Part shown: positions 1-64,000 of the stretch, piece after piece
How the letters are laid out: each line of letters opens with the position of its first letter
Numbering within the stretch: position 1 is the stretch's first letter
IMG/VR virus record: IMGVR_UViG_3300042400_000444
Strand: one strand, 5' to 3'
DNA: 64,000 bases
Source of the DNA: a virus
Taxonomy: Duplodnaviria; Heunggongvirae; Uroviricota; Caudoviricetes
The notes under the pieces: model-generated
What the model was told of the DNA's origin: nothing
The model's database searches: none
Seen by the model: only the letters and a program-made list of their open reading frames with translations
Translations under genes and position numbers: made by a program

Positions 1-1366
1 CTGTGCCAAATTTAATTTTTAGCCCTGTGGTAAACTCAATTCCGTTCGGTGAGGTATATTCAGCTAAGCCAATAATTTCTTTATCAACATCAATACTCCA
101 GCTAGACGGTTCAATAATTGTAAATTGTCCGTACAGGTTGGTTGCAGTGCCATCTTGATAGTACATTGTGTTCTGTACACTTGAAATAACCGGAACTTGA
201 TGTAAGAATCCATCATAGTCTTTAAAATATTCGCGGCCTGCATTACTAATGCCCGAACGAACATACACTTTTTTATTCTGTAGTACAGCTTGCACCGGCA
301 CTAATCTAATAATAGTGTCTCCACCATTCTCAATTAGCATTATCTTCCACACGCCGTAACGTTGCGCAGCAGACACTACAAATCCTGCATCGAACTCGTC
401 TACTTCTATAGCAGTGTTATCATACAGACCCGGAGTAACCCATGCTTCTTCACCGTAATTAGTTAATCGGTCTTGATCAACAAAAATTAATGTTTTGCCA
501 TCAAGGTTTGCTTTTATTTGTGCATACTGTGGGTGTGCCTGAATAAAGTTAGATAACACTTGATGTTGAATTTCTGAATATGCCAATGGAATAGTATAAT
601 CTACATTATATACAAGTTCCATTGACGTAAAATTATCTTGTGCAGTTGATTGCGGTACCATAAATGTAATGGTACCTACATCTGTTCCGTTATTACTTAC
701 ACCCAATATTTCACGTGAACTAATACCCGAAGATTTGTTCATTACGCCATCGATACCGAGCTCTGTTTGTATCCAGAATGGATGGCCGGGCTGATTTACT
801 TCAAATGTATATACACCGCCGCGGGCTAATACAACTGTTCCGTTATTACGACCGGCGTGTTCAAATCGATATCTATTTGTTGTGCCATCTCTATTAACTA
901 CGATGTGAGCTGCTAATTCTACGCCGTTTGTGAATACATCAACTGAGTCAGGACCGTTAGGTAACCAAAAGTATTGGGTAAAGTTAATAAACTTGTCGTA
1001 TGAAATTTGTGGATTAAATGAATAATATTCGGACGAAAATAGTCGACTGTGATTATTTGTTATACCACCATAATATTCAATCTTGTTTAATAAATCAATA
1101 TAACTAGCAAAGAATGTAATATTTTGTTTGTCGTCGCGGCCAACAATACTCGGCTCAAGTTGATAGTTTTGTCGCTTGGCTGAATTTTCTATTAGGTAAC
1201 TATCTTTAGTTTTATACGTTGGCGCAAATTTTCTACCTATATATCCATGTATAGTTTTTAACTCTGGCTCAGCAATTAACTGATCTAAAGTCGCAGATAG
1301 GAATTTACTATTCGTGTCTGTCTGGAATACAGTTGGTAAAAATTTAAGGGTTTTTCTAGATGCCAT
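1..1366 (-). CDS. Large virion structural protein, baseplate or tail associated (partial; runs off the window's left end)
   Basis: Manual translation from ATG at 1366 (MASRKTLKFLPTVFQTDTNSKFLSATLDQLIAEPEL...) stays open to base 2, about 455 codons. It lies directly downstream of the gp6-like gene on the same strand and is absent from the ORF track because there is no stop in the window. Confidence 0.75.
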   Translation of the reverse strand, partial: MASRKTLKFLPTVFQTDTNSKFLSATLDQLIAEPELKTIHGYIGRKFAPTYKTKDSYLIENSAKRQNYQLEPSIVGRDDKQNITFFASYIDLLNKIEYYGGITNNHSRLFSSEYYSFNPQISYDKFINFTQYFWLPNGPDSVDVFTNGVELAAHIVVNRDGTTNRYRFEHAGRNNGTVVLARGGVYTFEVNQPGHPFWIQTELGIDGVMNKSSGISSREILGVSNNGTDVGTITFMVPQSTAQDNFTSMELVYNVDYTIPLAYSEIQHQVLSNFIQAHPQYAQIKANLDGKTLIFVDQDRLTNYGEEAWVTPGLYDNTAIEVDEFDAGFVVSAAQRYGVWKIMLIENGGDTIIRLVPVQAVLQNKKVYVRSGISNAGREYFKDYDGFLHQVPVISSVQNTMYYQDGTATNLYGQFTIIEPSSWSIDVDKEIIGLAEYTSPNGIEFTTGLKIKFGT

Positions 1367-1392
1367 TATTAATTCTCAGTGTTATATAGTAT

Positions 1393-4300
1393 TTAAGCCA
1401 GAACAATTTGGTTGATTTGCGCCGCTGTAATAGCACTAATTACCTGTATATTGTCAACTGTTGCTGCACTTGTAATAATTTCGTTATACTCAGCATTGAT
1501 TTGTAATAAACTACCAAACGGGCTCGATTCGTTTGATGGAACTATAGTTATACTTGCAATATTAGGAGCAAGTACGCTATGCAAATATGCACTTAATTCA
1601 CTGAAGTAAAATGTTTCACCAAAATCCCAGTTCGAAACATCAAAATAATCATTGATTGCAGTAATTACACTAGTCTTAATGTCGTTATCACTAACAATTA
1701 CCGCAGAATTTTTTACTACTTTAAATGTTGCTTGTAATGCCACCGGCGCCTTAGCACCAAATACTGGTTTAAACTTAGCAGGATTATAGATAATTGTATC
1801 ACTAACACTTTTGTATTTTTCTAGACTTGCAAATTCGGCACCTAGTTCTGCCGATGACGGACGGGTTGGCTCAATTACTGTGCCCGACGAATCCTTAATC
1901 CATGATGTGTAATCAGCCGCAAATTGTTTAGTTAACATATATAGATCGATAATGTTATTTGGGCTTGGGTCAATACGGCGATAGTTCGGACTGTTGTGTC
2001 TGTATTGGAAGTATATATTTTGTCTACCAATTTTAGAAGTGTAACCAGTAATTACATTTAATGTATATACTGCTCCGCTAATAGACAATTCATAATATGT
2101 GTTAGTTGATGGCACATAAAATAATTGACCTGCTTGATATAATGTTTTATCTGACTCTATTTCTAATGCTGTGCCATAAGTTGATATTATTGTTGCATTG
2201 CTTACTGGTAGTTGATTAGTAAAATTATCATAGCCAGCAGTTGCTTTAAAATATACATATTTAGATTCTGTAAATGTATATGGAGAAACTATAAGGTCGA
2301 ATAACTCCGGATTATCTGGAATACCATCGTTATTTGCGTCAGGGAAGGTTACTAAAATTCTATTAGGATTTGAATATCCGTCGACATCAATAATATTTTT
2401 ATGAATATACCATATATAATCTAATGCCTGTGGAGTAGTATCATCTGGGTTAGAATTTATTTTTAACACTTTAATTTGATCGTGTAGTGTTATTCCTGTT
2501 TTGGGATCGTAGATTTTTACTGTATTGTCAAAATAGAAGTTAGTTTCGAGCTCACTTTCAAATACATAATCTAGCCCACGATACGTTACAGTATATGTCT
2601 GTCCGATTGTTTTAAAATAAATCATCCAACTAGAATCAAGTCCTGTTCCGCTGGTGTTACCTGCATATTGTAAATTAAATGCAGCAGTGCTTAAATCTTG
2701 TGGTTTGATTAATACCCAACTACTAGTTGCAATATCGTAACGAATACCAAAATCTTCGTATGCCAACGTATATGCTACCATTGATTCCACTACTGCTGTT
2801 GAAAAACTATTATTAAATACCGCGTACACAGACACAGCAATTGCACCGGACGGAACATTTCCGCCTAATGTTATCGGACCTGTTCCGTTAGATAAATTCC
2901 CTTGGCCAGCATTTGTTCCATCTGCCAGCACAGTATCAACAACAACATACAAATCTTTCTTATCACCTGTTTTGCTCGGTACTCCCAGTTGAATATTGTT
3001 GCGGGCATCAAAATAATTTCCGGCACCTGCCGAGAATTTAATTATAGAACCCGGTTTGATATACGAATTATTATTACTAACAATATCGCCAACTTGTAAT
3101 ATTTTGTCAAGGCTGTTTACGAAATACCCAGTCGAACTATTTGCTGCCACTGTCGAATGTTGCCACCGAACATCTGGTAATACCAATGGCGCACGGAAAT
3201 AGAAAGCATAAAAATAATGCAACATTTCTTGTGATGTTACTAGCGGAACAACATTATTATATATTGTTCTGTAAATATCGTTACGAGTTACAAATTCAAA
3301 TGAGAATGTATTTTGAGTTTCATCTCTATATAAGATACCATCTTCTGCAAAGATGTTAGTACTCGAATATTTGCCGGTTGTATCAATAACATCCAAGTAA
3401 CGACTTACACCAGAACTTGTACGGTTAACTGCTTTAGCTTTTAGCACGTTGCTGAACAATGTGTAAGGAAGAATATTGTAATCTTCACCGGTAACCATAC
3501 GATCACGTGTGTAATATTGTTGTGGTGCTTTTTGTCTAATTTCCTCAATCGTTTCACGAGGACTTGCATTTGCTACTGTGTATTGCAAACTCGCAGTAAT
3601 GTTAATTGTTTCAATTCTGCCAGAACGGCTAGTGTAATTAATTGGAATAACGACGTGTTGCATTTCGTCCGGTGTAATTTTATAATTGGCGCCAGTACTT
3701 GTTCTGTAATATAATCTGTAGTTACCTTGTGGAATGTTAGCAAATGAGCCATCACCAAATATTAAATCAATTTGATCGCCTGCACGTGTGTTTACTTGAT
3801 ATATGTTTTTATTTGATTGTTTATTATATATAACATTGGACACTCCGACAGCTGGAACCGGCACCCACTCTGTACTCGGTTGTCCGTTTGTATCTAAACT
3901 ATATAACCATACATCGGTATTATTAATATTGTTGGTGTTTATACTATGCACTCTATTAGGAATACTTTCTGCAAAATTAAAATCAATACTTTGCAATTCA
4001 CCTTGTTTAAAATATAAGAAAAAACCGGTATTGGCAGATGCATTACCCAGGTTATCATTTCTGTATAATACATTAAATGAACTATTTGGACGTGGATTAG
4101 CTTCGTAAACATACGTTTGCCCTGCACTAGTCGGGCTAACTACTTCAAATGTTGTTTGTGTTCCTTCGATTGCAGCACGATATCTATAAGTTGCAATAAT
4201 ATTTGCTACTAAATTTATTTGATATTCACTTGTTGTGATACCATTTATAAGTTGACTATTACCTGGCTTACCCACTGTTTGGCTCGATGATAAACTTGCA

Positions 4301-4782
4301 TTAAGTATCGTTGTAAATTGCTCTAACCAATTGTCATTACCACTATCTGCCCAGCTAATAACTAACCCAGCAAGATTTAATCCGTTACTATCGTATACTG
4401 ATTCAGTTGTGCTAATGCCATCAATCTTTAAATAACCCGATGATGCGATATTGCGTTTAGGAACGTAACTAATAAGACGTGCAAGTTTAAATACACTGTC
4501 GCGACGTTGTGCTGTATCAATGAAGTTTTCACGAGCATTTAAGTCTGTACGGAATGCAAGACTTTGGCCCATAAATGCGATTAAATCAATAAGTGCAATG
4601 AATTCACTTGATTCAGTAAAGTCATTAAAATCTTCAGGATAGTATAAGCGTAAGTAATCAATCATCGACTTACGAAGTGTTTCGTAATCGTAGCTTTGAA
4701 AGTCCGCATTACGGAAGGTTTGATAGATCTTAGTCCAATCTTCAGCAACTAATAAACTGGTTTGTCTTGTGGTAATAGCCAT
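1393..4782 (-). CDS. gp6: Baseplate wedge subunit, T4 gp6-like (1129 aa, with large insertions)
   Basis: N-terminal DFQSYDYETLRKSMIDYL...DFTESSEFIALIDLIAF...ARENFIDTAQRRDSV and internal ETIEEIRQKAPQQYYTRDRMVTGEDY are typical gp6/baseplate-J motifs; adjacent to gp25. Confidence 0.85.
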   Translation of the reverse strand: MAITTRQTSLLVAEDWTKIYQTFRNADFQSYDYETLRKSMIDYLRLYYPEDFNDFTESSEFIALIDLIAFMGQSLAFRTDLNARENFIDTAQRRDSVFKLARLISYVPKRNIASSGYLKIDGISTTESVYDSNGLNLAGLVISWADSGNDNWLEQFTTILNASLSSSQTVGKPGNSQLINGITTSEYQINLVANIIATYRYRAAIEGTQTTFEVVSPTSAGQTYVYEANPRPNSSFNVLYRNDNLGNASANTGFFLYFKQGELQSIDFNFAESIPNRVHSINTNNINNTDVWLYSLDTNGQPSTEWVPVPAVGVSNVIYNKQSNKNIYQVNTRAGDQIDLIFGDGSFANIPQGNYRLYYRTSTGANYKITPDEMQHVVIPINYTSRSGRIETINITASLQYTVANASPRETIEEIRQKAPQQYYTRDRMVTGEDYNILPYTLFSNVLKAKAVNRTSSGVSRYLDVIDTTGKYSSTNIFAEDGILYRDETQNTFSFEFVTRNDIYRTIYNNVVPLVTSQEMLHYFYAFYFRAPLVLPDVRWQHSTVAANSSTGYFVNSLDKILQVGDIVSNNNSYIKPGSIIKFSAGAGNYFDARNNIQLGVPSKTGDKKDLYVVVDTVLADGTNAGQGNLSNGTGPITLGGNVPSGAIAVSVYAVFNNSFSTAVVESMVAYTLAYEDFGIRYDIATSSWVLIKPQDLSTAAFNLQYAGNTSGTGLDSSWMIYFKTIGQTYTVTYRGLDYVFESELETNFYFDNTVKIYDPKTGITLHDQIKVLKINSNPDDTTPQALDYIWYIHKNIIDVDGYSNPNRILVTFPDANNDGIPDNPELFDLIVSPYTFTESKYVYFKATAGYDNFTNQLPVSNATIISTYGTALEIESDKTLYQAGQLFYVPSTNTYYELSISGAVYTLNVITGYTSKIGRQNIYFQYRHNSPNYRRIDPSPNNIIDLYMLTKQFAADYTSWIKDSSGTVIEPTRPSSAELGAEFASLEKYKSVSDTIIYNPAKFKPVFGAKAPVALQATFKVVKNSAVIVSDNDIKTSVITAINDYFDVSNWDFGETFYFSELSAYLHSVLAPNIASITIVPSNESSPFGSLLQINAEYNEIITSAATVDNIQVISAITAAQINQIVLA

Positions 4783-4832
4783 ACTAATTCCCTGTTATAA
4801 TGTATTTATTTAAGGAAAAAGTACGTATTTAA

Positions 4833-5210
4833 TTAAAAGGCAGAAAGTGATTTAGTTTGATTATTGAATTGTAGATTCATTGCGCTAGTCTGATTTGTTT
4901 GCAAATAACGCACAGTCAAGGCTAATTGTAGCCCTTGATCGTATTCAGTTATCACTACACTATCAACACTAATTCGTGGGTCATAGCTAACAATTTGATT
5001 TACATCAGCTATTATAATGGCTTTAAGGTCTTCTGTCAATGGGTCATATAACACATTCCAGATAATGGTACCAAAATTCGGATTCATTAACTTCTCACCT
5101 TTACGTATGTTAAAGTGATTAATTAAATCTTGTTTCACCAGTGCGGCATCTGTCAATCGAAACTTTCTCGATCTCCCAATGGTACTGAATCCTCTATACA
5201 TGTTAGCCAT
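4833..5210 (-). CDS. gp25: Baseplate wedge subunit, gp25-like
   Basis: LVKQDLINHFNIRKGEKLMNPNFGTIIWNVLYDP...YDPRI is the GPW/gp25 family signature; 125 aa. Confidence 0.9.
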   Translation of the reverse strand: MANMYRGFSTIGRSRKFRLTDAALVKQDLINHFNIRKGEKLMNPNFGTIIWNVLYDPLTEDLKAIIIADVNQIVSYDPRISVDSVVITEYDQGLQLALTVRYLQTNQTSAMNLQFNNQTKSLSAF

Positions 5211-5218
5211 ATTAATAT

Positions 5219-7318
5219 TTATCCTGCTTGTATCGCTGCAACTTTTGGCGCCATTTGGGTAACTGCATACTTGCCTCTATTATAGTACTCGCGGTACGGA
5301 TTGCCTTGGTAATTATCGGGAATTTCCTTTGCTCTCCACTTTTGAGCATTACCTACACCAAACCAGGCAACTTGCATTATTCCACCAACTTCGCCCGGTG
5401 TATCATCTTTAGTAAGTACACCATTAGATACTAATCTAGTGTAGCTTAGTTGTTGATATTCCAACGCCATCGTTTCTTGTGTATCTTGTGCTTTATAATA
5501 TTCTTGGATATTGTGAATGCCACCTTTACCTGTCCAGGCATTGGGGTTAGTTAAAACCGAGTTATCATTTGGCGAATAGCCTTTTTTAATATACCCAATA
5601 TCTTGTAGTGCTCCTGTACCAAATTGATATTTTCCAGCAAACCCTAACCCATTTATTACATGATATTGGTCTGGAAATTTCTTAGGATCAAATCCACCGC
5701 TTTCACTTTTAGCAAGTTGTGCCAATAATGCTGTGGTCTCTTCTTTAGTTAATGTACCAATTGTGTCTGTTGCTAGTTTTGCGTTTCTAATATCAGCATC
5801 GGTCACTTGATTAGTAACTCCACTGCCACCATCTTTAGTTGCATCGTTATTTCCAGAATAGGATTGTCGCGGCATAATTTTAGCAGTTTCTGGCTCACCA
5901 GGAGGCGATTGGTTGCGCATATAAAATGGTTCGTGTCCTGGCGCAATTGATACAATAGAACTAATTTTGCCAGCGATATTTTTATACAATCCAGTGTTAG
6001 GATCTGCTAATGTGTCAGGATGTGAATTTAGCGGAATCATTTTAAGTGCAGTGACATCAACTCCTTTATCTGTTAACATTGATAAACTGCCTGCATCTTC
6101 GATTATTTTGGAACCAGCCTTCAATGATATTTGACCGGCTGTATCTACGTTAAAATTTCCGCCAGTTTTAACGTCAAATTTTCCGGTGGTTTGTAAATTT
6201 ATCCCGCCGCCGCCTGTAAGTACATTAAATTTTGCTGCATCAAATTGTATTGCGTTTTCAGCACGTACACTAAACTTGCCGCCTGCGTTCATAGTAATAT
6301 TTTTATCAGCATGCATATTAATAGAACCCTGTGTTCTAAGATTAAATCCGCCTGCTGCAAATATATCAAGTCTACCCTCTGGTCCTAATTCGAGCCACAC
6401 TTTGCCTTCTGCATTTGCAATATACATTGTATTATCGCTATCGTGCATGATTATTTGATGGCCATTTGCAGTACGTAATCTAACTAATTGGTCAACTCCT
6501 GCAACACTACCATCATCCATAACAAATGTGTGGCCACCTCTGCGAGTAGTTACTGCATAATCATCTTCTGTTAACGTGCCTGCGGCTAATTTGGCTGCGA
6601 ACGCTGGACTATCAGCTGGGTCATTTTTATACGGACGGCCCGGGGTACTAATACCAAATACATTACTCGGACTTTCGCGTTGGCTACTACTTGTAATAGT
6701 GCCGCGAGTATTATCTCTATCTAGCCCTTGTACTACTAGTCGACGAAATTGTTCTTCGTGTATCGGTTTAGCCTGTGTTGCAAATCTAGTACGATCTACG
6801 TTTGGGTCGTTAATATTAAATTCCGACACAGGATATTGAAATCCCGGAGTAATAGCTTTCTTAACATCTGCACTTGCAGATGAGGAATCGATGTGGGTAG
6901 AACTAGCCATTCCCGGTAACATGTGTCTGTTTATTGCTGAGTTAACACAAGCTAACCAATATCCTTTTAACGGGTCTCCTGCTATAAACAGTACAATAAC
7001 CTCAACTCCGATGTCGGGTGGTACCATCCACATACCATATGTATGTGGGGTTTGTTCAAATGAGTTTACTGTACTTTTTGAGGTTAAATTTGTGGTACCC
7101 ATAAAAGGGCTTGCGTAACTAACTGTACGCCAGTTTTGCGGCTCATCTGGTTCCCCACCGTTTTCTGGAATCCATACTTGTAATCTTCCGCATCGTGTAG
7201 GGTCTAAATTATTTTTTACAATACCAATGTACGGAAATGGGTCAACCCGGATACCAGCTGCTTCTTCTCTAAGCAGTGCTTTATTAATTTTAGTACCAAT
7301 TCTACGATCTATTGCCAT
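5219..7318 (-). CDS. gp5: Baseplate central spike, gp5/VgrG-like, with OB-fold, beta-helix and C-terminal lysozyme-like domain
   Basis: N-terminal GIVKNNLDPTRCGRLQVWIP...WRTVSYASPF...GMWMVPPDIGVEVIVLFIAGDPLKGYW (OB-fold); GHTFVMDDG...LRTANGHQIIMHDS beta-repeats; C-terminal KSESGG...GFAGKYQFG. Confidence 0.8.
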   Translation of the reverse strand: MAIDRRIGTKINKALLREEAAGIRVDPFPYIGIVKNNLDPTRCGRLQVWIPENGGEPDEPQNWRTVSYASPFMGTTNLTSKSTVNSFEQTPHTYGMWMVPPDIGVEVIVLFIAGDPLKGYWLACVNSAINRHMLPGMASSTHIDSSSASADVKKAITPGFQYPVSEFNINDPNVDRTRFATQAKPIHEEQFRRLVVQGLDRDNTRGTITSSSQRESPSNVFGISTPGRPYKNDPADSPAFAAKLAAGTLTEDDYAVTTRRGGHTFVMDDGSVAGVDQLVRLRTANGHQIIMHDSDNTMYIANAEGKVWLELGPEGRLDIFAAGGFNLRTQGSINMHADKNITMNAGGKFSVRAENAIQFDAAKFNVLTGGGGINLQTTGKFDVKTGGNFNVDTAGQISLKAGSKIIEDAGSLSMLTDKGVDVTALKMIPLNSHPDTLADPNTGLYKNIAGKISSIVSIAPGHEPFYMRNQSPPGEPETAKIMPRQSYSGNNDATKDGGSGVTNQVTDADIRNAKLATDTIGTLTKEETTALLAQLAKSESGGFDPKKFPDQYHVINGLGFAGKYQFGTGALQDIGYIKKGYSPNDNSVLTNPNAWTGKGGIHNIQEYYKAQDTQETMALEYQQLSYTRLVSNGVLTKDDTPGEVGGIMQVAWFGVGNAQKWRAKEIPDNYQGNPYREYYNRGKYAVTQMAPKVAAIQAG

Positions 7319-7329
7319 TGATTACTTTC

Positions 7330-10300
7330 CTATGGAGTAGCTTGCAATTTACTTGCTAATTCAGTTCTTGCTGTTTGTAATAATTTTATTGAATTTTGTA
7401 GTTCATTAACTCTGCCTTGTGCGGCGGCAATGGCCGCGACATCTGCTGATTTGATTTTTAATATATCAAGAGCTCCTCTTGCCCCTAACAGCGAATTTTG
7501 ATTAGTTGTAATAAGTGAATCGAGAGAGCTAATATTTCTGTTAATTTCTAAATTCGCGGCAGCAATATCACCGATTGTTTTTGCAGTTGTTGGAGCAACT
7601 GCCGCAGGGGCATTTGCATCAGTTATTGCTGTGGTAGATCCATCTGCTTTAATAGCCGCTAGTTTTGGGTCAATCCCAGACGGAGTTACAGTACCCACTT
7701 CTGTTTTAGCTTCATTAACCAAATCTTCTGCGGCGGCTACTTTAGCAATAGGTGTACCGGTTTGGTTGATTAGTGCAGTGCCAGCGGTAGGTGTTTGGCC
7801 TGTTGTTTCACTGCGTTGATTACTACTTTCTTTACTTGCGGTTGCAGGAGTATCTTGATTAGGATATCTAATTAAATTTAGCACTTGCGTGAACTTACCA
7901 TTGTTGAAATCATTACCGACCTGGTTTATTTTATATAATCCAGAAAAGCCGCTGCCTTTATATTTAGGGTCAAATGTCATTAACCCATTGTCTTCATTAA
8001 TATCTACAGGGGTCTTAAAAGTTAAATTACAAAATATTTCTTTGGTATCCATTACTAAACTACCGTTCGGTGTTATAAAATGAGTCTGTAGCTCGACTTG
8101 TCCATTTACATCATACGTATTAGGATAAAACATATCGTCTTGTTTAATAAATTCCGGATCTCCGACTATTGTAAGATCTACTACTAGCATATCAGCGCCA
8201 GACAATGCCATTAGTGAAGAAGCCAAGTCTGCGGCTATCACTTCTTTTGCTGTTTTTGCTCCGCCGGCGGCACGGGTACGTTCATCACCGATACCAATTT
8301 TAACTTGTGTCGGTGTAATTGTATTTTGATTTGCTTGTGTTTGCACTACATTGCACGATAGGCCATCGTCGGCATATTGACCTGCTACTCCAGCGTTACT
8401 CATTTCACGTGATGTAAATGCTGTTCTAGAAAGAAAGTACATTGCATCAAATTTAAGATCTACATTTATTATGTCATCATTTTTGCCGGTGTATATGTAA
8501 TTGTACTGCTTTACTGCATCGTTATGTTTTGCTTTTCCTTGTGGTGCTTCTTCAATCTTAACATTAAATATCTCATACGGTAATACTTCGTATGTAATAT
8601 CTTTAGCAAATACATTGGTGGCTATGTCAAATTTTCTCAATTTAATTTTAGGAATAATTTTAAACCATTTTACTGTTTCATTTTCTTTATTTAATAATTC
8701 TGTTGTTTGTGCGTTAAGATTCTTGTTGATTGCATTTTTATCCGTTAATTGAGACAATATATATTGACTATTTCGTATAATTAATGTCACAACACTATCG
8801 ATCGAATCTCCTTTTTGTATAGGAAATGTTCGCTGGTTTAGATTTAATGCAGCAGTTAATGCTCCTGCATTGGCTTGCCTGATATCTTGCGTATTACCAA
8901 CATCTGCCATTGGAGCATTTGCTGGGGTTGCTGTTTTTTCACTATCATACATAGGCTGAATAGCAATAGTAGGGTGTACATTAAAACTATATCTATTAGC
9001 TTCTTTTTGTGCTGTAGTTTTTTCTATTTGTATTTCATAAGCATTTAACGCATCTGCATACGATTTAGCTTTGTATACCTGATCTGCACTATATGCTTTA
9101 TTAAATGCCGCAATATCAGTAGTTATGCCGCCGCCCGCAACAGGGACTTCCTGTCCATCACGGCCAACAATTACTCCACGACGAGTGCGTTCACCACCTG
9201 CATCTGCTACCTGGGCTGCTAAATCGTTTGCACCAGTATCCGAACCTACTAGCAGTCCGCCCACTGTACCCGCAGTGAGTTGTAAGTTAATTTTAGTATT
9301 AACATTCGATTCATTGAATGCTTGGTGACTATATGGTTGCGCAGCTATTTGATATTCTGTTCCTTGATGTGTTAATTTTACTCCACATGTTAGAATTTTA
9401 ATTGGCATGCGTTTAGTTATATTTGGAATAGGCGACTGTACATTACCATCATCATCTGTTCCAAAAAAATCAATTTGAATTAGATAAGGATTGTCTAGAT
9501 AATTGTAAGACCCACCTACTATTTTAGATGCCTCTATTAATCTATCTAAGAATGTCATGCCGTACGGTTCTATTAACGTAAAAGTCATGTCAATAGCATT
9601 AGTTGCCCTGTTGCGCTCACCTAACCCGATTATTGTTGTTAGATGAAGATTCGAAAAGTAAAAGTCTTCGCCAAATTCCGGGGCTCTGCCAAATGCGTTT
9701 GCTCCAGTTTTTTGTGCATTCCATCTGCCAGCACTTGCCACCAATACATGTGATGGGGTATACTCACCTTTCTCAACAATTGTATTATAATCTTCAATAG
9801 TTAATAAATGTAGACTTATGCCGTACGTGTAACTTGGATAGGCATGTAATGGATTTGGGCGAGCACTAGCATTTGTACTATTAGCAACTGTGGCTTTTTG
9901 CTCGCCAGCGGTAGCTTCGTTTGCATTGCTAGCAGGTGACGTTACTGCCACTGGGCCGGATGCATTGTTTATAGATGCTCGTTGAACTGTAGTTAATGGA
10001 ATACCGGCAGTTGCTGGAACAATCTCAGCAGGTTGCGGTTGTGGAGCAACTGCTACTTGCGTTGGGGCATCAACAACTCGGCCCATTGATTTCATTGATG
10101 CAATATTATTAGTTACTTGTGTTCGCTGTTCTTTAACTCGAGATGAGGCAGTTGCTTGACCTTGCCAAGCTGATAAAGCATTTTTCTTAGGTTCACCATC
10201 TTCGAGCGCATCAATTTCTGTTTTAAGAGCTTCCATCCGTTCGGGCCATCCGCACACACGAGATTCTTCTTTGGATGCGGCTAAATCAGCTTCAACTGCT

Positions 10301-10446
10301 GCAACCTCAGCAGTTGTAACAGTTTCACTATTTATTACCCAATTTAATGTTGTTTCAGCAATAGCATGAGCACGTTCCCACACTGAGTCACTAAGTTGCA
10401 TTAGGCTAATTAATTCTTGTTTTATTTCGGAGTACACCATTGTCAT
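7330..10446 (-). CDS. Probable baseplate hub protein (gp27/GpD-like) with long terminal extensions
   Basis: Lies between the gp53-like and gp5-like genes. The C-terminal part has LTIVGDPEFIKQ...SGLYKINQVGNDFNNGKFTQVLNLIR, as in hub/late-control-D proteins. Confidence 0.55.
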   Translation of the reverse strand: MTMVYSEIKQELISLMQLSDSVWERAHAIAETTLNWVINSETVTTAEVAAVEADLAASKEESRVCGWPERMEALKTEIDALEDGEPKKNALSAWQGQATASSRVKEQRTQVTNNIASMKSMGRVVDAPTQVAVAPQPQPAEIVPATAGIPLTTVQRASINNASGPVAVTSPASNANEATAGEQKATVANSTNASARPNPLHAYPSYTYGISLHLLTIEDYNTIVEKGEYTPSHVLVASAGRWNAQKTGANAFGRAPEFGEDFYFSNLHLTTIIGLGERNRATNAIDMTFTLIEPYGMTFLDRLIEASKIVGGSYNYLDNPYLIQIDFFGTDDDGNVQSPIPNITKRMPIKILTCGVKLTHQGTEYQIAAQPYSHQAFNESNVNTKINLQLTAGTVGGLLVGSDTGANDLAAQVADAGGERTRRGVIVGRDGQEVPVAGGGITTDIAAFNKAYSADQVYKAKSYADALNAYEIQIEKTTAQKEANRYSFNVHPTIAIQPMYDSEKTATPANAPMADVGNTQDIRQANAGALTAALNLNQRTFPIQKGDSIDSVVTLIIRNSQYILSQLTDKNAINKNLNAQTTELLNKENETVKWFKIIPKIKLRKFDIATNVFAKDITYEVLPYEIFNVKIEEAPQGKAKHNDAVKQYNYIYTGKNDDIINVDLKFDAMYFLSRTAFTSREMSNAGVAGQYADDGLSCNVVQTQANQNTITPTQVKIGIGDERTRAAGGAKTAKEVIAADLASSLMALSGADMLVVDLTIVGDPEFIKQDDMFYPNTYDVNGQVELQTHFITPNGSLVMDTKEIFCNLTFKTPVDINEDNGLMTFDPKYKGSGFSGLYKINQVGNDFNNGKFTQVLNLIRYPNQDTPATASKESSNQRSETTGQTPTAGTALINQTGTPIAKVAAAEDLVNEAKTEVGTVTPSGIDPKLAAIKADGSTTAITDANAPAAVAPTTAKTIGDIAAANLEINRNISSLDSLITTNQNSLLGARGALDILKIKSADVAAIAAAQGRVNELQNSIKLLQTARTELASKLQATP

Positions 10447-10449
10447 TTA

Positions 10450-10755
10450 TTATAACCCTAATGCGTTAATAATAGTTGTTTTTTTAGGAATGTAGATAAC
10501 AGTACCTGTAGTAAAATCAAATATTGGATCTTGGATTACGTTCGGGTTGCGCACTGCAAACACCCACCATAAACTACTATCACTATATAAGTCATTTGCA
10601 AGTAAATCAGGGCGAGTTGAATATACTGCATCGATACTGTATAATACATCACTGGGATCTTTAGGTAGTTGTCTATCAGTGGCAATATCTAAAAAATTAC
10701 CAAACATAGTTGTACCGAAGTACGGACTAGTTTTACTATATTGTACCGTTGCCAT
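10450..10755 (-). CDS. gp53: Baseplate wedge LysM-like protein, gp53/tail-X-like
   Basis: YSTRPDLLANDLYSDSSLWWVFAVRNPNVIQDPIFDFTTGTVIYIP fits the gp53/LysM pattern. Confidence 0.75.
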   Translation of the reverse strand: MATVQYSKTSPYFGTTMFGNFLDIATDRQLPKDPSDVLYSIDAVYSTRPDLLANDLYSDSSLWWVFAVRNPNVIQDPIFDFTTGTVIYIPKKTTIINALGL

Positions 10756-19592: not shown

Positions 19593-20384
19593 CTATAATA
19601 ACTTAGCTAATTTCTTACGTAATTTAGATTCTTGTATGGCTGTTATATGTGCTTCTGACTTTGGTTTACGCATCTTTTGTTTTGTTTCTTCTGACTTTGG
19701 TTTACGCATCTTTTGTTTTGTTTCTTCTGACATAGCACCTTTACTAACTCCTTTATTTGCTAAACTTAATTTAGCCTTATGCTCTGTGGATTTTGCAGTT
19801 ATTCCTTTACCACTACGATTAGCTGATATTTTAGTTGCAATAACTAATTTTTCTTCTAAAGTTTTTTCCTTTCTGTTAAGTTGTGCAATACGCATACGTT
19901 CTTTCTGTTCGAGTGTTCTTTTTTTACCTGTACAAGATGCACTGCGTTTATCTATAGTTTCTTGAGATTGTATTCTTCCTTTTCCTGCTGCAGATATTTT
20001 AGCTTTTTGTTCTGTAGACATGGTGCGACCTGTAAGTCGAGCAGAATGTATTTTACTAAATTCTTCTTTAAGATTGGCAAATACACGACTGGTAATTTTA
20101 GTAATATATCGTTCTTGTTGATGAGTGCGTGATACACGTCGCATACCATTTAATGCATATATCATTTTTTCACGATTGCTACCTGTTGTTATTTTAATTA
20201 ACAACCAATGACATATAAAATGCTCGCGCCCTGACAAATGAACAAGATTATTCTTGCTATCTTGTCCTCCGATTGATTTTGGTATGATGTGATGCTTTTC
20301 ACTGTAAGAAAGCGGTGTTGATCTCAATTGTGCATTACTGACAATTGCATCATACCACCGCTTGTATTTGTTTTCAATAAACAT
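19593..20384 (-). mobile_element. HNH homing endonuclease with NUMOD3 repeats
   Basis: NKYKRWY...EKHHIIPKSIGGQDSKNNLVHLSGREHFICHWLL, followed by MSTEQKAKISAA / SEETKQKM NUMOD3-like motifs; late box at 20403-20409 and AGGAG RBS. Confidence 0.85.
19653..19730. repeat. Perfect 36-nt tandem duplication (2 copies plus 6 nt)
   Basis: ttctgactttggtttacgcatcttttgttttgtttc at 19653-19688 and 19689-19724; encodes SEETKQKMRKPK twice. Confidence 0.9.
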
Positions 20385-20442
20385 ATAAATCTCCTATATG
20401 TTTATTTATCTGCTTTACTTAAAAATGTGGATTACTTATGTT

Positions 20443-20661
20443 TTAGAAAAACGGGAGGCCACTTTTTTGTGTTGTTTCCATATTATCTTTAATAATCTTA
20501 TTAATAATCTCTCTATCAATAATCCCTAGCATCATAGCATCGTCGTACGATAATGCACCTCGCATATACCAACATAATCTAAGTGCTTCGTCTTTAAAGG
20601 CTTTTGCGCCATTTTCCATCCTATCTAACTCAGCTTCGATTTCCTCGTTAGATAGGGCCAA
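20443..20661 (-). CDS. Small baseplate/tail assembly chaperone segment (gp51/GT-like), probably the -1 frameshift extension of the upstream gene
   Basis: Only a TTG start with no RBS; its frame is open back through the slippery site at 20673-20679; LCWYMRGALSYDDAMML motif. Confidence 0.6.
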   Translation of the reverse strand: MALSNEEIEAELDRMENGAKAFKDEALRLCWYMRGALSYDDAMMLGIIDREIINKIIKDNMETTQKSGLPFF

Positions 20662-20666
20662 AAGCC

Positions 20667-21512
20667 TTAGGCGAAAAAACTTGATTGATTAAACTCCACT
20701 TTAACTTTGTATTTCTTGTGGCATTCTGAACAAACTAATTCAACTGGTTCCATTGCGTTAGCAACTACAGTAGATTCAATTAATGCTTTAACTGATTCAT
20801 AAGTTTTTCTGTCAGTATTATTAAGAAAGTCTTGTATTAACATAGATTCTTCAACAACAGTACCTGTTTCAGTGGTGATAGATTGAATACACGAAACTAA
20901 TGTATTAATATTTAAATCGGCTAGTTTGTCAAACGATTCTTGGAATCTTGCTTTTTTATCTTCTTCGCTTAACTCGCTATTGGAAATAACATTCATTAAT
21001 TTTTGCTGTTCGAAGGATATTAATCCTATTCTATTTAAATCGTTGTATGTCTGTGGTTTAAGTTTGAATAGTAAACCATTTAACACATTTGATTCATTGT
21101 ATTGTTTCAATGGAGCTAAGTTATCTAGTACATTACGTAAATCAATAGTGTGTTCGTTATCTTCTCCACAATGAGTACATGTACTATTCATATCCATGCC
21201 TGAACCATAGCTAGCTAATCTAATAGCAATTAGTATAGAATCTAAATCAACTAATGGTATGCTCCAAGGGTCTCTAATAGATGGGCAGCAGCTAGCAATC
21301 ATATCACGCATACCAGCACCGTTCATTAAAGCATCTGGTGTCTTTAATAAAATTTCATCTTTAATAGTCATTGGATAAACGGGTATCTCACCAGTTAAGG
21401 ATATATCCAACGTTCCTTGAGGATAAAACTTACCACCACTAGGCAATTTCAAATAGATTGCTGGCTGTCTGAAATGATTAGCTAAAGGGTTGTTTGCAAT
21501 TGAATTACTCAT
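20667..21512 (-). CDS. gp26: Baseplate hub assembly/tail assembly chaperone, T4 gp26-like
   Basis: FRQPAIYLKLPSGGKFYP...PMTIKDEILLKTPDALMNG...DLDSILIAIRLASYG, with CxxC pairs (CTHC, CSEC); divergent from the tape measure gene. Confidence 0.7.
   Translation of the reverse strand: MSNSIANNPLANHFRQPAIYLKLPSGGKFYPQGTLDISLTGEIPVYPMTIKDEILLKTPDALMNGAGMRDMIASCCPSIRDPWSIPLVDLDSILIAIRLASYGSGMDMNSTCTHCGEDNEHTIDLRNVLDNLAPLKQYNESNVLNGLLFKLKPQTYNDLNRIGLISFEQQKLMNVISNSELSEEDKKARFQESFDKLADLNINTLVSCIQSITTETGTVVEESMLIQDFLNNTDRKTYESVKALIESTVVANAMEPVELVCSECHKKYKVKVEFNQSSFFA
20673..20679 (-). promoter_or_regulatory. -1 ribosomal frameshift slippery heptamer T TTT TTC
   Basis: AGT TTT TTC GCC TAA ends the gp26-like ORF. 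The heptamer is in the canonical X XXY YYZ phase, and the -1 frame reads CGC CTA AGG CTT TTG GCC into the 72-aa ORF. Confidence 0.7.
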
Positions 21513-21572
21513 ACGATTTTGAACTCCATAAATATACTATGTATTACTCTATATTTATTTGGAACAATAGCC

Positions 21573-24116
21573 ATGGCAATTAAAATCGAGATACCCGGAG
21601 TCGGGGAAGTTAGCGTAGAAGGTGCTGCACAAGAAGATACGATGCAGGCTATTCTTGCGGCTGTTAGTAAATCTGACAAAAGCAAGCAGGCAGAAGAGAA
21701 AAAACTTAAAAAAGCCAACGAAGATGCTGCAAAAGCTATGTCTAAGGTAAAGACAGGACTCGAAGACCTTGAAGACGAATTAGCCAGTGCCGCAGACGAA
21801 GCAAAAAGTTCATCGGGTAGAGGAGCTAAAGCAGTTGATGAATTAGCAGATGCTAGTAAACAAACTGTAAAAAATCTAGGTGGATTTGCCGCAACCTTGG
21901 CGTTAACTGCCACTAGTGTTGCGGTAGGCTTTGCTAAAAACTTTAATGAAAATGCCGCTAACCCAATTGCAGTTGGCGCTGCATTAATAAACACTGGTAT
22001 TGATTTATTAGGTGCTGGATTAAAGATTGGAGTTGAAGCAGTATCTGCATTTGGTGGGGCATTAGTTGGAGCTATTCCGTTAATCGGTGGTGGGTTGCAA
22101 CGTGGTGTCGATGGAATGGCAGCGGTTTCAAAGGAAATTATTGATCTTGGTACTACTGTATTAAAAGCTGGTAATGACATAATGTCAGCCGAATTCCAGA
22201 TGACTACCAAAGTTATGGCAGATATGGCTAAATCTGGAGCAAGTTTTGCTAACGGTATGACTGAAATGCGACAAATTGCAAACGAAAGTGGAATTGGTAT
22301 CGAACAATTTAGCAAAGTTATTGCTAATAGTCGCGATTCTATTACAGGCATGGGATTAAGTGCTACCGAAGCAACATACAGATTAAGCAAAGGAATGGGT
22401 GCGCTAACCACTACCATTGGTAAAAGTGGAAACAATTTACGTGGTGAAATGCTAGCCTTGGGGTACAGTTATACAGAACAAGGTGAAATAATGGCATCGT
22501 ATGCTGCACAGCAACGTGCAGCAGGTCGTTTAAAAAATATGACAGATACTGAATTAGCACAAGGAACTGCTCAATATGCTAAAGATTTAAAAGTACTTGC
22601 TGATATCACTGGTAAAGATGCTAAGAAAGCAATGGAAGATGCTAATAAGGTGGCATTAGAAGCAGATATTATGGGGCAGTTAAAACCAGAAGAAAAAGAA
22701 AAATTTATAAAAGCGTATGCATCTATGCCCGACTATGCTAAAAAAGGATTCTTGCAATATGTTTCATCTGGTGGACAAGCAATATCCGATGCTACAACTA
22801 ATGTATTAATGGTGCAGAATTCCAAAGTTGAAGATTTAATTAAAGGTACGTTTAATGGTATAAAAGATGCAAGTAAAACGTCCACGCAAGTACAAAATGA
22901 AACGTTAAAAAGAGCTAGTGAAGCAGGAGTAGCACAACGAGCATTAAGTGATGCACAAGGTAGCGCAATAGTACATGCACAACGAATGGGTGCCGTAACC
23001 GGTGGTTGGGCTGATGCAATAAATCAAGTAGCCGCTTCTGCACTATATAATGCTGATGCAGTTGATGCATCATCGGCTGCAGCAACAGCTAATGCCGAAA
23101 CACGCGATCCAGTTACAGCTGGATTTGTAAAAGCAACTGATGCAGTTGTTGCTTTTCAAGCACAAATGGCAAACTTAGCAACTGAGTTAATGCCAGAGTA
23201 TGCAACGATGATAGGTAAAACAACAGAAGAAACAGCAAAACTAGTAACAACAGCAATGGATTTTGCATCAGGAAAAATAACGCGAGAAGAATTTGCTAAA
23301 AGGTTAACATCTAACACCGAAGGGAAGAAAACAAAAATAGATATTCTTAAAGAGCAACGTGAAACAGCTGAAGATGCTCTTAAAGAATCGCAAGCTAAAC
23401 TGCCGAATAAAGCCAATCGAATAGCGAGTCGCGGATTTGGTTGGGATGCTAGCACAGAGAATTCTATAGCAGATTCATCAGCAGGACCCGAAGTTCAAAA
23501 AGAAATTGCAGAACGTAAAGCTGCTTTACAAAAAGCAAGAGAAATGGAAGATAAAGTAAGAGAAGCCAACGTCGCATATAAACATGGATTGCAAGATGTA
23601 CTTGATGGCTTGCGAAAACATGCAACAGCAGAAGAGAAACAAGCTGCTACTTTAGAATTTAATCGAAAATTCATCGAAAAATCACAAGCAGAAGATCCAA
23701 CTGGCAAAGCAAACATGCTCGATACTAAAACTTACATGCCGGTGAATATCAAAGGAACTGCTGAATATTTTAAATTGCCCACTGAGCCAACTCCAGTTAA
23801 CTCAACTCCAGGAACAAAAGTTCCAGCTAACTCAACTCCAGCTGAGCCAGCTCCAACAACAGGAGTACCGACTGCAAAAGAAACAGGTCAAGCAAAAGGC
23901 GGCGTTTCGGTTGGACCAACATCAGGATATCACGAATTATTGCACGGTACCGAAGCAGTTGTGCCGTTGCCGGATAACAAATCAATTCCAGTTAAACTAG
24001 ATAGTAGCTCGTTAAATGCTACATTGCATGAACATACTGGAATTTTAAATAATATACTTGCATCATTGAATAAAGGCAATAGCCTGTCGTCAGGAATTTT
24101 GCAGAACAGCTACTAA
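21573..24116 (+). CDS. Tape measure protein-like (probable start 21573, 847 aa)
   Basis: Long Ala/Lys/Glu-rich helical protein divergent from the chaperone gene, with a C-terminal AKGG...GYHELLHGTEAVVPLP motif. The track's 21519 start overlaps the promoter region, so MAIKIEIPG is preferred. Confidence 0.7.
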   Translation: MAIKIEIPGVGEVSVEGAAQEDTMQAILAAVSKSDKSKQAEEKKLKKANEDAAKAMSKVKTGLEDLEDELASAADEAKSSSGRGAKAVDELADASKQTVKNLGGFAATLALTATSVAVGFAKNFNENAANPIAVGAALINTGIDLLGAGLKIGVEAVSAFGGALVGAIPLIGGGLQRGVDGMAAVSKEIIDLGTTVLKAGNDIMSAEFQMTTKVMADMAKSGASFANGMTEMRQIANESGIGIEQFSKVIANSRDSITGMGLSATEATYRLSKGMGALTTTIGKSGNNLRGEMLALGYSYTEQGEIMASYAAQQRAAGRLKNMTDTELAQGTAQYAKDLKVLADITGKDAKKAMEDANKVALEADIMGQLKPEEKEKFIKAYASMPDYAKKGFLQYVSSGGQAISDATTNVLMVQNSKVEDLIKGTFNGIKDASKTSTQVQNETLKRASEAGVAQRALSDAQGSAIVHAQRMGAVTGGWADAINQVAASALYNADAVDASSAAATANAETRDPVTAGFVKATDAVVAFQAQMANLATELMPEYATMIGKTTEETAKLVTTAMDFASGKITREEFAKRLTSNTEGKKTKIDILKEQRETAEDALKESQAKLPNKANRIASRGFGWDASTENSIADSSAGPEVQKEIAERKAALQKAREMEDKVREANVAYKHGLQDVLDGLRKHATAEEKQAATLEFNRKFIEKSQAEDPTGKANMLDTKTYMPVNIKGTAEYFKLPTEPTPVNSTPGTKVPANSTPAEPAPTTGVPTAKETGQAKGGVSVGPTSGYHELLHGTEAVVPLPDNKSIPVKLDSSSLNATLHEHTGILNNILASLNKGNSLSSGILQNSY

Positions 24117-24150
24117 GCTATAAATACACTATCGTAAAGAGAATATAACT

Positions 24151-24801
24151 ATGTCTGACCAAATGGTAATGAATATTTGTAGTATATCAAAAAACAACAA
24201 GTATACTAAATGGTATACTAATATTATTGTAAATGCCACAAATAGAACTACCTTATTAGAAAAGTTTGAAGTACATCACATAGTTCCAAGATCATTAGGT
24301 GGTACAAATCACATTGATAATTTAGTTAAGCTAACAGTTAGAGAACATGTAATTTGCCATATATTATTGTGTAAAATGTTAGTAGGACAGCAAAAATATA
24401 AAATGTTACATGCTGTTAATATCATGTGTAATAAAAATGTTCGAGTCAATTCGCGGATAGTTGAAGGATTGCGCCAAGAACGAAAACAATCGTTATCGGG
24501 TGCAGGAAATCCAAATTTTGGTAAAACATGGGACGCTGAAACTAAACAAAAAATTGGAACAGCAATGAGAGGAAAAACTCATACAGCTAATACACGAGTA
24601 TTAATGTCACAAAAGCAACATGGTGAGAATAATCCGATGTTTGGTAAAAAGCAAGAAGTTAAGTCTGTTGAATTAATGTCGATTAAACAACAAGCTAATC
24701 GAAAATTAAAAATTAAATGTGCTACTTGTAATAAAGAAGTAGATAAACAAAACTATGCAAGATGGCATGGTATTAAGTGCAATAACACAGAAAAGGAATA
24801 A
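24151..24801 (+). mobile_element. HNH homing endonuclease with NUMOD3 repeats, upstream of the portal gene
   Basis: NKYTKWY...EVHHIVPRSLGGTNHIDNLVKLTVREHVICHILL; GNPNFGK, GKTHT and NNPMFGK motifs; TATAAATA at 24119-24126. Confidence 0.85.
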
Positions 24802-24804
24802 GAC

Positions 24805-26520
24805 ATGGGCTGGAAAAAACATTTTCGAACTGCAAACACTGGCGGGCATCTAAGTCCAATTAGTGGAATTAACAATGCATCTGACCCGAGTTATCGTAAC
24901 TATCAAAGCCAATTACCTGAGGTATACATCGGCCACCCAAATCGCACAGAACGTTATAATCAATATGAATCCATGGATATGGACAGTGAAGTTAATGCCG
25001 CCCTTGATATTATTGCAGAATTCTGTACACAACCAAACACAGAAAATGGTACAGGCTTTGACTTGTACTTCAAAGAAGATCCGACAGACAACGAAATTAA
25101 GTTACTTAAAGATCAGTTACTACAATGGGTTAATCTAAATCAATTAAACAAACGTCTATTCAAACTTGTTCGTAATACATTAAAGTATGGCGATCAAGTA
25201 TTTCTACGTGACCCGGAAACATTCAAATTATACTGGACAGAAATGGGCAGTGTAATCAAAGTTATTGTTAATGAAGCAGAAGGCAAAGAGCCAGAGCAAT
25301 ATGTAATTAAAAATCTTAATCTTAACTTTCAAAACTTAACTGCAACAGCATTGAGTTCAAGTGACACCTACACAAACCACCCACAACAAGGTGGTTCAGG
25401 CGGAGCCGGATCTTATGTACAACCTAATGTACCTTACAGTGGCGGAAGTCGTTTTAGTCATGCTCAAAACGAAGCAGTATTAGATGCAGAACATGTAGTG
25501 CATATCAGTCTGACAGAAGGCCTAGATGTTAACTGGCCATTTGGTACTAGTATACTTGAAAGCATATTTAAAATCTTTAAACAAAAAGAACTGTTAGAAG
25601 ATGCTATCATTATCTACCGTGTGCAACGTGCACCGGAACGTCGCGTATTTAAAATTGACGTAGGTAATATGCCCACACACATGGCTATGGCGTTTGTAGA
25701 CAGAATTAAAAATGAAGTACATCAACGTCGTATACCAACACAAACTGGTGGTGGGTCAAATATGATGGATGCAACGTATAATCCATTATCAACAAACGAA
25801 GACTTTTTCTTCCCCGTAGGTGCAGAAGGGCGTGGGTCAGAAGTTACAACGTTAGCTGGTGGTAGCAACTTAGGTGAGATTACAGACTTACGTTTCTTTA
25901 CTAACAAAATGTTTAGAGGCTTGCGTATTCCTAGTAGCTATTTGCCAACTGGCAGTGATGATAGTCAGTCGACATTCAATGATGGTAATGCAACCACTGC
26001 GTTAATTCAAGAATGGCGCTTTAATCAATACTGTATACGTTTACAAACTATGATAGTTGAAAAACTAGATACTGAGTTTAAAATGTTTATGCGCTGGAGA
26101 GGTATTAACATTGATGGACAGCTATTTGAACTAAGACTAAACGAACCACAAAACTTTGCAAAATATCGTCAAGCAGAAGTCGATGCGGCACGTATTACTG
26201 CATTTACGCAACTTGAAGCAGTTCCGTATCTAAGCAAACGCTTTTTACTTACTAGATACTTAGATTTAAGTGAAGAAGAAATGCAACGTAATGATGAATT
26301 ATGGGCAGAAGAACATAACGAAAAACCAGATACAGCAGATACAGATGCAAGTCTACGTGCAGTTGGTGTAACACCGGCTGGTATCGAAACAGACATGGGC
26401 AATTTAGAAATGCCCGATTTAGGTGCAGAAACAGCCCCAGGAGTAGAACCGGGCGGATTACCTGCAACAGGAGCAGCACCAGCAGTACCGCCATCGGCAC
26501 CACCAGCTCCTGGTTTGTAA
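24805..26520 (+). CDS. gp20: Portal protein, T4 gp20-like
   Basis: YESMDMDSEVNAALDIIAE, KQKELLEDAIIIYRVQRAPERRVFKIDVGNMP, EDFFFP...GRGSEVTTLAGG, FTNKMFRGLRIPSS. Confidence 0.95.
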   Translation: MGWKKHFRTANTGGHLSPISGINNASDPSYRNYQSQLPEVYIGHPNRTERYNQYESMDMDSEVNAALDIIAEFCTQPNTENGTGFDLYFKEDPTDNEIKLLKDQLLQWVNLNQLNKRLFKLVRNTLKYGDQVFLRDPETFKLYWTEMGSVIKVIVNEAEGKEPEQYVIKNLNLNFQNLTATALSSSDTYTNHPQQGGSGGAGSYVQPNVPYSGGSRFSHAQNEAVLDAEHVVHISLTEGLDVNWPFGTSILESIFKIFKQKELLEDAIIIYRVQRAPERRVFKIDVGNMPTHMAMAFVDRIKNEVHQRRIPTQTGGGSNMMDATYNPLSTNEDFFFPVGAEGRGSEVTTLAGGSNLGEITDLRFFTNKMFRGLRIPSSYLPTGSDDSQSTFNDGNATTALIQEWRFNQYCIRLQTMIVEKLDTEFKMFMRWRGINIDGQLFELRLNEPQNFAKYRQAEVDAARITAFTQLEAVPYLSKRFLLTRYLDLSEEEMQRNDELWAEEHNEKPDTADTDASLRAVGVTPAGIETDMGNLEMPDLGAETAPGVEPGGLPATGAAPAVPPSAPPAPGL

Positions 26521-26540
26521 CATAGTAGATAAATAATATT

Positions 26541-26765
26541 ATGTATATAACCGAAATTTTTAATTCTGAATTAGTGCAACAGCATCAAACCGAAGAGGAT
26601 GATAACACTCCTTTAAAGTTGTCTGATCTGCGTAAAACTAAACTAACATTAACACAATTACATCGTTTACGTATTATGAATGACGTGCGTAGATTAGAGA
26701 AAGAACAAGACTTAGAAAAAGTAAGAACGCAGTACAAACCAGCAGAAGTCGCACCTCCGATGTAG
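26541..26765 (+). CDS. Small hypothetical protein in the head module
   Basis: 74-aa ORF between portal and prohead core; ATAAATA at 26529-26535 directly upstream. Confidence 0.7.
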   Translation: MYITEIFNSELVQQHQTEEDDNTPLKLSDLRKTKLTLTQLHRLRIMNDVRRLEKEQDLEKVRTQYKPAEVAPPM

Positions 26766-26890
26766 TTATCAACAAGAATCAATCAAAAAACACGCATTTA
26801 ACTTCAATTTTTCAATAAACCAGTAAATAATATTACAGAGATATTACGAAACGTAAATCTCACCTAGACAGACAATTTAAGGAGTTCTTT

Positions 26891-27736
26891 ATGAACAAGT
26901 ATGAACAGTTAATTGAACACATCATTAATGATGATACAGCTAAGGCTCGCGAATTATTCCACAACATCGTTGTTGAAAAATCACGTGACATTTATGAAAG
27001 CCTAATCGACGAAACAGATTTAGACGAAGTTGGCGGAAACAAAGTACAAGGTTTTATAGATGAAGTTAATCTTGACGAACAAGGCATTAGTGAAGAAGAT
27101 GAAGAAGCTGGCGAATTTGAACTTGGCGGCGAAGAAGAAGGCGAAAGCGACTTTGACGGCGGCGAAGAATTTGGTGGTGAAGAAGAATTTGGTGGTGAAG
27201 AACAAGGCGAAGCAGAAATCGAAGATCGCGTAGTTGATCTTGAGTCTGCACTTGATGAATTAAAAGCAGAATTTGATGCATTAATGGCCGGCGAAGAAGG
27301 CGAAGCAGAACACGCTGATATGTTTGGCGGTGATGACGAAGCTGGTGATGATTTCGGCGGCGAACAAGAGTTTGGTGCAGATGACGAAGCTGGTGAATTT
27401 GATGAAACTATTGTACGTGAATACGTAGAAAAAGTTGCAGCACCTAGCAAAACTGAAGGTGGCGAAGTTGCTCGTGGCGGTTCTGTTAGTGTAAACAAAC
27501 AATCTATCGTTGCTAAGAAAAATGATATGGGTGGTACATCAGCTAATATCGTACGTGGTGGAACAGAAAACGGCGGAAACGTTAAAAAACCAACAGTAAA
27601 CAATGCAGGTAACATTAATGTTCCAGGCGGTAAAGCTGGTTCAGCATTTAAAGGCAAAGCAGCTCCAAAAGCAGGCGAAGGCCAAACAACTGACGGTAAA
27701 GTGCCAGTTGCAACTAAAAGCCCATTAGCACGTTAA
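26891..27736 (+). CDS. Acidic prohead core protein (gp67/gp68 position)
   Basis: Very Glu/Asp/Gly-rich middle (EEFGGEEEFGGEEQG); located between portal and protease; AAGGAG RBS; many (I/L/V)xE sites. Confidence 0.65.
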   Translation: MNKYEQLIEHIINDDTAKARELFHNIVVEKSRDIYESLIDETDLDEVGGNKVQGFIDEVNLDEQGISEEDEEAGEFELGGEEEGESDFDGGEEFGGEEEFGGEEQGEAEIEDRVVDLESALDELKAEFDALMAGEEGEAEHADMFGGDDEAGDDFGGEQEFGADDEAGEFDETIVREYVEKVAAPSKTEGGEVARGGSVSVNKQSIVAKKNDMGGTSANIVRGGTENGGNVKKPTVNNAGNINVPGGKAGSAFKGKAAPKAGEGQTTDGKVPVATKSPLAR

Positions 27737-27750
27737 TTTAGGATACGAAA

Positions 27751-28392
27751 ATGGCTTCATACTTAAAAGAAAACTTAACCTTTGACAATGCTAGAATGGA
27801 AATTCTAACAGAAGATAGTCATGACGGTAAAGGTAAGAATCTTTATATGAAAGGCATATTCATTCAAGGTGGCGTAAAGAACCACAACGAACGAGTGTAT
27901 CCAGTAAATGAAATTAGCAATGCCGTAACAAACATTAATGAACAAATCAAGGGTGGCTACAGCGTTTTAGGCGAAGTAGATCACCCAGATGATTTGAAAA
28001 TTAATCTAGACCGTGTAAGTCACATGATTACAGATATGTGGATGGATGGTCCTAACGGCTTTGGTAAATTAAAGGTTCTCCCTACTCCAATGGGTAAGTT
28101 AGTAGAAACAATGTTGGAAAGTGGAGTTAAACTTGGTGTTAGTTCTAGAGGTAGCGGCAACGTTAGCGAAAGTAACGGTCAAGTGAGTGACTTTGAAATA
28201 GTCACAGTAGATGTAGTTGCGCAACCTAGTGCTCCTAATGCATACCCGACAGCGATTTATGAAGGACTGTTGAATATGCGTGGTGGACATAAAGTATTCG
28301 AAATGGCAAAAGAAGCCAGCGCAGATCAAAAGGTACAAAAATATTTAAAAGAGCAAGTTACTCGCTTGATTAAAGATTTAAAATTAAAATAG
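27751..28392 (+). CDS. gp21: Prohead protease, T4 gp21-like
   Basis: GIFIQGGVKNHNERVYP, LGEVDHP (catalytic His), RVSHMI, GVSSRGSG (catalytic Ser), VDVVAQPSAPNAY. Confidence 0.95.
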   Translation: MASYLKENLTFDNARMEILTEDSHDGKGKNLYMKGIFIQGGVKNHNERVYPVNEISNAVTNINEQIKGGYSVLGEVDHPDDLKINLDRVSHMITDMWMDGPNGFGKLKVLPTPMGKLVETMLESGVKLGVSSRGSGNVSESNGQVSDFEIVTVDVVAQPSAPNAYPTAIYEGLLNMRGGHKVFEMAKEASADQKVQKYLKEQVTRLIKDLKLK

Positions 28393-28401
28393 GAGATCAG
28401 T

Positions 28402-29502
28402 ATGTTAACAGCTATCAAGCCATTGTTAGATAGTGGCATCATTAACGAAGATACTCAAGCAGCTATTACTGAAGCTTGGGAATCACAAATTAATGAGGCT
28501 CGTGAACAAGTTCGTGCAGAATTGCGCGAAGAATTCGCTGGCCGCTACGAACATGACAAACAAGTTATGGTTGAAGCTCTAGACAAAATGGTTACTGAAA
28601 GTCTTACTGCCGAACTTAATGAGTTCGCCAATGAGAAACAAGCTCTTGCAGAAGACCGCGTGAAATTTAAACGTCACATGGTTGAAAGCGCCAGCAAATT
28701 TAATAACTTTTTAGTTAATAAATTAGCTGAAGAAATCAAAGAATTACGCACAGATCGCAAAGTTCAAAACGAAGCAACTGCTAAGTTAGAAAAATTTGTT
28801 ATCAAAGCGTTAGCTGAAGAAATCAAAGAGTTCGATGCTGACAAGAAAGCAGTTGTTGAAACTAAAGTTAAACTAGTAGCAGAAGCTAAACAAAAATTAG
28901 CTAAACTACAAGAAGCTTTTGTTACACGTTCAGCTAAACTTGTTAAAGAATCAGTAGCACAAAATCTAGGCACAGAACTGACACAACTAAAAGAAGATAT
29001 CCAATCTGCTCGTGAGAACATGTTTGGTCGTCGCTTATTCGAAGCATTTGCTAGCGAATTCTCAGTAACTCATTTAAATGAGAACAAAGAAATTGCTAAA
29101 TTGCATCAAACTATTTCAGCAGTTAAAGCTGATTTAGCTGAAAGCAAAAAAGTAATTGCACACAAACAAGCATTAGTTGAGTCAAAAGACCGTGAAGTAA
29201 GAGTAATTTCTGAAAGTGCTGTCCGTAAAGACACACTTAATGGTTTACTAAAAACGTTAAATAAAGAGAAAGCAAGCGTAATGGCTAGTTTACTCGAAGG
29301 TGTGCAAACAGCAAAATTGCAATCTGCATACGACAAGTATCTACCAGCAGTTTTAAACAACTCACAAGCACCAGTAAAGGCTGAAAAGTCTGTACTAGCT
29401 GAAAGTCGTGTAGAAGTAACTGGTGATAAATCTGCTAAAACAACTATTACAGAAACCAACAACAACGTTGTTGAACTGAAACGTTTAGCAGGGCTAAAGT
29501 AA
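28402..29502 (+). CDS. gp22: Prohead scaffold protein, gp22-like
   Basis: Coiled-coil Glu/Lys/Ala-rich 366-aa protein between protease and capsid genes; ends ELKRLAGLK. Confidence 0.8.
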   Translation: MLTAIKPLLDSGIINEDTQAAITEAWESQINEAREQVRAELREEFAGRYEHDKQVMVEALDKMVTESLTAELNEFANEKQALAEDRVKFKRHMVESASKFNNFLVNKLAEEIKELRTDRKVQNEATAKLEKFVIKALAEEIKEFDADKKAVVETKVKLVAEAKQKLAKLQEAFVTRSAKLVKESVAQNLGTELTQLKEDIQSARENMFGRRLFEAFASEFSVTHLNENKEIAKLHQTISAVKADLAESKKVIAHKQALVESKDREVRVISESAVRKDTLNGLLKTLNKEKASVMASLLEGVQTAKLQSAYDKYLPAVLNNSQAPVKAEKSVLAESRVEVTGDKSAKTTITETNNNVVELKRLAGLK

Positions 29503-29531
29503 TACAAACTTAAAAAAGGAAAATAAAGAAA

Positions 29532-30707
29532 ATGACAACCCAACTATTAGAAGGCCGTTGGAACGAAACTAAGGATGCCCTGTTAGAAGGTCTACAAGGT
29601 TCAAAACGTTCTACTATGGCTGTAATTTTAGAAAACACACGTAAGCACTTAGTTGAAAATGCAACTGGTGGCGCAACAGCAGTAGGTAATGTTGCTACAT
29701 TAAACCGCGTTATTCTTCCAGTAATCAGACGTGTAATGCCAACAGTTATTGCAAATGAAATCGTTGGTGTACAACCAATGACAGGTCCAGTTGCACAAAT
29801 CCATACTTTACGTGTACGTTACGCTGATAGCGTTGGTGCAGGTTCTTCAGGTGGTGATGCAGCAGTTGCTGGCGGTGAAGCTCTTTCACCATTCAACATT
29901 GCAACAACATACTCAGGTGCTTCAACTGGTAAAGCTAGTTCAACAGCTTCATTAGAAGGTACTCCTGGTAACCGTATCAATGTACAAATCTTAAAACAAG
30001 TTGTTGAAGCGAAGACACGTAAATTGTCTGCTCGTTGGACATTTGAAGCTGCGCAAGATGCACAATCTATGCACGGTTTAGATGTTGAAGCTGAAATTAT
30101 GGCTGCACTTGCTCAAGAAATTACTGTTGAGATCGATCAAGAAGTTCTAGGTTCATTATCAGCTTTAGCTTCTACAGCTTCTGATAACTACAACCAAGCT
30201 ACTGTTTCTGGTACTGCTACATTCGTTGGTGACGAACACGCTGCTTTAGCTGTTTTAATCAACCGTAGTGCTAACAAAATTGCACAACGTACACGTCGTG
30301 GCGCTGGTAACTGGGCAGTTGTAAGTCCATCAGCTTTAACAGTGTTACAATCTGCAACTACTTCAGCTTTTGCTCGTAGTACAGAAGGTACATTTGAAGC
30401 TCCTACAAACACTAAATTCGTTGGTACTTTAAACAGTGCTATGAAGATTTATGTTAACACATACGCTTCAAGCGATACAGTGTTAGTTGGTTACAAAGGT
30501 TCATCAGAATCAGATGCGGCAGCTTTCTATTGCCCATATGTGCCTTTGATGTCTTCAGGCGTTGTTTTAGATCCAAATACTTTTGAACCAGTAGTTGGCT
30601 TTATGACACGTTATGGCTATGTAGAATTAAGCAACACTGCATCATCTCTTGGTAATGCAGCTGATTACTTAGAAAAAATCACAGTAACAAACTTATCATT
30701 CCAATAA
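29532..30707 (+). CDS. gp23: Major capsid protein, T4 gp23-like
   Basis: LPVIRRVMPTVIANEIVGVQPMTGPVAQIHTLR, KTRKLSARWTFEAAQD...HGLDVEAE, EIDQE, AAFYCPYVPL, GFMTRYG. Confidence 0.95.
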   Translation: MTTQLLEGRWNETKDALLEGLQGSKRSTMAVILENTRKHLVENATGGATAVGNVATLNRVILPVIRRVMPTVIANEIVGVQPMTGPVAQIHTLRVRYADSVGAGSSGGDAAVAGGEALSPFNIATTYSGASTGKASSTASLEGTPGNRINVQILKQVVEAKTRKLSARWTFEAAQDAQSMHGLDVEAEIMAALAQEITVEIDQEVLGSLSALASTASDNYNQATVSGTATFVGDEHAALAVLINRSANKIAQRTRRGAGNWAVVSPSALTVLQSATTSAFARSTEGTFEAPTNTKFVGTLNSAMKIYVNTYASSDTVLVGYKGSSESDAAAFYCPYVPLMSSGVVLDPNTFEPVVGFMTRYGYVELSNTASSLGNAADYLEKITVTNLSFQ

Positions 30708-30733
30708 GATTTATTTCTTAAAGGTATTATAAT

Positions 30734-30759
30734 AAAAAAGCCCCGCAAGGGGCTTTTTT
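30734..30759. terminator. Bidirectional intrinsic terminator after the capsid gene
   Basis: AAAAAAGCCCC-GCAA-GGGGCTTTTTT between convergent genes. Confidence 0.9.
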
Positions 30760-30768
30760 GTTGGCTAG

Positions 30769-31233
30769 TTATTTTGCTAATTCACAAAATTCATTATAAT
30801 TATCAACCTTGTGGCTACTTAGCCAGTGATTATCAAGTCTATTGCCATCACTGCCGAAATTAATACCAATAGTATTTCCTAACAGGTGGCTATGCGCTTT
30901 ATAAGGAATATGTAAATAGTAGTTTTTGTTGGTATTAGTTTCGGCAATAACTACTAACATTGGCGCAGTAGTATTGCGACTAATAGTAGCAACCCATGAA
31001 CCAGTAGGACGTAAATGTGTTCTGGCATGTTTAATTTGTTTGCCTGTAACTAAATCAATGTTTTTAGTTAACTTTCCGCACATTGCTATTCCAGATGTTT
31101 TACTGATTGCTAATTCAGCTAGTTGCCCGTTCTGCAATAAATCCATTTTATCTAGCATAGCCAGTGTATCAGCTAATGTAAACTTTTTATTTAATAAATC
31201 ACCGAATACTGTTTGTGTTAAATCATTGCGCAT
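30769..31233 (-). CDS. Hypothetical protein (154 aa), sigma70-driven
   Basis: Antisense to the late module; GGAG RBS; TTGACA at 31285-31290 with a TGT-AATAAT -10 at 31262-31267. Confidence 0.65.
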   Translation of the reverse strand: MRNDLTQTVFGDLLNKKFTLADTLAMLDKMDLLQNGQLAELAISKTSGIAMCGKLTKNIDLVTGKQIKHARTHLRPTGSWVATISRNTTAPMLVVIAETNTNKNYYLHIPYKAHSHLLGNTIGINFGSDGNRLDNHWLSSHKVDNYNEFCELAK

Positions 31234-31304
31234 ATCAATCTCCTATATAAAATGTAACGCTATTATTACATCAGTTAATCAACTTGTCAACAAATATAAT
31301 ATAA

Positions 31305-31628
31305 TTACTTTCTAAACTTTTCTTTGTGTGCTTGCTCCATGTGTTTACGAGGCAAGTTTCTAACAGTACCCATTAAAATCGCCGCACGTCCAGTTTCAAA
31401 ATTCGGATGCTTTACATGCCAATCTCTTTTACTTTCTGCACGTTCCAAACAATAACGCAAATCCCACTTAGTATCAAAATCTGTTTCTACTAAAAGCAAT
31501 TTGTTAATGTCAATAATATCTAAACAATATTCGACATACTTTACAGTAGCCTCTATCGAATTGTAATTAGTATCGCCTCCTCTAAAAACGGGCTTAATAC
31601 CTTTATATTTTTTTACAAAGTAGTTCAT
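31305..31628 (-). CDS. Hypothetical protein (probable start 31628, MNYFVKK..., 107 aa), sigma70-driven
   Basis: AAGGAGAAGG RBS before the ATG at 31628; the track's TTG start at 31682 is actually the -35 box. Confidence 0.65.
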   Translation of the reverse strand: MNYFVKKYKGIKPVFRGGDTNYNSIEATVKYVEYCLDIIDINKLLLVETDFDTKWDLRYCLERAESKRDWHVKHPNFETGRAAILMGTVRNLPRKHMEQAHKEKFRK

Positions 31629-31653
31629 ACCTTCTCCTTTATAATAAGTTAGC

Positions 31654-31682
31654 ATTATAACATCAATAATACACAAAGTCAA
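31654..31682 (-). promoter_or_regulatory. sigma70-type promoter
   Basis: TTGACT-N17-TATAAT on the minus strand. Confidence 0.8.
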
Positions 31683-31778
31683 TCTAATTACTAAATACTA
31701 CTGTTCACTCTTGAATGAGAGTTTATGCAGTTACCCACTGCGTAGGCGTTAGAACGCTAATTATATAAGGAGAAACAA

Positions 31779-32732
31779 ATGGGACGTCCGTTAAATAAGA
31801 AATATTTTGGTAACAGAAATTTAGGAACAACAGGTACAGGTGATGATGGTTTAGGCGGCAAGATTGTTGCTAGTGTAACTGTTGGAACAGCAGGTACGTA
31901 TACTACAAAACCAGTAATAACATTTTCAGCACCTGATTTAACAAGTGTTGGCGCAGTTACAGCAACTACTAGTCCAGCTCTTACACTTATGAAAGCAGTA
32001 TCAGCAACAGTTACAGTAGCACAAACTACAACATCAGATGATTATGTAGTTGGTGATATCTTAACAGTAACATTAAGTACAGGTGTATCAACATTTACAG
32101 TTGCAACACTTGATGTAGATGGCGGTGTTGCTACAGTTACAGTATTAGATGGTGGTACCCATACTGGTGCATTGTTAACAGGTGCTAAAGCAACAACTTC
32201 TAATTCAACATTAGGTCTTGGTTGTACTTTAACATTAACATACGGTGTTAAATCTATTGGAATCGTAAATTCAGGTAGTGGTTACACAAACGCTGCAGAT
32301 GCAGCGCCAATTGTTACAGGTGCAAACACTGGTGTTGCAGCAGTTGCAACTTCAGTATTAAGTACATTCTCAGCTCCAGGTAACAGCGAGCCAGCAATTA
32401 TTATTACTGCTTGGGTTCCTACAGTAAACGGTGGTAGTTCATCAGTAGTTGGTGATATCGTTGCGCAAAAAGGTTCACGTAGAATGAAAGTTGAAACAGC
32501 ACAAGGTACAGGCGTTGTAACTTTAGTTGCAGCAGTAGTTGCAGCTGGTCAAGGTACAATTATTGCTACTGATGTTAATGGTAGTACATATTGGGTTACA
32601 AAATTAACAAGCCATAAAGCATTGTTAACACGTAAAACAATGAGCGGTTCATATGCATTTGCAACAGATGCAACTGCACAGTGGTCATTTGCTGCTGCTT
32701 CGACAGGTATTGTACAAATAGCTAACGCTTAA
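31779..32732 (+). CDS. Virion structural protein, Thr/Gly/Ala/Val-rich (possible head decoration or appendage)
   Basis: MGRPLNKKYFG start; beta-rich low-charge composition; late box CTAAATA at 31691-31697, strong RBS and own terminator. Confidence 0.6.
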   Translation: MGRPLNKKYFGNRNLGTTGTGDDGLGGKIVASVTVGTAGTYTTKPVITFSAPDLTSVGAVTATTSPALTLMKAVSATVTVAQTTTSDDYVVGDILTVTLSTGVSTFTVATLDVDGGVATVTVLDGGTHTGALLTGAKATTSNSTLGLGCTLTLTYGVKSIGIVNSGSGYTNAADAAPIVTGANTGVAAVATSVLSTFSAPGNSEPAIIITAWVPTVNGGSSSVVGDIVAQKGSRRMKVETAQGTGVVTLVAAVVAAGQGTIIATDVNGSTYWVTKLTSHKALLTRKTMSGSYAFATDATAQWSFAAASTGIVQIANA

Positions 32733-32745
32733 TTGCAATAAAACT

Positions 32746-32774
32746 AAAATAGCATCTTCGGATGCTATTTTTTT
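32746..32774 (+). terminator. Intrinsic terminator
   Basis: AAAATAGCATC-TTCG-GATGCTATTTTTTT. Confidence 0.88.
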
Positions 32775-32823
32775 GACTACACTATCTACAAGTAGCATAA
32801 ATAATAGAAACTAGGATATTTAA

Positions 32824-33405
32824 ATGGCCGCTGTTAAAAGACTTAACACCTCGTACACAATTGACACCACTGATGTTATCATCACAGGTAACTTAACAGT
32901 ACAAGGTTCACAAACTGCAATTGAAACTACTAACACTACGTTAAAAGATAATATTATTGTTCTTAACGATGGCGAAGTTGGTGCTGGTGTAACATTGGGT
33001 ACTGCTGGTATTTCTGTTGCCCGCGGTTCATTAGCAAATGTTGCCCTACGCTGGAACGAAACAGTTGATAAATGGCAAACAACCAATGATGGGACAACAT
33101 TTTCGAATTTAGTAGTATCGTCAACTGGGTTATCTACTGTATTAGATGATACTGCTCCGGCACTTGGCGGAAATCTAAACACAAATAGTCATACAATATT
33201 ATCTAATGTTGGTAATATAAACTTTAGCGGTAATATACAAATCAATAATACTGCAATAGCACCGGGTGCAGTTGCTAATGCAACTGTAATATACGCATCA
33301 ACTCCAAATGGTGGAAAGAGCGGAATCTATGTAGTAAATGGATCGGCAATAAATGAAGAATTAGTTACAAAAACTCGAGCTTTCGGGTTCTCATTAATAT
33401 TATAG
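32824..33405 (+). CDS. Structural protein carrying one fibre 'knuckle' domain
   Basis: ITGNLTVQGSQTAIETTNTTLKDNIIVLN...GISVARG...LRWNE parallels the N-terminal domain of the 2485-aa protein; ATAAATA at 32797-32803. Confidence 0.6.
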   Translation: MAAVKRLNTSYTIDTTDVIITGNLTVQGSQTAIETTNTTLKDNIIVLNDGEVGAGVTLGTAGISVARGSLANVALRWNETVDKWQTTNDGTTFSNLVVSSTGLSTVLDDTAPALGGNLNTNSHTILSNVGNINFSGNIQINNTAIAPGAVANATVIYASTPNGGKSGIYVVNGSAINEELVTKTRAFGFSLIL

Positions 33406-33415
33406 GATTAACACA

Positions 33416-33727
33416 ATGGCAATATCTAACACAGTACTAACAACATCAATATCAAACGTTTATGTCAGCAGTGGAAATTCTGTTGTATCTGTTATGTATT
33501 TTTATAATGACAATGCATCAACTCGTGACTTTAGTCTATTCTTAGTTCCAAGCGGAACATCAACTATAGATAGCACAGTGCAAATTTATGGTAATGTACA
33601 GGTAACATCACAAGATACGTTTGTTATTGATTTAGAAAAATTAGTACTAGGAAATGGCGATACAATCAGAGCAAGTGCCTCAGCAAACACTTCGGTAACA
33701 GCAAGTGTAAGTTACGTAGGAATTTAA
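33416..33727 (+). CDS. Small beta-rich structural protein
   Basis: 103-aa ORF tightly packed in the late operon. Confidence 0.6.
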   Translation: MAISNTVLTTSISNVYVSSGNSVVSVMYFYNDNASTRDFSLFLVPSGTSTIDSTVQIYGNVQVTSQDTFVIDLEKLVLGNGDTIRASASANTSVTASVSYVGI

Positions 33728-33728
33728 T

Positions 33729-34160
33729 ATGGGACGTTTCCTTAAAAATGCGGTTACTAAATCGGGCACTACTGCAATTACATTTCCGAGAGGAACTAGT
33801 GCAGATCGTCCAACCGCGCCGCTTGATGGTGCGCATAGATACAATACATCGATTAATCGAGTGGAATTTTATGATGATGGTGTATGGCATATCCATGCTA
33901 AAGAAGATCCGGTAACTATAGTAAAAAATACATTCGCTGGTGACAATTCCACATCAGATTTTACAATGAGTAATACATACAATCTCGGAGAAGAAGCGCA
34001 AACATTAGTTTATGTAAATACGGTTTGGCAAAATCCCGGTGTTAACTATATATTCAACGGATCAACTAACATTCACTTTACTAGCGTCCCAGGCCCAGCA
34101 GCAGTTATTGTAGTTTTACATAACTATGCTACTACCACAACTACATGGCAAGATAACTAA
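33729..34160 (+). CDS. Structural protein with a fibre-associated two-domain module
   Basis: FPRGTSADRP...RYNTSINRVEFYDDGVW, then FAGDNSTSDF...VYVNTVWQNP module, also found in the 571- and 2485-aa proteins. Confidence 0.6.
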   Translation: MGRFLKNAVTKSGTTAITFPRGTSADRPTAPLDGAHRYNTSINRVEFYDDGVWHIHAKEDPVTIVKNTFAGDNSTSDFTMSNTYNLGEEAQTLVYVNTVWQNPGVNYIFNGSTNIHFTSVPGPAAVIVVLHNYATTTTTWQDN

Positions 34161-34186
34161 CTAAATATTAAAATAGGAGTTAGTTA

Positions 34187-36169
34187 ATGGCAATAGGTCG
34201 CGTACCCGGAGCAGCACTGTTAGGAAATTTAGATAGACAAGGTCTTGATCTAGGATTCACAACAAACAGTGCGACGTTATTACAGTTAGATTTTACTAAC
34301 TATTATCTCGGTGTCAACACAGCCACTCCTCAATATCCGTTAGATGTAGTTGGAAATGTTAGATTAGGCGTAATAACAATAGCCAACACAGCTATATCAA
34401 GTAGTTACGGTTTCATTGATTTTGGGTCTAATGCAAATGTAAAACTATCCGGCGGATTGTCGAATGAGATATTAGTTACCGATGGTTCCGGTAATTTACG
34501 CTGGGCAGAACTTTCTGAATTATCAGTAACTGGAATTTTAGGAAATAATGTACAATTAGGCGCAAATACAGCGGGTAAACTTTCAAGTAATGCGACAACA
34601 TTAACATCAACAACTTCAGTAACAAATAGTATTGCGCAACTTAATGAAGTACTAGGTAAATTAGTACCGCCTGCACCACCTGCCTTTCCGAATAGTACAA
34701 CATTAACTATTAATACATTGTCATCGTATCGTATGGCAAACTTTACACAAACAGACAACACAGCGAATACAAGAAATGTTGCTGGTGGTACAACAGTTTC
34801 TACAGTGCGTAGATCTGCAAGTTATACAACAAATACAATAACTGCTGCTGGCCCCGGCGATAGTGGTACTGTAACTGCCTTCTTAAATGGAGCAAGAGCT
34901 GGCAATGTTATAATGACAGGCAGTAGCAACGGAACTTATAGCAATTTAGTAATTTCAAATAATCAAGATTATCATAATGTAGTCGCTAATGTAGCGGCTA
35001 ATTTCTGGTCTTCGTTTAATGTTAGTGCTGGCGGAAATGTACCAGCTGGATGGAATGATCTAAATATTAATCATACAGGTGCATCAGCAAGTACAAATAC
35101 TGCGGCTTGGTATTATGATAGTAGTGCACCGGGTGCACCGAGCTTCTCATCACAAACTATTGCAGTTAATACTCCATCTCTAACATATTCTAGTACCGTA
35201 CCGCATTACAATAGTAGCACTACATTTAACATAGGATTTAATATTGGCGCTTTAAGCGGAGATACATATCCAACAAGTGATACATTTGCTACAGGTACAG
35301 CCGGCGGAGCATTTACAGCACCAGCAAGCAAAACCTATGCACAGTCAAGTATAACTACACCGTTGGCACGTAATCTATATGTAAGTTCAGGCAATGCAGC
35401 AGTAGCAACTACTACGAACATTATTACAGGATTTGGTAGTAGTTCAATTGGTCCGAGCGTATCTGTAACTAATTCTTATTTAACTGGTACATGGACATTT
35501 GCCCCGGGTGCAACTGTACTTTATAAAACCGGTACCAGTAATAATATAGAAGAAACAAATATATCAGTGACAAGTGTTGGTACAGGGTCAGGTAATGCAT
35601 ATAGAATTGTAAATCCAGGAAGTACAGATACCCCGGCTTATACAGGTAACGAAGCAACATTTAACAGCCAAACAAGTACATTAGAAACATATGATGCTAC
35701 AATTGTTGCCGGAGTATTAAAACATGATCAAACAAATTATTCAACTGGGTATTTACCAGCCGGCCCAAATTTAAGTTCTGGCAGAAGTACAGCACAATAC
35801 TTTACTATAAAATTTGTACGTAGTGTAGTGAGTAAATTTGACATAGTATATACAGGTACAGTAGCAGGTATGTGGGTAGCATTACCGGGTTCAACTATTG
35901 ACGGAACATCGTCATTAAATGGCTGGTTAGATATGAGTACAGCATACGCAGGTGCAGGTGTACCAGGATTAAGTGGTAATGGCTCAAATGGTTGCGCACT
36001 AAGTGGCGCAGTACCATTGAATAGTTATATGGCAACTAGCAAATCGGTAACAGCAACGTTTGGTACAGTTAGCTCGAGTAGCACAGCAACAAACGAGATT
36101 TATGTAAGAATTAAATTAACAAGTGGACAAACAATAGGTTCATTGAATATAACAACGGCAACACATTAA
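34187..36169 (+). CDS. Tail fibre or appendage-like structural protein (660 aa)
   Basis: Thr/Ser/Gly/Asn-rich beta composition; GGAG RBS; located within the fibre cluster. Confidence 0.55.
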   Translation: MAIGRVPGAALLGNLDRQGLDLGFTTNSATLLQLDFTNYYLGVNTATPQYPLDVVGNVRLGVITIANTAISSSYGFIDFGSNANVKLSGGLSNEILVTDGSGNLRWAELSELSVTGILGNNVQLGANTAGKLSSNATTLTSTTSVTNSIAQLNEVLGKLVPPAPPAFPNSTTLTINTLSSYRMANFTQTDNTANTRNVAGGTTVSTVRRSASYTTNTITAAGPGDSGTVTAFLNGARAGNVIMTGSSNGTYSNLVISNNQDYHNVVANVAANFWSSFNVSAGGNVPAGWNDLNINHTGASASTNTAAWYYDSSAPGAPSFSSQTIAVNTPSLTYSSTVPHYNSSTTFNIGFNIGALSGDTYPTSDTFATGTAGGAFTAPASKTYAQSSITTPLARNLYVSSGNAAVATTTNIITGFGSSSIGPSVSVTNSYLTGTWTFAPGATVLYKTGTSNNIEETNISVTSVGTGSGNAYRIVNPGSTDTPAYTGNEATFNSQTSTLETYDATIVAGVLKHDQTNYSTGYLPAGPNLSSGRSTAQYFTIKFVRSVVSKFDIVYTGTVAGMWVALPGSTIDGTSSLNGWLDMSTAYAGAGVPGLSGNGSNGCALSGAVPLNSYMATSKSVTATFGTVSSSSTATNEIYVRIKLTSGQTIGSLNITTATH

Positions 36170-36170
36170 T

Positions 36171-37886
36171 ATGGCGATAACAGACGCACAAAAGGTAGAT
36201 TACTTATTTAAGAAACTTGGTTATGGCGTAGCCAAGACAGATACCTCAACGGTTAAAAGTCCTAGTAATGAAAATATAGCAAGTCCAATAATTGTTCGCG
36301 GTAGTTCAATTTGGGCGCAAAGCGATTCTGTTCCTGCAACTATTCCTACTAGCAATTCAAGTATAGTAACAGTTTATGCAGATGCATTAAGTTCGACAAT
36401 TCAAGCAACAAACGATGGTACAGCAAGTACTAACAGAACATGGAATACGAACTTAACTGAATGGATTGATTCTAGTTTTGGTGCAACATATCAAGTCAAA
36501 GTTTACTTGGCTACTACAGGGTCTGCCACTCCCCAAACATCAGGAACACAATTATTTGCAGACGGGTCAGGAAATAATGACGAATGGTTCTTTGATTATA
36601 CATCTGGAGTATTAAACTTTATTGGAACAAACTTGCCAAGTGGTTCATTCACTGGTAAGAGTATCTTTATATCAGGTGCACGATATGTTGGAAACAAAGG
36701 ACTAGAACATTTAGGCAATGTAGATTTTAGTGGTGCAATTAGCGCATTAACAATTACTGAAAATACATATCGTGTATTAACTACTAATAGTAATATACAA
36801 ATCACCGGTGATGTTATTGGTAGTGGAACATATTCTAATATTGCATTGACTCTAGTAGATAGCGGTGTTGTTGCAGGTACATACGGTTCTGCAGATGATG
36901 AAATTGTTGATCGTGTACCGAAAATAACCGTTGATAGTAAAGGTCGAATAACACATATTTCAAACGTAGCATTAACCCAGATCGGTAATGTTTCGTTTAA
37001 TGATACAACTATTTCAACAACAAGTGGTATAACAGTAAATTCAGCAAACAACGGAAATATTACATTAAATGCACATGGTACAGGAATAGTAAAAATTAGT
37101 GGGAACGATGCTATTGCTATTCCGACTGGAAATACATCAGTCCGCCCATCTACTGTATCAACTGGTTATTTACGATATAATACAGATTTAGGTACTATAG
37201 AATTCTATAACGGAAATGAATGGGTAAACAATCAGACAGTGGCATCGATGACGTCACAAACAATTGTGCCCGATGGTATAACTAACGTATTTGCATTGTA
37301 CGAAACAGCAACCACAAATGGTGTTTTAGTTAGTATCAATGGTACAATTCAACAGCCAACTACTGCCTACACAGTTAACGGGTCTGACATTACATTTACA
37401 GAAATTCCATTGCCTACAGATACCATTGAGGTAAGAGCAATGTCTCTTATCATTAACTCTGTAACTGCGATTTCAGATGGAACAACCAGAGCAGAAACAG
37501 ATTCGGGTACTGGCGAAATCCGCTTTATCAATGCCGGTACAGAAAATATAAGCATTATACAAACTGGAGCAATAGTTATATCATCGCCGACTGTTAGTGT
37601 CCCTACTAGCGCAACCCCAACTATAATCGATAGTTATGATGGTGCAATTTATAGAACTGCTCGCTACACAATACAGGCAACTAGATTAACAAACTTTGAA
37701 AGTTACGAAGTAATGATTACTCATAACGGAACTTCTGCGTTTTACAAATTAATCAGTTCTGTCAATACAGGTACTAGTTTAGGTACTATGTCTGCCGCAA
37801 TTTCTGGCTCAACAATACAATTAAAATACACAGCATCGTATGCAAATACTAGCATACGCCTATCAAAAAATTACATCGTTTTATAA
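36171..37886 (+). CDS. Tail fibre or appendage-like structural protein (571 aa)
   Basis: Contains GVVAGTYGS...ITVDSKGRIT fibre motif; shares its two C-terminal modules with the 2485-aa protein. Confidence 0.6.
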   Translation: MAITDAQKVDYLFKKLGYGVAKTDTSTVKSPSNENIASPIIVRGSSIWAQSDSVPATIPTSNSSIVTVYADALSSTIQATNDGTASTNRTWNTNLTEWIDSSFGATYQVKVYLATTGSATPQTSGTQLFADGSGNNDEWFFDYTSGVLNFIGTNLPSGSFTGKSIFISGARYVGNKGLEHLGNVDFSGAISALTITENTYRVLTTNSNIQITGDVIGSGTYSNIALTLVDSGVVAGTYGSADDEIVDRVPKITVDSKGRITHISNVALTQIGNVSFNDTTISTTSGITVNSANNGNITLNAHGTGIVKISGNDAIAIPTGNTSVRPSTVSTGYLRYNTDLGTIEFYNGNEWVNNQTVASMTSQTIVPDGITNVFALYETATTNGVLVSINGTIQQPTTAYTVNGSDITFTEIPLPTDTIEVRAMSLIINSVTAISDGTTRAETDSGTGEIRFINAGTENISIIQTGAIVISSPTVSVPTSATPTIIDSYDGAIYRTARYTIQATRLTNFESYEVMITHNGTSAFYKLISSVNTGTSLGTMSAAISGSTIQLKYTASYANTSIRLSKNYIVL

Positions 37887-37915
37887 CACTAGCTATATCC
37901 TTTTTTGGGCAATCC

Positions 37916-38080
37916 ACTAAATACTTGTAACACATTCATGATTCAGTGGGGATATGGACCCACATTTGTCATTGAAGGTTATTCGATTAAATTGGCCTAG
38001 GGGATATGGAACCGCCGCTACAATTCAGTCACAACGTAGTAGAATACAAATTATAATTATAATCTCGGAGTTTTAATAAG
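37916..38080 (+). promoter_or_regulatory. Late promoter and long structured 5' leader of the giant fibre gene
   Basis: ACTAAATACT at 37916-37925; GTGGG-GATATGGA-CCCAC hairpin at 37946-37963; GGGGATATGGA repeated at 37948 and 38000. Confidence 0.55.
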
Positions 38081-41000
38081 ATGGCAAATTTAACCAGAAT
38101 TAAAAATAACCAGATCTCGGACGCAACGATTCTTGCAAACACAAAAATCGCCCCGGGTTCTATCGTTGGGTCGCTATTTAATAGCAGCTTAACAATTGCC
38201 AGTGACATAACGGTCACGGGTAATTTAACAGTACAGGGCTCAAGTAGCTACATGACTGTTGCTTCAACAAACACATTTGTAAACGATCCATTAATTGTAT
38301 TGAACAATGCATTTAGTGGTACTAATACATATGACATCGGTTTACTATTTAATCGTGGTGACCAAACAAATACTGCTTTAGTATGGAGTGAAGCACATGA
38401 TGCGTTTGAATTATCATACACTGCTTCAGCTGGATCAACTTATGGTGCACTTGGAAACAGTGGTTTCGCAGCACTTAATGTTGGAACTTTAGCAGTTACA
38501 GGTAATGAAACAATTAGCGGTACTTTAGCAGTTACTGGCGCAACTACAACAGCGGCATTATCAGCTACAAATGTTACAGCAAGTGGTACTTTAGGTGTTA
38601 CTGGTACTTCAACTTTAGCGGCAGTTAATGCAACTAATGTTACAGCAAGTGGTACGTTAGGTGTTACTGGTGCAACTACAATGGCTGCTTTATCGGCAAC
38701 TGATGTTACAGCAAGTGGTACTTTAGCAGTTACAGGTAATGAAACTGTTGGTGGTACTTTAGATGTTACTGGTGCTACTACTTTAGCGGCAGTTAGTGCA
38801 ACTAATGTTACAGCAAGCGGTACTTTAAGTGCAGGCGCAACTACATTAGCTTCAGCAAGTGTTACTGGAAATGAAACAATTGGCGGTACGTTAGGTGTTA
38901 CTGGTGCAACTACATTAGCTGGTTTAACAGCAGGTGTTTCTACATTAGCAAGTGCTAGTGTTACTGGAAATGAAACTGTTGGTGGTACTTTAGCAGTTAC
39001 TGGTACAACTACTTTATCTGCGGCTTTAAGTGCAGGTGCTACTACATTAGCTTCAGCAAGTGTTACTGGAAATGAAACAGTTGGTGGTACTTTAGATGTT
39101 ACTGGTGCAACTACATTAGCTGGCCTAACAGCAGGTGCAACAACAACAGCGGCATTATCAGCTACAAACGTTACAGCAAGTGGCAACGTAGCAGTTACAG
39201 GTACAACTACTTTAGCTTCTACGTTAAGTGCAGGTGCAACTACTTTAGCTTCTGCTTCTGTTACAGGTAATGAAACAGTTGGTGGTACATTAGGTGTTAC
39301 TGGTGCAACTACATTGGCAGGTTTAACAGCAGGTGCTTCTATTTTAGATTCAGCAGATATTACAAATAATGCTACAGTCGGCGGTGATTTCCAAGTTTGG
39401 GGTTCTTCATCAGTTGAAGATATCACTGTTGCTGGGGTAGCTACATTAGCAGCAGCCGCAGTAAGCAACTTAACAAGTGGTCGTGTTGTATTAGCAGGTG
39501 TAGCCGGTGAAATACAAGATAGTACAAACTTAACATTTAACGGTTCTACATTAGCAGTTACTGGTGGCGCCACTATTTCTGGAAATGAAACAGTTGGTGG
39601 TACTTTAGCAGTTACTGGTACAGCTAATCTTAATGGCTTACTGGTTACTGGTAATAGTCTTACAACTATAGGTGGATTAACAATTGATGCTGGTGAAGGT
39701 GATGTATCTGTAAATGCAAGACTTAGAGATGTTGCAGATCCAACTAGTTCACAAGATGCAGTTACACTATCATATTTAAATAATCAAATTTCAAGCGGTG
39801 TTACTGCTATCATGGCAGATAACAGCAAAGTTGAAGTATTAGATAATGGCGCTGACGCTGGGTCAATTGTTACTACAGTTGATGGTGTAGTTGTTTCTAC
39901 TGCTACAGCAACAGAAACTACTTTAGCTTCATTAGCAGTTACAGGTAATGAAACAGTTGGTGGTACATTAGATGTTACTGGTGCAACTACTCTAGCTGGA
40001 TTATCGGCTACTAATGTTACAGCAAGTGGTACTTTAGGGGTTACTGGACAAGTTACTGCATCAAGTACAGCACAAAGTACAAATACTACAACAGGTGCTA
40101 TTATTACAGCTGGTGGAGTTGGTATTGCTAAAAACTTAAACGTTGGTGGAAATGTAGTTGTTTCAGGAAGTTTAACAGTTGATGGTACAGTTACATCAGT
40201 AAACAGTGCAACACTTGATGTTACTGATAAAAACATTACTATTGCTAAAGGTGCTATAAGTTCAGCATCTGCAAACGGTGCTGGATTAACTATTGAAGGT
40301 GCAAATGCAACAATATTGTACTCACATGCAACAACAAGCTGGGATTTAAACAAAGATTTAGTTGGTCTATCAGCTGATTTAACTGGTACATTAGCTGTAT
40401 CTAGCGATGCAACTGTTGGTGGTACATTAGGTGTTACTGGAACTTCTACTTTAGCGGCAGTTAATGCAACTAATGTTGCGGCAAGTGGTACTTTAGGTGT
40501 TACTGGAGCTGCTACATTAGCTTCAACATTAAGTGCTGGAGCAACTACATTAGCAAGTGCTACAGTGACAGGTGCGGCTTCAGTTGGTACAACGTTAGCA
40601 GTTACTGGTGCTACTACTTTAGCTTCAACATTAGGTGCAGGTGCAACTACTTTAGCTTCATTAGCAGTTACTGGCAATGAAACAGTTGGCGGTACATTAG
40701 ATGTTACTGGTGCTACTACATTGGCTGCTTTATCGGCTACTAATGTTTCAGCAAGCGGTACTTTAAGTGCAGGGGCTTCTACACTAGCTTCAGCAAGTGT
40801 TACAGGTAATGAAACAGTTGGCGGTACATTAGACGTTACTGGTGCAACTACATTGGCTGGATTAGATGCAGGTGCTTCGACATTAGCAAGTGCTACAATT
40901 ACAGGCAATGAAACTGTTGGTGGTACTTTAGGTGTTACTGGTACAGCTACAATGGCGGCAGTTAATGCAACTAATGTTACAGCAAGCGGTACTTTAAGTG

Positions 41001-44000
41001 CAGGTGCTTCTACTTTAGCTTCAGCAAGTATTACTGGAAATGAAACTGTTGGTGGTACTTTAGCAGTTACAGGCGCAACTACATTAGCTTCAACATTAAG
41101 TGCTGGTGCAAGTACATTAGCTTCTGCTACAGTTACAGGTAATGAAACTGTTGGCGGTACATTAGGTGTTACTGGTGCAACTACATTAGCTGGGTTATCA
41201 GCTACTAATGTTACAGCAAGTGGTACTTTAGATGTTACTGGTGCAAGTACATTAGCTTCTGCTAGTGTTACAAATAACGCTACTGTTGGTGGTACATTAA
41301 GTGCTGGTGCAACTACTTTAGCTTCTGCTATTGTTTCCGGAAATGAAACAGTTGGTGGTACTTTGGGTGTTACTGGTGCTGCAACGTTTGATAGTTCTGT
41401 AGTTATTGCTGGTAACTTAACAGTTAACGGTACTGTAACTGCAATTCAATCACAAACATTAGATGTTACTGATTTGAATATTACTGTAGCTAAAGGTTCT
41501 GCAAATGGTGCTGCAGCTGATGGTGCTGGTTTAACAGTAGCAGGTGCTGGTGCAACAATTACTTACACAAACGCAACAGATACATGGAATCTAAATAAAG
41601 GTTTAGTTGGTACGTCAGCGGCATTAAGCGGTGCGTTAAGTGCAGGTGCAACTACTTTAGGTGCTACTACAACAACAACTCTTGGTGCTACAAATGTTAC
41701 AGCAAGTGGTACTTTAGGTGTTACTGGTACTTCAACTTTAGCGGCAGTTAATGCAACTAATGTTACAGCAAGTGGTACTTTAGGTGTTACTGGTGCAACT
41801 ACATTAGCTGGTTTAACAGCAGGTACAACTTCAGTTGGTGCTTTAACAGCAGGTGCAACTACAACAACAACTCTTGGTGCAACTAATGTAACAGCAAGTG
41901 GTACGTTAGATGTTACTGGTGCTACTACAATGGCTGCTTTATCGGCAACTGATGTTACAGCAAGTGGTACATTAAGTGCAGGTGCTTCTACTTTAGCAAG
42001 TGCTACAGTTTCTGGAAATGAAACTGTTGGTGGTACATTAGGTGTTACTGGAGCAACTACATTAGCTGGTTTAACAGCAGGTGCTTCTACTTTGGCTTCA
42101 GCAAGTGTTACTAATAACGCTACAGTTGGCGGTACTTTAGATGTTACTGGAGCAACTACACTAGCTGGTCTAGATGCAGGTGCAACTACAACAGCAGCTC
42201 TTAGTGCTACTAACGTTACAGCAAGTGGTACTTTAGATGTTACTGGTGCTACTACTTTAGCTTCAACTTTAAGTGCAGGTGCTTCTACTTTAGCTTCAGC
42301 AAGTGTTACTAATAACGCTACTGTTGGTGGTACTTTAGGTGTTACTGGTGCTACTACGTTAGCTGGCGTATCAGCTACTAATGTTACAGCAAGTGGTACA
42401 TTGGGTGTTACTGGTGCTACTACATTAACAACTCTTAGTGCTACTGACGTTACAGCAAGTGGTACATTAAGTGCTGGTGCAACTACTTTAGCAAGTGCTA
42501 GTGTTACTGGCGCAGCAACTGTTGGTACAACTTTAGCAGTTACTGGGGCAACTACATTAGCGGCAGTTAGTGCAACTGATGTTACAGCAAGTGGTACTTT
42601 AAGTGCTGGCGCAACTACTTTAGCTTCAGCAAGTGTTACAAATAACGCTACTGTTGGTGGTACTTTAGGTGTTACTGGTGACGCTACTATTGGTGGTTCT
42701 GTTGTTATTACTGGTGACTTAACTGTCGAAGGTACTGTAACATCAATCAATTCAGCAACATTAGACATTACTGATAAAAACATTACAGTGGCTAAAGGCG
42801 CAGCAGATGCAGCTTCAGCTAACGGTGCTGGTTTAACAGTTGACGGTGCAAATGCAACAATTCTTTACGCAAGCTCAACAGATACATTTAACTTTAACAA
42901 AGGTGTTGTAGCAACAACAGCGGCATTAAGTGGTACTTTAGGTGTTACTGGAGCAACTACATTAGCTTCAACTTTAAGTGCAGGTGCTTCTACTTTAGCA
43001 AGTGCTAGTGTTACAAATAACGCTACTGTTGGTGGTACTTTAGGTGTTACTGGAGCAACTACATTAGCTGGTTTAACAGCAGGTGCAACTACAACAACAA
43101 CTCTTGGTGCAACTAATGTTACAGCAAGTGGTACTTTAGGTGTTACTGGTGCTACTACAATGGCTGCTTTATCAGCTACAAACGTTACAGCAAGTGGTAC
43201 TTTGGCAGTTACAGGTAATGAAACAGTTGGTGGTACTTTAGGTGTTACTGGTGCAACTACAATGGCTGCTTTATCAGCAACCAACGTTACAGCAAGTGGT
43301 ACTTTAGATGTTACTGGTGCAACAACTTTAGCTGGTTTAACAGCAGGTGCAACTACAACAGCGGCACTATCAGCTACAAACGTTACAGCAAGTGGTACGT
43401 TAGATGTTACTGGTGCAACTACTTTAGCGGCAGTTAGTGCAACCGATGTTACAGCAAGTGGTACTTTGGCAGTTACAGGCAATGAAACAGTTGGCGGTAC
43501 ATTAGCAGTTACTGGCGCTACTACAACAGCGGCATTATCAGCAACTAACGTTACAGCAAGTGGTACTTTAGATGTTACTGGTGCAGCTACAATGGCGGCA
43601 ATTAGTGCAACTAACGTTGCAGCAAGTGGTACATTAAGTGCAGGTGCTTCTACATTAGCTTCAGCAAGTGTTACGAATAACGCTACTGTTGGTGGTACAT
43701 TAGCAGTTACAGGTAATGTAACAGCAAGTGGTACTTTAGCAGTTACAGGTAATGAAACAGTTGGTGGTACTTTAGCAGTTACTGGTGCTTCTACTTTAGC
43801 TTCAGCAAGTATTACACACAATACGACAGTTGGTGGTACTTTAGGTGTTACTGGTGCAACTACAATGGCTGCTTTAACAGCAACTAACGTATCTGCTTTA
43901 GGAACATTAGCAGTTGCTGGCAATTCAACTTTAAGTGCTGATTTAGCAGTTACAGGTAATGAAACAGTTGGTGGTACTTTAGGTGTTAGTGGTGCAACTA

Positions 44001-45538
44001 CTTTAGCAGGTTTAACAGCAGGTGCTTCTACTTTAGCTAGTGCTTCTATTGTTAACAATGCAACAGTTGGTGGTACTTTAGCAGTTACTGGTACAACTAC
44101 AGCAGCAGCAATTAATGCAACTAATGTTACAGCAAGTGGTACTTTAGCAGTTACTGGTACAACTACAGCAGCGGCAATTAATGCAACTAATTTAACAGCA
44201 AGTGGTACTTTAGCAGTTACTGGTGCAGTTACTGGTTCAACAGCTACATTTAGTGGCAACGTTGTTGCAGCAAACTTTACTACATCTGGTGATGCTTCAT
44301 TGCAAAACTTCTTTGCTACAGGCGAGTCAACTATTGGTGGTACTTTAGCAGTTACTGGTGGAGTTACATTAGCAAGTACATTAACAGTATCGGGCGCAAC
44401 TAGTTTAACTAGCAGTCTTGATGTTGCAAATGGTGTTACTGTTAATAGTAACCAAACAGCAAATGACTTTGTTGTTATGGGACAAGATGCAACTAGCTTA
44501 ATATTAGCTGATTCTTCAATGAACAGTTTAGTAATTGGTGGAAGTGCAACTGCTGGAGTTGCTGGTGTTATTGCTAAATTTAATAGCACTAATACAATCA
44601 TGTTACCGGTTGGTGATATTGCACAACGTCCAAGTAACAGTGGATCAACTGACTTAGCTGGTATGGCACGTTTCAGTACTACATCAAATAACTTAGAGTT
44701 CTACAACGGTACATCATGGCAACAAACAGGTAGTTCATTCACTATTATTACAAGTAATTCGTTTATTGGTGATGGTACAACTACAGTATTTGAAATGTCA
44801 ACTGAAAGTACAACAGCAGGAACAATGGTAGCAATCAACGGTGTCATGCAATTACCGACTCTTGCTTACAGTGTAACTGGAGTAACATTAACATTTACTG
44901 AAGCTCCATCAGTTGGTGATTTGATTGATGCACGTGTATTAATTACAACAGCATCAGTATCAACATTGTCAAATGGTAACGGTTATGTACAAGTTAAAAC
45001 AGCAGATGCGTTTGCTAATGTATATGCTGGTACAGGTGCGCAAACTTTACGTATTAGCACAAGTGCCGAAACTGGTACAACAACGTTTGAAAATGATGTT
45101 GTTATTAAAGGTAGCTTAACTGTATTAGGTGACACTGCCGGTAATATTAACATTGGTGATTCATCAAGTGACCACGTAACAGTTAATGCAAGTTCAGTAA
45201 CATACACAAACGGTACTAAAATTGCTTACGATCAAACAGCAGTTACAGTTGGTACTAGTGCTACAGTTATTGATAGTTTTGCTAAAGCAACTTATCGCTC
45301 TGCAAAATACATTGTAACTATATCAAACAGCGGTACAGGTGAGTATGAAACTACTGAAGTGTTAGTATTACACAACGGTACAACAGCTAAACGTACACAG
45401 TTTGGTACTATGTATACAGGAGCTGCAAGTTTAGGTTCTGTATCTGTAGCAATTAACGGTGCAAATGTTGAATTAAGCTACACAGGTGTTGCAGCAGGTA
45501 ATGCGGTTAAATTACAATCATCATATATCAAGGTGTAA
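38081..45538 (+). CDS. Giant repetitive fibre or appendage protein (2485 aa)
   Basis: Dozens of 22-23-aa repeats such as ATTLASASVTGNETVGGTLGVTG and ATTLAALSATNVTASGTLGVTG, interrupted by repeated knuckle domains; globular C-terminal domains. Confidence 0.75.
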   Translation: MANLTRIKNNQISDATILANTKIAPGSIVGSLFNSSLTIASDITVTGNLTVQGSSSYMTVASTNTFVNDPLIVLNNAFSGTNTYDIGLLFNRGDQTNTALVWSEAHDAFELSYTASAGSTYGALGNSGFAALNVGTLAVTGNETISGTLAVTGATTTAALSATNVTASGTLGVTGTSTLAAVNATNVTASGTLGVTGATTMAALSATDVTASGTLAVTGNETVGGTLDVTGATTLAAVSATNVTASGTLSAGATTLASASVTGNETIGGTLGVTGATTLAGLTAGVSTLASASVTGNETVGGTLAVTGTTTLSAALSAGATTLASASVTGNETVGGTLDVTGATTLAGLTAGATTTAALSATNVTASGNVAVTGTTTLASTLSAGATTLASASVTGNETVGGTLGVTGATTLAGLTAGASILDSADITNNATVGGDFQVWGSSSVEDITVAGVATLAAAAVSNLTSGRVVLAGVAGEIQDSTNLTFNGSTLAVTGGATISGNETVGGTLAVTGTANLNGLLVTGNSLTTIGGLTIDAGEGDVSVNARLRDVADPTSSQDAVTLSYLNNQISSGVTAIMADNSKVEVLDNGADAGSIVTTVDGVVVSTATATETTLASLAVTGNETVGGTLDVTGATTLAGLSATNVTASGTLGVTGQVTASSTAQSTNTTTGAIITAGGVGIAKNLNVGGNVVVSGSLTVDGTVTSVNSATLDVTDKNITIAKGAISSASANGAGLTIEGANATILYSHATTSWDLNKDLVGLSADLTGTLAVSSDATVGGTLGVTGTSTLAAVNATNVAASGTLGVTGAATLASTLSAGATTLASATVTGAASVGTTLAVTGATTLASTLGAGATTLASLAVTGNETVGGTLDVTGATTLAALSATNVSASGTLSAGASTLASASVTGNETVGGTLDVTGATTLAGLDAGASTLASATITGNETVGGTLGVTGTATMAAVNATNVTASGTLSAGASTLASASITGNETVGGTLAVTGATTLASTLSAGASTLASATVTGNETVGGTLGVTGATTLAGLSATNVTASGTLDVTGASTLASASVTNNATVGGTLSAGATTLASAIVSGNETVGGTLGVTGAATFDSSVVIAGNLTVNGTVTAIQSQTLDVTDLNITVAKGSANGAAADGAGLTVAGAGATITYTNATDTWNLNKGLVGTSAALSGALSAGATTLGATTTTTLGATNVTASGTLGVTGTSTLAAVNATNVTASGTLGVTGATTLAGLTAGTTSVGALTAGATTTTTLGATNVTASGTLDVTGATTMAALSATDVTASGTLSAGASTLASATVSGNETVGGTLGVTGATTLAGLTAGASTLASASVTNNATVGGTLDVTGATTLAGLDAGATTTAALSATNVTASGTLDVTGATTLASTLSAGASTLASASVTNNATVGGTLGVTGATTLAGVSATNVTASGTLGVTGATTLTTLSATDVTASGTLSAGATTLASASVTGAATVGTTLAVTGATTLAAVSATDVTASGTLSAGATTLASASVTNNATVGGTLGVTGDATIGGSVVITGDLTVEGTVTSINSATLDITDKNITVAKGAADAASANGAGLTVDGANATILYASSTDTFNFNKGVVATTAALSGTLGVTGATTLASTLSAGASTLASASVTNNATVGGTLGVTGATTLAGLTAGATTTTTLGATNVTASGTLGVTGATTMAALSATNVTASGTLAVTGNETVGGTLGVTGATTMAALSATNVTASGTLDVTGATTLAGLTAGATTTAALSATNVTASGTLDVTGATTLAAVSATDVTASGTLAVTGNETVGGTLAVTGATTTAALSATNVTASGTLDVTGAATMAAISATNVAASGTLSAGASTLASASVTNNATVGGTLAVTGNVTASGTLAVTGNETVGGTLAVTGASTLASASITHNTTVGGTLGVTGATTMAALTATNVSALGTLAVAGNSTLSADLAVTGNETVGGTLGVSGATTLAGLTAGASTLASASIVNNATVGGTLAVTGTTTAAAINATNVTASGTLAVTGTTTAAAINATNLTASGTLAVTGAVTGSTATFSGNVVAANFTTSGDASLQNFFATGESTIGGTLAVTGGVTLASTLTVSGATSLTSSLDVANGVTVNSNQTANDFVVMGQDATSLILADSSMNSLVIGGSATAGVAGVIAKFNSTNTIMLPVGDIAQRPSNSGSTDLAGMARFSTTSNNLEFYNGTSWQQTGSSFTIITSNSFIGDGTTTVFEMSTESTTAGTMVAINGVMQLPTLAYSVTGVTLTFTEAPSVGDLIDARVLITTASVSTLSNGNGYVQVKTADAFANVYAGTGAQTLRISTSAETGTTTFENDVVIKGSLTVLGDTAGNINIGDSSSDHVTVNASSVTYTNGTKIAYDQTAVTVGTSATVIDSFAKATYRSAKYIVTISNSGTGEYETTEVLVLHNGTTAKRTQFGTMYTGAASLGSVSVAINGANVELSYTGVAAGNAVKLQSSYIKV
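38440..44380. repeat. Coding tandem and dispersed repeat array within the giant fibre gene
   Basis: Recurrent gttacagcaagtggtac and ggtaatgaaacagttggtggtac units; a perfect 92-nt direct repeat at 38564-38655 and 41687-41778. Confidence 0.9.
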
Positions 45539-45541
45539 ATT

Positions 45542-46279
45542 ATGATTAAACTTAGTAAAATATATAGAAGTAGTTACACCGGTGAAGATATTGTAGTTGA
45601 GAGAAGCTACACCGACGGCGTTTGGCATGATACAACTGAAACGGTGCCAAACGCCGTCACTAATAACCAAATATCTAACCAAGCGGTTGTGATCGGTAAC
45701 GGTCCTGGTCGCTTAGGTATTAACTTAGCTACTATCAAAAATCACCGAGGCGGTTTGCTAGGTGCTAGAGCTCTTCAAAGCTACGGATGTAATGCTCTTT
45801 TTAGAGATTTTACTCCTGACTTTTTAGTTGCAACTGGCAATGATGTTGTTAAGGAAATTGCAAATACAGGGTATACAACAGATAATATTGTATACACTGA
45901 TGCTGTACATGCTTTAGAATATCCAGGTAAATTTTACTTGATACCGCATAATCCATATGCAGATGCCGGAACAGCGGCTGCATATATTGCTGCGTTTGAT
46001 GGACATAAAAAAGTTTATCTAATTGGATTCGATGGTAATAATACAGAAGGTTATAATCATAATGTGTACGCAGGTACGCCTGGTTATCAACCAATTAACT
46101 CTACTGTAGATGCTAAGAAATGGGACGCAGCATTAGCAAGTTTATTTGTTACATACGATGATACTGAATTTATTCAAGTAACAGAGTTTGGTAATGACAC
46201 AATTCCAGCTTCGTGGTTAAGTTGTGTTAATTTTAGACAAATATCTATTAGAGAGTTTGTATTAGAAGTAGATTTGTAA
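45542..46279 (+). CDS. Putative glycosyltransferase, CstII (GT42)/Maf (DUF115)-like Rossmann fold
   Basis: VVIGNGPG, YGCNA, PDFLV and DAGTAAAYIA...GHKKVYLIGFDG parallel the CstII motifs IIAGNGPS, FRCNQ and SGVY..A.A...GYKEIYLSGIDF. Confidence 0.6.
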   Translation: MIKLSKIYRSSYTGEDIVVERSYTDGVWHDTTETVPNAVTNNQISNQAVVIGNGPGRLGINLATIKNHRGGLLGARALQSYGCNALFRDFTPDFLVATGNDVVKEIANTGYTTDNIVYTDAVHALEYPGKFYLIPHNPYADAGTAAAYIAAFDGHKKVYLIGFDGNNTEGYNHNVYAGTPGYQPINSTVDAKKWDAALASLFVTYDDTEFIQVTEFGNDTIPASWLSCVNFRQISIREFVLEVDL

Positions 46280-46297
46280 TAAGCACTAGGTAATATT

Positions 46298-46323
46298 AAA
46301 AAAGCACCGCAAGGTGCTTTTTT
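46298..46323. terminator. Bidirectional intrinsic terminator
   Basis: AAAAAAGCACC-GCAA-GGTGCTTTTTT between convergent operons. Confidence 0.9.
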
Positions 46324-46328
46324 ATTGG

Positions 46329-46781
46329 CTACAGGATTGACTCGATTATTTTAATCTTAGCAACAACTTCTTTAAAATTAATAGTGCGCCAAACTCCGGG
46401 ATGTAATGGTTTAGGATAGTCGCCTAATTCAACCCAACAATATCCTCTATGCTCGTGATTTAAATCGGGAACAAATTCTTCTTTAACTGGTAATAAAAAT
46501 GTATGATATGAGAAATTGTTTTTGTCGCTAGTAAACTTTTCGATGGGTATTACTTTGGCAGTTGAAAAATCTACACCGAGCTCTTCTGTAAGCTCGCGGT
46601 GTAACGTTTCAAGTAACTGTTCGCCGGTGTCAATCTTACCACCTGCTAGCCCCCATGTACCTGCATACTTGCTTGAATTACGTAATAAAAAAAGATATCG
46701 ATGTGTAGTTACACAATAAATGAACGTGCCGACACCTTCAATTGATTTATTTGATACTGATTCTTTTATTTTAGTTAACAT
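46329..46781 (-). CDS. Nudix hydrolase
   Basis: Nudix box GGKIDTGEQLLETLHRELTEELG (GX5EX7REUXEEXG). Confidence 0.9.
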   Translation of the reverse strand: MLTKIKESVSNKSIEGVGTFIYCVTTHRYLFLLRNSSKYAGTWGLAGGKIDTGEQLLETLHRELTEELGVDFSTAKVIPIEKFTSDKNNFSYHTFLLPVKEEFVPDLNHEHRGYCWVELGDYPKPLHPGVWRTINFKEVVAKIKIIESIL

Positions 46782-46817
46782 ATTAACTATTATACTACAC
46801 TAACTGATAAATGTCAA

Positions 46818-48218
46818 CTAAAGAACTAATGTCCAGAGTCCATTTTTATATTCTCCCTCAAAGGATTTAACCCATTGATTAAGATTCCATTTATATTGTG
46901 TTCCGGTATTCAAATTTGACACGTATTGTAACACAGTTGCAGCTGAACTGTCAAATACAACAGTCCAATGTGTGCCATTAAATTCAATAATGTCATTCGC
47001 ACTGGCTATTAAATCTGCATTATCTGAACCGCGCCACGCACCCGGGCCATCTAGCGCACTATTTGCACTGCTACCGATTGCATTTAATATAAGATAACGT
47101 GTACCGTTAACTGCACCTTGTGCTAATGCTACAGCAGTATTCTTACGTGGGTCAATAATAGCATCAATTGGATTAAGTGAATTTGCAGGATATGTATCAA
47201 TATCTGCATTGAATATTAACATACTATCATCAGTTGGGTGGTAGCTAACTGTACCAACAATCTCAGTAACTTCGTCGCTCGACATTAATCTAATTTGGCT
47301 AATACCATCGACTAACTCACCGTATACATTAACTAAATTATGCCAACTATCACGGGTACCAATTTTAGTTGGTGTAGTTAATGTGGGCTCTCTTAATGTT
47401 TCTATATCTTGTATTTTAAGCAATGTAAGAGTATTGCCAATTAGTAATACACCATAATCCATAGGAGTATAATACATACGTGTGCCCATTAAATTGGCTT
47501 CGGTATAAGCGGCAGAATTCAAATCACCTTGCGCATCATGTATGCTTGCAATAATTTTTTGGATAACACCGAGTTTCTTAACTTTAGCCGGCGGACTAAT
47601 CCAAATTGGCATTTTAAATGTTAACGTAGCAACATCAATTGGGTTTTCTGTACCAACTGGTATTGATCGGCTAGACCAGTTTGGACTATCTAAATAAACG
47701 ACACTTAAACTTGTCCAGTCGATATAATTATCGGTACTTTGTATTTCTAATCCTGGGTTAAACAATGGTAATATCTGTTCAACTAATTGTAATTTTTGTT
47801 TTGTGTTGCTAGTCCAGATATCTAACTTCAATTCTAATGTATAAGGAACAGGCATTATGCGCTCAACTGTAAATGCATTACCTTGTGTTTGCTCGTAAGT
47901 ATCTGTATCGGCATCATATTTACGTTGACGTATATTCAATTTATTAACATACGTTGGATTTTGCATACGATCTCTATCGTATGTTAGCCCACTAATGTAT
48001 GTAGCCATTGCTGGAACAGTTTGCATAGTGTTCTCACTATTATTTGCTAAAATAGCTGCAACCTGTTTACTACTATCTGCATAGTAAATTGGCACACGTT
48101 GTAGAGTTTTGTTGCCTGTGCGATCTTGCCCGAACTCAACTTCGTACCCACTCATTATTCTAATGAATTGTATTACAAAACGTTCGATTTGTGCATCGTA
48201 AAAGAATTGACTGCTCAT
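46818..48218 (-). CDS. gp15: Tail sheath stabiliser/terminator, gp15-like, with C-terminal extension
   Basis: FFYDAQIERFVIQF...VPIYYA...PVPYTLELKLDIWTSNTKQKLQLVEQILPLFNP matches gp15; directly follows the gp14-like gene. Confidence 0.8.
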   Translation of the reverse strand: MSSQFFYDAQIERFVIQFIRIMSGYEVEFGQDRTGNKTLQRVPIYYADSSKQVAAILANNSENTMQTVPAMATYISGLTYDRDRMQNPTYVNKLNIRQRKYDADTDTYEQTQGNAFTVERIMPVPYTLELKLDIWTSNTKQKLQLVEQILPLFNPGLEIQSTDNYIDWTSLSVVYLDSPNWSSRSIPVGTENPIDVATLTFKMPIWISPPAKVKKLGVIQKIIASIHDAQGDLNSAAYTEANLMGTRMYYTPMDYGVLLIGNTLTLLKIQDIETLREPTLTTPTKIGTRDSWHNLVNVYGELVDGISQIRLMSSDEVTEIVGTVSYHPTDDSMLIFNADIDTYPANSLNPIDAIIDPRKNTAVALAQGAVNGTRYLILNAIGSSANSALDGPGAWRGSDNADLIASANDIIEFNGTHWTVVFDSSAATVLQYVSNLNTGTQYKWNLNQWVKSFEGEYKNGLWTLVL

Positions 48219-49759
48219 TAATTATCCGCCAAAGGTGAAAGTATGTCAGATAAACCCTGACGTTCCGGTGTTACTTTACTGTAAACCGTGTATTCTAGCA
48301 TGTCGTTACTAGATAGTGTATTTGTGAGCGTAAATGACACATTTCCGGCAGTATTTGCTACTGTATTGGTAATATGTGTGCCATTTAGTGTAGTTTTTAC
48401 GCCATGTGTGCTAACATACGCAATTTTCGTTACAACTGTCTTAGTTGACATATTAAATGATATTGTAGTTACATTAGCAGCCGGAGCATAAGGAGTAGCA
48501 ACACGTATTGCGTCCCAGCCTAAACTACCACTATATGTAGCGTTTATATTATTAACAAACCCACTACGTTGAGTGGTATTATCTATTCCAGGAGTTAAGT
48601 TTGTACGCACTGCATCCTCAATTTTAATCCAACGTTTAGCATCGTAGCGGAACAATCTATTTGGAACATAGTCTAAACGTAAATAGTAATCACCGACTGT
48701 CGGCGCCGCAGGAAATGCAATACCTGCACTAACTGGTAATCCATTTGGCGGCAATCCTGTGCTTGTTAAGTATCCTTCGACCTTAGCAGTAGAAGTAACT
48801 GCTACATTTGGTAAATTGTTTGTATCTACAGGTAATGTATAAATGGTACTAGTATCGTATCCACTCATCGGAACTTCGGCTTCAGCACGTGCAATAATAG
48901 CATCGTTAACTGCGGTGTATTTGTTGTAAGTACTTAACAAATCACCGATTGGCGTATTGTTAGCATCACCACTACTGATATTTTGTGTAATGTCTTTATA
49001 TTCTTGACTATCTACCAATGGAGCAACTTTAACTCGCCACAGGTGTGGATACCAAGTCTGACTAAATCCTTCTGCCGCACGTGTAGCATCTTGCACAACG
49101 TAATAACGTTTTAGCGCACTGGGTAAATCATCGTCTAACGGATAAAAGTCTTTTAAGTGTGGTAGTTCCATTACATCACCTACCATAATCTTACGACCTA
49201 AGTTCTCGACCATGTCGTTTAAGTGAAAAACCATAAACATAGTATCGCCAGTTAAGAACAACCCAAACTGACTTAAATCAAAATCGTTGTCATTCATACG
49301 ATAGACACTGCGTAAAGTATAAACACTAGTATCATACTTACGATCTCTATTCTCTAGGAATAATAGGTCTTGTATATTTTTCACACTTTCATTAGCATAA
49401 CTCGGCTGTGTCGCATCAGTATAGACAGAAACAGTAGCCCCTGACCCAACAATAGCAGTAGTGCTTGCTGATAGCGTAACGGTTGTACTTGTTTTTGCAA
49501 TAACAGTAGTATTAGCTGGAATATTAGTACCAGTAACAAACATGCCTCTTGTTATTGCTGATGTGTTTGCAAATACTAATTCAGCTCCAGGAGCAGATTG
49601 TGCCGCTGATGTAGTAACGCTCGTACCTTGCTCAAGTGGACCAAGATACTTGTGAATGTTGATATCAACGCCACCAACAGTAAACATCTCACTGATTCGA
49701 CGGTCGAAGAATTTATAATCGTTCCCTTTGGTAGGGCGGTACATCGAAAGACGAGGCAT
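48218..49759 (-). CDS. gp14: Neck protein, gp14-like, with insertions
   Basis: IQDLLFLENRDRKYD...DFDLSQFGLFL...GDVMELPHL; precedes the gp15-like gene with a TAATG overlap. Confidence 0.7.
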   Translation of the reverse strand: MPRLSMYRPTKGNDYKFFDRRISEMFTVGGVDINIHKYLGPLEQGTSVTTSAAQSAPGAELVFANTSAITRGMFVTGTNIPANTTVIAKTSTTVTLSASTTAIVGSGATVSVYTDATQPSYANESVKNIQDLLFLENRDRKYDTSVYTLRSVYRMNDNDFDLSQFGLFLTGDTMFMVFHLNDMVENLGRKIMVGDVMELPHLKDFYPLDDDLPSALKRYYVVQDATRAAEGFSQTWYPHLWRVKVAPLVDSQEYKDITQNISSGDANNTPIGDLLSTYNKYTAVNDAIIARAEAEVPMSGYDTSTIYTLPVDTNNLPNVAVTSTAKVEGYLTSTGLPPNGLPVSAGIAFPAAPTVGDYYLRLDYVPNRLFRYDAKRWIKIEDAVRTNLTPGIDNTTQRSGFVNNINATYSGSLGWDAIRVATPYAPAANVTTISFNMSTKTVVTKIAYVSTHGVKTTLNGTHITNTVANTAGNVSFTLTNTLSSNDMLEYTVYSKVTPERQGLSDILSPLADN

Positions 49760-50370
49760 TATATTACTCCGGTGGCTAATAGTTTAGCTAATTTATTTGC
49801 TTTTACCGTTGCTATTTGTTTAGCAACCCTGTTGGCTATATGTTCTGGTGATTGTTTACGACCGCGAGTTGTGTCACCTTGTTTTCTCTTAGCATCATCG
49901 GTACGTATTTTACCTATTCTAGATTGGCGTAATTTTTCTATATGTTCTGGTGATTGTTTTTTTCCAAAATTTGGATTTAATATTCCTTTCATTCCGTACA
50001 TAGGATTATTTTCACCTGAAAAAGTTAAACTTTTAATTTTTGAACCTTCGGATTTAATAATTGCAAAAATATGACTGGATATTTTATGTCGTTGTTGCCC
50101 TGGTCGTGCGCGATACAGCATACAGCTAAATGCATTCCACATTTGATATTGGTGTTTAGTAGTAATTACCATTTTAGTAAGTAACCAATGACAAATAAAA
50201 TGTTGCCGTGCTGTAAGTTTAACTAAATTATCTTTTGTATTACTACCGCCAAGTGATTTAGGAATAATATGATGTTTTTCTGTATACTCTGCTGTTTCTT
50301 GCACACGTGCAGATTCTATGATATTAAAATACCATTTGCTATATTTGTTAATTAAAAACTCACTTGGCAT
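49759..50370 (-). mobile_element. HNH homing endonuclease with NUMOD3 repeats, upstream of the neck gene
   Basis: NKYSKWY...EKHHIIPKSLGGSNTKDNLVKLTARQHFICHWLL; GENNPMYG and KQSPEHI twice; CTAAATA at 50392-50398; stop overlaps the gp14 ATG. Confidence 0.85.
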
Positions 50371-50404
50371 TGCGTAGTCCTGTATATCTAATATTTAGCT
50401 TAGA

Positions 50405-50433
50405 TTGACATCGCAACAAATAGATGCTATACT
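50405..50433 (+). promoter_or_regulatory. sigma70-type promoter (probable leaderless transcript)
   Basis: TTGACA-N17-TATACT, with the ATG 6 nt after the -10 box. Confidence 0.8.
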
Positions 50434-50439
50434 AGCCTT

Positions 50440-50706
50440 ATGAGTGAATTACAAACAAGTTTAGATTGGCCCGCTATGCAGACTGCTATGGAAGCTCCTG
50501 TACACAAAATTAAGAAGTTTGGCGGCGAGCTACGCCAAATGAGTGATAATATAGGCGGCATGATTAAAGCACTAAGTATTGAGGAGATAGAGTGCAGACG
50601 TCAGCAAAAGCAAACAAGAAAACATAAAGAACTTTTAGATAAGATAAATGAATACATTGCCGATTATGAACGCAACTTAACTTTTGCAGTATTATTGGCA
50701 GGTTGA
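50440..50706 (+). CDS. Hypothetical helical protein (88 aa)
   Basis: ORF directly behind a sigma70 promoter; coiled-coil-like composition. Confidence 0.65.
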   Translation: MSELQTSLDWPAMQTAMEAPVHKIKKFGGELRQMSDNIGGMIKALSIEEIECRRQQKQTRKHKELLDKINEYIADYERNLTFAVLLAG

Positions 50707-50708
50707 GC

Positions 50709-50737
50709 TTGACAAATGAATAAAATGGCTGTATAAT
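50709..50737 (+). promoter_or_regulatory. Consensus sigma70 promoter
   Basis: TTGACA-N17-TATAAT. Confidence 0.88.
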
Positions 50738-50769
50738 GCTATATATAAACTGTTAACAAGGAAAAACAA

Positions 50770-51951
50770 ATGGCTATTAAAATTGATGGTATGAAGAAAA
50801 AAGCTAAAACAGTAACACGTGACCCAATCTTTGCAGATGAGAAGAGTGTTGGTTCAGAGCCAGTATGGGATCCAGTACGTGCGTTAGAGTTTACAGATGA
50901 AGAATTCGATCATCACATGCGTATTAGCTTACGTTATTACAATTACTTCTACACAACTAAAGAACTTAAGAAGTACTTAGTTGAATGGGCACGTCAGCAA
51001 GCTGATGTAGCACACAAATTTGATAAAGCTACAATTGATAAATTTGCGAAAGCATCTGATAGCTTACTACCACTTACACCTTGCGCATTAGCTAAAGCAC
51101 ACAAACAGGGCATGCCACTACACGAAAAACATGTTGATTACTTAGTCAGCTCTATTAGAAAAGTAGTTGATAACTTAGTCGACGAAGTTGTTGAAGTTGA
51201 CCCAACTGCACCAGTTGTAGTTAAAGTAACAATTCAAGATCGACTTAACGATATACTTAAAACACACATCTTACACTTTGAAGAACTTGAAGATGCGCTA
51301 ATTGAAGGTAAAACAGTTGATGCTAAAGCATACGATTACTTAACAGGTAAAAACGTACCTCAAGGTATGTTAAGTAGAATTGCGGCAGTATTTGAAAAAC
51401 GCCAAGACGAAATGAACGAAGCACGTGCTGGTAAAGATGAGCAACTGAATGAAGGCTATGCGCATTACAAAGCGGCAGACTACAAACGCTTTGATGCATT
51501 TTACACAAAACTGATTGCAGACTTAACAAGCTACGGTCAAGTTAAGAAAGCAACTAAGAAAGTAACAGTACGTAAGCCACCAGCTAAAGAGAAGTTAGTT
51601 GCTAAACTAAAATATCTTAAAGAAGAAAAGACTTTACGATTAGTATCTGTTAATCCAGTTGATATTGTAGGTGCAACTGAACTGTGGGTTTACAATGTTA
51701 GAACACGTAAACTTGGTAAGTATGTTGCAGAAGCAATGGGCGGTGCGCTTACTGTTAAAGGTACTGCTATTGTGGGCTTTAGTGAAACTGCAAGTGTACA
51801 AAAGACATTACGTAAGCCTGATGTGCAACTTAAAGAATTCTTAAGTGCAGGCAAGATACAATTGCGCAAGTTTATCGAAGACATTAAGGCAACAGAAATT
51901 AAACTAACAGGTCGTATTAACCCAGATACTATCCTACTTAAAGTACAATAA
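50770..51951 (+). CDS. Hypothetical protein (393 aa), Lys-rich, sigma70-driven
   Basis: Long ORF with AAGGA RBS. The C-terminal GATELWVYNVRTRKLGKY...LTVKGTAIVGF...QKTLRKP looks like a conserved domain of unknown function in T4-like phages. Confidence 0.75.
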   Translation: MAIKIDGMKKKAKTVTRDPIFADEKSVGSEPVWDPVRALEFTDEEFDHHMRISLRYYNYFYTTKELKKYLVEWARQQADVAHKFDKATIDKFAKASDSLLPLTPCALAKAHKQGMPLHEKHVDYLVSSIRKVVDNLVDEVVEVDPTAPVVVKVTIQDRLNDILKTHILHFEELEDALIEGKTVDAKAYDYLTGKNVPQGMLSRIAAVFEKRQDEMNEARAGKDEQLNEGYAHYKAADYKRFDAFYTKLIADLTSYGQVKKATKKVTVRKPPAKEKLVAKLKYLKEEKTLRLVSVNPVDIVGATELWVYNVRTRKLGKYVAEAMGGALTVKGTAIVGFSETASVQKTLRKPDVQLKEFLSAGKIQLRKFIEDIKATEIKLTGRINPDTILLKVQ

Positions 51952-52004
51952 TCAAACCAAAGTCGTCCTGTAAGTGCTAAATATACGAAACAGGACGATT
52001 TCAT

Positions 52005-52889
52005 ATGGCAACAGCAACTACAGGGTTAACACCCAACCTTAGTCTAACTACAGATAGTTTATACAATCCAGCTACAGGTACGGGTGCTGGACATATTGCA
52101 TTTGATGCATCACTATTACTTCCAGAAACACAGCAACGTAACGACATTATTGATTACATTCGTTTACGTTTGGGTGATGGCATTGTTGATGTTGAAGCAG
52201 ACAAAGAACATTATGACATGGGCATTAAACAAGCCTTTGTACGTTATCGTCAACGCAGTTCAAACGCAGTAGAAGAAAGCTATGCGTTCTTAGACCTACA
52301 TCCAGAAACACAAGAGTACATATTACCACGTGAAATTATGGATGTTAGACAAATATTCAGACGTGGTATTGGGTCCGTAACAGGTACAACAGCCTCACAG
52401 TTCGAACCATTTGCGGCAGGTTACTTAAACACTTATATGTTAGTGGCTGGTCGTGTTGGCGGGCTTGCTAGCTACGAATTATTCACACAATATCAAGAGC
52501 TAGCAATGACTATGTTCGGTGGCTATATGAACTTTACATTTAACAAAGCAACTAAAAAATTAACAGTCATACGTAAACAACCGTGGCAAGGACAAAACTC
52601 TATTGCGGTAGAAAGTGTTGCGCTATGGGTATACAATGTTAAACCAGATGCTATGTTGTTAAATGACCCACAAGTATTTCCATGGATACAGGACTATGCT
52701 TATGCATTAGTAATGATATCAATCGGACAAGCACGTGAAAAGTTTAGTCAAATTGCAGGACCGCAAGGTGGTGGCAGTTTGAATGGTGCGGCACTTAAAG
52801 CAGAAGGACAAACACTGTTAGATAAACTTGATGCTGAAATTTCAAGTTATGCAGATGGCGGGATGCCGCTCACTTGGATAACTGGCTAA
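52005..52889 (+). CDS. gp13: Neck/head-tail adaptor, gp13-like
   Basis: IIDYIRLRLGDGIVDVEADKEHYD, EYILPREIMDVRQIF, WIQDYAYAL...GQAREKF...GPQGGGSLNG; CTAAATA at 51977-51983. Confidence 0.8.
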   Translation: MATATTGLTPNLSLTTDSLYNPATGTGAGHIAFDASLLLPETQQRNDIIDYIRLRLGDGIVDVEADKEHYDMGIKQAFVRYRQRSSNAVEESYAFLDLHPETQEYILPREIMDVRQIFRRGIGSVTGTTASQFEPFAAGYLNTYMLVAGRVGGLASYELFTQYQELAMTMFGGYMNFTFNKATKKLTVIRKQPWQGQNSIAVESVALWVYNVKPDAMLLNDPQVFPWIQDYAYALVMISIGQAREKFSQIAGPQGGGSLNGAALKAEGQTLLDKLDAEISSYADGGMPLTWITG

Positions 52890-52897
52890 ATCAATAA

Positions 52898-52926
52898 TTG
52901 ACATCTGTCTGTAATAAAAGTATAAT
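52898..52926 (+). promoter_or_regulatory. Consensus sigma70 promoter
   Basis: TTGACA-N17-TATAAT upstream of the dNMP kinase. Confidence 0.88.
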
Positions 52927-52949
52927 ATACTATATACAGAGGGAAAGTC

Positions 52950-53615
52950 ATGATTATATCAGTAACAGGTTTTATTGGAAGTGGCAAAGATACTATTGCA
53001 GATTACTTAGTTGCTGAACATGGCTTTAAGCGAGAGAGCTTTGCTGGAACACTTAAAGATGCAGTTGCTACAGTCTTTGGGTGGGATAGAGAATTACTAG
53101 AAGGCCGCAGTGCAGAAGGTAGAGCCTGGCGCGAAAAAGTAGACCCATGGTGGGCAAAACGCTTAAAGATGCCAAAACTAACTCCACGTTGGGTACTGCA
53201 AAACTGGGGAACAGAAGTATGTCGACACGGTTTTCACAGTGATATATGGATAGCAAGTCTAGAAAACAAACTACGTAAAACAAATGAAGACATTGTAATA
53301 TCAGATTGCCGCTTTCCAAATGAACTCAAAATGATTAAGAATATGGGCGGCAAAACAGTACGTGTTAAACGTGGCACTGAACCTGTATGGTACAATTCTG
53401 CTAAAGATGTTAATGCTGGTATGAAGCGTATCGGCTGGGCATTAGGTAAAAGTGAATTAGAAAAGTTAGGCATACATCCAAGTGAGTATGCATGGATTGG
53501 TACTAAGTTTGATGTTACTGTTACCAATGATGGTACTATAGATGACTTATATGCTAACACCGAAGCGTTAATTATATCAGAAATCCGGAACGAGATCGCC
53601 TTGAGTCCAGCCTAG
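52950..53615 (+). CDS. gp1: Deoxynucleoside monophosphate kinase, T4 gp1-like
   Basis: P-loop GFIGSGKDT, SFAGTLKDAV, TPRWVLQNWGTEVCR, VISDCRFPNE, HPSE. Confidence 0.92.
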   Translation: MIISVTGFIGSGKDTIADYLVAEHGFKRESFAGTLKDAVATVFGWDRELLEGRSAEGRAWREKVDPWWAKRLKMPKLTPRWVLQNWGTEVCRHGFHSDIWIASLENKLRKTNEDIVISDCRFPNELKMIKNMGGKTVRVKRGTEPVWYNSAKDVNAGMKRIGWALGKSELEKLGIHPSEYAWIGTKFDVTVTNDGTIDDLYANTEALIISEIRNEIALSPA

Positions 53616-53927
53616 TCCTTCTTTAACAATAGTAATTTGACAATTAGCGCATACTGTTCTTAAATTAAGTAATGCATTATTTTTTAAATTGCCGTCGACA
53701 TAGTATACACTAAGTTGTTCTTTATACTTTGCCTTAAAGCCACATTTTTCACAGTGTGGCTTTTTCTTATATCCAGCAAGTACCCAAGTTGGTTTTTGCG
53801 GTGTCAGTTTTCTATTTTTTCTGATACATCCACTACAGCGAGTCCGATAATGAGTAACTCCATTCCGCTTATAATTAACAGCGGCAAGGTTTCTAGTACA
53901 ACTTTGACATAAAGGACGGTGTTCCAT
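53577..53927 (-). CDS. Cys-rich protein with degenerate HNH motif (probable start 53927)
   Basis: CQSC...CSGC...CEKC...LSVYYVDGNLKNNALLNLRTVCANC; CTAAATA just upstream of ATG 53927 (MEHRPLC). Confidence 0.6.
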   Translation of the reverse strand: MEHRPLCQSCTRNLAAVNYKRNGVTHYRTRCSGCIRKNRKLTPQKPTWVLAGYKKKPHCEKCGFKAKYKEQLSVYYVDGNLKNNALLNLRTVCANCQITIVKEGLGWTQGDLVPDF

Positions 53928-54040
53928 ACTGTATTTAGCATGCCGCAGCACACAAACCTTTGCCAAAGGCTCCTTAAAAGCCTATATTTTGCTAATACTG
54001 ATAAATATTTTAAAGTATTATAATAAAAGGATACTATACT

Positions 54041-57000
54041 ATGGCCGCATTACTATCACCAGGCGTATCAGTTAGCGTAATAGACGAAAGTCAATACACT
54101 CCGACTGCCGCTGGCACTATACCTTACATTCTTCTTGCAACAGCACAAGATAAATTAACTCCGAGTAGCACCACTGCACTTGGAACAACAGCTGCAAATG
54201 CTGATAAATTACTTACTATTACTAGCCAACGTGAATTAATTAGCACATTTGGTTATCCAGTATTCCAACAAGATGCACAAGGCAATCCAATCCATGCACA
54301 TGAATTAAATGAATATGGCTTACTTGCAGCGTACAGCGCATTGGGAGTAGCGAACAGAGTATATGTTCAACGTGCAGATGTTGATTTGAATCAACTTATC
54401 GGAACAAGTGTTCGTCCAACTGGTACACCATCGGACGGCATTCATTGGCTTGATCAAACAGCTTCCAATTTAGGATTACATGAATTTGTTAACGGCACTG
54501 GCTTTGTTAAACAAGCAGTGCTGAATATAACTGATGAGGCATATTTAGACTCAAATGGAGTTCCTCTAAGTTCATTTGGTGCAATTGGCCAATATGCATC
54601 TAATTCAACCATTGCATCAAGCCCTGTGTATTTTAAACGTCCAGATAATATTTGGGCATTAATTGGGTCAGATGATTGGAAATTGGGCCAACCTACTATT
54701 ACTGGTACAATTGCAAACCCAACAACATTAGCAACCGGTCAAATGTTAAGATTGAATGGAGCCAATGTTGTTCTTACAGGCTCAACAGTAACTAGTGCTG
54801 CAGCTGATATTACTAATGCCTTAATTACTGGGGTCTTTGCAACTGTAAACTTAACAGGGCAACTCCAAATTCGCATTAATGGAACAGCGGCGAGCAACGG
54901 CTCGACTGCCGACGGCAAACTTAGCATTACATTAGGTAGTGCGTACGGTGTTACTGATGCAGCACAAAAATTAGGTTTATTCTCAGCGGCAGAAGTGGCT
55001 GCAGGAAATGTTAAAGTATTAAATAGTCCTACAATACAATTTAGTGATTACCGAGATGTTCCGGCGTGGAAAGCCTCTGATGTTGTGCCTCGTCCAAACG
55101 GAAGTGTGTGGTTTAAAACATCTGCAACAGGTAACGGAGCAGTTTATTCATTCAAACGATACAATGCAACATCCGACAATTTTACTCTATTGTCGACACC
55201 ACTTTATGCTAGCCAAGAAGATGCAATATATGGATTAGACCCAGTGGGCGGAGGAGCCGGGATTGCAGCAGGTTCAACTTTTGTTCATTATGATATAGGG
55301 GGTAATAATACAGCACAATTTATAGCGTATGTTAAACACGTTGCTGGATTAGTAAAAGCAACTGGCTCAATTCCAGTATCTCCGGTAACCTATACAGCAG
55401 GTGATAGTTTTAATATAGAAGTAAGTGTTCCTGGATCAGCTGGGTATCAGGCCGCTACAATTACGTTAACAGCCGCTAATCCGGCAGTAAGTATTTGGAA
55501 TGCAACTGCACAAAGTTTAGTTGGTGACATTTTAGCTGCAAACTTACCAAATATTGTAGCTACAGTTGAAGCTAGTGGCGCAGTTAGCATAAGTCATTTA
55601 GCAGGCGGCACAATAAGATTATCGGCGATTACGGGTAGCCCATTGACTACACTTGGTTTAGTGGGTGCCAATCAAGACGCATGCCCACCAAATGTATATT
55701 ATAATTCATCAACTTTATGGACTATTACTCCGTGGGCTCCATTATTATTTACATTCTCGGATACAGCACCATACAGCAATCCAGCCGACGGAGCATTGTG
55801 GTATTACAATAATGCTCTTGATGTAGATATTATGATCCACGACGGCACTAACGGATGGAAAGGTTATCATAATGTAGCAAATGATGCACGTGGTTATGAT
55901 TTAGGTGCAACAGACCCATTTGGCCCAATTTTATCTGCATCACAACCAGGATACCAAACTGACGGTACTACAAGAGTTGTGCCAGGTGAATTATGGATTG
56001 ATACTAGTGATTTAGAAAATTATCCAGTGATTCGTCGATATACTGGCGCTATATGGGAAATGATTGATAATACAGATCAAGTTAATTCGGATGGTATTGT
56101 ATTTGCTGATGCTCGTTGGAGCCACAACGGATCAATTAATCCTATTGTTGATTCCTTACCAAGTATCGAAACTTTATCAAATAGTAATTATTTAGATTCA
56201 GATGCTCCGGATTTCAGATTATATGCACGTGGAACATTATTGTTTAATACACGTCGTAGTGGTTACAATGTAAAACGTTTTGAATCTGCTTACTTAACGG
56301 ATGTACGTGGGGTAGGTGTTACGTTCGAAGCAGGTACATGGGTAAGCCATAGCGGTGTTGATGCAATGGGTGTTCCGTACTTCGGCCACAAAGCACAACG
56401 TAACACAGTAGTTGAATCACTTAAATCTGCAATCGAAACTAGCGTAAACTTACGTGAAGAACAAGTTGAATTTAACTTAATCGTTTGTCCTGGTTATCCA
56501 GAACTAATTCAAAATATGATTACTTTAAATAACGATCGCAAATCAACTGCATTTATTATCGGTGATAGTCCACTTACATTAAATTCAAGTTCTTCTGCAA
56601 TTGCAGAATGGGCAAGTAATGCGAATTTTGCTGTAGACAATGGTACAGATGGTCTTGTAAGTACAAGTGAATATTTAGGTGTTTACTACCCAAGTGGATA
56701 TGCTACAAACTTAGATGGTAATAGCGTAGTTGTTCCAGCTTCGCATGCAATGTTACGTACATATATACGTAGTGACAATCAAAGTTATCCATGGTTTGCA
56801 CCAGCTGGTGTACGTCGCGGTGTACTTGATAATATTAGCTCAATAGGTTATGTTGATTTAGCTGATGGTAGTACATTTAAGAGTATTGGTGTTACTGTAG
56901 GTTTACGTGATGTATTATATACAAACCGTGTTAATCCATTAACAGTATTACCAGGGGTTGGTTTAGTTGCTTATGGCCAAAAAACTCGTGCAGCAATGAC

Positions 57001-57331
57001 AAGTGCAATGGACCGTGTTAACGTAGCTCGTTTAGTATGTTACTTACGTCTAGTTCTTGATAAAGTTGCTCGTCCATACATATTTGAACCAAACGATACA
57101 ATTACTCGTAATCAAGTTAAAGGTGCATTTGAAGCGGTATTGAATGATATTGTTGCTAAACGTGGTATCTACGATTACTTGGTAGTTTGTGATACAAGTA
57201 ACAACACACCAGATCGTATTGATCGTAACGAATTGTACATTGATATTGCTATTGAACCAGTTAAAGCAATTGAATTTATTTACATTCCAGTAAGATTAAA
57301 AGGTACAGGCGGAATCGCAGCAGGACTTTAA
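54041..57331 (+). CDS. gp18: Tail sheath protein, gp18-like (1096 aa)
   Basis: LLSPGVSVSVIDES N-terminus; C-terminal YPWFAPAGVRRG, LYTNRVNP, GQKT...SAMDRVNVARL, FEPNDTITR, IEPVKAIEFIYIP; ATAAATA at 54001-54007. Confidence 0.93.
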   Translation: MAALLSPGVSVSVIDESQYTPTAAGTIPYILLATAQDKLTPSSTTALGTTAANADKLLTITSQRELISTFGYPVFQQDAQGNPIHAHELNEYGLLAAYSALGVANRVYVQRADVDLNQLIGTSVRPTGTPSDGIHWLDQTASNLGLHEFVNGTGFVKQAVLNITDEAYLDSNGVPLSSFGAIGQYASNSTIASSPVYFKRPDNIWALIGSDDWKLGQPTITGTIANPTTLATGQMLRLNGANVVLTGSTVTSAAADITNALITGVFATVNLTGQLQIRINGTAASNGSTADGKLSITLGSAYGVTDAAQKLGLFSAAEVAAGNVKVLNSPTIQFSDYRDVPAWKASDVVPRPNGSVWFKTSATGNGAVYSFKRYNATSDNFTLLSTPLYASQEDAIYGLDPVGGGAGIAAGSTFVHYDIGGNNTAQFIAYVKHVAGLVKATGSIPVSPVTYTAGDSFNIEVSVPGSAGYQAATITLTAANPAVSIWNATAQSLVGDILAANLPNIVATVEASGAVSISHLAGGTIRLSAITGSPLTTLGLVGANQDACPPNVYYNSSTLWTITPWAPLLFTFSDTAPYSNPADGALWYYNNALDVDIMIHDGTNGWKGYHNVANDARGYDLGATDPFGPILSASQPGYQTDGTTRVVPGELWIDTSDLENYPVIRRYTGAIWEMIDNTDQVNSDGIVFADARWSHNGSINPIVDSLPSIETLSNSNYLDSDAPDFRLYARGTLLFNTRRSGYNVKRFESAYLTDVRGVGVTFEAGTWVSHSGVDAMGVPYFGHKAQRNTVVESLKSAIETSVNLREEQVEFNLIVCPGYPELIQNMITLNNDRKSTAFIIGDSPLTLNSSSSAIAEWASNANFAVDNGTDGLVSTSEYLGVYYPSGYATNLDGNSVVVPASHAMLRTYIRSDNQSYPWFAPAGVRRGVLDNISSIGYVDLADGSTFKSIGVTVGLRDVLYTNRVNPLTVLPGVGLVAYGQKTRAAMTSAMDRVNVARLVCYLRLVLDKVARPYIFEPNDTITRNQVKGAFEAVLNDIVAKRGIYDYLVVCDTSNNTPDRIDRNELYIDIAIEPVKAIEFIYIPVRLKGTGGIAAGL

Positions 57332-57341
57332 TATACACTCT

Positions 57342-57370
57342 GTTAATGGTGGTTAACCCCCACCATTAAC
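57342..57370. other. Perfect 11-bp intergenic hairpin between sheath and tube genes
   Basis: GTTAATGGTGG-TTAACCC-CCACCATTAAC; no U-tract. Confidence 0.75.
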
Positions 57371-57409
57371 TCGTGTATAAAAAGATAAATATATAAAAGG
57401 AATAATAAG

Positions 57410-58045
57410 ATGGCAACATCATCATTAAATAAATTTACAGTACCATTATCAACAAACCAAAGTGCATCTGCACAAGGTCTATTGATGCCGAAATTAAAGT
57501 TCCGCTTCCGTGTAACTTTTGAAAATTTTGGTGTTAGCCAACCATCAACTGAGTTAACTAAACAAGTTATGGATTTTAAACGTCCAACTTTAACATTTGA
57601 CCCGATTGAAATACCAATTTACAACAGTCGTGTATATTATGCAGGCAAACCAACGTGGGAAACAGTTACTTGTCAACTACGTGATGATGCAGGTGGAGAG
57701 ACTAGTAAACGTGTTGGTGAGCAATTACAAAAACAATTTGACTTTATGGAACAATCTAGTGCAGCTACTGGTATTGATTATAAATTCCTTACACGCTTCG
57801 AAGTATTAGATGGCGGCAATGGTGCAAGTGAGCCAACTACATTAGAAACATGGGAAATGTATGGTTGCTTCTTAACATCAGTTGACTATGGTAACGCAGA
57901 ATATTCATCAAATGATCCGATGACTATTAGCTTAACTATCCGTTATGATAATGCATTACAAACTCCGACTGGTACAGGTGTTGGCACAGCAGTAGGCCAA
58001 GCATTTGTTAAATCAACAGGTGGTGTAGGCGCAATTACTGGTTAA
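57410..58045 (+). CDS. gp19: Tail tube protein, gp19-like
   Basis: LMPKLKFRFRVTF...KPTWETVTCQLRDD...ETWEMYGCFLTSVDYG...ISLTIRYDNA; follows the sheath gene; ATAAATA at 57385-57391. Confidence 0.88.
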   Translation: MATSSLNKFTVPLSTNQSASAQGLLMPKLKFRFRVTFENFGVSQPSTELTKQVMDFKRPTLTFDPIEIPIYNSRVYYAGKPTWETVTCQLRDDAGGETSKRVGEQLQKQFDFMEQSSAATGIDYKFLTRFEVLDGGNGASEPTTLETWEMYGCFLTSVDYGNAEYSSNDPMTISLTIRYDNALQTPTGTGVGTAVGQAFVKSTGGVGAITG

Positions 58046-58067
58046 TAGCTAGTAAATGAAACAACTT

Positions 58068-58097
58068 AAAAGCTCGGTAATTTCCGGGCTTTTTTTT
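58068..58097 (+). terminator. Intrinsic terminator after the tube gene
   Basis: AAAAGCTCGG-TAATTT-CCGGGCTTTTTTTT (one G-U pair). Confidence 0.8.
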
Positions 58098-58127
58098 GGC
58101 GATAAATAATATAAATGGATAGCATAT

Positions 58128-59225
58128 ATGGCTGGCTTTATTAACCAATTCTTTACTGATTTAGCAACAGGACCTGATTTACGTGATCAGCAACATGCCG
58201 CACGAACCTTTGTTGATAGTTTATATAGACTTGGTCCAAAGTCCGGCGCACTATTTCATGTATTCATAGAAGTCGATTCAGCAATACCTCGTGGTACCGG
58301 CGACGAATCTGAAATTGGATTAATGGCTAAATCAGTTACATTGCCTAAATTTACAATTCAAAACAAAATTTTAAATGCATATAATAGAAAAAATATAGTT
58401 CAGGAACGTATTAATTACGACCCACTAACATTAACATTTCATGATGATAGTGCCGATGTTGTTCGCGGATTTTGGGAAAGCTATTACAAATATTATTTTA
58501 GAGATAGTGATCGGACCGAAAAACAATTTGTAGCACCGCACAAATATCAACAAAGATCATCTGAAACATGGGGCTATAGCCCCCAGAATAGTCAGTCAGG
58601 TGATATTCCAAATTATATTAAAACAATTAAAATTTATAGTTTGCATCAAAAACACTTTAGTAGTTACACATTATGGAAACCGACTATTGTTAATTTTGCT
58701 CATGGACAACATACAGCAGGTGAATATACTACACTAGAGCATAGTATGACTGTTAATTATGAAGCCGTTCAGTATGATAAAGGAACAGTTAACCAAGGCA
58801 AAGTAATAGGCTTTCAACGTACTCATTATGATAATACGCCTAGCCCGTTAAAAGCTGCCGGCGGCGGCACACAAAGTATATTAGGAGCAGGCGGACTAAT
58901 TGAAGGCGGCCAGGATATATTTAATAATTTAGCCGCTGGTAATTTTGGTGCAGCTGCTATAACCGCATTACGTGTCGGACATAATGCTAAAAACATGAAT
59001 TTAAAATCAGCTGCATCGGCTGAACTTAAACAAACTGCAATGAATATTTTAAGAGGACAAAATACACAGAGTACAGTATTTGTTCCAACACAAGGTGCTA
59101 TTGCGGACGGATTGTCAAAAGCGGTACATTCGATTCCAGGACTTATTAAGCCGATGACGGGTATTAATAATATGAATTCACAAAGCAATGTAGTTTCGAG
59201 CGGTATTCCTGGTATAAACAAATAA
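58128..59225 (+). CDS. Tube-fold paralog (gp54/gp48/gp19-like)
   Basis: AKSVTLPKFTIQNKILNAYNRKNIVQERINYDPLTLTFHDD...MTVNYE is a tube-type motif; ATAAATA at 58102-58108. Confidence 0.6.
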   Translation: MAGFINQFFTDLATGPDLRDQQHAARTFVDSLYRLGPKSGALFHVFIEVDSAIPRGTGDESEIGLMAKSVTLPKFTIQNKILNAYNRKNIVQERINYDPLTLTFHDDSADVVRGFWESYYKYYFRDSDRTEKQFVAPHKYQQRSSETWGYSPQNSQSGDIPNYIKTIKIYSLHQKHFSSYTLWKPTIVNFAHGQHTAGEYTTLEHSMTVNYEAVQYDKGTVNQGKVIGFQRTHYDNTPSPLKAAGGGTQSILGAGGLIEGGQDIFNNLAAGNFGAAAITALRVGHNAKNMNLKSAASAELKQTAMNILRGQNTQSTVFVPTQGAIADGLSKAVHSIPGLIKPMTGINNMNSQSNVVSSGIPGINK

Positions 59226-59234
59226 AGGAACATT

Positions 59235-59858
59235 ATGGCAATTACTGGAAATTTACCAACATCTACTACTATAAATGATAACACTACACAGTATTTTAAT
59301 AATTTTTTTAATCCTGGAGTGAATGTTACTCAAAATGTCGACGATTCATTGGTTGGCTTTTTTCAATCTATTACAGGCAATAAAGACAGTGGTAGGACAC
59401 TAGCAGCGTCGGTCCTATACACAGCATCCAGCCAAGGATTAGATGTAATGTCGTTTATTGATGAATTGCGTAGTCTTAAAAAAGGCGGCCGAATCGAACA
59501 TAAAGAACAGATAGATAGTAGTTCAGTTAATGCTGAATATAATACATATCAAGATATATTACTTAATATGAATGATTTTATGCAAGGACAATTGTTTTAC
59601 ACTACGCAACAAAATGTATTTTATAAATTGCATTCGGATACTATAGTAGCGGTTACTGGATATAAAGCAGACCGTGTAGTAGTAAGTAAAGACAATGTTA
59701 TATATCAGTATTTTATATTATCTTATACCCAAGAACAAAACGAACTCAATGCATATTTAACATTGTTGTTAAATCTTAATAGAGTAAATACTAGTTTACT
59801 TGGGCTTAGTAACAGTCCTCAACTAAACAAATATATAGCTCGTGCTATACTTCCGTAA
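59235..59858 (+). CDS. Hypothetical late protein (207 aa)
   Basis: AAGGA RBS; coupled to the gp4-like gene by a TAATG overlap. Confidence 0.65.
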   Translation: MAITGNLPTSTTINDNTTQYFNNFFNPGVNVTQNVDDSLVGFFQSITGNKDSGRTLAASVLYTASSQGLDVMSFIDELRSLKKGGRIEHKEQIDSSSVNAEYNTYQDILLNMNDFMQGQLFYTTQQNVFYKLHSDTIVAVTGYKADRVVVSKDNVIYQYFILSYTQEQNELNAYLTLLLNLNRVNTSLLGLSNSPQLNKYIARAILP

Positions 59859-60289
59859 TGGCAAAATACGCAAACGGTAAATATCAAATAATCAACACTG
59901 AGAAATATATCGGTAAACGTCTACCAACATATAGATCAAGTTGGGAATTCACGTTTATGAGTTTTTGCGACAACAACCCATCTATTATTAACTGGGCAAG
60001 TGAAGCAATTACTATTCCGTATCGCAACCCAGTAACTGGCAAGAACACGGTATATATTCCGGACTTTCTTGTAGTCTACTTAGATGCAAACCAACAACGT
60101 CATACTGAACTTATTGAAATTAAGCCTAGTAAAGAAACAACAATGGAAGCGGCTAAAAGCTATCGCGACAAACTATCTGTAGCAATCAACATGGCTAAGT
60201 GGGCAATGGCAGATCAATGGGCTAAAGCACACGGCATGCGTTTTAGAGTAGTATCAGAATTTGATTTGTACCGCAACGTAAAGAGATAA
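59858..60289 (+). CDS. gp4: Head completion nuclease, gp4-like (TnsA-type PD-(D/E)xK)
   Basis: YRSSWEFTFMSFCD...WASE...IPY...YIPDFLV...ELIEIKP...N.AKW..A..W is the gp4 pattern. Confidence 0.85.
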   Translation: MAKYANGKYQIINTEKYIGKRLPTYRSSWEFTFMSFCDNNPSIINWASEAITIPYRNPVTGKNTVYIPDFLVVYLDANQQRHTELIEIKPSKETTMEAAKSYRDKLSVAINMAKWAMADQWAKAHGMRFRVVSEFDLYRNVKR

Positions 60290-60311
60290 ATATATTAACA
60301 TAGGAGTTAAT

Positions 60312-61109
60312 ATGTTTATTGAAAATAAGTACACACGTTGGTATAATAATATTATTGATGCGGCTCGACTGCGTGTATTAGCAGATACATATACAGAAAA
60401 ACACCATATAATACCTCGATGCTTAGGCGGCACTAACTCGCACGATAATTTAGTTACACTTACTGCTCGCGAGCATTTTGTTTGTCACTTGTTATTAACA
60501 AAAATGACAACAGGTAAGAATAGATACAAAATGTCAAAAGCATTAACTATGATTATGAGTATACGCAGAATAGGTGAACGTACAACATATATTATAAACG
60601 GACATTGGTATGCACGTGCAAGAATGTTAGCACATAAAGTAAGAGCAGATTACTGGACAGATGATAAGCGAATAGCTCAATCTATTAGAACAACTAATTA
60701 TTTTGCTACAGTAGATAAAACAACAGACAAATACAAGCAACGTGGGAATGGTGCACGTGAATATAACTTACATAAAACATGGACAGAAAAAGCAATAGCT
60801 TCTAGACTAGAAAATTGTTTAAAAAATGCCGCTAAACGAAAAGGCACAAAAAATCCAGCACAATCTATTAGAATGACCGGTACTATTCAATCAGTAGAAG
60901 CAAATACTAAACGATCACTTGCACTTAAGGGAAGAAAAACATCTACAGGAACATTAGGTCATAAGTTTTCTGAAGATACAAAACAAAAAATGTCAGAATC
61001 ACAGAAAAATCAACCAATACAAGTTTGTCCGCACTGTAATAAAAGTATACGCGGTGGCGCATATAATAGATGGCATGGTGATAACTGTATACTAAATACT
61101 AGACTATGA
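60312..61109 (+). mobile_element. HNH homing endonuclease with NUMOD3 repeats
   Basis: MFIENKYTRWY...EKHHIIPRCLGGTNSHDNLVTLTAREHFVCHLLL; GHKFSEDTKQKMS; C-terminal CPHC...RWHGDNC; ATAAATA at 60286-60292. Confidence 0.85.
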
Positions 61110-61612
61110 CACAACAACTACAAGAACTTTTTAATCTAGCTCCTACCGAAGAACCCACAGTAGAAGAAGTAAACAACACAATTGAAGAAAATCAAGCCAT
61201 GCTGGCAGAAATAGATCTTACAATTGATAAGATTGATGCCGCACTGCCACACGTCAACGACCTTGATACTACAGACAACGAGTTAGACGAACTTGCTAAA
61301 TTAGCAACTGATAAGTTCAATGACTTAATAGACTTAGGTATGAACGTCGAAGCACGGTTTAGTGGAACAATACTGCAAACAGCAGGTACACTACTAGGTC
61401 ATGCCATTACAGCTAAACAGGCTAAAATTGATAGAAAGATACGTACAATTGATCTACAACTTAAAAAAATGCGTTTGGATCAGCAAGCGGCCAAAGATGC
61501 TAGCAAGACAGACGGCGATAAATTGCTTGATGCAGTAGATGGCAGCGGTGGTGTAGTACTTGATAGAAACGCACTGTTAGCACAGATATTAGGCAAAAGC
61601 AAGCCAGATTAA
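61106..61612 (+). CDS. Hypothetical helical protein (168 aa); possibly a small terminase subunit
   Basis: Acidic helical N-terminus and coiled-coil centre. The function is a positional and compositional guess only. Confidence 0.4.
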   Translation: MTQQLQELFNLAPTEEPTVEEVNNTIEENQAMLAEIDLTIDKIDAALPHVNDLDTTDNELDELAKLATDKFNDLIDLGMNVEARFSGTILQTAGTLLGHAITAKQAKIDRKIRTIDLQLKKMRLDQQAAKDASKTDGDKLLDAVDGSGGVVLDRNALLAQILGKSKPD

Positions 61613-61654
61613 AACAGCAATTTTGAATAAATAACTGTAAGGATATATAAAACT

Positions 61655-62260
61655 ATGAAGAATTTTCTACAACATTTAACTGAAAGTCACAAGACTTATG
61701 AGTTTCGCATTAAGATTGCCAACATTGATCCAGCGGAGAAATTAGCAGCATTAGAAGCGGCACTTGATGCTTATGGATTAGAAAGTCTTAGCAAAGCTAA
61801 ACGTTTGCCAATTAAATCCAGCGACATCGATTTTCCAAGTATGGCAAATTGTCAAATTTATCTAATGGACGTTGTGCTTACATATCCAGTAAATGATGCA
61901 CAATTGCGTGCTATTGTTAGTGAGCGTGCAGGTATACCACAGAGTAATATTGTTGTAACTACACCAAATCACCCAGAAGAACAACGTCGTTGGGATTTAG
62001 AAGGTAACGATGTACGTGAATTTAAAAAAGGTGAAGCAGTATTAGATAAAGAATACTCAGCTGATGAATGTGCTAGTGGTGAAGAAGCCAGTAAAGCATA
62101 CAGCCAAGGTAGTTTTCTTAAAGAATTAAACAAAGTTAAGATTGAAATTGCTGGTAACGAACCAGCAGACGGTAAAACAACAAATGATTTACCACAAGGA
62201 ACACAAAGCCCAGTGGGCTCAGTACAAAATAAAATACCAAGTCCAGTTAAAGGAAAATAA
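61655..62260 (+). CDS. Hypothetical late protein (201 aa), possibly head-internal
   Basis: Starts MKNFLQHLTE, which resembles T4-type capsid-targeting leaders ending in (I/L)xE; ATAAATA at 61627-61633. Confidence 0.6.
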   Translation: MKNFLQHLTESHKTYEFRIKIANIDPAEKLAALEAALDAYGLESLSKAKRLPIKSSDIDFPSMANCQIYLMDVVLTYPVNDAQLRAIVSERAGIPQSNIVVTTPNHPEEQRRWDLEGNDVREFKKGEAVLDKEYSADECASGEEASKAYSQGSFLKELNKVKIEIAGNEPADGKTTNDLPQGTQSPVGSVQNKIPSPVKGK

Positions 62261-62264
62261 TAAA

Positions 62265-64000
62265 ATGAGCAACAACATCTACAACATCTTAGGCAAATTA
62301 AAAGGCATTACTGATAATGCTGCATTAACGCCAGATACAGAAGCTACTACAGTCTACGAAAGCGTAGATGCACGTGGTAGCATCACCGAAGCAGTTAAAA
62401 GTTTAGAAGCAAAATATCAAACTTTTAAAGAAGCTGCCGCTAAACCAGACTTTTTAGATGTTGACAAAGATGGTGATAAAGCAGAGCCATTTAAGAAAGC
62501 TGTTAAAGATAAGAACAATGCTAAAGGTGCCTTTAAAGATATGTTCGGCGGCGACGCAAAAGACCTAACCAGCAAATTAAAAATTAAAGAAGGAATGGAC
62601 GATTTAACTGACTTAGATAGTTATCAATTTGCTGACCCGGATACAGATACAGCGATTAAACCAGCAACAGCTAAACAAGCTGCCGCCGAAAAACGTCGTC
62701 GATTACAAGATATTGAAGATCGTCGAGCAGAAAAAGACGACTGGTTTAGCGGTAAAGATGCAGAGCCTAATGTTCGTATTCATCAAGCAAAATACCAAGA
62801 TGAGCCAGAAGAGTTAGACGAATTAACTACAGCTACAGGTGGCGTTGTCACTAAGCAAGGTAATGTGACTACTCATAAAGGCAAAAAATATGGCGGTGAA
62901 GAAGAACAAGACCGTCGTGAAAAAGATATTATGGATCGTAAAGACCGTTACAACGTAGTTGATGTAGGCGACGATGAAGATTTAGATGAAGTAGCACCTC
63001 CAGGCGCTAAAGCTGAACGTATGGTTAAACATATTAAGAAAGGTTATGCTAAAGATGGCAAACTAACAGACAAAGAAAAAGCTATTGCTTATGCTACAAC
63101 ATGGGCTGCACATAACAAAGGCCAAGTAGAAGAAGGCGTTGAGTTTAAAGACGCAGGCAAAATTAAAAATTCTGCTGCTAACATGAAAAAAGCTAAGTTA
63201 GCTAAAGTAACTGAAAGCCGTGTAATGGAAGAAACAGATTACTTCTATGAGCAAGTTGCCAAAGCATTATGCGAAAAAAATCCTAATTTAAATACAGCAG
63301 GAAGCGAATTTGCTGATGCTGTACGTAAAGAAATGGTAGCACAAGGTATTCAACCTAACCGTGCAAGAAACATTTTACTAATGGACGAAGATTTCTTAGG
63401 TGATGTAGCAACATCATATAGCCACTACTGTAAAGAAGTTGCTGAATGTGGTGCTCCAATGAATAGTCACTTAGGTGGTGTATCAGAATTAGATGAAATT
63501 GCTGCATTAGCTGGACTACCTGCTCCGATGCAAGAAGCAGATATACAACACGAAATTGGTCTAGAAAGATCTAGCTTAGAAGAGTTAGATGAAAGCACAA
63601 TTAATGAAGCCGCTAGCCGCAAAGACTTCCGTATGGTAGCAGATTTAATTAAAAATATTCCAGATGAAGCTAAACGTAAAGAATTAGCACAACATCACGC
63701 TGATATATTTAAACAACAAAATCCACGCTTCAGCCATGATAAATTCTATGCTGCCGCAGGTGTTGTTAATGAAGCTGAAATGGCAGAAGGCAATGAATTC
63801 TCAGGCGCATTAGCGGCTGCTAAAGCAAGCGGTGCTAAAGAGTTCGAAGTTGCTGGTAAACGTTACACAGTTAAAGAAGATATTAATGTTAACATTACTG
63901 CCAACGGAGAAGAGGATGCACTTAATCTATTCCGTAAACTAGCTGGTATGCAACCAACGGTTGCAGTACAAAATCCAAAGTCAGATGTACGTGATGTTGA
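62265..64000 (+). CDS. Modular acidic internal head protein (partial; runs off the window's right end)
   Basis: Manual translation from ATG 62265 (MSNNIYNILGKLKG...) stays open for 578 codons to the window end; AAGGA upstream; absent from the ORF track. Confidence 0.8.
   Translation, partial: MSNNIYNILGKLKGITDNAALTPDTEATTVYESVDARGSITEAVKSLEAKYQTFKEAAAKPDFLDVDKDGDKAEPFKKAVKDKNNAKGAFKDMFGGDAKDLTSKLKIKEGMDDLTDLDSYQFADPDTDTAIKPATAKQAAAEKRRRLQDIEDRRAEKDDWFSGKDAEPNVRIHQAKYQDEPEELDELTTATGGVVTKQGNVTTHKGKKYGGEEEQDRREKDIMDRKDRYNVVDVGDDEDLDEVAPPGAKAERMVKHIKKGYAKDGKLTDKEKAIAYATTWAAHNKGQVEEGVEFKDAGKIKNSAANMKKAKLAKVTESRVMEETDYFYEQVAKALCEKNPNLNTAGSEFADAVRKEMVAQGIQPNRARNILLMDEDFLGDVATSYSHYCKEVAECGAPMNSHLGGVSELDEIAALAGLPAPMQEADIQHEIGLERSSLEELDESTINEAASRKDFRMVADLIKNIPDEAKRKELAQHHADIFKQQNPRFSHDKFYAAAGVVNEAEMAEGNEFSGALAAAKASGAKEFEVAGKRYTVKEDINVNITANGEEDALNLFRKLAGMQPTVAVQNPKSDVRDV

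Follow-up and report, generated by a model that had tools for sequence, protein, structure and literature searches.

A predicted -1 frameshift in a T4 gp26-like gene suggests that the T4 group has its own version of the lambda G/GT mechanism

Frameshifting in the -1 direction within tail assembly chaperone genes is deemed nearly universal in long-tailed phages, and among contractile-tailed phages it is found in P2 (E/E+E') and Mu (gp41/42). We know of no equivalent tail-chaperone frameshift in T4 and its relatives. Another well-described case is E. coli dnaX, in which a homopolymer-type heptamer and a downstream RNA structure yield two products, tau and gamma, in a fixed ratio. Conservation of the -1 frameshift in tail assembly chaperone genes was described by Xu, Hendrix and Duda (2004, Mol Cell 16:11; cited in PMC9024508).

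In T4, gp26 and gp51 are listed as a baseplate hub assembly chaperone and catalyst; gp51 is required for assembly and is missing from the particle, and the roles of both gp26 and gp51 have stayed unclear (PMC3004832). A small ORF following gp26 was tied to the gp51 C terminus by Sullivan et al. (2010; PMC3037559), whose text, in the portion available, notes the truncation and does not mention a frameshift. The KVP40 record also relates the small ORF after gp26 to the gp51 C terminus, and Aeh1 was reported to be without gp51.

We examined a gp26-like gene in a 64,000-nucleotide stretch of the genome of a giant phage of the Caudoviricetes (IMG/VR record IMGVR_UViG_3300042400_000444), which we call the window. 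The ORF (21512-20667, minus strand) encodes 281 aa (31.4 kDa) and ends AAT CAA TCA AGT TTT TTC GCC TAA. This ending contains the heptamer U UUU UUC (20679-20673, minus strand) in the X XXY YYZ phase over the codons AGU UUU UUC (S-F-F), with the 0-frame UAA (20669-20667, minus strand) one codon past it. Read from the C of the heptamer, the -1 frame stays open for 76 codons and a stop (20673-20443, minus strand; stop at 20445-20443) and translates as FF-RLRLLALSNEEI...WYMRGALSYDDAMML...GLPFF, beginning RLRLL after the FF. A slip would thus join the two frames into a predicted 356-aa protein of 40.1 kDa. An earlier, sequence-only reading of the window had described this ending with its in-phase T TTT TTC, an open -1 frame and products of 281 and about 356 aa, and our translations agree with it throughout.

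That reading had also called the gene T4 gp26-like, and the assignment is borne out by Pfam: the 281-aa ORF (P0001) matches PF12322 (T4_baseplate) over residues 21-281 at 66.7 bits (E=3.1e-18), above the gathering score of 24.5, and it matches phrog_150 (baseplate hub) in a PHROGs scan. The same Pfam model gives 215.6 bits for T4 gp26 and 177.5 bits for T4 gp51; gp51 proteins also have a precomputed assignment to the Pfam model PF28602. P0001 contains two CxxC pairs (CTHC and CSEC) and closes on ...SSFF, and these pairs and the FF align with the CxxC pairs and the FF or VF of T4 gp26 and gp51. A blastn search with the locus found nothing similar in the phage collection. We rejected a 308-aa antisense ORF (21509-22435) as spurious, since it has no family match.

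The gp26-like gene adjoins but diverges from a tape-measure-like gene on the plus strand (21573-24116), as the sequence-only reading had it, with the strands excluding a co-directional arrangement. The latter encodes 848 aa starting MAIKIEIPG, is Ala/Gly-rich with long helices, and has no match in Pfam or PHROGs scans; its nearest named clusters in an Atlas feature search, which we treat only as a lead, are tape measure families (0.93). In PA5oct, Phosso and CBB its counterpart is likewise flanked by the gp26-like gene on one side and the portal gene on the other, the gp26-like gene is again divergent, and the counterpart of the 848-aa product is a virion protein. The 848-aa protein is a likely client of the putative chaperone pair, although we have no binding data.

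We propose, with a probability of roughly 85%, that this gene makes both the 281-aa and the 356-aa form through a -1 ribosomal slip at U UUU UUC. The slip is inferred from comparison of sequences; protein, ribosome-profiling or reporter evidence for it was not found for this phage or its relatives, and the virion mass-spectrometry table of CBB has no entry for the small ORF. What can be observed is the cassette itself, its conservation, and a pattern of one gene in some genomes and two in others. We compared 29 distinct homologous loci, made up of 25 jumbo-phage and IMG/VR loci that span 26-94% identity (PA5oct, Atu_ph07 and GAP32/CBB among them), P-SSM2, S-PM2 and KVP40, and Aeh1. An in-phase heptamer lies at the same FF motif in every one; it is T TTT TTT in one locus and T TTT TTC in the rest, including Aeh1, whose heptamer is identical to that of the window. 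The FF motif with its heptamer closes the PF12322 domain in each homologue analysed. To our knowledge, the slippery heptamers that have been studied most in bacteria do not include U UUU UUC.

The codons of the heptamer are nearly invariant at their synonymous positions. Across 28 distinct loci (Aeh1 lies outside this set), the preceding codon is NNT in 28/28, the first Phe codon is TTT in 28/28 and the second is TTC in 27/28, against backgrounds of 70%, 69% and 31%, the last being the share of TTC among Phe codons elsewhere in these genes. The position of the 0-frame stop varies among homologues, from 0 to 11 codons past the heptamer, and the -1 frame stays open for 55-81 codons past that stop in all loci examined. 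Whether homologues keep the heptamer and an open -1 frame had been proposed as a check on the sequence-only reading, which it passes at 29/29 distinct loci. Because the compared sequences are related, such counts do not represent independent events. The recurrence of the heptamer together with the open -1 frame exceeds chance by far.

The RNA downstream of the heptamer is predicted to be structured. A 10-bp long-range helix in the RNAalifold consensus starts 4 nt past the heptamer with the 5' arm AAGGCUUUUG (20668-20659, minus strand) and closes with the 3' arm CAAAAGCCUU (20606-20597, minus strand), spanning 72 nt, and it draws support from codon shuffling and covariation. The codon-shuffle test gave 4/300 for the window and 0-2/300 for most relatives, the helix being weak, or falling short of significance, in the Rak2-like group and in some others. 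Helix cells are paired in 94% of cases versus 28-70% in slid controls, and compensatory changes occur in four of the helix pairs; Atu_ph07 and Phosso retain the helix with altered letters (GGCUCUUUG/CAAAGAGCC). Among relatives the helix begins 3-6 nt past the heptamer, and Aeh1 has a helix downstream of its heptamer too. Within the long-range helix, the minimum free energy fold of the 70 nt past the heptamer (-20.2 kcal/mol) places an inner hairpin (20656-20620, minus strand), formed by CCUAUCUAAC (20656-20647) and GUUAGAUAGG (20629-20620), and relatives have lineage-specific hairpins at this position. No conserved upstream SD-like element was seen at the locus or in the relatives examined.

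A covarying helix 3-6 nt downstream is a classical stimulator of ribosomal slippage with no role in polymerase slippage, and this weighs against the possibility that RNA polymerase inserts an extra U in the U6 run, so that the 356-aa protein is read from a single frame. Transcriptional realignment likewise needs a conserved homopolymer run, and the longer runs in RsoM2USA (nine T) and in the relatives L024-L026 (eight) favour it. However, the U run is only six in most lineages and is closed by C in 27/28, and bacterial polymerase slippage generally needs longer runs to be efficient. Since the predicted protein is identical under either process, comparative data cannot separate the two; we consider transcriptional slippage improbable here. 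A search of RNA data turned up a single freshwater metatranscriptome, which contains 5% of the sequence words and exists as contigs, a form in which slippage does not show.

The tail has a counterpart in the C-terminal part (about 50 residues) of T4 gp51. T4 gp26 ends ...KEFFELL, and gp51 runs on past the equivalent point as VFKLLVNPDEI..., colinear with FFRLRLLALSNEEI. The sequence-only reading had suggested comparing the 72-aa part with gp51, and a tail-only profile-profile alignment (hhalign) of the extension with the gp51 tail indeed scored 24.1 (P=1.4e-4), compared with a null of 9.9 +/- 1.9 (maximum 17; 0/100 column shuffles reached the score) and 11.0 for a reversed control. With the extension profile set against a single T4 gp51 or gp26 sequence, hhalign gave no significant result. 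We discarded a full-length hhalign comparison of long-form and gp51 alignments, which placed one CxxC on the wrong CxxC and was uninformative on the tails. Searches of PDB sequences with gp51 and with the long-form profile returned nothing meaningful, and Pfam and PHROGs scans of the extension alone returned no match.

A profile of the extension retrieves 566 proteins (database clusters), and in about 20 of the best 150 profile matches the tail lies in frame on proteins of 319-351 aa. These in-frame long forms have non-slippery junctions (CTC TTT CGT, GAA TTT AAA), and in both of the two metagenomic contigs examined a second, tail-less PF12322 paralogue lies directly upstream. AlphaFold2 models an in-frame long form with confidence across domain and tail together (pLDDT 91, pTM 0.85). 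We observed a single PF12322 gene in each of the genomes with the heptamer that we compared with T4, namely a complete 329-kb relative (G002), PA5oct, Atu_ph07, GAP32, P-SSM2, S-PM2, KVP40 and Aeh1, as well as in Syn9, for which only the genes were counted and the heptamer was not read. T4 has two, one short and one with the tail in frame, and so do two metagenomic lineages.

These patterns bear on how gp26 and gp51 should be matched to the lambda proteins. The sequence-only reading had suggested that gp26 corresponds to G and gp51 to T. Since gp51 is a full PF12322 paralogue plus a tail, gp26 does match G, whereas gp51 matches GT and not T. As predicted from sequence, then, the short form has its counterpart in gp26 and the long form in gp51, and it is only the small 'gp51' ORFs of the cyanophages and KVP40 that equal the T part.

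Those small ORFs raise the question of whether a free peptide of about 58-75 aa, acting in trans with the gp26-like protein, is the only form in which the tail is made, with the heptamer representing nothing more than two Phe codons. Translation of such a peptide in the window could begin at TTG 20661, at an ATG 18 codons into the frame, or by termination-reinitiation after the UAA. Annotators and gene callers do treat the small ORF as a separate gene. In Atu_ph07, Phosso, P-SSM2, S-PM2 and KVP40 an ATG lies 1-3 codons past the heptamer, which makes a separately initiated small protein possible there, and in five lineages an ATG overlaps or adjoins the stop. In the window, an AAGG 3 nt before the TTG fits separate initiation as well, and that TTG is, as the sequence-only reading had stated, the sole start codon near the 5' end of the -1 frame.

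Several observations argue against a separate gene. No start codon is conserved: the first ATG, GTG or TTG falls at codon 1, 4, 6, 12, 14, 15, 18, 27 or 47 across loci or is absent, lying at codon 47 in RsoM2USA and at codon 19 in Aeh1, while the PA5oct frame has no start codon whatsoever and one relative (L011) has CTG in place of the window's TTG. A proper ATG and ribosome-binding site in homologues, which would have counted against the sequence-only reading, is therefore not seen as a conserved feature. Conservation of the -1 frame (R-x-R/K-L-L) begins immediately past the heptamer, before any candidate start is reached, and given this and the lack of a fixed start, gene callers choose many different ones, so that small ORFs are called at 40-102 aa. 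Codon choice within the heptamer is fixed at synonymous positions in spite of codon bias, and the tail forms one polypeptide with a PF12322 domain in T4 gp51 and in about 20 metagenomic clusters. We give a free tail peptide as the sole product little credence. Least credible of all is that the T run was misassembled or misread in what is truly a single in-frame 356-aa ORF, or that the gene is decaying and its tail dead. Errors are common in homopolymers, and other lineages do have long forms in one frame, but the same T6C, frame relation and nearby 0-frame stop recur in independently sequenced isolates and metagenomes, the tail is conserved as protein across the database clusters, and where the long form is in frame its junction is non-slippery and a separate short paralogue accompanies it.

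Under ribosomal slippage, the reading that we prefer, most ribosomes would read AGU UUU UUC GCC and halt at the UAA, releasing the short form. The predicted helix may pause some ribosomes over the heptamer, where they would slip by -1 and add 76 codons, producing a long form with a gp51-like tail. The two forms would share the whole PF12322 domain and differ by the tail only, as do gpG and gpGT of lambda. By inference from T4 genetics, both forms would be needed, in a ratio set by the frequency of slipping, and the pair may act as a chaperone that assembles the central hub and tape-measure complex, which nucleates the tail tube. Lineages without the slip would encode both forms as two paralogous genes.

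If this is correct, the slip would account for why T4 has two paralogues, why the cyanophage and vibriophage 'gp51' is a mere stump of 55-60 aa, and why Aeh1 seems to be without gp51; in Aeh1, the heptamer and an unannotated gp51-like -1 extension were predicted out of sample and found. It would also correct the records of many phages, where the tail is now annotated as a 'hypothetical protein' or not at all, and the idea can be tested directly in cultivable phages such as PA5oct, KVP40, S-PM2 and CBB. The family would show neatly, in nature, how recoding and gene duplication can stand in for one another. In open-access text we did not find a published report of a frameshift in the gp26/gp51 family.

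The T4 group thus seems to have a G/GT mechanism of its own, comparable to that of lambda. As in lambda, the predicted slip is by -1, falls close to the 3' end of a tail assembly gene that adjoins the tape measure gene, and would give a short and a long protein with a common N-terminal part. The lambda and window proteins share no sequence family, and Pfam yields PF12322 only; scans of P0001 and P0002 with Pfam and PHROGs returned PF12322, phrog_150 and a weak, unnamed phrog_13792 (E=6.8e-4), and no tail assembly chaperone family. A Foldseek search of the AlphaFold2 model against the PDB gave no match at E<=0.001, and a wide VIA-align search with the model gave only generic helical-hairpin matches (Z<=8.2, residues 121-205). 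Lacking a convincing fold relative, we make no claim on novelty of the fold or on kinship to chaperones of known structure. The window protein is also twice the size of a lambda-type chaperone, with two CxxC pairs, its heptamer is U UUU UUC and not G GGA AAG, and its gene diverges from the tape-measure-like gene, whereas the lambda-type gene lies immediately upstream and is co-directional. The label 'G/GT type' given by the sequence-only reading therefore holds for mechanism and logic but not for kinship in sequence or fold, of which none was found. The dnaX gene resembles the window in its homopolymer-type heptamer, downstream RNA structure and two products, but there slipping yields the shorter product, with a contribution from an SD-like element upstream.

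T4 gp26 (208 aa) and gp51 (249 aa) belong to the same family as the window gene. Like the short form, gp26 ends at the FF motif, and gp51 resembles the long form in having a colinear C-terminal tail. The T4 operon that includes the tape measure gene, 29, runs divergently from gp26, as in the window. Unlike the window, T4 has two full-length paralogous genes and no slippery heptamer; its gp26 FF is encoded TTC TTT, compared with TTT TTC in the window, and has no extension, its gp51 tail is about 28 residues shorter than the window's extension, and its gene 26 has an internal in-frame start, 26'. P-SSM2, S-PM2 and KVP40 share the arrangement of the window, with an in-phase T TTT TTC and a small ORF in the -1 frame, although annotators treat the small ORFs as genes in their own right, each with an ATG 2-3 codons past the heptamer, and their tails, at 57-60 aa, are shorter than that of the window and closer to the T4 gp51 tail. 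It is an evenly balanced proposition, in our judgement, that gp26 and gp51 are a non-homologous counterpart of G/GT in which the slip is ancestral and still predominant, from 500-kb jumbo phages to marine cyanophages, with T4 and a few other lineages having later duplicated the gene. If so, T4, long seen as an exception to the near-universal tail-chaperone frameshift, would be a derived case.

The gp26-like gene of the window is a 281-aa ORF on the minus strand (21512-20667), which matches Pfam PF12322 (T4_baseplate; 66.7 bits, cut-off 24.5) and the baseplate hub family phrog_150, and its 3' end reads ...AAT CAA TCA AGT TTT TTC GCC TAA. The heptamer T TTT TTC (20679-20673, minus strand) lies in the X XXY YYZ phase with the stop one codon later, and the -1 frame, entered at the heptamer's C, runs as RLRLLALSNEEI...WYMRGALSYDDAMML...GLPFF to a stop at 20445-20443. 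The predicted products are a short form of 281 aa (31.4 kDa) and, after a -1 slip, a long form of 356 aa (40.1 kDa). All that the sequence-only reading, which had proposed a programmed frameshift here, described was found at the coordinates it gave.

The closest isolates by tblastn are jumbo myophages at 26-33% identity, including the PA5oct group, Atu_ph07, Phosso and the Rak2-like GAP32 and CBB, while IMG/VR relatives reach 94%. We surveyed 34 loci (25 distinct) for the gp26-like ORF and its stop codon, for heptamers in phase and for the -1 frame. Both features on which the frameshift proposal had been built were kept in every one: an in-phase T TTT TTC (T TTT TTT in RsoM2USA) sits at the FF motif closing the PF12322 domain, and the -1 frame is open across the heptamer and for 59-81 codons beyond it, with the 0-frame stop 0-11 codons after the heptamer. 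The synonymous positions are fixed as well. The codon before FF is NNT and the first Phe is TTT in 28/28 cases, and the second Phe is TTC in 27/28, although TTC makes up only 31% of the other Phe codons in the same genes.

A helix is predicted downstream of the heptamer. Its outer part is 10 bp long in the window, where AAGGCUUUUG (20668-20659), starting 4 nt past the heptamer, pairs with CAAAAGCCUU (20606-20597) and encloses a 10-bp hairpin (20656-20647 with 20629-20620). An RNAalifold consensus of 15 sequences recovered the outer helix, with 94% of alignment cells paired versus 28-70% when the partner was slid, and compensatory changes occurred in 4 of its 10 pairs, a number reached by 1 of 500 shuffles. 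Atu_ph07 and Phosso retain it as GGCUCUUUG/CAAAGAGCC. For the window's clade, Atu_ph07, Phosso, PA5oct and locus L028, codon shuffles seldom matched the observed helix (0-4 of 300 trials in most, 12/300 at the highest); members of the Rak2-like group, and some others, have only a weak helix. Its spacing fits that of a ribosomal stimulator. Most likely, the ribosome would be held by this helix while the P- and A-site tRNAs slip in tandem from UUU UUC to UUU UUU, giving a major short form and a minor long form, although we have no data on their ratio. Slippage of the polymerase along the run of U, which would also make this protein, stays possible in the absence of RNA data, but the run is short and closed by a C, and the presence of a downstream helix also speaks against it.

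Conservation in the -1 frame begins right after the heptamer, with R-x-R/K-L-L followed by a D/E-rich E-E-I segment. The first possible start codon falls at codon 1, 4, 6, 12, 14, 15, 18, 27 or 47, and in PA5oct there is none, so the lengths assigned to the small ORF differ widely among gene callers. The extension is unannotated in PA5oct (L003, 3838-4058) and RsoM2USA (L034, 2289-2537), and is a "hypothetical protein" of variable start in other isolates. None of the records examined annotates a joined CDS, our searches of the open-access literature turned up no description of this frameshift, and the word frameshift is absent from open-access papers on related jumbo phages.

Complete heptamer-bearing genomes (PA5oct, Atu_ph07, GAP32 and a 329-kb record whose protein is 80% identical to the window's) have a single PF12322 gene, whereas T4 has two, 26 and 51, each spanning the whole Pfam model. 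When 1.84 billion representatives were searched with a profile built from the extension, 566 proteins matched, mostly small ORFs; however, about 20 of the best 150 matches, 319-351 aa long, have the extension as an in-frame C-terminal part, joined through a single F. The junction DNA of two of these, CTC TTT CGT and GAA TTT AAA, is non-slippery, and in both contigs examined a second PF12322 paralogue lies directly upstream, stopping a few codons past its NF motif without a tail. A short and a long form thus seem to be required in all lineages, and they come either from a single gene that has a slip site or from two genes. Where an ATG lies next to the stop, the small protein could still be initiated separately, but this would not explain why the synonymous positions are fixed, why residues ahead of every start are conserved, why some lineages have no start codon at all, or why covalent long forms exist. 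The tail-less paralogues of the two-gene lineages keep an in-phase T TTT TTA (AAT TTT TTA) at the NF motif (L037, about 1018-1024; L040, about 2770-2776), which could be a slip-site relic or a still-active site; in L040 the -1 frame closes one codon later.

T4 gp26 ends ...KEFFELL, at the same point as the short form, while T4 gp51 runs on as VFKLLVNPDEIFTFY...MIPAERGFVLKLIEK, colinear with the extension FFRLRLLALSNEEI...LGIIDREIINKIIKD. Single-sequence and full-length comparisons were uninformative, but a tail-only profile comparison (45 extensions against 15 gp51 tails) scored 24.1 (P=1.4e-4), whereas 100 column shuffles gave 9.9 +/- 1.9 (17 at most) and a reversed control 11.0. In T4 gp26, FF is encoded by TTC TTT and the gene abuts gene 25; it therefore lacks both the slip site and the extension. 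Precomputed Pfam matches assign gp51 proteins (T4 gp51 relatives P0158-P0249) to a further family, PF28602, which is not listed for the metagenomic in-frame long forms.

Independently of this analysis, Sullivan et al. (2010, PMC3037559) observed that in the "gp51" of cyanophages and marine vibriophages the first ~200 residues are missing and that the match to T4 gp51 is confined to its C-terminus; the KVP40 record makes the same statement. We therefore inspected P-SSM2, S-PM2 and KVP40, each of which has one PF12322 gene ending xxT TTT TTC Gxx TAA, with the small "gp51" in the -1 frame 2-3 codons past the heptamer. Aeh1, which that paper lists as lacking gp51, served as an out-of-sample test of the slip-site reading. 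Its single gp26 gene ends GAT TTT TTC GAC TGA, a helix begins 3 nt downstream, and the unannotated 166-nt gap that follows (L049, 1036-1201, minus strand) holds a 58-codon -1 extension with the gp51 tail pattern (...TTPFERAIYRTLF...).

The gp26-like gene is divergent from a long Ala/Gly-rich ORF, as had been noted from the sequence, and the real start of that ORF is probably MAIKIEIPG at 21573. The ORF has no family match in Pfam or PHROGs; its closest named Atlas clusters are tape measure families (0.93), which we treat as a lead only. It is followed by an HNH gene and then a gp20-type portal gene, and PA5oct, Phosso and CBB share the order gp26-like gene, divergent long virion protein, portal. 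The module of hub chaperone and tape measure lies between two HNH/NUMOD3 homing-endonuclease genes (phrog_655; 19593-20384, minus strand, and 24151-24801, plus strand). The second separates the tape-measure-like gene from the portal gene; PA5oct, Phosso and CBB have those two genes side by side, which suggests that this HNH gene is a mobile insertion. The first contains, in its 3' part, a perfect 36-nt tandem repeat (19652-19731; 2.2 copies, 100% match), or 12 codons duplicated in frame. A TTG-started 308-aa ORF antisense to the tape-measure-like gene (21509-22435, minus strand) has no family match and is probably an artefact of the opposite strand's Ala/Gly-rich composition.

Both gp26 and gp51 of T4 are classed as hub assembly chaperones, gp51 being essential yet absent from the particle (PMC3004832). 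From these proteins and the tape-measure-like neighbour, without binding data, we infer a putative hub-assembly chaperone function. The proposed G/GT type holds only in part. We found no support for placing the protein in the lambda-type chaperone families: no match to them was found in Pfam or PHROGs, and a confident model of an in-frame long form (pLDDT 91, pTM 0.85) gave no fold match to solved structures. The window's protein is also twice their size, has two CxxC pairs and is encoded divergently. What is shared with lambda G/GT is the logic, in which a tail assembly gene that neighbours the tape measure gene yields nested products through a -1 slip, here inferred, close to its 3' end. The suggested equation of gp26 and gp51 with G and T needs a similar adjustment: the counterpart of GT is T4 gp51, and that of T is the small cyanophage-type ORF alone.
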